A stretch of DNA of 30,997 bases from Candidatus Xenobia bacterium. GTDB lineage: Bacteria; Vulcanimicrobiota; Xenobia; RGZZ01; DASYBA01. Positions 1 through 30,997 of this stretch are shown here, in pieces. Each line of letters starts with the position of its first letter. Position 1 is the first letter of the stretch. The DNA lies in the NCBI GenBank assembly GCA_036501005.1, contig DASYBA010000456.1, positions 1-30,997 on the forward strand. Reading direction: 5' to 3'. Made by a program: the position numbers and the translations under genes. Below the pieces are notes generated by a model. The model was given only the letters and a program-made list of their open reading frames with translations. It ran no database searches and had not been told where the DNA came from.

Positions 1-7979: not shown

Positions 7980-8618
7980 TCACCGCACCTCCGGATACCA
8001 CCGCCGAGACACTCGACCGCCGAGGCCCGCCCACGCCGCCAGCGCCAGATTGACGGCCATCTGCCGGACCGCGCCCCGCCGCACGAATCGCCGTGCCGAC
8101 GTGGTCACCGTCAGCGGCAGGACGACCGGCCCGAAACGACGCAGCCGCCGCCAGAACTCCACGTCCTCGAATGGTACCGTCTCGGAGAACCCGCCGAGCG
8201 CCTGGAACACCTCCCGTCGGACGAAGAATGCGGCGTCGCCGAAAGAGCACAGCGACCAGCGAGTGAACCCGGCATAGAAGGCGAGCAGCGGATGGGGCCG
8301 GTCAAACCGCAATCGGAAGCGACCGCCTGGAGCCGTCTGCCGTACCGCAGCCAGCGCCCCGGGGGGGAGCCGGGTATCGGCATGGAGGAACAGGATCACG
8401 TCCCCGGTCGCCACCGCGGCGCCGCGGTTCATCTGGGTGGCTCGGCCCCGAGGCGACCTCAACACGCACACGCCGGCACCAACCTGCTCGAGCGTCCCAT
8501 CGGTGCTGCCGCCGTCGACCACAATCACCTCATCGGGGCCGTGCGCCTGCAACAGGTCCAGGCTCTCTCGCACCTGGCCCGCTTCGTTGAGGACGGGCAT
8601 GACGACCGACACTCGCAT
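7980..8618 (-). CDS. Family 2 glycosyltransferase (short, about 212 aa)
   Basis: VSVVMPVLNE...VIVVDGGSTDGT...LFLHADTRLP motifs. Stop abuts the yebC stop. Confidence 0.8.
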   Translation of the reverse strand: MRVSVVMPVLNEAGQVRESLDLLQAHGPDEVIVVDGGSTDGTLEQVGAGVCVLRSPRGRATQMNRGAAVATGDVILFLHADTRLPPGALAAVRQTAPGGRFRLRFDRPHPLLAFYAGFTRWSLCSFGDAAFFVRREVFQALGGFSETVPFEDVEFWRRLRRFGPVVLPLTVTTSARRFVRRGAVRQMAVNLALAAWAGLGGRVSRRWYPEVR

Positions 8619-8659
8619 GTCGGCATCATACCCAGCCCGCGGTTTCGATAAGACAACGG

Positions 8660-9379
8660 ATGGGGGAAATGGACAGCGTGCTAGCGTGGTGGATGGCCCT
8701 CGCCCTGGCAGAAATCGGTTGGCCGCTTCGTGCCATGGGCCCGCGCCGGCCTCGATGGCAGCGAAACCTTGCCCTGGCGGCGATGGGCGGCGTCGTCGTC
8801 GCCTGCTTGGAGCAACCCCTGGTCGCCCAGGTGGCAGGCCGCGTTCCAGGGCTCTGCAGGCTCCTGCCCAGGCGCGCCCGGCGCCTGGGAGCGTGGCTTT
8901 TGATGGACTACACGATGTACGCCTGGCACGTCGCCACCCATAAAATCCCGCGCCTGTGGCGCTTCCACCGCATCCACCACCTCGACCGCGACATGGACAC
9001 CACCACCGCCCTGCGCTTCCACCTGGGGGAGATGCTGTGGTCGGTGCCCTGGAGGTTGGCGCAGGTCGTCGTGTCCGGCGCCGATGAGGGGGTCTACCGC
9101 CACTGGCAGCGCGCGCTGGCCCTCTGCATTTTGTTCCAGCACTCCAACTGGCGCCTCCCCGTCCGTGTCGATCGAGGGCTCGCCCGCTGGATCATCACCC
9201 CTCGCCTGCACGGCGTCCACCACGGCCGCGACGACCAGGACGTCAACTGGGGCAGCACGCTGGCCATCTGGGACCTGCTGCACCACACCTGGCGTTGGAA
9301 GGCCAGTGCCCAGCCGGTCGGACTGGATGGCGAGCCGGACCTGCCCGTCCCTGCCCTGCTCGAAGCCCCGTGGGCCTGA
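8660..9379 (+). CDS. Fatty acid hydroxylase / sterol desaturase superfamily membrane protein
   Basis: His boxes HVATH, HRIHHLD, HGVHHGRD and a terminal HH. Hydrophobic segments present. Start may be ATG 8669 instead. Confidence 0.75.
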   Translation: MGEMDSVLAWWMALALAEIGWPLRAMGPRRPRWQRNLALAAMGGVVVACLEQPLVAQVAGRVPGLCRLLPRRARRLGAWLLMDYTMYAWHVATHKIPRLWRFHRIHHLDRDMDTTTALRFHLGEMLWSVPWRLAQVVVSGADEGVYRHWQRALALCILFQHSNWRLPVRVDRGLARWIITPRLHGVHHGRDDQDVNWGSTLAIWDLLHHTWRWKASAQPVGLDGEPDLPVPALLEAPWA

Positions 9380-9433
9380 AGTTTTGCCTTTTGGCAACAT
9401 ATCGAAGAACGGCTCCAGCTATACTCACCATGG

Positions 9434-10249
9434 ATGATTCGAGAGTTCTTTCACCACCGGCTCCAACCCCAGGCTACCATGGATGGCCTCATGCAGGCAG
9501 CGCGGGCATCGACCCCTGACTGGACGCCTTCGACCCCCCTGTCCGACATTCGCAACGCCCACGTCACCAACACGCCGGCCGAGATGGAGACCGCCTTGCG
9601 CGGCGACGCCAACTGCCTGGAGGCCGACGTCCGGCTAGCGGGGGACGTCCGCCCCATGCCGGGCTATCGAAACCGCCCCGTCATCGCAGCCCACTGGGAC
9701 TGGGACACGCATGGCCTGACCTTGCCGGAGTGGTTGAAGGTGGGAAGTGCCTCTGGCCGCATGCTCAAACTGGACTTCAAGAGTGCGGCGGCCATCCGCC
9801 CGGCTTTGAAAGATTTGAAGGCGTCGGGCATCCCCGGCGAGCGGTTGATGCTGAACGGCGGCATCGACCTGCGCCGGGGCACGTCGCCTCTCGGCATCGC
9901 GATGTCAGTGCACAACCTCTTCTTTGCCAGCCACACCTCGGTCGGCATCTTGCAAGAGATGCGGAGGGCCTACCCGTCAGCCCTCATCGCCCTGTCGCCT
10001 TCCCACCAACCCCGCGCCGAACGCGACTATCGAAAAATCAGCGACTGCGCGACCGCGGTGGGTGGACCGCTGACCTTTCCGTTGGCCGCCAGCATGGTCG
10101 ACGAGGAAGTCGTCCGCCGGCTGAAGCCCTACGGCAGCGTATCGGTCTATGCCAGCGAGGGGTCTTTCAAAGTGACCGACGTGGCCAAGGACACCGAACA
10201 TTTCCGTCGCATGGGCGTGGACGGGGTCATCGACCTCGCCCAGCACTGA
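9434..10249 (+). CDS. Hypothetical protein, possibly PLC-like / GDPD-like phosphodiesterase fold (DUF2181/FAM151-like)
   Basis: NAHVTNTPAEMETALRGDANCLEADVRL has the H...E...E/D spacing typical of glycerophosphodiester phosphodiesterase-like folds. Weak call by motif only. Confidence 0.45.
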   Translation: MIREFFHHRLQPQATMDGLMQAARASTPDWTPSTPLSDIRNAHVTNTPAEMETALRGDANCLEADVRLAGDVRPMPGYRNRPVIAAHWDWDTHGLTLPEWLKVGSASGRMLKLDFKSAAAIRPALKDLKASGIPGERLMLNGGIDLRRGTSPLGIAMSVHNLFFASHTSVGILQEMRRAYPSALIALSPSHQPRAERDYRKISDCATAVGGPLTFPLAASMVDEEVVRRLKPYGSVSVYASEGSFKVTDVAKDTEHFRRMGVDGVIDLAQH

Positions 10250-11644
10250 CCTCCAGGCGGCGCACCAGGCGGACCACGTCCTCCTCTGTCGTTCGATAGT
10301 TGGTGACGCATGCTCGCAATACGGGGCGCCCTCCGCCCAGTCGCGTGGTGGAGATCCAGGCGTCGCCGGAGGCCACCACCGTGCGGGCCAGGGCCTCCAG
10401 ATACGGGAGCGTCCCCCCGTCAGGATGCTCGCCGTCGACAAAGCAGACCAGCGGCAGTCGCGTCTGGTTGACGACCCGCCAGCCGTATCGAGTGAGCTCC
10501 GTGCGGAGAAACTCGCCGACGGCGGTCTGGTGGCGCAAAGCCTGGGCGTAGCCCTCCCAGCCCGCGACGGCCAGGGACATGAGGACCTTCAACCCCATGA
10601 AGCGGCGAGACCACTGCAGAGAGTGTCGATAGGGGTCGACGTGGTCGGCCTCTCTGGGCATGTAGCTGGCCTCCATGTCGAACGTCTGCTCGAGAATGTG
10701 GACATGGCGGGTCAGGTACATGCCGGCCCCCATGGGCACCGACAACCACTTATGGGCATCGAAGGCGATGGAGTCGGCTTGTTCGATCCCGGCCAGCAAA
10801 GCCTGGAGCTCGGGGACCAGAACGGCCGCCCCTCCCCAGGCCGCGTCCACGTGGAACCACAGCCCTTCGGCGCGAGCCAGGGCCGCCAGACGGGGCAGCG
10901 GATCGATGGCGCCGCCGCTGGTCGTCCCCGCCTCGTGCCCACCACCATGAAGGGGGTTTTGCCGGCACGGCGGTCCTCCTCGATGGCGCGGGTGAGGGCG
11001 GCGACGTCCAGGGTCTGGTCCTCCCCGACCGGGACCTCTCGTAGCCCGGCCGCCCCGAGACCCGACACGCGGGCCGCCTTGTGGAACGAGTGGTGGGCCT
11101 GTTCCGATACGTATAGAACGGGCCGCAGCCCGGTCAGCCCTTCGGTGGCAAATTGCGGAAACGACTGCGTCAGTGCCGTCAGAACCGCCGTGTGGTTCGC
11201 CTCGGTGCCCCCGGAGGTGAAGGTGCCGTCTGTGGCCGCGTATCCGAAACGACTGCCGAAGGTCTGGATGACGTGCCGTTCCGCGGCGTTGGCAAACGGA
11301 CTGTGGCTCCACGAGGCCAGTTGCGGATTGAAGGCGGCCACCAGGGTGTCGGCCGCCACCCCCATGGTCGTCGGGGCCGGATTGAAGAGCCCAAAATAAC
11401 CTGGGTGCGACGTGTGGACCTGATCCACCTCCAGCCCTCGAGTGACGTGCGCGACGACCTCCTCCGGCGCCATGGGCCGGCCGAAGTCAAACGGGGCGAG
11501 CAGTTCCGCCGCTCGGTCTCGGGAGGGCGCCACGGGGAAGGTCTCGACCTCAGCGAGGAACTTTTCGACCTCGGATGAGACCCGCTCCCATAGGAGCTGT
11601 CGCTCCCGAGACTCGAGGGTCAGGCGGTCAGGGCTGCTGGGCAA
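10227..11644 (-). pseudogene. Group II pyridoxal-phosphate-dependent amino acid decarboxylase, split by a frameshift near 10930-10940
   Basis: N-terminal part in frame 10712..11644 (SHPGYFGLFNP, FTSGGTEANHTAV, ...PFMVVGT). C-terminal part in frame 10227..11312 (AGTTSGGAIDPL, FHVDAAWGG, FDAHKWLSVPMGAGM with the PLP lysine). The joined reading PFMVVGT-AGTTSGGAIDPL matches the family (compare GAD ATAGTTVYGAFDPL). The local sequence ggcacg-ag-gcggggacgacc needs a 1-nt addition or 2-nt removal to restore the frame. Confidence 0.7.
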
Positions 11645-12161
11645 TCTGCTGCAGAGCGGCGTATCGAGCCTGCGCGGAGTCGGTATATTGGAGGCCGCCC
11701 ACGTTGGTCTGATCCCACGCCGACTTCGCCAGCGAACGCTGCACGTCGGTGCACTGCTGATTGGTGGAGATGGCCAGCAGGGCGTCGCCCGTCATGGCGT
11801 CGGCATCGGGCCACTGGTTGGCCGGGCTGTAGGCGTTCATGCCGACGACGGCCATGACGTGGCCTATCGAACCTGCCACGTGGTTGGCGATGGCAGAGGC
11901 CGCCGCATAACGCGCCTGCGCCGAATTCTGATACTGCATGCCGCCGTGGTTGCCCATGTTCCACCCGAGCCGGGCGATGGTCTTCTCGTCGGGCGTCGTG
12001 TCGTTGTTGCTGAGGATGGAATTAAGTCCGTTGCCCATGAAGACGTCGGCGTCGGGCCACTGGGTGGCCCCGTCGTAAGAGCGCATGGCCTCGGCGGCGA
12101 GTGCGCCCCCGACCTGGCTGTATTGAACCGCGGCGGGCGCGGCGGCAGTAATGGTAGACAT
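11628..12161 (-). CDS. Hypothetical protein with internal tandem duplication of an about 62-aa module (QWPDAD...SAQARYAA)
   Basis: ATG 12161 with AAGGAGA 6 nt upstream. Repeat 1 ATQWPDADVFMGNG...QNSAQARYAAASAIANH. Repeat 2 ANQWPDADAMTGDA...TDSAQARYAALQQIAQ. The ORF-track 364-aa version is rejected because its N-terminal 187 aa are antisense to ruvC. Confidence 0.55.
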   Translation of the reverse strand: MSTITAAAPAAVQYSQVGGALAAEAMRSYDGATQWPDADVFMGNGLNSILSNNDTTPDEKTIARLGWNMGNHGGMQYQNSAQARYAAASAIANHVAGSIGHVMAVVGMNAYSPANQWPDADAMTGDALLAISTNQQCTDVQRSLAKSAWDQTNVGGLQYTDSAQARYAALQQIAQQP

Positions 12162-12269
12162 TTTGTATCTCCTTCTCTCCGCCTGCATTCTATGTACGGA
12201 AAGATGCCCAGTTGTTACCGGCGTGTTAACAGGCAGGATATGGCGGCGGGTGCTTGAAGATTCCTCAAG

Positions 12270-12758
12270 ATGATCATCCTCGGCATCGACCCGGGCACCG
12301 CCACCACCGGCTACGGCGTCATCGAAATGGATGGCGACAGTTGCAAGACCCTGGACTACGGCTGCATTCGCACCACGCCCGACCGCAGCCGGCAGGACCG
12401 GCTGAAGATCATCCACGGGCAGATGCTGGCCATCCTGGACCGCTGGCAGCCGGATGTCATGGCCATCGAGCAGCTCTTCTTCAACCGCAACACCAGCACC
12501 GCCATGGTGGTGGGCGAGGCTCGCGGCGTGATGCTGTTGGCGGCCTCCATGCGAGAAGTGTCCGTCGCGGAATACACCCCGATGGTCGTGAAGCAGGCCC
12601 TGGTGGGGTACGGACGGGCGTCGAAGTCGCAGGTCGAGGACATGGTCCAACTGGAACTGGGCCTCAAGAAAGCCCCCAAGCCGGACGACGTATCGGATGC
12701 CCTCGCCATCGCCCTGACCCACTGCTTTCTCGGAGCCCGCCTGCCCAAAGCCGTCTAG
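12270..12758 (+). CDS. ruvC: Crossover junction endodeoxyribonuclease RuvC
   Basis: MIILGIDPGTATTGYGVIE... catalytic Asp/Glu pattern. Upstream of ruvAB. Confidence 0.95.
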   Translation: MIILGIDPGTATTGYGVIEMDGDSCKTLDYGCIRTTPDRSRQDRLKIIHGQMLAILDRWQPDVMAIEQLFFNRNTSTAMVVGEARGVMLLAASMREVSVAEYTPMVVKQALVGYGRASKSQVEDMVQLELGLKKAPKPDDVSDALAIALTHCFLGARLPKAV

Positions 12759-12979
12759 CGGCCTTTCAAGAGCCCCACGATCTCTTCGGGCGTCGGCATG
12801 TGGCCGGCCTCCCGTTTGGAAAAGACCTTCTGGCCATCGACCCGAACGTCGAGAACCCCGGGGGCGGCCATGGCCAGTTGGGCTTCAATGCCCAGTTCGG
12901 CCCGAATGGCTTCCTGCAAGCGCACGGCTTGCGCCTTGATGTCGGGTCAAATAAAGCAGCGCTTGATTTCGACTTCCAT
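12755..12979 (-). CDS. SelW/Rdx-family small redox protein, predicted selenoprotein (CxxU, Sec at in-frame TGA 12947-12949 on the minus strand)
   Basis: Minus-strand translation gives MEVEIKRCFI-U-PDIKAQAVRLQEAIRAELGIEAQLAMAAPGVLDVRVDGQKVFSKREAGHMPTPEEIVGLLKGR. This matches the bacterial Rdx pattern (IEI.YC..C/U ... G.GGVFEI.VDGELIWSRK..G.FP.PKEL). GGAGG sits 4 nt upstream of ATG 12979. Candidate SECIS-like hairpin GCAAGC-cgugc-GCUUGC begins about 15 nt after the UGA. Stop TAG shares the CTAG tetranucleotide with the ruvC stop. Confidence 0.7.
12917..12933 (-). promoter_or_regulatory. Candidate bacterial SECIS-like stem-loop downstream of the in-frame UGA
   Basis: Minus-strand GCAAGC/GCUUGC 6-bp stem. 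Loop contains GU. Positioned 15-31 nt after the UGA. Structure not computed. Confidence 0.35.
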
Positions 12980-13218
12980 GTTCCCTCCTATAGGGCGGTT
13001 TTCAACCAGACTTGGAATGTGGTCATTATTGTAGCCTCGCCAGTCCGTCGAAAGCAATACCCTGTCTTCCGTCCTGAGTGCCATGGGGTCGACCTCCTGA
13101 TGCTGAGCATGGCATGGCGCCCCCTTTTCCTGTCATGGGGGCAGGGGAAGCATACTCGGGCGTCATTTCCAGCTTCTTGCCCGGTCATGGCCAAAGGCCG
13201 CGAAAGTGTTGCAGGAAG

Positions 13219-13464
13219 ATGTCCAGGAAGCCGGGGGAGGGCGACGTAGTACCGCGCGTGCAGCCGACCGAGTCTGATTTCGTAGTCCTTCACCAGGGCA
13301 TTCCGAGGCTTCGCGACAGTGGCATAGCGGTGCGCGAGGTTTTTCAACTGTGGCGGTCCGGGGTCAACATGGCGGACATCCCGGGGCGCCTGCCGGCGCT
13401 ATCTGTCGCCGAGGTCTTCGCCGCCTTGCGATACGCCCGAGACCATGAGGATCAGCTCTCGTGA
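13219..13464 (+). CDS. DUF433 family protein (antitoxin-like small HTH-containing domain), orphan
   Basis: DFVVLHQGIPRLRDSGIAVREVFQLWRSGVNMADIPGRLPALSVAEVFAALRYA matches the DUF433 consensus. Start ATG 13219 is uncertain and upstream in-frame codons exist. Stop overlaps the ruvA GTG (GTGA). Confidence 0.6.
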   Translation: MSRKPGEGDVVPRVQPTESDFVVLHQGIPRLRDSGIAVREVFQLWRSGVNMADIPGRLPALSVAEVFAALRYARDHEDQLS

Positions 13465-14072
13465 TCAACCATCTCACGGGCACCCTTGAGGCGGTCGAGA
13501 AAGGCACGGTCGTGGTGGATGTCGGCGGGGTCGGCTTCAGCGTGCAGATGGCCGCCGACCCCGACACGCTGTCCAGGTGGAGTCGCCAGGTGGGCACCGC
13601 GGTCAAGGTCTACACGCACCTGGCCGTGCGCGAAGACGACATGTCGTTGTATGGTTTCCGCTCGCCGCAGGACCGGGCGCTCTTCCGCCTGCTCCTGGGC
13701 GTCAGCGGCGTGGGCCCGAAGGCCGCCACCTCGGTGCTGTCGTCTCTCGACGCCGCGGCCCTCATGACCGCCATCCTGGGCGAGAACGTCAACCTGCTCA
13801 AGAAAATAACGGGCATCGGTCCCAAGACGGCGCAGCGCATCGTGCTGGAACTGAAGGACAAGGTGCGCAAGATGGGCGTGGTCGAAGGGTCGATGGCAGA
13901 GCGGCCCGAGGATCGGGCCATCGCCGAGGTGGTGGAAGTGCTCGAAAGCCTGGGCTGCGCCCCTGACCAGGCCGACAAGGTCGCCCGGCAGGGCCTGGCG
14001 CGACTGGGGCCGTCGGCCGGTTTCGATACGCTCCTGTCGGCTTGTCTCAAGCAGTTGTCGGAGGCCCGCTAG
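13461..14072 (+). CDS. ruvA: Holliday junction DNA helicase subunit RuvA
   Basis: GTG start. INHLTGTL...GVGF...LLGVSGVGPKAA (HhH motifs). C-terminal domain III. Confidence 0.95.
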   Translation: MINHLTGTLEAVEKGTVVVDVGGVGFSVQMAADPDTLSRWSRQVGTAVKVYTHLAVREDDMSLYGFRSPQDRALFRLLLGVSGVGPKAATSVLSSLDAAALMTAILGENVNLLKKITGIGPKTAQRIVLELKDKVRKMGVVEGSMAERPEDRAIAEVVEVLESLGCAPDQADKVARQGLARLGPSAGFDTLLSACLKQLSEAR

Positions 14073-15080
14073 ATGCGCATGCTGAGCGGCGACAAGAAAG
14101 AAGAGGAGGCCCGCTACGACGTCGCACTCCGGCCGAAGACGCTGGCAGAATATATCGGACAGGAGCGCATCAAGGAGAACCTCAAAGTCTTCATCCAGGC
14201 GGCCCGCCAACGCGGCGAACCCCTCGATCACGTGCTGCTGTTCGGACCCCCGGGGCTGGGCAAGACGACGCTGTCGAACGTCATTGCAAAAGAACTCGAG
14301 GTGCAGATCAAGGCGACCTCGGGACCGGCCATGGAGCGAGCCATCGATCTCCTGGTGGTGCTGGGCAACCTGGCGGAAAAGGACGTCCTCTTCATCGATG
14401 AAATCCATCGACTCCCCCGGGTGGTCGAGGAGATTCTCTACCCCGCCATGGAAGACTTCACGTTCGATAGGGTCATCGGCAAGGGGCAGGCGGAGCGGAC
14501 CCGCAAGATCCAGTTGCCCCCCTTCACCCTGGTGGGGGCGACCACCCGGGCGGGCGCCATCTCTTCACCCCTGCGGGGACGCTTCGGGATTGTCCTCACC
14601 CTCGACTACTATAGCGCCGAGAGTCTGCAGGACATCGTGACCCGCAGCGCCGGCCTGCTCGGCATTCCGATATCGGAGGAGGGGGCCCGAGAAATCGCGG
14701 TCCGAGCCCGGGGCACGCCCCGCATCGCCAATCGATTGCTCCGGCGTGTGCGGGACTTCGCCCAGGTGCGAAACGATCCCGAGATCAGCCGGGCGACGGC
14801 CGACTATGCCCTGCAACAGCTAGGGGTCGACCCGTTGGGCCTGGACGAGGTGGACCGGCGCATTCTCGACGTCCTGGTGAAGATGTACGCCGGGCGTCCC
14901 GTGGGCCTCGATACGCTGGCGGCCATGGTGCACGAAGAGTCCAATACCATTGAGGAAGTCTACGAGCCGTATCTCTTGCAGAAAGGCTTCCTGCAAAGAA
15001 CGCCTCGGGGCCGGGCGGCGGCGCCCAAGGCGTTCGAGTATCTGCGGGTGGCGCCCCCTCCGGAGCAGTTGGGCTTCTAG
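14073..15080 (+). CDS. ruvB: Holliday junction DNA helicase RuvB (AAA+ ATPase)
   Basis: Walker [11 protein letters not shown], Walker [10 protein letters not shown], sensor residues. ATG immediately after the ruvA stop. Confidence 0.97.
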
Positions 15081-16111
15081 GCTCTACGACGCCGATCGGC
15101 GTGGAGACAGAGCCCCACCAGCAACACGGCGACGGCCAAAGGAGCCGCGTGTGGGTCAACTTCCGGGGCGGCGGCCGGTCCTACGAACACAAAGGGGTCA
15201 ATGGACGCTCGGAATAGTGCGAAGCCTGGCGTGCCATTGGCAGGGAAACAAAGCGAGACCTGGGCGGTGTCAAAAAATTGCAGATCGGAGTACAGATTCC
15301 CGCATGGCGTGGTAAAAAAACCCGGGTGATAGACGGCCGTGCTGCTGCAGCAGATGGGCAATTGGCCGCACTCGGCGGGAAAGACGCACAGTCCGCTCAA
15401 ACAGGTGGGTGCCGTCACCACCATGTAGCAAACGCCTTCAGGACAGACGCCGCTAAAACATTGGCCTCCGAACGTCACCCGCGCGAAGGTTGAGGCGCGT
15501 CCGGTCCAGGTGGGACCGGGGCAGGAGCAGGCCGGGGTCGGACTGGGTATGACGAAACCTTGGGAAAAACCACAGGCACAAGCGGCCACATCATAGGTTT
15601 GCCCCGGTTGGAGCAAGATCGGCTGAAAGACCTTCATGCTCACGCGGGCACTGGCAGACTCCGCGGCGGTCGGGCAAGCTGTTGGACCAGTCCCGCGGCA
15701 GGCAGTCGGGCAATTGCACGCGACAGCGCCAGCCGTCAGTGTTAGAAAGCCGAAACTGTTGCAGACGCAGGTTCCCACCCTGATACAACTGCTGGAGTTT
15801 GGCCGGATGCTTGAGCGGAAGGCCTGGAGGCTGCCTTTTTGGCAGTACCTGCCGTACCAGCAGAAAATGCTGCCATAGGACCCGCTCGTGGTTCTACTCC
15901 CAGGAAAGCAGGTGTTGCCAAAGCAAGGCTGGGGGCCGTAGAAGCAGAAATTGCTCACGAGATTCCGGGCAGGGCAAAGGCAGGGGCCATAGCAACAAGC
16001 CGGTGCCAGGGCACCAAACGTCGGCGTCGCGGTCGCGGGCCCGACACTGCTCAACCACCACAGCAAGCCCACCAGAACCCCGAGTATCGATCGAATCAGC
16101 GATATCCGCAC
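15077..16111 (-). CDS. Cysteine-rich secreted protein with C-terminal PEP-CTERM-like sorting signal (PEVD motif, hydrophobic helix, RRRRA)
   Basis: GTG 16111 with AGGAGG about 7 nt upstream. Signal peptide [28 protein letters not shown]. About 40 Cys. C-terminus [34 protein letters not shown]. Stop shares CTAG with the ruvB stop. Confidence 0.6.
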
Positions 16112-16137
16112 CGCACCACCTCCTTTTTTCGGAACCT

Positions 16138-16992
16138 TTATGGTAACAGAAGCGTTGAGGGCCTGTCAATGTCCGCGAGCCCCCGGTCGAAGGCTCCGGA
16201 CGTGAACTCCGGCAGGAGCTTGCCGAGCCGCTCGGAGCGCATCGAAAGATCCCGCTGGCGGGGCTCGTCAAAGGGCACGTCCCGGCGGGAAATGGGTTGG
16301 ACCCGGTCCTCGGGGACGCCCACGATGCGCGCCAGTCTGCGGGCCATGTCGAACCGCGACAAGCGCTCCGGCCCGGCCAGATGTACGATGCCGGTCGCTT
16401 GCGCCTCCAACAATCCGCACAGGGCCCAGGCCGCATCCGAATAATCCAGCGGCGACCGCCACTCGTCGGCAAAGGCCTCTATCGAGCCTCCGGCCGACAA
16501 GGTCTCCATGGTCGTATCGAAAAAGCTGCGGCGACGGGACCTGGACCACCCGCACATCAGCGCCATGCGCGCCACCAGGGCGGCAGGGTTCGCCGCCAGC
16601 ACCGCGGCTTCCGAGGCCACCTTGCTGCGGCCGTACGTGGTCACGGGACTGGGGGCGGAAGATTCGACGTAGGGCGCCCCCTCGCCGTCAAAGACCATGT
16701 CGGTGGACAGGTGCACGAACCGCGGGCAGTAAGTGGCCAGGCGGGCCGCCGCGTCGACGTTGACCGCCCAGGCCGCCGGCGGATTTCGATAGCAGTCGGA
16801 GACGGTCGACATGGCGGCGGTGTGGATGACGGCATCGGGCCGGAACGCATCCAGCCGTCGTTGCACCGCTTCGGGGTCGAGGAGATCCAGCTCCGAACGT
16901 CCCCAGCCCTGGACCGTCCACCCCCGGCGCCCAGCCGCCTCCACCACGTAAGGACCTAGCTTGCCGGCCGCCCCGGTCACCACCACACGCAC
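16138..16992 (-). CDS. NAD(P)-dependent sugar-nucleotide reductase, dTDP-4-dehydrorhamnose reductase (RmlD)-like
   Basis: GTG start. MRVVVTGAAGKLG Rossmann motif. Y..K catalytic pair (TYGRSK). Family call by motif. Confidence 0.75.
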   Translation of the reverse strand: MRVVVTGAAGKLGPYVVEAAGRRGWTVQGWGRSELDLLDPEAVQRRLDAFRPDAVIHTAAMSTVSDCYRNPPAAWAVNVDAAARLATYCPRFVHLSTDMVFDGEGAPYVESSAPSPVTTYGRSKVASEAAVLAANPAALVARMALMCGWSRSRRRSFFDTTMETLSAGGSIEAFADEWRSPLDYSDAAWALCGLLEAQATGIVHLAGPERLSRFDMARRLARIVGVPEDRVQPISRRDVPFDEPRQRDLSMRSERLGKLLPEFTSGAFDRGLADIDRPSTLLLP

Positions 16993-17045
16993 GGGGCAGG
17001 CTTCCCGATGCCCTCTTGCGTTCCTCCGCTTCGCCTGCTATGATG

Positions 17046-17061
17046 TTGACTGACGAGTCAA
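17046..17061. promoter_or_regulatory. Palindrome TTGACTgacgAGTCAA ending 4 nt before the tetR start. Candidate TetR operator, possibly overlapping a -35-like hexamer
   Basis: Perfect 6-bp inverted arms seen directly. Located in the 72-bp divergent region between the rmlD-like gene and tetR. Confidence 0.35.
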
Positions 17062-17064
17062 TCA

Positions 17065-17664
17065 ATGAAGAAACAAGACGCCGCTGCACGCAGCAGGAAC
17101 CTCATCCTCGACGCCGCTCTCCAGGTCTTTGCCGACAAGGGGTTTCACCAGGCGACCAACCAGGACATCGCCAGGGCCGCGGGCATCGGCTCCGCGGGCC
17201 TGATCTACCACTATTTCCAGGACAAGAAGGACCTGCTGGTCAAGGTGGTCGAGCGGGCCAGCCCTCTGTTGCGCCTGCTGGCGATGCCCGGAGACTTCGT
17301 CGATCTGCCGCTGCGCGAAGGCCTCGTGCGGTGGGCACAAGCCTTTCTGGGCATGGCCGAAAGCCCGGCCCAGGTGGCGGTGGCCCGAGTGTTGATCGGA
17401 GAGGCATTGCGCGACCCGGACACCGCGGCCCGTTTCTTCGCCGTTGGACCGGGACGCGGTCTGGGCTTTCTCGGCTCATTTCTCCACCACCACATGGAGG
17501 CTGGCCGTCTCCGTCCCCAGACCCCCGATCTGCTGGCCCGCCAGTTCATGGGGCCACTGGTCCTCGCACTCTTGTTGCGAGTCATCTTTCGCCGACCCGA
17601 AGCCATGCCCGAGGGCCTGGCGGAGCGCACGGTCGATACTTTCCTGGAAGGCGCCGCCGTATGA
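17065..17664 (+). CDS. TetR/AcrR family transcriptional regulator
   Basis: N-terminal HTH ILDAALQVFADKGFHQATNQDIARAAGIGSAGLIYHYF. Stop overlaps the next start (ATGA). Confidence 0.9.
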   Translation: MKKQDAAARSRNLILDAALQVFADKGFHQATNQDIARAAGIGSAGLIYHYFQDKKDLLVKVVERASPLLRLLAMPGDFVDLPLREGLVRWAQAFLGMAESPAQVAVARVLIGEALRDPDTAARFFAVGPGRGLGFLGSFLHHHMEAGRLRPQTPDLLARQFMGPLVLALLLRVIFRRPEAMPEGLAERTVDTFLEGAAV

Positions 17665-18950
17665 AACGCTTGCTCCTCCCCCTGCTGGCGCTGCTGGTCT
17701 TCGGCGGCGGCGGCCTGCTGGTCGATCTCCATCGGCAACGAGAGCGGAGCGTCATGAGCGGGTTCTTTGAGAGCCAGCCGACGGTGGTGGCGTCTCGCAG
17801 CGGGGGAAGGGTGCAACGCATTCTGACACCGGAAGGCGCCAAAGTGTCGGCGGGACAGCGCCTCATGGAGCTTGAGGCCGCCCCCGGGCAGGCCGACACT
17901 GCGGCCCTCGAAGCCGCCGCCCGGCAGGCCGAAGCGCACTTTCAGGCCGTCCACGCCGGCCCTCGCCCGGAAGATATCCGTCGACAGGAGGCCGTCGTCG
18001 CCGAGCTGCGCTCCCAGTTGGACAAGACAGTGAACGGCGCCCAGCCCGAAGAAATTGCGTCGGCCCAGGCCCGCTACGACCAGGCCCAGGCGCGCTATGC
18101 GGAGGCCCTGCACGGGCCCACCTGGGAGGACCGGGGCCAGGTGCGGCAGCAGATGGCCGCCGCGCAGGCCCGCCGGGACTTCGCCAAGAAGGAGATGGGG
18201 CGGCAGCAGTCATTGTACGCCCAGGATGCCACCAGCCGGCACGCCGTCGACCAGGCCGTGAGCGACTACGACGCCGCCGAGGCCACCCTGCGTTCCGCCG
18301 AGGACGCCTTCTATCAGGCCCGCCGCGGCACCCGAACGGAGGACATCGCCCAGGCCCGCGCCGACAAAGAGGCCGCTCGCCAGCAGTGGCTGCTGCTCAA
18401 GGGCGGCAGCCGCCCGGAGGACGTCGCGGCGGCCCGGGCGCGGCTGGCGCAGGCCCAGGCGCAACTCGACGAGCTGCGGCGAGGGAACCGTCCCGAGGAC
18501 GTCGCCGAGGCTCGCGCCCAGGCGGCGCGGGCTCAAGCGGAGGCTCGGAGTGCGGTCGCCAAGACCGCCGAAAGACAGGTCACGGCGCCCTTGGCGGCGG
18601 TGGTGGAGCGCAACCTGGTGGCGGTCGGCGACCTCGTCACCATCGGACAACCGCTGGCGAGGCTGGCTGACCCGACGGACATCTGGCTGCGGGTGTACCT
18701 GCCGGAGGCCGACCTGGCCAAGGTGAAGGTCGGCGATGCGGCCCAGCTTCAGGTAGACGGCATCGACCCACGGGTGCCGGCCGTCGTCGACGTCATCGCC
18801 ACCCAGGGCGAGTTCACCCCGGCCAACGTGCAGACGCCCGGCGATCGCGGGCAGCAAGTGTACGCGGTGCGCCTGCGGCTGGCCAATCCCGATGCTCGCA
18901 TCAAGGCGGGCATGGAGGCGACTGTCAAGTCCATGGGGCAGTGGCGTTGA
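17661..18950 (+). CDS. HlyD-family membrane fusion / periplasmic adaptor protein
   Basis: N-terminal TM MKRLLLPLLALLVFGGG. Long coiled coil with five (G)xRPEDI/V..A.A repeats. C-terminal beta-barrel region. Genetic context with ABC and ABC-2. Confidence 0.85.
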   Translation: MKRLLLPLLALLVFGGGGLLVDLHRQRERSVMSGFFESQPTVVASRSGGRVQRILTPEGAKVSAGQRLMELEAAPGQADTAALEAAARQAEAHFQAVHAGPRPEDIRRQEAVVAELRSQLDKTVNGAQPEEIASAQARYDQAQARYAEALHGPTWEDRGQVRQQMAAAQARRDFAKKEMGRQQSLYAQDATSRHAVDQAVSDYDAAEATLRSAEDAFYQARRGTRTEDIAQARADKEAARQQWLLLKGGSRPEDVAAARARLAQAQAQLDELRRGNRPEDVAEARAQAARAQAEARSAVAKTAERQVTAPLAAVVERNLVAVGDLVTIGQPLARLADPTDIWLRVYLPEADLAKVKVGDAAQLQVDGIDPRVPAVVDVIATQGEFTPANVQTPGDRGQQVYAVRLRLANPDARIKAGMEATVKSMGQWR

Positions 18951-19888
18951 ACGCCATCGATGCGCACGACCTGACCCGCCGATTTGGCCCCGTCACGGCG
19001 GTCGACAAGGTGACGTTCCAGGTGGAGGCCGGCCAGATCTTCGGCTTCCTGGGCCCGAACGGCAGCGGCAAAAGCACTTGCATTCGAATGCTGTGCGGGG
19101 TGCTGGAACCCAGCGACGGGCACGCCACGGTGGTCGGATACGACGTCGTTCGACAAGCCGAGCAGGTCAAGCGTTCGATAGGCTACATGAGCCAGGGCTT
19201 CAGCCTGTATCGGGATCTGTCGGTGCGGGAGAACCTGGACTTCTTCGCCGGCATCTACGGTATCAAGGGGGGACGTCTACGGGAGCGGCGCGATCACGTC
19301 GTCGACGTGGTTGGCATTGGGCCTTATCTGGACCGACCGGCCGGTCAACTGTCGGGAGGCTGGAGACAACGGTTGGCCCTGGCGGCGGCGCTCATCCACG
19401 ATCCGCCGCTGGTGTTTCTCGACGAACCCACCGCCGGTATCGATCCGGTCGCCCGTCGAGATCTGTGGGACCTGCTCTTCACCCTGGCCGGCCAGGGCAA
19501 GACGCTCTTCGTGACCACCCACTACATGGACGAAGCCGAACGCTGCAACCTCATCGGCTACATCTACTTGTCGAAGCTCATGGTGCTGGGCACCCCGCAC
19601 GAGCTGAAGGCCCGTTCCGACGTGCGGCCGGCGGGGACGAGACGGGTGGCCGTGGCGGCGGAGCCTCCCTCGGTGGCCCTGGCCGCGCTGAAGCGCGCCC
19701 CCGGCGTCGAAGATGCCACCCTGGTCGAAGCCGAGATCCACCTGCTGCTGGATGAGCGGATCGGGGACGACCAGATCATGGGCTGGGTCGGCGAGGCCGG
19801 TCTGACATGCCACGGGGTTCGGCCTATCGAACCGTCGCTGGAAGACGTCTTCGTCACGCTCACCCGCCGCATGGCAAGAGCCGCATGA
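18941..19888 (+). CDS. ABC transporter ATP-binding protein
   Basis: Walker A GPNGSGKST, signature LSGGWRQRLALA, Walker B LVFLDEPTAGID. GTG start overlapping the hlyD end. Confidence 0.9.
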   Translation: MALNAIDAHDLTRRFGPVTAVDKVTFQVEAGQIFGFLGPNGSGKSTCIRMLCGVLEPSDGHATVVGYDVVRQAEQVKRSIGYMSQGFSLYRDLSVRENLDFFAGIYGIKGGRLRERRDHVVDVVGIGPYLDRPAGQLSGGWRQRLALAAALIHDPPLVFLDEPTAGIDPVARRDLWDLLFTLAGQGKTLFVTTHYMDEAERCNLIGYIYLSKLMVLGTPHELKARSDVRPAGTRRVAVAAEPPSVALAALKRAPGVEDATLVEAEIHLLLDERIGDDQIMGWVGEAGLTCHGVRPIEPSLEDVFVTLTRRMARAA

Positions 19889-20967
19889 ACCTGTGGCTGG
19901 ATGGCTTCCGGGCGGTCGCCTGGAAGGAGGTCATGCACATTCGCCGAGACCGGGCCAGCCTGGTCTTTGCCCTGCTCATTCCCATGGTGCAGATCGTCCT
20001 GTTCGGCTTTGCCATCGACTTCGACGTTCGCTACGTGTCCACCGTGGTGGTGGACCTGGACCAGTCGAGAGAAAGCCGGGACTTCCTGGCCGGGCTGAAG
20101 AATACCCAATACATGCTGGTCACCAGCCGGGTCGCGACGCCCCAGCAGGCGGAGGCGCAGATCCGCACGGGAGAGGCGCGGGTGGCGGTCATCGTGCCGC
20201 CGGACTTCGCTCGGCGCAGCGGGGCCGGCGACCATCCGCAGGTGCAGGTGTTGATCGACGGATCCGATAGCCAGGTGGCCAACCGGGTCATCGCGGCCTT
20301 GCATCCGGTGTCGCTGCCGGAGGGGGCGGTCGAACCGAGACTGCAGCTCCTGTACAATCCGGATGGAAGAACCGCCACGTTTACGATCCCGGGTCTCATC
20401 GGGGTCATCTTGCAGCTCGTGACCGTGTCGCTGACCAGTCTCAGCCTGGTCCGGGAGAAGGAGCAGGGCACGCTGGAGCAGGTCATGGTGAGTCCCATCA
20501 GCCGGTCGGGGCTGATGTTGGGAAAGATCGTTCCCTACTTCGCCCTGGGACTCATGGAGATGGTGACGGTGCTGATCATCGGCTGGCTGGTGTTCGACGT
20601 GCACGTGGCGGGTAGCCTGGTCGGGCTGATGCTGATGACGGTGCCGTTTCTGTTGTCGACCCTGGGCCTGGGACTGGTCATCAGCACGTTATCGCAGACG
20701 CAGGCGCAGGCCGTACAGTTGACCATCCTGACGCTCCTGCCGTCAGTGTTGCTGTCGGGGTTCGTCTTTCCTCGAGACAGCATGCCGGGACCGCTGTACG
20801 TGTTGAGCTGCATCATTCCCGTCACGCACTATGTCGAAATTCTACGGGGGGTGATGATCCGCTCGGCGGGCATAGTGGATCTGTGGGATCGGGTGCTGGC
20901 GCTCTGCGTGATCGCCGGTGTGCTGGTGACGGTGGCTGCCACCCGATTCCGCAAGAGCGTCAGCTAG
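19885..20967 (+). CDS. ABC-2 type transporter permease
   Basis: ATG overlapping the previous stop (ATGA). Six hydrophobic segments. Typical ABC-2 organisation. Confidence 0.85.
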   Translation: MNLWLDGFRAVAWKEVMHIRRDRASLVFALLIPMVQIVLFGFAIDFDVRYVSTVVVDLDQSRESRDFLAGLKNTQYMLVTSRVATPQQAEAQIRTGEARVAVIVPPDFARRSGAGDHPQVQVLIDGSDSQVANRVIAALHPVSLPEGAVEPRLQLLYNPDGRTATFTIPGLIGVILQLVTVSLTSLSLVREKEQGTLEQVMVSPISRSGLMLGKIVPYFALGLMEMVTVLIIGWLVFDVHVAGSLVGLMLMTVPFLLSTLGLGLVISTLSQTQAQAVQLTILTLLPSVLLSGFVFPRDSMPGPLYVLSCIIPVTHYVEILRGVMIRSAGIVDLWDRVLALCVIAGVLVTVAATRFRKSVS

Positions 20968-20972
20968 GCGCC

Positions 20973-21827
20973 CTACTGAGCGCGACGTCGTCGCTCGCCC
21001 AGCACGGCGAAGACCGCCAGCAACAAGGCCGTGGGGGCGCGTAGGGACCCGTCGTCCACTTCGGGGGCCCCGGTGGCTGAAGAAACGAGGGCAACGGAAA
21101 GATGCGGATCCATCACTGCCAGGGCGTTAGTGTCAAAAGTGGCAAACACGTGCGCTTCTTCGGCAAACTTCAAGGTCTCGATGGGACCGCTGGCGGTAAA
21201 ATCGAGGGAAAACGTGTCGAAACAGTTGGCCAGTCTGCAGGCTGCGGGACAGCAGGTCTTGGCGCCGCAAATGCACAGGCTGTCCTTACCGTGGGGGCAC
21301 AACCGCCACGTCCGGCAACTGTGGGTGCTGCCTCCGATGCAGATATCCACGTTGCCGCAAGCGTTGCCACAAACACAGGAAGAGGGTGGGACGGAAAAAC
21401 ATGGGGCACCGCAGGTCGAAAACGTCAACCGGTAGTTGCAACCTGTCGTCAGGCCGCTCAAGCAACCCTTGACGTGGATGCCGGCGAAGATGTTGACGCC
21501 CGAGCCGTTGCACGCAAATGCGGTAAACACGATGCTGGGACAAGGAGCCGCATGGGTCTGGACACAGGCAAAGGATCCCAGATCTGCAGACCCGCAGAGC
21601 CCACGATACACCTGGGTCGACGGGCGGCACGTCCGGCCAAAAGAGGGGCACGCCGTCCAGCCGCAAAATGTAGCGGCAGCATTGCAGCCCTTGTGGGTGC
21701 GGAAATCTCCGTTTCCTCCCGCCACGGTGGGCGCCGCATTCGCTTCTACCCCCGGCCTGGCAAGACACACCAGTACCGTGGCCAAAGCCACCAGCACGTG
21801 CGGCCACCGAAAGCCCTTTTGCTGCAT
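20973..21827 (-). CDS. Cysteine-rich secreted protein, paralog of 15077..16111, with the same PEVD-CTERM-like sorting signal
   Basis: ATG 21827 with GAGGAGGG 6 nt upstream. Signal peptide MQQKGFRWPHVLVALATVLVCLARPGVEANA. About 35 Cys. C-terminus SATGAPEVDDGSLRAPTALLLAVFAVLGERRRRAQ. Confidence 0.6.
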   Translation of the reverse strand: MQQKGFRWPHVLVALATVLVCLARPGVEANAAPTVAGGNGDFRTHKGCNAAATFCGWTACPSFGRTCRPSTQVYRGLCGSADLGSFACVQTHAAPCPSIVFTAFACNGSGVNIFAGIHVKGCLSGLTTGCNYRLTFSTCGAPCFSVPPSSCVCGNACGNVDICIGGSTHSCRTWRLCPHGKDSLCICGAKTCCPAACRLANCFDTFSLDFTASGPIETLKFAEEAHVFATFDTNALAVMDPHLSVALVSSATGAPEVDDGSLRAPTALLLAVFAVLGERRRRAQ

Positions 21828-21917
21828 CAATATCCCTCCTCGCCAGGCACGACAAGGAATTTCAATCCAAGGCACCGGATTCCTGTTCCCCACACGCTCG
21901 GCAGGCCCAGACCATGG

Positions 21918-22967
21918 CTAGACAGAGCGCCAGCGCAGCACCATCAAGGTGATGTCGTCGGGAAAGGTGGTCGCGGCCGTGCCGACGTGCTCTCGCAGGC
22001 GGCCCAGCAGATCGATGCTGCTGCCCTCTCCCGCCCCAACCAGGAGTTCGTCGACGCTCATGCGGCCGAGTCGGGAGCCGTCAGCCCGTATCGCATCGAC
22101 CAGGCCGTCGGTGTAGCCAAAGACTCGGTCGCCGCTGTGCAGTTGGCGCCGCTCCTGGGTATACTTGGCCTCCGACAGGACCCCGAGCATGACGCCGGTG
22201 GCCCCCAGCTCCTCGAACGCGCCGTCGTCCAACAGCAACACGGGCTCGTGGCCAGCGCTGGCATAGGTGAGGCTACCGTCCGATAGGTTCAGGACCATGT
22301 AGAACAGCGTGACGAACTTCTCACCCTCCAGGTGGCCAGCCAATCGCTCGTTCAGATAAGCCAGGACCTGGGCGGGATCCGACGTGCGCCCGGGCGCGTC
22401 GGCCAGCAGTCCAATCAATACGGAGGCGGCCAGGGCGGCCGGCGCCCCCTTGCCCGACACGTCGGCCAGGGCCACCATGAGCAGGTCGCCTTCCAGCGTC
22501 GCCTTGATGGCGTCTCCACCGAGCGACCCGGCAGGTTGGAACCAGGTGGCCAGATCTAGACTGGGGTGCCGGGGAACGCCCCGATAGAGCACCTCCTGGA
22601 GGGCCCGGGCCTGATCCAGCTCTCTCGCCATGACGTCGCGCATGGCGGTGATGACGCGCTGCTGATGGGCGAGCCGTGCCGAAACCACGGTGGTCGCGAC
22701 GACCATGACCCCGATGAGGAACTCGTTGGCCGCGACCGGCTGCCAATCAGTCACCTGGCTCTGGTAGGACAAGTCCGAGTGAAGCTGACAGAAGAAAGCC
22801 ACCACCGCCATGACGGCCGCCCAGCGCCAACCCCAGGTCCACCCCGTGAGGGCGACGGGGAAAAGATAGAGGATGCCCGCGACGATGCTCGGGTGGGTGG
22901 ACTCGTCCAGCAGCAGGACCGCCACAAACCACCCGATGACCAATACGGCCTGAACCCGTCTGCTCAT
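21918..22967 (-). CDS. Membrane-anchored PP2C-family (SpoIIE/RsbU-like) serine phosphatase
   Basis: Four N-terminal TM helices, then GGDAIKA...VADVSGKGAPAALAASVL...YTDGL PP2C motifs. Start ATG 22967 (AAGAGG 8 nt upstream) preferred over the ORF-track 23063. Confidence 0.75.
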   Translation of the reverse strand: MSRRVQAVLVIGWFVAVLLLDESTHPSIVAGILYLFPVALTGWTWGWRWAAVMAVVAFFCQLHSDLSYQSQVTDWQPVAANEFLIGVMVVATTVVSARLAHQQRVITAMRDVMARELDQARALQEVLYRGVPRHPSLDLATWFQPAGSLGGDAIKATLEGDLLMVALADVSGKGAPAALAASVLIGLLADAPGRTSDPAQVLAYLNERLAGHLEGEKFVTLFYMVLNLSDGSLTYASAGHEPVLLLDDGAFEELGATGVMLGVLSEAKYTQERRQLHSGDRVFGYTDGLVDAIRADGSRLGRMSVDELLVGAGEGSSIDLLGRLREHVGTAATTFPDDITLMVLRWRSV

Positions 22968-23089
22968 CCGACCAGCCTCTTCGCAGACGGGATTTACGCT
23001 TCCTTTACAATCGAGCGGCCGGCGAGCCACCCCTAGACGGGAGTCACCGTGCCCGGTGCCCAATCATGGCCGTCCAGGAGGTGGGATTC

Positions 23090-23899
23090 ATGAAGGATCG
23101 TCTGCGGGTCAAGCCCGGCACCAAGGTCAAGCTCAAGGACTGGAACCCCGATGACGACGGCGGCATCGGGAAGGACTCTCCCGAGGCAGAAGCCGCTCTG
23201 CGCAAGGATCTGCACCGACTTTCCGACCTCCAGGAGCGGCTCTACGCCGAGTGCCGGCAGTCCCTGCTGGTCGTCCTCCAAGGCATGGACACCGCCGGCA
23301 AGGATGGCACCATCAGCCACGTCATGCGGGGCATGAACCCCAGCAGCGTCCAGATCGTGCCCTTCAAGCAGCCCACCAGCGACGACGTCGCCCACGACTT
23401 TCTCTGGCGCATCCACAAACAGACCCCCGCCAAGGGCCGCATCGCCGTCTTCAACCGCTCACACTACGAAGACGTGCTGGTGGCCCGCGTGCACAAGCTC
23501 GTGCCCGACAAGGTGTGGAGCAAGCGCTACAAGCTGATCAACCATTTCGAGCAGCTCCTGGTCGAGAACGGCACCCGGGTCATCAAGTTCTTCCTCTACA
23601 TTTCGAAAGACGAGCAGAAAGCCCGCCTGCAGTCCCGCATCGACGACAAGGAAAAGCACTGGAAGCTGTCCGAGGCCGACTTCAAGGAACGAGCCTTATG
23701 GGACGACTACATCGACGCTTACGAGCAGGCCATGTCGGAATGCAGTACCGACCACGCCCCGTGGTATGTCGTACCCGCCAATCACAAGTGGTATCGAAAC
23801 CTGGTTGTTGCCCGCATCCTGGCCGATACCCTGGAAGACATGAACCCCGGCTTCCCCCTCCCCACTGTCGACGCCGACCACCTCGCGGTCAAACTGTGA
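23090..23899 (+). CDS. Polyphosphate kinase 2 (PPK2) family nucleotide phosphotransferase
   Basis: Walker-A-like LLVVLQGMDTAGKDGTI plus lid region. AGGAGGTG 6 nt upstream of ATG 23090. Confidence 0.9.
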   Translation: MKDRLRVKPGTKVKLKDWNPDDDGGIGKDSPEAEAALRKDLHRLSDLQERLYAECRQSLLVVLQGMDTAGKDGTISHVMRGMNPSSVQIVPFKQPTSDDVAHDFLWRIHKQTPAKGRIAVFNRSHYEDVLVARVHKLVPDKVWSKRYKLINHFEQLLVENGTRVIKFFLYISKDEQKARLQSRIDDKEKHWKLSEADFKERALWDDYIDAYEQAMSECSTDHAPWYVVPANHKWYRNLVVARILADTLEDMNPGFPLPTVDADHLAVKL

Positions 23900-23914
23900 G
23901 CACGGCTGCTCCCT

Positions 23915-26134
23915 TCACTGCCCTCGTGAGGCGAGCAGCACCTCGTGCACCTTGTTGACCAGCGACTCCGTGGTAAACGGCTTTTGCAGCGTGTGCTCCA
24001 TCTCGCCGGCGCCGGTCGCCTCTGGAACGTAGCCGGACATGAAGAGCACCCGAGTCTCCGGCCGTGTCTTCGCCAGCTTGGCGGCCAATTCGACGCCGTT
24101 CATGGTGGGCATCACGATGTCGGTCAGCACCAGATGGATGCGGCCGGTGTGCTCGCTGCTCACTCGCAACGCCTCGACGCCATTACTGGCAACCAGCATC
24201 TGGTAGCCCTTGGCCCGCAGCACCCTCTCCGCCAGCCGGCGGATGGTCTCATCGTCTTCGACCAGCAACAGAGTCTCCCGACGCGTGGGCAAGAGGGGCG
24301 GATTCTGCTTCACCGCGCGGCGCCGAGCGGAGGCCGGCTGTGCGACCGCCGCGTCGGCCACTTGCGGAAGATAGACCCGGAAGGTTGTGCCTTGCTGGGG
24401 CACGCTCTCCACCTCGATGTGGCCCCCTCCTTGTTTCACGATGCCGTAGACCGTGGACAGCCCCAGACCCGTTCCCTTGCCCACCTCCTTGGTGGTAAAG
24501 AATGGCTCGAAGATGTGCGCCATGATTTGTTTGCTCATGCCGCACCCAGTATCTCGCACCACGATCTGGACGTAGCTCGACCCGCGGGCCCAGGGGAGAG
24601 ACTCGTCGACCGTCAGGCTGCAACATTCGATTTGAAGTTGCCCCCCCTTGGGCATGGCGTCCCGCGCGTTGACCGCCAGGTTCATGACAATCTGCTGAAG
24701 CTGGGTCGGGTCGGCCATGACGGAACCGGTGCCCGGGGCCAGCACCACCACAAGCTCGACGTCCTCGCCGATGATGCGCCTGAGCATGTCGTGCGTCCCG
24801 GCGATGACCTCGGCGACCGAGACCAATTGCACTTGCAGGGTCTTCTGGCGGCTGAAAGCCAGCAATTGCTGGGTGAGGGCTGCAGCCCGGTCGGAGGCCA
24901 TCTGGATCTGGCAGAGGTGATCGTAGGCCTCCGTCTCGGGGTCGAGTGTCCTCAATATCATGTCAGAGTAGCCCTGGATGGCCGTCAGCAGGTTGTTGAA
25001 ATCGTGGGCCACACCGCCAGCCAGACGTCCGATGGCCTCCATCTTTTGAGCCTGCAGGAGCTGTACCTCCAGCCGCTTGCTATCCGATACGTCCTTCAGG
25101 TTGAGCACAATGCCGGTGATTTCCCGGTGCAGCAGCAGATTGATGGCCCGGCCCTGCATGTAGGACCATTCATCGCGCCGGCGGTGCATGCGGAATTCCA
25201 CCGGCATGGCACGGTTGGGGGCTGACTGGACCTCCACGACGACCTGCTGCAGGGTGCTGCGGTCCTCTGGATGCACGAAGTCATAGAAGGAAAGCCCGGG
25301 CACGTAGCGGGTATGCTGTGCGATCAGCCGTCGAACCATGGGGCTGTGGTAGTGAACCATGCCTTGGGTATCGAGAATCAAGATGCAGTCCGACGAATAT
25401 TCAATCAGCACGCGGAAGCGTTCGGCCGAATGGCGCGTCGTCACTTCCAGCCCCCCGGAGCCGGACGCCGATGCGTTCCGCGACGCTGACGGGGCGGCCT
25501 CGAGAGGAGCCGCAGGCCGGGTGGTACCCGAGCTCGCCCACCATAGACCGCACTGGATGAAGCCGAGGCCACCCAGCAAGACTGGCGTCCAGGCCAGGTA
25601 GAACGGACTATGCCACCAGGCGGGCACAGTATCCTTGAGCAGGGCTCCGATCAGCAACAGGGTGGACGGTACTTGCCAAGGCTGGAAGGCCTTGCCGGCG
25701 TACGACTGCCAGCCCACCACAAGCAGTAGACCCAGAGTCACGACGGAAACGGCCGGCGACAAGACGCCGGGGGCCCCAAGCCAACCGACCGGCGACCAGA
25801 AGGCGCGTCGAACGCCCAGATCGGTCAGCAGCATCAGGGGCGGGACCAGCGCGGCCAGCGTGGCCGCCGTGATACGCCCGAGCCGTGACCCGCCATCCAG
25901 GTCCAGGAAAAAGAGGAGCAGGCTGCCCAAGGCGCAACAGGCCTGGAGCCGGAAGGACCCCATGGCGACGGCCGCCGATCGGGTCTGCCAGGAGACCAGC
26001 ACGGCCAGGCACCACACTGCCGTCACCAGCCCCAGTCCTGTCCGGCACCAGTCTCGGGGGCGCCGGGTCAGGCTGGCCGAGGTCGCTGCCGCGCCGCCGA
26101 GGAGCCCGAGCAGATACCACAAGGGTGGATTCAA
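23915..26134 (-). CDS. Hybrid sensor histidine kinase (about 6 TM N-terminal domain, PAS-like, HisKA, HATPase_c, C-terminal receiver)
   Basis: TTG start. H-box GGVAHDFNNLLTAI. HATPase VNLAVNARDAM, DTGCGM, GTGLGL. C-terminal REC LLLVEDDETIRR...LVLTDIVMP. Confidence 0.85.
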   Translation of the reverse strand: MNPPLWYLLGLLGGAAATSASLTRRPRDWCRTGLGLVTAVWCLAVLVSWQTRSAAVAMGSFRLQACCALGSLLLFFLDLDGGSRLGRITAATLAALVPPLMLLTDLGVRRAFWSPVGWLGAPGVLSPAVSVVTLGLLLVVGWQSYAGKAFQPWQVPSTLLLIGALLKDTVPAWWHSPFYLAWTPVLLGGLGFIQCGLWWASSGTTRPAAPLEAAPSASRNASASGSGGLEVTTRHSAERFRVLIEYSSDCILILDTQGMVHYHSPMVRRLIAQHTRYVPGLSFYDFVHPEDRSTLQQVVVEVQSAPNRAMPVEFRMHRRRDEWSYMQGRAINLLLHREITGIVLNLKDVSDSKRLEVQLLQAQKMEAIGRLAGGVAHDFNNLLTAIQGYSDMILRTLDPETEAYDHLCQIQMASDRAAALTQQLLAFSRQKTLQVQLVSVAEVIAGTHDMLRRIIGEDVELVVVLAPGTGSVMADPTQLQQIVMNLAVNARDAMPKGGQLQIECCSLTVDESLPWARGSSYVQIVVRDTGCGMSKQIMAHIFEPFFTTKEVGKGTGLGLSTVYGIVKQGGGHIEVESVPQQGTTFRVYLPQVADAAVAQPASARRRAVKQNPPLLPTRRETLLLVEDDETIRRLAERVLRAKGYQMLVASNGVEALRVSSEHTGRIHLVLTDIVMPTMNGVELAAKLAKTRPETRVLFMSGYVPEATGAGEMEHTLQKPFTTESLVNKVHEVLLASRGQ

Positions 26135-26256
26135 GGTCGGGCAAACTTCCCAGTCCGGGCCGGCTGCCCCTGCCTGGAAGGGATCAAAGCGTCAGGGACA
26201 AATGTCGGCGGGTGAGCCAGTCCCCCTACTTTCACCCTGCGGCAGGGCCGCTCGAG

Positions 26257-27660
26257 ATGTCGACCTACCAGTTCGACGACCCAAGCGATGCGGCCAGTAT
26301 TCGCCCTGCGAATGCCGCCTCGCCGGGGCCCCCTATCAGCGACACCCCGCTGCCGGAGCACCTGTGGGAGGTGATGCGGCAACGAGAAGCCCGAACCCTG
26401 GGGCGTGTGCACCTGCCCGACGGCCGTGTCCTGCTGGCTCGCGCCTGGCCTCTCGACGGGACCGGTGTGGGCGTTTTGTGGGAAGACGTCACCGGCGAGC
26501 AGCAGGCCAGTGAGCGTCAGCGCCGCCTGGACGAGCAGTTGCTCCAATCGCGCAAGATGGAGGCCATCACTCGCCTGGCCGGCGGCGTATCGCACGACTT
26601 CAACAATCTCATGACGGCCATCATGGGCTATAGCGATCTCATCATGTCCGAGATCGACGGAGAGGATCCGCTCCGCAGCGATATCCAGGAGATTCTGCAA
26701 GCAGCTCAGCGGGCCACCCACCTCACCCGCCAGTTGTCGGCCCTCAACCCCCAACGGATTACGCAGGGCTGCCGATTTGACGTCAACCAGAAACTGCGGG
26801 AGTGGGTCGGCCGGCTGGACAGCCTGGCCGGGAGCCGGGTGAAGGTCGACGTCGATACGGCCACCGAGGCTTGCACCGTGCTGATGGATCCGGACGATCT
26901 CGAGCAGGTGCTGGTGAACCTGGTCCTCAACGCCAAGGAGGCCATGATGGATGGCGGCTCCGTCTCCATCGCGGTGCGCCGCCGACACTTCGACGACATG
27001 GAACGCCTGGTGACCCTCGGGCTGGCCGCCCAGGAGTATGTAGAGATCGTCATCCGAGACACGGGGGCGGGCATGTCAGCGGAAGTTCTGTCCCGCATCT
27101 TCGAACCGTTCTACACCACCCGCAGCAAGGCTCGGGGCCTGGGACTGACGGTGGTGTACGGCATCGTGAAGACCGCCGACGGGGCCATCGAGGTAGAGAG
27201 TCTCGAGTCAGCCGGGTCGGTCTTTACCATTCACCTCCCGGCCTGCCCCGACGTGCCCCCGGCTGCCAACCCCGCGCCGCACGGCGGCGACAAAGTCATC
27301 CTGCTGGCCGAGGATGAGGAGATGCTGGGCGAGCTCATGCAGCGAATCCTTCGGCGGCGAGGGTTTCGGGTGTTGGCCGCTCGCAACGGGGCCGAGGCGC
27401 TGAAGATCGCCGAGGAGTTCGACGGGACCATCGACCTGCTCATCACCGACGTGGTGATGCCCGAAGTCACCGGTACGGAGCTCGCCGAACGGTTGCGACA
27501 CACCCGCCCGGCCACCCGGGTCCTGTTCATTTCCGGCTATACCGACGCCCGCATCATCCAGGAGAGCGTGCGGGTCGATCGGGCCGACTTCATGCACAAG
27601 CCTTTCACGCCCCAGGTGTTCGACGACAAGGTACGGGAGCTTTTGGTCCGCCCGACTTAG
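26257..27660 (+). CDS. Cytoplasmic hybrid histidine kinase (HisKA, HATPase_c, receiver). No TM
   Basis: H-box GGVSHDFNNLMTAI. HATPase LVLNAKEAM, DTGAGM, GLGL. REC ILLAEDEEMLGEL...LLITDVVMP. The ORF-track start 25885 is rejected because it overlaps the divergent kinase. Confidence 0.8.
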   Translation: MSTYQFDDPSDAASIRPANAASPGPPISDTPLPEHLWEVMRQREARTLGRVHLPDGRVLLARAWPLDGTGVGVLWEDVTGEQQASERQRRLDEQLLQSRKMEAITRLAGGVSHDFNNLMTAIMGYSDLIMSEIDGEDPLRSDIQEILQAAQRATHLTRQLSALNPQRITQGCRFDVNQKLREWVGRLDSLAGSRVKVDVDTATEACTVLMDPDDLEQVLVNLVLNAKEAMMDGGSVSIAVRRRHFDDMERLVTLGLAAQEYVEIVIRDTGAGMSAEVLSRIFEPFYTTRSKARGLGLTVVYGIVKTADGAIEVESLESAGSVFTIHLPACPDVPPAANPAPHGGDKVILLAEDEEMLGELMQRILRRRGFRVLAARNGAEALKIAEEFDGTIDLLITDVVMPEVTGTELAERLRHTRPATRVLFISGYTDARIIQESVRVDRADFMHKPFTPQVFDDKVRELLVRPT

Positions 27661-27690
27661 AGGGCTGCCGCCCCACTGGCCGACAGACCT

Positions 27691-28878
27691 TTACGACGTG
27701 AGTCGAACGGCCAGGGCGGTGAAGTCGTCCTGGAGGTGGAGGTCGCCCCGGTGCACCAAGACCCGGGCATGGATCCGTTCCACCAGCTCGACGGGCGAGA
27801 GCTGGGCGTCCTCTTGCAGCCACGCCAGGAGACCGGGCAAGGTCACGGGTTGTCCCGACGAGTCGGCTGCCTCCACCAGGCCGTCGGTGTAAAGGAACAG
27901 CGTGTCGCCGGGTTCAAGCGGTGTTTCGACCTCCGGATAGGGGCGCTCTCCGAACACCTCCGGATCGAACATGCCCAGGACCGGCCCCCCGACCTCCAGC
28001 AGCTCAACCGGTCGGCCAGGGCGCAGAAGAAGAGCAGGTTCCTGGGCCGCCTTGGTCCAGGTGAAGCATTTTCGCTGGGGGTCCAAGACCCCGTAGAAGG
28101 CGCTGGCGAAGTGACCGCCCGGAAACACCCGGGCCAGTCGCCGGTGCAGTTCTCGGAAACACGCGGCGGGGGCTCGCACCGTCCGCGTCATCTCGCTGGC
28201 CAGCACTTTGAACATGGCCGATAGCAAGGCAGCCGGCACGCCGTGCCCGCTGATGTCGGCCAGCAAAACCCCGAGCTGCTCGTCCGGCAGCTCGACAAAG
28301 TCAAACAGATCGCCGCCGATCTGGTTGGAGGGCGCAAACACGAACCCCGTCTCGATCCCCTTGCGCCGAGGCGGCTCGGCGGGCAGCATGGCCAACTGGA
28401 TGCTGCGGGCCAGGTCCAGTTCGTGGCGCATGCGCTGGTCACGGGCCGTCAGCTCGGCCAGGTACTGGCGGTTGAGGCTCTCCACGCGGGCGTAGCGCAG
28501 CGTGCGGGCCACCACTTCCTTGAAGTTCTCCATGCGCAAGGGTTTGGTGACGTAATCCAAGGCCCCCGAGCGAATGGCCCGCAAGGCGTCATCGAGCGCC
28601 GACGATCCGGTGACGATGACCACGCCGACATCGGGGGCAGCCGCCTTGACCGCCTCCAGCAGTTGAAAGCCGCTCAAGCCGTCCATGTCAAGGTCGGTCA
28701 AGAGCAGGGTGGGGGGATCCTGTCGCACGGCATCCAGCGCGGCCTGCCCGGTGGTAAAAGCCTCCACGTCCACCCCCAGTTTACGGAGCATCAGGGTCAA
28801 CAGGTTGGCCAGGACGGGGTCGTCGTCGACCACGAACACGCGGGCCGTGAAGGGCAGGACCTCCGAGGCGGGTGTCAA
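27691..28878 (-). CDS. Response regulator with PP2C-family phosphatase output (REC + SpoIIE/RsbU-like)
   Basis: REC RVFVVDDDPVLANLL...LLLTDLDMDG. PP2C IGGDLFDFVEL...LADISGHGVPAALLSAMF...YTDGL. Start proposed at TTG 28878, overlapping the upstream RR stop (TTGA). No in-frame ATG before the REC domain, so the start is uncertain. Confidence 0.7.
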   Translation of the reverse strand: MTPASEVLPFTARVFVVDDDPVLANLLTLMLRKLGVDVEAFTTGQAALDAVRQDPPTLLLTDLDMDGLSGFQLLEAVKAAAPDVGVVIVTGSSALDDALRAIRSGALDYVTKPLRMENFKEVVARTLRYARVESLNRQYLAELTARDQRMRHELDLARSIQLAMLPAEPPRRKGIETGFVFAPSNQIGGDLFDFVELPDEQLGVLLADISGHGVPAALLSAMFKVLASEMTRTVRAPAACFRELHRRLARVFPGGHFASAFYGVLDPQRKCFTWTKAAQEPALLLRPGRPVELLEVGGPVLGMFDPEVFGERPYPEVETPLEPGDTLFLYTDGLVEAADSSGQPVTLPGLLAWLQEDAQLSPVELVERIHARVLVHRGDLHLQDDFTALAVRLTS

Positions 28879-29519
28879 GCTGACGGTTGCGGCGACTGGG
28901 CCAGCCCTCGCTTGAACGCGTACAACACGGCACCGGTGCGCTCCCGCACGCCAATCTTGTCGTACAATGCGCGAAGCTGGGTCTTGACGGTGCTTTTCGA
29001 TACGGACAGGTGTCTCGCCAGGTCGTCGTTGGTGATGCCGGCGGACAGAAGCTGCAGTATCTCGCGGTCTCGAGGGGTCAAATCGTCCGGTTTGGAGCGG
29101 TCTCGGAGCTGGCTCGCGATGGCGTCCGTCGCACACGGGTGCCAGTAGCTGCTGCCGCCGGCCACCGCGGCGACGGCTCGAGCGAGATCCGGGGAGGACA
29201 CCGACTTCAGCAGATATCCGGCGGCCCCCATCTCCACCGCTTTCAGGATCATGCCACGGTCTTCGTGCATGGTCAAAACCAGCGTACCCACCCGGATGTC
29301 CTTGGCTCGCAATTGCTGCAGGAGCCAGAAGCCGTCATGCCCGGGCAGGGTGATGTCGAGGAGCAGCACGTCGCAGGCCTCCGAAGATAGCCACGCCAAG
29401 GCCGCCTCCGCGGTGCGAACGTCGGCCACCACGGCGACCCCCTCCAGATCGGTCAGCAGCCGATGGATGCCCTGGGCGAGAATGGCGTGATCCTCGACCA
29501 ACATGACTCTAATCGCCAA
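28875..29519 (-). CDS. NarL/FixJ-family response regulator (REC + LuxR-type HTH)
   Basis: Start placed at TTG 29519, giving MAIRVMLVEDHAIL, typical of the family, with GGGGAG 7 nt upstream. C-terminal LTPRDREILQLLSAGITNDDLARHLSVSKSTVKTQL. Confidence 0.8.
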   Translation of the reverse strand: MAIRVMLVEDHAILAQGIHRLLTDLEGVAVVADVRTAEAALAWLSSEACDVLLLDITLPGHDGFWLLQQLRAKDIRVGTLVLTMHEDRGMILKAVEMGAAGYLLKSVSSPDLARAVAAVAGGSSYWHPCATDAIASQLRDRSKPDDLTPRDREILQLLSAGITNDDLARHLSVSKSTVKTQLRALYDKIGVRERTGAVLYAFKRGLAQSPQPSA

Positions 29520-30297
29520 CGACAGGCTCCCCTCCGGGCAAGGCAAACCCCACCTCCGCCCCCTGAGGCGACATGCGAGTGATGGCAAAGGCGCCGCCAT
29601 GGGCTTCGATCACCCGCTGGCAGAGCCACCAGCGCAACTGCCGACGCCGGGCACGGTCGTCGTCGGGTAGCTCCGCCAGGGACTCCAGCAGCGTATCGCA
29701 ACCGCCGTCTCGCAGCGAGAAGCGGGCCCGGCCCTCCACCATGCCCATGGCGATGTCCAACGTGGCCCCGTCCAGAGAAGACTGCAGGGCGTTGGCCAGC
29801 ACCCCATCCAAGGCCTGCCCCATGCGGCGAACGTCGGCCTGCACCACCGCCGACCGAAGCTCGGTGCGAACCTCCACGTGCCGGCGCTGGTCGGGGGTCA
29901 GGAGGTTCAGATGGCGATCCAGGTGCGTCTGGACCAACGGCCCCAGGTCGACCTCCTCCCGCTGCAGTAAGAGCGGCTCCTGCAACACCGGGTCGACATA
30001 GGTGTCCAGCAGGACCCGAGCTGACTGGCACGCCGCTTCCATCTCGCCACAGTCGGCCTGGATCGCAGAGGTGGCCTGCGACTGAATCCAGCCGGCCAGA
30101 AACAACATGCCCTGCAACGCCGTGCGAAGATCGTGATTGAGGATTTGGAGGGTCGTCACCAGGAGGGCTTCACGCTCTCGCTGCGTCGCCTGCTCCGTCA
30201 CGCGTGTGGGTGAGCCCTGCCTCAAGGCCAGATATCCCCATCCTTCCCGATTCGGTTCCCTGGTGCCAGGATACCAGGAAGTCTCCCAGCGTGTCAA
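29509..30297 (-). CDS. Soluble NarL-partner-type histidine kinase (HisKA_3-like H-box + HATPase_c). Probably shorter than the listed ORF
   Basis: LQILNHDLRTALQG H-box. N/D/G boxes LANALQ, LRDGGCD, AHGGAFAI. No TM or sensor domain. Real start probably TTG about 30225 or GTG about 30200. Stop overlaps the RR start. Confidence 0.6.
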   Translation of the reverse strand: MTRWETSWYPGTREPNREGWGYLALRQGSPTRVTEQATQREREALLVTTLQILNHDLRTALQGMLFLAGWIQSQATSAIQADCGEMEAACQSARVLLDTYVDPVLQEPLLLQREEVDLGPLVQTHLDRHLNLLTPDQRRHVEVRTELRSAVVQADVRRMGQALDGVLANALQSSLDGATLDIAMGMVEGRARFSLRDGGCDTLLESLAELPDDDRARRRQLRWWLCQRVIEAHGGAFAITRMSPQGAEVGFALPGGEPVVGD

Positions 30298-30501
30298 CCA
30301 GCCACGATCCAGGTTTTCACGTCTCGCGGGCCCGGTACGGGGTCGGCATCACGAGGCGTCGAGCGCTTTTCCGATCAACCCCACCGCCCGAGCGATCGAC
30401 ATGCGGTACCAGCTCCAGCCACACTTGTCGTGCCGCCAAGAAGCGGCCCGCGTAGGGCTGAGGATTGTAGGGCCTGCACGACGCGGAGGAGAATCAGTGG
30501 C

Positions 30502-30997
30502 CATGGAACCTGGCACCTCCTTTCCGGGCACCATCCCAGTCGGCGCTGTGGTGGACGGCCGCTACCGGATTCTAGCGCCGGTCAAGGCCGGCGGCATGGG
30601 CGCGGTGTATCGGGCCGAGGACCTGCGACTATCCGATACCACGGTCGCGGTGAAGCAGATGCTGGACGCATCCGACCCGGACATGCAAGCGATTTTCGAA
30701 CGGCGCTTTCATGAGGAGATGAACATCCTCACCCAGCTTCGCCATCCCGGAATTCCCCGCGTGCTGGATTTTTTTCGCCACGACCAGAGCTGGTGCATCG
30801 TGATGGATTTCATCCAAGGCAGCAACCTCGAGGCACCGGGATTTCTGCCCATGTCTCCCGCCCGGGCGCTGGAAGTCGCTCGACAGGTTCTGCAGATCCT
30901 GGTCTACCTGCATGGCCAGACCCCTCCGGTGATGCATCGAGACATCAAGCCGGCCAACCTGATCCAGCTTGCTCAGGGAGGGCGCATCCTGTTGGTG
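30502..30997 (+). CDS. Hanks-type serine/threonine protein kinase, N-terminal part (continues past window end)
   Basis: YRILAPVKAGGMGAVYRAED (Gly loop), VAVKQM (VAIK), HRDIKPANL catalytic loop. GGAGGAG 11 nt upstream of ATG 30502. Confidence 0.8.

Follow-up and report, generated by a model that had tools for sequence, protein, structure and literature searches.

In the stretch of DNA that we have analyzed, 30,997 nucleotides of a contig from a Candidatus Xenobia bacterium (DASYBA010000456.1, assembly GCA_036501005.1; hereafter the window), a minus-strand frame lying tail to tail with ruvC raises a question that concerns a single codon: Does the TGA at its eleventh position mark the end of a broken gene, or does it specify the selenocysteine (Sec) of a small redox protein? 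Our results make it very probable that the region 12755-12979 on the minus strand holds an intact gene encoding a 74-residue selenoprotein of the SelW-like (Rdx) family, the UGA of which would be read as Sec via a SECIS element lying downstream of it (table 1).

Table 1. Features of the candidate selenoprotein gene and of its predicted SECIS element, with positions in the window
Feature	Position	Strand	Details
Complete selenoprotein CDS (predicted)	12755..12979	-	74 codons plus TAG stop (12755-12757); based on translation, Pfam, codon usage and homologs
CTAG common to the convergent stops	12755..12758	.	TAG of ruvC (+) at 12756-12758; TAG of the selenoprotein gene (-) at 12755-12757
UGA plus SECIS region, end-to-end match of subfamily covariance model R2	12902..12949	-	35.4 bits, E=5.2e-6, partly reflecting coding-sequence homology and not structure alone
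Predicted SECIS core hairpin	12916..12932	-	stem GCAAGC/GCUUGC, 6 bp; 12927-12932 pairs with 12916-12921
Apical loop CGUGC	12922..12926	-	20 nt between UGA and loop
In-frame TGA, predicted Sec codon	12947..12949	-	position in homologs; coding signal on both sides
TGC, Cys8, first residue of the CxxU redox motif	12956..12958	-	aligned with the first Cys of the CxxC in 3DEX and 2LJK
ATG start	12977..12979	-	exactly 10 codons 5' of UGA
Shine-Dalgarno-like GGAGGG	12983..12988	-	3 nt 5' of ATG (4 nt if measured from GGAGG, the core), a somewhat short spacing; Shine-Dalgarno function predicted from sequence

Translation of the frame gives MEVEIKRCFIUPDIKAQAVRLQEAIRAELGIEAQLAMAAPGVLDVRVDGQKVFSKREAGHMPTPEEIVGLLKGR, in which U stands for codon 11. 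This is the only TGA in frame, in the context C-F-I-TGA; the 74 codons contain no other stop and no frameshift, and their product is collinear over its full length with about 220 homologs. The neighboring ruvC spans 12270-12758 on the plus strand. A first-pass annotation, made from the letters and their open reading frames, had described a 74-codon gene with C-F-I-U at this place, preceded by a Shine-Dalgarno sequence and ending in a TAG that overlaps the ruvC stop within CTAG, and had remarked that ORF callers break such a gene at its UGA; all these points are reproduced by the translation and by the coordinates of table 1, and in JGI's annotation of this contig, 3300036780 Ga0376652_0003396, we find the gene indeed divided into two minus-strand calls, of 56 and 45 residues, on either side of the TGA. 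The JGI record, which is independent, carries the identical TGA.

The codon usage of the whole frame scores 0.54 bits/codon, to be compared with 0.62 for ruvC and 0.56 for ruvA, and the 10 codons that precede the TGA are equally gene-like (0.79 bits/codon). When the TGAs of all six frames were scanned, that of codon 11 was the only one in the window to be flanked on either side by codon usage typical of genes, and no second selenoprotein candidate emerged from the scan. A longer N-terminus, starting from the ATG at 13084, was also considered and discarded, its in-frame extension being non-coding (-0.40 bits/codon).

Membership of the Rdx/SelW family, as proposed in the first-pass annotation, is borne out by profile searches and by resemblance in sequence to three proteins of solved structure. 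When C is put in place of U, the product matches Pfam Rdx (PF10262) at 29.0 bits, above the gathering threshold of 22.6, residues 3-71 aligning with positions 2-72 of the 74 in the model; all nine of the subfamily relatives that were scored also exceed this threshold. For NCBIfam TIGR02174 (CXXU_selWTH) the score is 33.2 bits, 1 bit below the cut-off of 34.2, and seven of the nine relatives likewise fall below the cut-off, while a main-family control reaches 57.4; judged by its sequences, the clade to which the product belongs, which we call IKRC after its N-terminal motif, is borderline and divergent with respect to this model. The best-scoring NCBIfam model, NF041051 (SelTWH_Campy), aligns over all 70 of its positions but at 40.8 bits, far below its equivalog cut-off of 88 bits, so that the product is not a member; the main-family control scores 94.7 bits. 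Among PDB sequences, 2LJK is matched with E=5e-4 (phmmer, residues 6-70), 3DEX with 0.15 and 2FA8 with 0.29, proteins (C17orf37, SAV_2001 and Atu0228, respectively) which we take to be members of the Rdx family. The two alignments shown, with 3DEX and 2LJK, superimpose their CxxC column for column upon C8-F-I-U11, and the comparison with Cys homologs that the first-pass annotation had recommended thus places U over the second Cys of the motif. These matches support only indirectly, at the level of sequence, a putative thioredoxin-like alpha/beta fold for the product.

What, then, do the relatives of this protein carry at the position of codon 11? Genome loci of the family were collected from GTDB genomes with a hand-written degenerate DNA pattern, from which the redox motif had been left out: the 109 informative loci comprise 108 with C-x-x-TGA and one with C-x-x-Cys, and the equivalent of Cys8 is kept in every CxxU-type family locus tallied (109/109). 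The subfamily was searched with the pattern M-x-[IV]-E-I-K-R-C-x-x-U, which accepted also TGY, TGG and CGN at the Sec position; nevertheless all of its approximately 113 metagenome members carry TGA, none having Cys, Trp or Arg there, as do the members of the same subfamily found in genomes (5/5). Across 118 subfamily members, the 10 codons that lead up to the TGA are kept in sequence as well as in length; 111 of these members have Met at -10 from the UGA, as in the window gene. An exhaustive HMMER search of a library of 1.8 billion proteins, with the 63 residues following the UGA as query, returned 37 homologs, of which 30 are cut off at the corresponding place, the UGA; a word-indexed search matched only the 56-residue call of the window itself. 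The lone exception is P0011, the closest full-length homolog of the library, with CGA (Arg) at the Sec position. The claim of the first-pass annotation that the TGA sits precisely at the family's second redox position is thus supported, and the scenario that would have undone it, a Cys gene disrupted by a stop, is rejected because the homologs have overwhelmingly TGA, not Cys. As far as sequences can tell, this comparative evidence for Sec at codon 11 is decisive.

The RNA downstream of the UGA provides a second line of evidence, parts of which are more informative than others. Bacterial SECIS elements are expected to have a loop of 3-9 nt, a stem of 4-16 bp, G in one of the first two loop positions, a distance of 16-37 nt from the UGA and a minimum free energy of -7.5 kcal/mol or lower (PMC13188914). 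The window hairpin conforms to all of these limits: it has a 5-nt loop with G at position 2 followed by U, a stem of 6 bp, a distance of 20 nt and a minimum free energy of -17.1 kcal/mol. However, such criteria are unspecific in this DNA and we do not count them as strong evidence, because 146 of the 716 TGAs in the window (20%) satisfy them. Moreover, the hairpin region does not fold with exceptional energy for its GC content, z being -0.7 to -1.0, or +0.2 when a longer segment is taken; across the family, the stability of the SECIS region exceeds that of a control region further downstream only by a narrow margin (p=0.09); and no Rfam match was found in the window.

Covariation is far more telling. 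Across the subfamily, 92.6% of the cells of the hairpin are paired as against 28-44% in slid controls, and compensatory cells number 54 where 19 are expected, a value attained in none of 500 shuffles; the covariation amounts to 0.222, compared with 0.044 at most in slid controls, and the hairpin of the main family attains 0.373 versus at most 0.116. The window hairpin occupies the same position as the consensus hairpin of the subfamily. A covariance model built from 97 subfamily sequences, with the window left out, found its sole significant match, in a search of both strands of the window, at the UGA of codon 11 and the SECIS region (table 1), the next best scoring 13.5 bits, and all six stem pairs are standard in the resulting alignment. 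The model of the main family (R1) gave no match at the candidate hairpin; its best matches lie elsewhere and are GC hairpins with E about 0.04, and MAFFT had misregistered the subfamily sequences in the R1 alignment. With respect to the subfamily consensus GAGGC/GCCUC, the stem of the window (CAAGC/GCUUG) is altered on both sides of two pairs, and these double substitutions employ the minority codons CAA and UUG. Lineage-specific changes of this kind, which preserve the pairing, imply recent selection on RNA structure. The GC stem-loop with a GU-containing loop at SECIS-like spacing, which the first-pass annotation had noticed, thus coincides with a covarying hairpin of the subfamily.

How do other explanations fare against these data? 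The UGA might be a real stop, in which case the locus would be a decaying or truncated Rdx gene encoding at most a fragment of 56 residues from the GTG at 12925. It is precisely this ORF that the JGI pipeline calls, and the fragment on its own still matches Pfam Rdx with 27 bits; yet it would be deprived of strand beta-1 and of the whole CxxU redox centre, it leaves without explanation the gene-like and conserved codons that precede the TGA, and it clashes with a family in which TGA at the redox position is the rule and the hairpin is upheld by compensatory changes. We regard this reading as very unlikely. Another possibility is that the gene is stranded and still undegraded in a lineage that has lost Sec decoding, the UGA now causing termination or low-level near-cognate read-through. 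In its favor, neither selA, selB or selD nor a tRNA-Sec gene (selC) was found within the 31-kb window, and bacteria have often lost the Sec trait in the course of evolution (PMC1794560); in the flanks of 239 related loci, too, no tRNA-Sec gene was found. Against it, the ORF, its start codon, Shine-Dalgarno sequence and stop are all intact, free of frameshifts and extra stops, and the pairing of the SECIS stem has been preserved by double substitutions (CAA...UUG versus GAG...CUC in the consensus), so we judge a relic of this sort to be highly improbable.

The remaining alternatives carry even less weight. That the TGA derives from a recent nonsense mutation, or from a sequencing error, in a CGA (Arg) or TGY (Cys) codon could be argued from P0011, the CGA of which is one base away from TGA, but P0011 is the sole such case beside the 5/5 genome and about 113 metagenome members with TGA, and the independent record of the contig agrees on the codon; the idea is scarcely credible. 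Reassignment of UGA to Trp or Gly, as in genetic codes 4 and 25, could account for the W that several database homologs show at the Sec position. In the one case checked, P0014, this W corresponds to TGA in the DNA, and translating the locus with table 11 fails to give the stored protein, which reveals an artefact of the translation table. The chance of reassignment is negligible and the idea effectively refuted, given that TGA ends 11 of the 19 called genes in the window, from which we deduce the standard genetic code; the genome, moreover, has 65% GC, unlike the known lineages with code 4 or 25. No less negligible is the prospect that the plus-strand ORF 12798-13034 is the true gene, with the minus-strand reading as its shadow. 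This ORF is uninterrupted, with an ATG start and 78 codons, but it has no Pfam match, its codon usage scores -0.16 bits/codon and its GC content by codon position (0.37/0.67/0.66, against roughly 0.65/0.45/0.85 for real genes) bears the signature of an antisense frame, whereas the minus frame has hundreds of homologs. For practical purposes the plus-strand reading is refuted, and the first-pass annotation was right in considering this ORF spurious.

If the gene is a selenoprotein gene, as we maintain, its expression would proceed as follows. Translation would begin at the ATG, at position 12979 of the minus strand, and the UGA of codon 11 would be read as Sec when the hairpin at 12916-12932, acting as a bacterial SECIS, recruits the complex of SelB, GTP and Sec-tRNA(Sec) to the ribosome; one would then expect selA, selB, selC and selD elsewhere in the genome. 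The product would adopt the thioredoxin-like fold with Cys8-x-x-Sec11 as its redox centre, which would cycle between the selenol/thiol and selenenylsulfide states, as befits a small thiol-dependent oxidoreductase. Gene context gives no functional clue, because adjacency to ruvC is kept in none of the 239 related loci, which show no synteny with ruvC, ruvA or ruvB, and because there is no conserved neighbor, the best candidate, an amidase-like ORF, being present in 14 of 63 loci.

The immediate consequence of our analysis is a corrected annotation, in which one gene for a 74-residue selenoprotein replaces two minus-strand fragments or a spurious plus-strand ORF; its presence would also be a sign that selenocysteine is decoded at UGA in this organism. 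On a wider scale, a divergent SelW-like branch is truncated at UGA or mistranslated with Trp in large protein collections, and since most of its members that were tested also score below the NCBIfam cut-offs, it may be undercounted when the selenoproteomes of its environmental lineages are surveyed. Named metagenome-assembled genomes sampled with the clade belong to Rokubacteria, Methylomirabilota and Acidobacteriota. No Cys form was encountered among its approximately 113 sampled members, in contrast to the usual mixture of Sec and Cys forms. It is conceivable, if somewhat doubtful, that the M-x-[IV]-E-I-K-R-C-x-x-U clade constitutes a distinct Rdx subfamily, not separately described, which contains Sec obligately, has its own variant of SECIS, lies mostly below the NCBI naming thresholds and is systematically missing or truncated in annotations. 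If this were true, it would point to a function in which Cys cannot substitute.

With respect to known systems, the gene is a true yet unremarkable representative of the bacterial SelW-like (Rdx) family, a well-known one whose genes are regularly split by gene callers, and what it exposes is mainly an annotation gap that concerns a divergent and seemingly Sec-only subfamily: CxxU Rdx proteins with a SECIS inside the ORF have been known since about 2005, and the bacterial selenoproteins of the SelW-like CXXU type form an abundant family that was recognized long ago (PMC1088965). It resembles the members of this family (PF10262/TIGR02174; Zhang & Gladyshev, PMC1088965, PMC1794560) in its length of about 75 residues, the N-terminal beta-strand followed by C-x-x-U, the TGA at the second redox position, the DVxVDGxxVFSK core and the stand-alone gene, as well as in the predicted SECIS hairpin that lies just 3' of the UGA, inside the CDS, with a small G-containing apical loop. 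Its clade departs from them in the N-terminus, M-x-[IV]-E-I-K-R-C-[FL]-x-U-x-D instead of the usual x-I-x-Y-C-x-x-U-N-Y-x-P-R-A, and in the hairpin, GAGGC-CGKGM-GCCUC as compared with GCCGCC-RGUYU-GGCGGC in the main family, that of the clade being 1 nt closer to the UGA. The domain is homologous to that of mammalian selenoprotein W and of MIEN1/C17orf37 (2LJK), with CxxC and CxxU coinciding where the first helix begins. Eukaryotic Rdx members rely on a SECIS in the 3'-UTR and on SBP2 and eEFSec, and MIEN1 has Cys rather than Sec; unlike them, the window gene has a predicted SECIS of bacterial type within its ORF. In this regard it would follow the same principle as the SECIS-SelB system of fdhF and fdnG in Escherichia coli, in which a hairpin with G-U in its apical loop stands at a short, fixed distance 3' of an in-frame UGA; the window hairpin does not resemble the fdhF SECIS in sequence, and the likeness would be one of mechanistic analogy, not of membership.

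The minus-strand frame from 12979 to 12755, which the first-pass annotation had proposed from the sequence alone as an unannotated gene for a SelW/Rdx-like selenoprotein convergently overlapping ruvC, begins ATG GAA GTC GAA ATC AAG CGC TGC TTT ATT TGA CCC GAC and translates as MEVEIKRCFI*PDIKAQAVRLQEAIRAELGIEAQLAMAAPGVLDVRVDGQKVFSKREAGHMPTPEEIVGLLKGR*, its only internal stop being the TGA at 12947-12949, three codons after that for cysteine. This frame, with its in-frame TGA, Shine-Dalgarno-like sequence and CTAG shared with ruvC, as well as the plus-strand ORF lying opposite, was found just as described, on the evidence of the sequence, its translation, the ORF listing and the split minus-strand calls of JGI. 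The mechanical listing, which also gives the plus-strand ORF, breaks the gene into a 56-residue ORF from the GTG at 12925 and a 45-residue ORF ending at the TGA, and the JGI annotation (contig 3300036780 Ga0376652_0003396) holds both fragments. The TGA is identical in the JGI record, from which the window differs by 1 base in 20.5 kb; this sole mismatch lies at window position 22263, over 20,489 aligned bases. The window runs about 3.9 kb past the end of Ga0376652_0003396, so that both derive from one organism but from separate records or assemblies.

Codon usage was scored as log-odds after training on seven neighbouring genes (see table), and among all the TGA triplets of the window, in all six frames, the one at 12949 on the minus strand is the only one with gene-like usage on both flanks. 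The GC content by codon position of the frame (0.69/0.39/0.75) fits the pattern of the confident genes of the window (about 0.65/0.45/0.85), while that of the plus-strand ORF (0.37/0.67/0.66) is an antisense pattern. Given that 11 of the 19 called genes end in TGA, the organism uses the standard code.

Coordinates and codon-usage scores (bits per codon) of the features around the candidate gene
Feature	Position	Strand	Score	Remarks
Candidate frame, whole	12755-12979	-	0.54	
Ten codons preceding the TGA of the candidate		-	0.79	
In-frame upstream extension of the candidate	to ATG at 13084	-	-0.40	
Shine-Dalgarno-like GGAGGG	12983-12988	-		the ATG follows after 3 nt (4 nt from the GGAGG core)
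Hairpin GCAAGC-CGUGC-GCUUGC	12916-12932	-		apical loop starts 20 nt after the UGA
ruvC (comparison)	12270-12758	+	0.62	convergent with the candidate; both TAG stops overlap in a common CTAG, 4-nt overlap
ruvA (comparison)			0.56	
Plus-strand ORF	12798-13034	+	-0.16	
DUF433 gene	13219-13464	+		separates the candidate from ruvA

With C in place of U, the protein reaches 29 bits against Pfam Rdx (PF10262; gathering score 22.6) and the 56-residue fragment by itself 27 bits; the plus-strand ORF has no Pfam match. Its sequence matches in the PDB are C17orf37/MIEN1 (2LJK, E=5e-4), SAV_2001 (3DEX) and Atu0228 (2FA8), all of which we take to be Rdx-family members, and C-F-I-U falls on their CxxC in the two alignments shown. 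The score for NCBIfam TIGR02174, 'CXXU_selWTH', is slightly below the cut-off (33.2 versus 34.2 bits) and that for NF041051 well below it (40.8 versus 88 bits). The same TIGR02174 cut-off is missed, with 19-32 bits, by seven of nine tested proteins of the IKRC subfamily, the clade with the N-terminus M-x-[IV]-E-I-K-R-C-x-x-U that includes our gene (L035, L081, L084, L095, L124, L194, L209, L229 and L207, scored with U as C), all nine of which pass Pfam Rdx; L032, a control from the main family of usual CxxU loci, passes both NCBIfam models. The NCBI annotation pipeline would probably leave this clade unnamed.

A word-indexed homolog search returned nothing beyond the truncated product of the window itself. 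When the 63 residues downstream of the UGA were searched exhaustively with HMMER, 37 relatives came up, of which 30 are 54-64 residues long and start just past the UGA position, the same truncation artefact as the 56-residue call. Four full-length relatives (P0014, P0025, P0029 and P0038) have 'W' at the redox position; in P0014 the DNA reads TGC GTT CAG TGA AAC TAC, so this W comes from reading TGA with code 4. SelW-like entries in public protein collections are systematically affected in these two ways, by truncation just after the UGA or by W substitution, and the IKRC clade is represented in protein databases mostly by such sequences.

The closest full-length relative, P0011 (MKIEIKRCVYRHDIK...), raises a different question: could the TGA of the window be a nonsense mutation of CGA, the arginine codon which that protein has at the redox position? 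The tallies from genomes and metagenomes argue against this. The scan of GTDB genomes used a degenerate pattern confined to the distal motif, DVxVDGxx[VI]FSK, leaving the redox codon outside, and the loci were then read upstream through TGA. C-x-x-TGA, with a conserved strand and a start codon ahead of it, lies 34-38 codons upstream of the motif in 108 loci from many phyla, all 108 in genomes labelled bacterial; five of the genome loci (L035, L055, L081, L084 and L095) have the window-like N-terminus x-I-[ED]-I-K-R-C-x-x-U. The sole C-x-x-Cys form among 110 informative loci, and the sole one from an archaeal-labelled genome, is L112, around position 1440 (a Methanomassiliicoccales archaeon MAG). 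One locus has TGA at the first Cys position, three are cut off at locus ends and six are chance matches. A metagenome scan with a subfamily-specific pattern, its redox codon open (YGN: TGA, TGY, TGG or CGN), gave 120 loci in which all true members (about 113) carry TGA, the non-TGA matches being unrelated sequences. Of 118 subfamily sequences, 111 have a Met exactly 10 codons ahead of the TGA, and [IV]3, E4, I5 and F/L9, positions outside the constraint of the search pattern, are strongly conserved. Hence TGA is the ancestral and maintained state, selection acts on the peptide upstream of it, and the Arg codon of P0011 is the exception.

P0011 corresponds to L002:530-778, where a Bac_luciferase-family gene follows on the same strand, and is the sole IKRC member with CGA (C-V-Y-R) where the others have TGA; this may reflect a T→C error or else the exchange of Sec for Arg, by which the redox centre would lose its activity. 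Another deviation is seen on the minus strand of L067 (MAG SCS5bin.27), in which the TGA at the first-Cys position, about 35 codons upstream of the match at 2810-2845, gives M-D-I-K-I-K-Y-U-H-A-S-G..., a UxxS rather than a CxxU arrangement.

Published constraints on bacterial SECIS elements call for a loop of 3-9 nt with G in one of its first two positions, a stem of 4-16 bp, a spacing of 16-37 nt from the UGA and a minimum free energy of -7.5 kcal/mol or lower (PMC13188914). The window hairpin fits these constraints: its loop has 5 nt and its stem 6 bp, it is spaced 20 nt from the UGA, and its minimum free energy is -17.1 kcal/mol. Taken by itself, this is weak evidence, since 146 of the 716 TGAs of the window (65% GC) pass the identical test; moreover, the fold energy is unremarkable against shuffles. 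Strong evidence for a SECIS hairpin comes from comparative data. In the main family, 82 of 108 sequences have their predicted apical loop starting 24-25 nt past the U of UGA, and GU occurs within 96 of 131 predicted hairpin loops. Its 6-bp stem, in an alignment of 104 sequences, is 90.4% paired (26-63% with the partner slid); compensatory cells number 65 where 12.8 are expected, and covariation scores 0.373 versus 0.116 at most. The main-family element (alignment A3, L004-L122) is unusually conserved in sequence across many phyla as GCCGCC-RGUYU-GGCGGC and encodes ...R-A-A-[GS]-L-A-A..., RNA and protein constraints being superimposed on the same codons.

For the subfamily, 97 unique sequences aligned without gaps, the window excluded, give a stem (offsets 17-22 and 28-33) that is 92.6% paired versus 28-44% in slid controls, with 54 compensatory cells against 19 expected, a number reached in none of 500 shuffles, and covariation of 0.222 versus 0.044 at most; the covarying pairs include the first position of a Glu/Gln/Arg codon (G or C) with the synonymous third position of Leu (CUC/CUG). 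The window stem occupies exactly these positions, with CAAGC/GCUUG instead of the consensus GAGGC/GCCUC: both sides are changed in two pairs, using the minority codons CAA (10 versus 39 CAG) and UUG (20 of 180 Leu codons). A covariance model of the same 97 sequences, which also captures coding-sequence homology, has one match in the window, end to end at 12902-12949 on the minus strand (35.4 bits, E=5e-6), with six of six pairs standard; the next reaches 13.5 bits. The main-family model did not find the candidate hairpin in the window, because its consensus differs and because MAFFT had placed the few subfamily sequences out of register.

The flanks contain ruvC, the DUF433 gene, ruvA, ruvB, a split PLP-dependent decarboxylase, YebC, a glycosyltransferase, an ABC exporter, two-component and SpoIIE-type signalling proteins and PPK2, and neither sel genes nor tRNAs nor Rfam elements were found within the 31-kb window. 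Two unrelated small genes, one on the opposite strand, thus part ruvC from ruvAB. Among 239 related loci none has ruv genes nearby and none has tRNA-Sec, and the best conserved neighbour is kept in 14 of 63. The candidate is a stand-alone unit, its adjacency to ruvC is incidental, and the context gives no hint of the substrate of its protein. Elsewhere in the window, the decarboxylase (PF00282; 10227-11473, minus strand) is divided between overlapping ORFs at 10227-10799 and 10712-11473, which lie in different frames. This resembles a frameshift and could reflect a pseudogene, an error of assembly or programmed frameshifting. An 826-residue minus-strand ORF (547-3027), with precomputed JGI Pfam assignments MVP_shoulder and Vault_3, is major-vault-protein-like, which is unusual for a bacterial contig; the plus-strand ORF overlapping it (148-3078) has no Pfam match.

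How, then, would the gene work? Given the gene structure, family membership, conserved UGA with both flanks and correctly placed, covarying hairpin observed here, translation would start at the ATG at 12979, SelB-GTP-Sec-tRNA(Sec), held by the hairpin 20 nt downstream, would read UGA-11 as selenocysteine, and Cys8 and Sec11 of the predicted 74-residue thioredoxin-fold product would form a selenenylsulfide redox couple. We consider this account, the best supported one, very probably correct, its Sec insertion, trans-acting machinery and redox role being presumed from what is established on the family and on bacterial Sec decoding; the small probability left is shared chiefly by a truncated or non-functional product and a lineage that recently lost Sec decoding.

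SelW-like CXXU proteins are a long-established family of bacterial selenoproteins (PMC1088965; also PMC1794560), and no other selenoprotein family was as abundant in the data set from the Sargasso Sea (PMC1088965). The candidate is a previously unannotated gene of a type known for twenty years, and its sole mildly novel aspect is the IKRC-type clade, which in our sample is, as read from DNA, exclusively Sec-containing, with a predicted SECIS consensus of its own.

Follow-up and report, generated by a model that had tools for sequence, protein, structure and literature searches.

Genes and features at the locus

The window, i.e., the whole stretch of DNA analyzed here, corresponds to one contig (30,997 bp) from an NCBI MAG of a Candidatus Xenobia bacterium (locus tags VGO93_). 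The class Candidatus Xenobia belongs to the phylum Vulcanimicrobiota, which was previously named Eremiobacterota. The same DNA was recovered with a single mismatch (window position 22263) in contig Ga0376652_0003396 of the JGI metagenome 3300036780, and it was also present in the Logan assembly of SRR11833492. Two genes of the window, p1 and p2, encode Cys-rich proteins with similar C-terminal tails, and their features are summarized in Table 1. The neighbors of p1 are ruvB, which is convergent with p1 and overlaps it at the stop codon, and the gene of an RmlD-like reductase, the 3' end of which contains the promoter-like site of p1.

Table 1. Positions of p1, p2 and their features in the window
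Feature	Position	Strand	Details
p1	15077..16111	-	Complete CDS, 344 aa + stop; predicted signal peptide, Cys-rich body and putative VPEID-type C-terminal tag
p1 stop codon	15077-15079	-	
p1 sorting tag (putative), aa 315-344	15080..15169	-	36.2 bits on the tag HMM (XrtE-adjacent tags); decoys at most 8.8 bits
p1 mature Cys-rich body, aa 29-314	15170..16027	-	30 Cys (10.5%)
p1 predicted signal peptide, aa 1-28	16028..16111	-	Heuristic n/h/c regions; AF2 helix at residues 3-22, pLDDT about 70
RBS of p1	16119..16123	-	GGAGG, 7 nt 5' of the GTG start
Promoter-like site of p1	16140..16169	-	TTGACA-18-TACCAT, 10/12 matches, extended TG before -10; consensus match alone
p2	20973..21827	-	Complete CDS, 284 aa + stop; ATG at 21827; VGO93_14190, HEY4000020.1
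p2 sorting tag (putative)	20976..21068	-	APEVD-DGSLRAPTALLLAVFAVLG-E-RRRR-AQ; 24.9 bits on the tag HMM
p2 predicted signal peptide, aa 1-29	21741..21827	-	MQQKGFRWPHVLVALATVLVCLARPGVEA
RBS of p2	21835..21839	-	GGAGG, 5' of the ATG

A third protein, p3, was first met in a HMMER scan as a 75-aa fragment; the ORF that ends with this fragment (L003 117-1037; 306 aa) lies on another contig, 3.4 kb long, of metagenome 3300036780. The tetranucleotide correlation between this contig and the window was 0.94, and the range within the window itself was 0.94–0.98. When 1.84 billion cluster representatives were scanned in full with HMMER, p1 itself and the p3 fragment were recovered and nothing else. A word-seeded homologue search with p1 was empty, but the same search also missed the identical 115-aa database entry, which phmmer matched at 1e-69. 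Moreover, the bodies of p1 and p2 had no relative in Pfam, NCBIfam or PDB-sequence searches. Judged by these searches and by predicted features, p1, p2 and p3 form an orphan family of Cys-rich, putatively secreted proteins, with three members in the public data searched.

The databases differ in their models of p1. In NCBI, the PGAP model comprises only the last 115 aa (VGO93_14160, HEY4000014.1), whereas the model on the near-identical JGI contig is the full 344 aa. The long ORF might be spurious, so that the 115-aa product or nothing would be expressed and the Cys-rich body would result from the composition of a GC-rich genome. Besides the short PGAP model, this explanation is favored by the GC3 of p1, which is 0.68 as compared with 0.79–0.88 in the neighboring genes, and by the recovery of p3 as the sole relative from the cluster representatives. 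However, the ORF is the only open frame in a gap of roughly 1 kb, where the other frames contain 4–11 stops each, and within this frame GC is still highest at the third codon position. The reading frame is also preceded by an RBS and a promoter-like site and starts with a predicted signal peptide. The odd composition recurs in p2, which was called full-length by PGAP. In addition, the alignment of p3 with p1 begins at p1 residue 155 (E 2e-19), well upstream of the PGAP start, and the blocks LQPGQ[ST]Y, FGG.C and VTAPTCL, which are common to both proteins, precede this start as well. Thus, the 344-aa form is the better model, and a spurious ORF is highly improbable.

Signal peptides were predicted in all three proteins from heuristic n/h/c regions with an AxA-like site. 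In the case of p1, a signal peptide had already been proposed in the initial annotation, and the predicted N-terminal helix agrees with it (Table 1). The same annotation had reported about 40 cysteines; the count is 31, of which 30 fall in the 286-aa mature part. The mature parts of p2 and p3 contain 24 and 25 Cys, respectively, so that the numbers of p1 and p2 are even, which, like the predicted signal peptides, fits exported proteins. The three proteins are probably disulfide-rich. An AlphaFold2 model of p1, for which p2 was the only alignment partner, reached a mean pLDDT of 30.9 and was confident only in the two terminal helices. At the mature N-terminus, NAAPTVAGGN of p2 is similar to APTVPGN of p3, while the kinship of p2 with p1 and p3 resides mainly in the last 42–70 residues.

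The C-terminal tail of the three proteins

The tail of p1 reads APEVD-x19-D-RRRR-A-stop, and that of p3 reads APEID-PDRAVLPVAAVLCGFCILS-D-RRRR-GRRQ. When these two tails are aligned with that of p2, A-P-E-x-D and RRRR are invariant, and the residues of the helix between them vary. RRRR is preceded by an acidic residue in each protein, namely, D in p1 and p3 and E in p2. The spacing from the motif to the basic cluster is identical in the three proteins, with 20 aa from D to RRRR in p1 and p2. As only one, two and four residues follow RRRR in p1, p2 and p3, respectively, the tail is located at the extreme C-terminus. The tripartite C-terminus of the exosortase type that had been recognized in p1 is thus present in all three proteins. 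The spacer of 5–6 aa given there between PEVD and the following AP needs correction, because it is 3 aa long (PHA) in p1.

Within the family, no block is better conserved than the tag, the proteins being otherwise 29–37% identical, and the tail is kept across the homologues to a greater degree than the remaining sequence. A recognition signal would be expected to look like this, with a motif and a basic cluster that are invariant around a helix that is free to vary. In the window, the degenerate DNA pattern of the tail occurred twice, as compared with 0.00 expected from 100 shuffles, and it was absent from every other reading frame. The initial annotation had pointed to a nearly identical motif in a second paralog and had taken the recurrence as an argument for a dedicated processing system. 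The motif is there in p2, but the argument is weak because the carriers are homologous. Since p1, p2 and p3 share at least their last 42–70 residues by descent, their tags were inherited together and not recruited independently.

A partner enzyme was searched for in the available DNA. Neither the window (31 kb) nor the p3 contig (3.4 kb) contained a gene of an exosortase, a CPBP protease or a rhomboid; for the window, this agrees with the earlier statement that exosortase and rhombosortase genes are missing, to which CPBP proteases can now be added. In a profile search for exosortase E (XrtE), no protein named Xenobia occurred among the best 120 of 528 matches, and the few that were named were all from Planctomycetota.

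These results bear on a simple explanation of the tail. It might be an ordinary, uncleaved C-terminal anchor, composed of a helix and a positive-inside stop-transfer cluster, in which APE(V/I)D would be no more than a conserved segment next to the membrane that three paralogues have inherited. The known carriers number only three and are mutually related, so that part of the likeness between their tails could be due to common ancestry; in p1 and p2, the homology reaches about 35 aa beyond the motif on its N-terminal side. The enzyme searches described above, which covered the window, the p3 contig and the best 120 of 528 XrtE matches, are consistent with an anchor as well. However, the probability that [AV]PE[IV]D occurs by chance exactly 20 residues before [DE]RRRR is on the order of 1e-6 per protein, according to a rough estimate from typical residue frequencies. 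The invariance of the motif and the basic cluster beside a variable helix also speaks against an anchor, and the same layout defines the substrates of XrtE in several phyla, as described below. A plain anchor is therefore regarded as unlikely.

Relation to exosortase E and other sorting systems

To relate the tails to other organisms, the DNA pattern [AV]PE[IVM]D-x19-[DE]-RRRR, which was written from the tails of p1–p3, was scanned against one genome per species of 185,579 species. A tag was accepted as convincing when it was an in-frame C-terminus that included a hydrophobic stretch and when a stop codon came within 8 codons. The scan gave at least 125 matches, and 60 of the matches listed were in-frame C-termini. 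Among the matches listed, the tags belonged overwhelmingly to Rhodobacterales/Paracoccaceae, with the form VPEIDASAGLLALAAV...WERRRR, and the other sources were Planctomycetota (VPEIDPGS...TDRRRR), Stellaceae and Cellvibrionaceae. The pattern was then narrowed to the A type and applied to JGI metagenomes, which yielded 24 stretches; in 20 of them, small secreted proteins ended in convincing APEID(P)... tags. Metagenome 3300036780 was not among the sources of these stretches and is apparently not part of the collection scanned. All 80 reference tags among the matches listed (60 from genomes and 20 from metagenomes) conformed to [VA]PE[I/M]D-x19-[ED]-RRRR. Ala replaced Val at the first position in 29 of the 80, while the I/M position was occupied by Ile in 75, by Met in 5 and by Val in none.

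The tag was tightly linked to XrtE in these other phyla. With a local HMM, an XrtE-like ORF was detected within the fetched stretch at 43 of the 72 tag loci, usually 8–600 bp away, and such pairs were found in Planctomycetota and on soil metagenome contigs as well. The tag-adjacent membrane protein, which is about 540 aa long, is an exosortase E/CPBP-protease fusion. Three of these enzymes, from Planctomycetota, Stellaceae and Paracoccaceae, scored 208, 235 and 475 bits, respectively, on TIGR04162 ("exosortase E/protease, VPEID-CTERM system"), the cutoff of which is 150. In XrtE, an EpsH domain of the Cys-transpeptidase-like type and a glutamic protease domain of the CPBP/CAAX type are fused, and we know of no tested function for it. 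Among the papers searched in full text, none contained "VPEID", and none of the papers searched joined exosortase with Eremiobacterota.

An HMM was built from 42 unique XrtE-adjacent tags, on which p1, p3 and p2 scored 36.2, 30.9 and 24.9 bits, respectively. Among about 8,170 non-tag C-termini, the highest score was 8.8 bits, and a classic PEP-CTERM tail reached 7.8 bits. These scores are partly circular because the reference tags were retrieved with a pattern taken from p1–p3 themselves. What is not circular is that the pattern retrieved a coherent and already curated family with a dedicated neighboring enzyme, and that the spacing in the curated model is equal. A Rhodobacterales tag scored 48 bits on TIGR04161 (VPEID-CTERM; cutoff 33), and positions 1–29 of this model cover VPEID, 19 residues, E and RRRR, i.e., the layout and length of the Xenobia tails. 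When TIGR04161 was applied to p1, p2 and p3, as full proteins and as isolated tails, no match was obtained even at E<=10. However, planctomycete tags located beside genuine XrtE also remained below the cutoff, at 12.5–14.4 bits. The model is thus narrow, and a miss does not discriminate.

In the initial annotation, the tail was set apart from the known signals as a separate PEVD motif. This separation is not retained, because the layout matches VPEID-CTERM position for position and p3 reads APEID. By its residues and spacing, the "PEVD" tail appears to be a conservative variant of VPEID-CTERM and not a new signal class. The likeness to the VPEID-CTERM/XrtE system includes the site at the extreme C-terminus, the succession of motif, 19 residues with the TM helix, acidic residue and RRRR, and the predicted N-terminal signal peptides of p1–p3. 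Moreover, the tags from planctomycetes and soil metagenomes begin with APEIDP..., like p1 and p3. Besides the missing match to TIGR04161, four differences were observed. First, p1 and p2 have Val (APEVD) in place of Ile or Met. Second, the cargo of p1 and p2 is 284–344 aa long with 24–30 Cys, whereas that of the reference tags is mostly 55–237 aa (stop-to-stop) and Cys-poor. Third, the genes of p1 and p2 are dispersed without an XrtE within 31 kb, whereas XrtE elsewhere usually adjoins its substrate. Fourth, Vulcanimicrobiota/Eremiobacterota were absent among the matches listed.

The tails were also compared with the other C-terminal signals. The PEP-CTERM/exosortase A (EpsH) system resembles them in the tripartite order of a Pro-Glu motif, a TM helix and a C-terminal basic cluster, and its carriers are likewise diverse, poorly conserved proteins with signal peptides, found in soil bacteria with an outer membrane. 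In p1–p3, however, the spacing is longer and fixed, and an acidic residue precedes the basic cluster. A PEP-CTERM tag is also expected on several mutually unrelated proteins of a genome that encodes an EpsH homologue; the three carriers known here are relatives. The Pro-Glu-Pro motif of PEP-CTERM is nearly invariant (Haft et al. 2006, PMC1569441). PEP-CTERM proper (TIGR02595/PF07589) was rejected, as the motif of p1–p3 is PEV or PEI followed by D and no match to the NCBIfam or Pfam model was obtained at E<=10. In the case of GlyGly-CTERM, Gly-Gly stands before the helix and a rhombosortase is encoded in the genome (PMC3237569). The tails contain no GG motif and matched no such model, and the window has no rhomboid gene, so that this class was rejected too. 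LPXTG was likewise rejected as the signal class of the p1–p3 tails.

MYXO-CTERM, the signal of myxosortases (CPBP glutamic proteases), shares the C-terminal helix and the Arg cluster with the tails. It was the sole NCBIfam match of the tails (TIGR03901), at 10–13.9 bits and thus below the cutoff of 20. In a preprint (bioRxiv 10.1101/2023.06.07.544157), MYXO-CTERM signals are described as having an invariant Cys in the motif. This conserved Cys is absent from the tags of p1–p3, and the p2 tag has no Cys at all; with the score below the cutoff, this class was rejected.

The tail could nevertheless be a genuine sorting signal that is handled by another lineage-specific enzyme, such as another exosortase subtype or a stand-alone, "myxosortase-like" CPBP protease, which would make it a distinct "PEVD-CTERM" of Eremiobacterota. 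The weak MYXO-CTERM match, the escape of the p1–p3 tags from TIGR04161, the Val of p1 and p2 where the 80 XrtE-type tags among the matches listed have Ile or Met, the unusual cargo and the dispersed genes without an adjacent enzyme would all be compatible with this explanation. On the other side, the position-for-position match to the VPEID type extends to the acidic residue before RRRR and p3 carries APEID exactly; XrtE-adjacent planctomycete tags fail TIGR04161 as well; and the tag has neither the invariant Cys of myxosortase signals nor a MYXO-CTERM score of 20. Such another enzyme is therefore considered unlikely. A private system of Eremiobacterota/Xenobia, in which a dedicated, undescribed sortase-like non-XrtE enzyme would process a disulfide-knotted surface family of its own and the likeness to VPEID-CTERM would be either convergent or very ancient, is decidedly improbable.

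Proposed sorting of the proteins and its significance

We favor the interpretation, with a probability of roughly 0.6, that p1–p3 are lineage-specific, Sec-exported surface proteins with a divergent VPEID-CTERM-type signal that is handled by an exosortase E-type enzyme. In this route, the signal peptide would carry a protein of the p1 family across the inner membrane through Sec. Subsequently, the C-terminal helix and the RRRR stop-transfer cluster would retain it in the membrane, with APE(V/I)D placed at the periplasmic face. An exosortase E-type enzyme, presumably encoded elsewhere in the host genome, would recognize APE(V/I)D and cut there, after which the Cys-rich and probably disulfide-bonded domain would be released or moved to the cell surface. 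The presence of XrtE in this genome, the cleavage of the tail and the final location of the protein are thus predictions from sequence. The envelope of the host would suit such a route. The sole cultured member of the phylum is a diderm with a Gram-negative envelope and an outer membrane (PMC9758169), which fits an exosortase-type system (PMC1569441).

If the link to XrtE holds, sorting of the VPEID type reaches beyond Rhodobacterales, to which the curated tag model is tuned, and extends to a largely uncultured soil phylum. It would also include a new kind of cargo, namely, large Cys-rich orphan proteins that are encoded away from the enzyme. As XrtE is without a known tested function, cargo with a recognizable folded domain could provide an experimental handle. 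For annotation, TIGR04161 under-calls this signal class. Moreover, as the truncation of p1 to 115 aa by PGAP illustrates, such surface proteins are missed or mis-annotated in MAGs.

VPEID-type tags and XrtE in other lineages

Among the matches listed from the genome and metagenome scans for the DNA pattern of the tag, tags of the form [AV]PEID(P)... were found in Planctomycetota genomes and in several unclassified contigs of soil and freshwater metagenomes (L018, L017, L064, L069, L119, and L120–L143). Where enough flanking sequence had been fetched, the exosortase E/protease gene (XrtE) often adjoined these tags, and the XrtE next to the tag of L018 passed TIGR04162. As the two tags tested, those of L018 and L119, scored far under the cutoff of TIGR04161, the curated model of the VPEID-CTERM tag, this model appears to be too narrow.

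Two to four small VPEID-tagged genes stood in tandem in several Alphaproteobacteria (L040, L042, L068, L073, L090, and L102, among the matches listed). In three of these loci (L068, L073, and L090), no XrtE was found within the sequence fetched, which spanned up to 8 kb. Therefore, the known system includes substrates encoded apart from the enzyme.

Homologue searches and gene models of the Cys-rich proteins

When full-length p1, the 344-aa Cys-rich protein tagged APEVD, was the query, the word-seeded protein search returned 0 matches despite an identical 115-aa database entry, which phmmer matched at 1e-69. Thus, word-seeded nulls are unreliable for this Cys-rich query. The PGAP model of p1 (HEY4000014.1) covers only its last 115 aa, while JGI annotated all 344 aa. 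The opposite pattern was observed for p2, the second Cys-rich protein with this tag, which is 185 aa long by JGI and 284 aa by NCBI.

Neighboring gene and other ORFs

The RmlD-like gene beside p1 recalls the association of PEP-CTERM proteins with exopolysaccharide genes (PMC1569441), and a link between tagged p1 and a sugar-nucleotide enzyme is possible. No Pfam family was matched by either the 303-aa or the 177-aa protein of the window. Judged from its Pfam matches, the 826-aa ORF is a predicted bacterial protein resembling major vault protein.

Gene models of p1, its upstream neighbor, and other ORFs
Feature	Position	Strand	Observation
p1, PGAP model	15077-15424	-	115 aa
p1, JGI model	15077-16111	-	344 aa
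RmlD/epimerase-family gene	16138-16992	-	3' end 26 nt upstream of p1, same strand
177-aa protein	11628-12161	-	internal duplication, QWPDAD..G..L...QY..SAQARYAA x2
303-aa protein	5616-6527	+	signal-peptide-like N-terminus, then numerous GGGGGFH / GGFH repeats and a segment rich in Pro and Tyr
826-aa ORF	547-3027	-	Pfam MVP_shoulder 5e-24, Vault_3 3e-7, Band_7 weak

Follow-up and report, generated by a model that had tools for sequence, protein, structure and literature searches.

The protein p2, encoded at positions 20973 to 21827 of the window (the whole 30,997 nt stretch of DNA analysed here), carries a C-terminal tail which we read as an undescribed variant of an exosortase-type sorting signal, borne by an orphan family of Cys-rich proteins. 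The tail is present in all five members of this family in one and the same geometry, APE[VI][DN] followed by exactly 19 residues and then [DE]RR[RH]R. Its 29 residues include an invariant Ala (+9) and an invariant Leu (+12), a conservation which samples little evolutionary depth as the family is tiny and its members all come from one or two metagenomes. Judged from its sequence, the nearest known relative is the VPEID-CTERM tail associated with exosortase E (XrtE), but we do not file the Xenobia tail as VPEID-CTERM. From p2 and a second protein in the window (p1), the initial annotation had proposed a family of substrates sharing their terminal signals, and with at least five loci, an invariant tail geometry and this nearest relative, that reading is a reasonable one.

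The features of p2 and its surroundings are collected in Table 1. The protein corresponds to HEY4000020.1 (VGO93_14190) of a Candidatus Xenobia MAG, where NCBI labels it 'hypothetical protein'. Its N-terminus is laid out like a signal peptide, with MQQKGFRWPH followed by VLVALATVLVCLA, RPGVEANA and the AP of the mature protein, so that cleavage would be predicted after A-N-A and the mature N-terminus would read APTV. There are 25 Cys residues in total (8.8%), 24 of these are spread over residues 48-202 of the mature body, and there is none in the tail. The tail itself is GAPEVDDGSLRAPTALLLAVFAVLGERRRRAQ, with residues 254-284 reading APEVD-DGSLRAPTALLLAVFAVLG-ERRRRAQ, and its hydrophobic core is short (approximately 11-14 residues). 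The protein thus combines a motif, a hydrophobic segment and a basic cluster with an N-terminal signal peptide, which is the general architecture of tripartite sorting signals; sortase, exosortase, archaeosortase, rhombosortase and myxosortase signals are all defined by a motif, a membrane helix and an Arg cluster (10.1101/2023.06.07.544157).

Table 1. Positions of p2, its parts, the upstream gene and p1 in the window.
Feature	Position	Strand	Basis or remarks
p2 CDS, 284 aa, including stop codon TAG (20973..20975)	20973..21827	-	Sequence, NCBI annotation, codon score
Shine-Dalgarno sequence AGGAGG, 7 nt before p2 ATG 21827	21835..21840	-	Direct reading of sequence
Predicted signal peptide, residues 1-31, MQQKGFRWPHVLVALATVLVCLARPGVEANA, cut before AP	21735..21827	-	Basic n-region, 13-residue hydrophobic core, A-N-A
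Cys-rich body, residues 32-202, 24 Cys	21222..21734	-	No Pfam, NCBIfam or PDB relative, fold unpredictable
Pre-tail segment, residues 219-253, family motif A-x-[ILVM]-D-P-x-[FL]-x-[VI]	21069..21173	-	
Signature A-P-E-V-D, residues 254-258	21054..21068	-	A, P and E invariant in 5/5 members
19-residue spacer with hydrophobic helix DGSLRAPTALLLAVFAVLG	20997..21053	-	Ala +9 and Leu +12 family-invariant
Acidic residue, Arg cluster and C-terminus, ERRRRAQ	20976..20996	-	
Intergenic gap, PP2C stop to p2 start, exactly 90 nt	21828..21917	-	
Membrane SpoIIE/PP2C phosphatase, four N-terminal hydrophobic segments	21918..22967	-	PF07228, E = 2.3e-42
p1, 344 aa, 31 Cys, signal peptide, tail AAPEVD-19 aa-DRRRRA	15077..16111	-	Tail pattern at 15084..15169

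Among the ORFs of at least 80 aa in the window, only p1 and p2 have a hydrophobic stretch and then an Arg/Lys cluster at their C-terminus. That both consist of the same kind of N-terminal signal, a Cys-rich body and a C-terminal sorting-type signal, as described at the outset, is borne out: the two tails have the same geometry, and BLASTP aligns the last 72 residues of the two proteins with 32% identity (E = 3e-5). When signal peptides and tails are removed, a single 32-residue match near the N-terminus is left (37.5% identity, E = 0.005), and the bodies score only z = 1.2 in Smith-Waterman alignment against composition-preserving shuffles, in agreement with the internal divergence claimed for them. 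Nor does the p2 body stand out when scored with a profile built from the bodies of the three remaining members: of 1000 shuffled versions, 104 did equally well. Similarity between p1 and p2 is confined to the C-terminal ~50 residues plus a short motif near the N-terminus, and the bodies are not significantly alike. The pairwise alignment that the initial annotation had suggested as a check therefore divides its claim of two paralogs, which stands for the termini and is not fully supported for the bodies once composition is controlled; by sequence, the term paralogue is secure for the terminal modules only. To the family as a whole, p2 is tied by just three things, namely the ~15-residue DP motif ahead of the tail, the tail, and the 32-residue N-terminal stretch.

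An exhaustive HMMER search with a two-protein profile against 1.84 billion protein representatives returned five entries, two of which are p1 and p2 themselves in the form of shortened gene calls, while the other three represent further loci. These are a 306-aa ORF (P0003) present on two contigs, L003 and L031, of the same metagenome as the window, a 300-aa ORF (P0004) on contig L002 from metagenome 3300011120, and HEY4002858.1 (P0005, VGO93_28555), which is located at L030 in the same MAG as p1 and p2. At this last locus two frame changes are needed to join the signal peptide, the Cys-rich stretch and the tail, and it has therefore probably decayed. Counting of family members, another of the checks suggested initially, gives at least five loci, three of them (p1, p2 and VGO93_28555) in one MAG, a fourth (L003) in the metagenome of the window and a fifth (L002) in a different one. 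Gene calls are too short in four of the five members. Word-indexed homologue searches using p2, p1 or the five-member alignment as queries gave a match to p2 itself only.

In all four members that are full-length, the predicted signal-peptidase site reads A-x-A and then [AST]-P-[TN]-[VFL], the DP motif lies ahead of the tail, and the mature bodies contain 24, 30, 25 and 30 Cys residues. On sequence grounds p1 and the L003 protein are clearly homologous (E = 2e-19 over 200 residues). For the bodies alone, Smith-Waterman z-scores were 11.7 for p1 and L003, 6.1 for L003 and L002 and 4.7 for p1 and L002, and the p2 body reached 4.5 with L002 and 0.7 with L003, next to the value with p1 given above; the L002 body is linked in this way to every other member (z = 4.5-6.1). 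A tail which is kept in register while the bodies diverge to non-significance shows the behaviour expected of a recognition signal.

The tail was also searched for at the DNA level, with an 86-nt fixed-gap degenerate pattern derived only from the five Xenobia tails. The pattern matched twice in the window (0.00 expected, 100 shuffles), and among the sequences gathered it matched four known family genes and nothing else. A collection of genomes from 185,579 species contained two loci with the pattern, in a Rhodovulum MAG and an alphaproteobacterial MAG, and a metagenome collection contained 24 (26 loci with the genome collection included), with no matches in the viral contigs scanned. Of these 26 loci, 25 end in ...[AS]APEIDAxSGxAAIALLLGxLGLVxERRRR, the exception (L018) being a chance match. 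Three examples were scanned with the NCBIfam VPEID-CTERM model TIGR04161, and these scored 31.0, 37.2 and 41.0 bits (cutoff 33) and aligned to it gap-free, residue for residue, over positions 1-29. Because the examples selected with the pattern fill model positions 1-29 exactly, the geometry of TIGR04161 is that of the Xenobia tail. At locus L029, two tandem substrate genes adjoin a gene for a 547-aa protein which matches the XrtE model TIGR04162 with 237.6 bits (cutoff 150), and also matches TIGR03008, i.e. an exosortase fused to a CPBP protease domain. Using tblastn, homologues of the L029 XrtE were recovered beside a substrate gene in eight retrieved loci, and XrtE is adjacent to the substrates in every alphaproteobacterial locus with enough flanking sequence.

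When the last ~90 residues of the Xenobia and alphaproteobacterial groups were compared with hhalign, only the 32-column tail aligned (probability 97.3%, E = 1.8e-11, 53% consensus identity), a score which is partly by construction as the alphaproteobacterial tails had been chosen with the tail pattern itself. The likeness consists of an Ala followed by P-E-[IV]-D, exactly 19 residues to an acidic residue and RRRR, the Ala at +9 and the Leu at +12, and the position of the tail at the extreme C-terminus of proteins with a signal peptide. The Xenobia tails themselves remain below the TIGR04161 cutoff of 33, with no match for p2, p1 and the L003 and L002 proteins and only 9.6 bits (E = 0.95) for P0005. 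The spacer is Pro/Ala/Val-rich in Xenobia (xxxAxxPVAAVL), whereas the alphaproteobacterial VPEID-CTERM proteins have AGSGxAAIALLLG, and the bodies are unrelated, with 24-30 Cys residues in the Xenobia proteins as opposed to 0-2 in the Ser/Thr- or Gly/Asn-rich alphaproteobacterial ones. XrtE adjoins the alphaproteobacterial substrates, whereas there is none near the Xenobia copies, and the two groups belong to different phyla, the Xenobia tails to the Vulcanimicrobiota/Eremiobacterota and VPEID-CTERM/XrtE to the Alphaproteobacteria. A literature search found no papers on VPEID-CTERM, nor on exosortases in Eremiobacterota.

On balance we consider it probable that p2 is a Sec-exported, Cys-rich envelope protein of a diderm bacterium, with a tail which is cut by an exosortase-family enzyme encoded elsewhere. 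Signal peptidase I would cleave after A-N-A upon Sec export, and the body would then fold outside the cytoplasm, probably with many disulfides, while the C-terminal helix would transiently anchor the protein in the inner membrane, its ERRRR facing the cytoplasm. APEVD would be read by a sorting enzyme embedded in the membrane, with its gene in another part of the genome. As in the case of XrtE and VPEID-CTERM, this enzyme is most likely a Cys protease or transpeptidase of the exosortase family, and it would take off the helix and hand p2 over to surface attachment. Only one member of the phylum is in culture, and its envelope consists of an inner membrane, a thin peptidoglycan layer and an outer membrane with LPS (PMC9758169); such a diderm envelope is compatible with an exosortase-type system. 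We propose that this organism has at least three or four dispersed substrates, p1 and p2 among them, an arrangement in which dispersed copies fit many substrates sharing one enzyme rather than a dedicated cassette of enzyme plus substrate. It is also possible, albeit put forward here as a tentative extension, that Xenobia possess an undescribed 'PEVD-CTERM' system of their own, with a dedicated exosortase subfamily that would be a distant sister of VPEID-CTERM/XrtE, and with a cargo of ~10% Cys forming either a disulfide-cross-linked layer or a metal-binding surface coat.

The main rival to processing by an exosortase is a p2 which is a plain type-I membrane protein, with the helix and Arg residues as a permanent stop-transfer anchor and APEVD as a juxtamembrane structural element, all without a sorting enzyme. 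A hydrophobic helix followed by basic residues is what the ordinary positive-inside rule predicts, and the Xenobia tails fail every one of the curated sorting-signal models. In addition, no sorting enzyme is encoded nearby: Pfam and NCBIfam scans detected no exosortase, CPBP or rhomboid-like genes in the 31-kb window or at L002, L003, L030 and L031, and tblastn with the L029 XrtE against the same sequences gave a best match of E = 1.1, a search whose coverage is the window and the contigs of the other copies (two of them of 3 kb). Nevertheless, an anchor does not need an invariant A-P-E at a fixed distance of 19 residues from the Arg cluster across diverged bodies, and the geometry is identical to that of VPEID-CTERM, which adjoins its exosortase. 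The hydrophobic core of the p2 tail is also short, and we hold an unprocessed type-I protein to be unlikely, while it is the strongest of the alternatives.

With regard to the genomic neighbourhood, p2 was noted from the start to lie 90 nt downstream of a four-TM PP2C phosphatase gene on the same strand, and all elements of this description hold (Table 1). The PP2C ORF (21918..23063, minus strand) is open up to a TTG at 23063, but its likely start is the ATG at 22967, which is also the JGI start. From this arrangement p2 might be functionally coupled to the phosphatase, being co-transcribed with it and forming an output of envelope signalling or a partner in it, and the shared strand, the 90-nt gap without a terminator-like hairpin and a region rich in signalling genes are consistent with this. 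The 90-nt gap contains no promoter-like or terminator-like site and no Rfam family, its folding energy is no better than that of shuffled sequences (z = 0.23), and Rfam found nothing in the window as a whole. In contrast, p2 is the only family member with a PP2C neighbour: p1 follows an RmlD-like gene at a distance of 26 nt, the L003 copy precedes a PLD-like gene, and the L030 copy is flanked by an HNH gene and a gene for a PTS EIIA-HPr-EI fusion, and the co-regulation proposed initially is not supported by these other copies. Furthermore, p2 has a strong Shine-Dalgarno sequence of its own, and its GC3 is 0.71 compared to 0.82 in the PP2C gene. The window corresponds, bar one base, to JGI contig Ga0376652_0003396 (metagenome 3300036780), and in that assembly of the same population codon 235 of the PP2C gene reads TAG instead of TAT, a premature stop, whereas p2 is identical. 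Co-transcription of p2 and the PP2C gene is possible, but comparison of the family members does not support it and nothing points to a functional link, and we regard coupling to the phosphatase as improbable.

The other known sorting signals resemble the Xenobia tail less closely. The likeness to PEP-CTERM/exosortase (XrtA, XrtB) systems lies in the Pro-Glu motif, the membrane helix and the Arg cluster, as well as in the occurrence in environmental bacteria with a diderm envelope and in the large number of dispersed substrates in each genome (10.1101/2023.06.07.544157). The Xenobia motif is PE[VI]D as opposed to PEP, and no EPS-locus context was found for the Xenobia copies, save for the one RmlD-like gene beside p1. 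Typical PEP-CTERM tails also have a shorter spacer than the Xenobia tail, and they do not usually carry an acidic residue ahead of the Arg cluster. The PEP-CTERM model TIGR02595 gave no match at E up to 10, with either full proteins or isolated tails, although HMMER filters may hide very weak matches. The likeness to MYXO-CTERM/myxosortase (CPBP) signals is limited to the general tripartite design and to weak HMM scores: with TIGR03901 the tails scored 9.9-15.2 bits, below the cutoff of 20, and the matches covered only the helix and Arg cluster.

These comparisons bear on whether the tail might be a sorting signal which is handled by an enzyme other than an exosortase, such as a stand-alone glutamic intramembrane protease of the CPBP/myxosortase type, or a rhombosortase. 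MYXO-CTERM and its relatives are the only curated models to score most of the tails (13-15 bits), and as XrtE is itself an exosortase-CPBP fusion, a CPBP enzyme may act on tails of this kind. Against this, the signature motif of myxosortase-type signals has an invariant Cys (10.1101/2023.06.07.544157), which is absent from APE[VI][DN] and from the entire p2 tail, the MYXO-CTERM scores below 20 derive from the helix and Arg cluster, and the GlyGly motif for a rhombosortase is absent. A sorting protease of another class is thus ranked less likely than the unprocessed anchor, and we consider it rather improbable.

Open reading frame length is weak evidence of coding in this window, which has 62-65% GC and is crowded with long overlapping ORFs, many of them above 200 aa; a spurious ORF of 394 aa (GC3 0.53), for instance, overlaps the certain PP2C gene on the opposite strand. 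The p2 frame is open further upstream as far as a GTG at 21893, but the ATG at 21827 is the supported start, as AGGAGG precedes it by 7 nt and NCBI calls exactly these 284 aa. Of the six frames, that of p2 scores best for codons, albeit with a slightly negative value, and its only in-frame stop is its own. The third-position GC content of p1 (0.68), like that of p2, is lower than the 0.82 of the neighbouring genes, which makes both genes compositionally atypical. A chance open frame in GC-rich DNA could accommodate the crowded ORFs, the low GC3 and codon score and the JGI gene call, which comprises only the last 185 aa of p2, but it is highly improbable and effectively refuted already by the canonical Shine-Dalgarno sequence and ATG, the signal peptide and tail, the best-of-six codon score with a single stop, the full-length NCBI call, and protein-level relatives at loci where the DNA is different. 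By this combination of sequence features, p2 is a real gene.

The Cys-rich bodies gave few further clues. When the four full-length members were scanned with Pfam and NCBIfam, allowing E values up to 10, nothing but the sub-threshold MYXO-CTERM match came up, and a profile search against PDB sequences gave only chance matches to scorpion toxins (E = 0.14). AlphaFold2 models based on five-sequence alignments had a pLDDT of 39.4 for p2 and 33.9 for p1, with a few strands and with only the terminal helices confident; besides the signal peptide, the tail helix is the only helix of p2 modelled with confidence. As to what the p2 body may be, one can only guess at a surface protein stabilised by disulfides or a coat that binds metal. 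Several other candidates were rejected. A carbohydrate-binding jelly-roll or planctomycete 'YTV' protein, considered for the LxPGxxYxV motif in p1, L003 and L002, was not backed by any Pfam match up to E = 10, and p2 lacks the motif. Pairing of all Cys residues would call for even numbers, and the counts in the mature bodies are not consistently even. Finally, p2 does not qualify as a lipoprotein, as there is no lipobox before Cys21.

Distinct C-terminal sorting signals have so far each pointed to a dedicated enzyme and a distinct mode of surface attachment, and in a phylum with a single cultured representative the tail bears on a little-described envelope biology. The pattern APE[VI][DN]-19-[DE]RRRR is a precise handle, both for finding the cognate enzyme by co-occurrence and for listing surface proteins in Xenobia genomes. 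The cargo, with ~10% Cys, forms a family without detectable relatives, and because gene callers systematically shorten its members, it is under-represented in protein databases. In practical terms the consequence is modest, as this would be one more flavour of a well-populated class of signals and not a new principle.

The window comes from an uncultured, soil-type bacterium of Candidatus Xenobia, a class of the Vulcanimicrobiota (also known as Eremiobacterota or WPS-2), and proteins neighbouring p2 bear this organism label as well. Next to the genes discussed above, the window encodes a vault-like protein, a histidine kinase with response regulator, YebC, a glycosyltransferase, a fatty-acid hydroxylase and a Menorin-family protein, as well as a PLP decarboxylase, RuvC, RuvA and RuvB, the RmlD-like gene and a TetR-HlyD-ABC-ABC2 export set. 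Besides the PP2C phosphatase there are also PPK2, a Ser/Thr kinase and further kinases.

The Cys-rich family of signal-peptide proteins with an APE[VI][DN]-19 aa-[DE]RR[RH]R tail is systematically shortened by gene callers. The 284-aa member downstream of the membrane SpoIIE/PP2C phosphatase gene (window 20973..21827) was called by JGI as 185 aa, and PGAP called only 115 of the 344 aa of the second window member (15077..16111), while the members at L003 (same metagenome; JGI) and L002 (metagenome 3300011120) were called as 75/306 and 140/300 aa, respectively. Both window genes have a GC3 of 0.68-0.71, compared with ~0.82 in their neighbours, and with calls shortened in this way the family is likely to be under-counted in protein databases.

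A third copy in the same MAG, flanked by an HNH-motif ORF and a PTS EIIA-HPr-EI fusion gene, is probably decayed (see the table for coordinates of this and other features). Each of its parts, a start resembling a signal peptide, a stretch rich in Cys and the APEID tail, lies in a frame of its own, and as the parts are split over three frames, only a 77-aa C-terminal piece has been annotated. With regard to the alphaproteobacterial VPEID-CTERM loci retrieved by tail pattern, four of these carry two tandem Ser/Thr-rich substrate genes (~230-260 aa) in divergent orientation from the gene for exosortase E (XrtE), and other contigs have Gly/Asn-rich substrates of ~80 aa, some of which contain the SAPEIDA[ST]S motif in duplicate (L007, L022, L023).

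Features in the window and at related loci
Feature	Sequence	Coordinates	Strand	Remarks
826-aa ORF, bacterial vault-protein-like	window	547..3027	-	Pfam matches to eukaryotic major vault protein domains
Predicted secreted protein	window	5616..6527	+	within ORF 5520..6527
Glycosyltransferase, fatty-acid hydroxylase-family and Menorin-family genes	window	7980..10249		adjoining
Dense signalling cluster	window	23915..30997
Response regulator-SpoIIE/PP2C fusion	window	27691..29136		in signalling cluster
Third family copy	L030 (JGI Ga0376652_0127532)	600..1310		same MAG as window, VGO93_28555
Tandem VPEID-CTERM substrate genes and XrtE	L029	8715..12425		likewise in L006, L027, L015

The phosphatase gene contains the sole difference between the window and JGI contig Ga0376652_0003396 (window 22263). 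Codon 235 is TAT (Tyr) in the window versus TAG (stop) in the JGI assembly, where the phosphatase is therefore split into two calls of 234 and 107 aa; this is either a phosphatase-inactivating population polymorphism or an assembly error. The signalling cluster contains two hybrid histidine kinases and a LuxR-type response regulator. It also encodes a fusion of a response regulator with a second SpoIIE/PP2C domain, and its Hanks-type Ser/Thr kinase extends past the window end.

Judged by its Pfam matches (MVP_shoulder 5.2e-24, Vault_3 2.8e-7, weakly Band_7), the 826-aa ORF is a bacterial vault-protein-like gene; it had no match in the NCBIfam scan, and its exact sequence was absent from the protein collection searched. 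The predicted secreted protein consists of a signal peptide (MKNLMGTTFTALLAATALAVA) followed by ~15 GGGGGFH/GGFH-type repeats and then a Tyr/Pro-rich stretch, and gave no match in Pfam and NCBIfam scans; its gene model is uncertain, as both strands carry long ORFs that overlap it. Finally, the glycosyltransferase barely reaches the cutoff of NCBIfam TIGR04283 'arsenosugar biosynthesis glycosyltransferase' (183.6 bits, cutoff 182), and the fatty-acid hydroxylase-family gene has a weak OlsE-like match.
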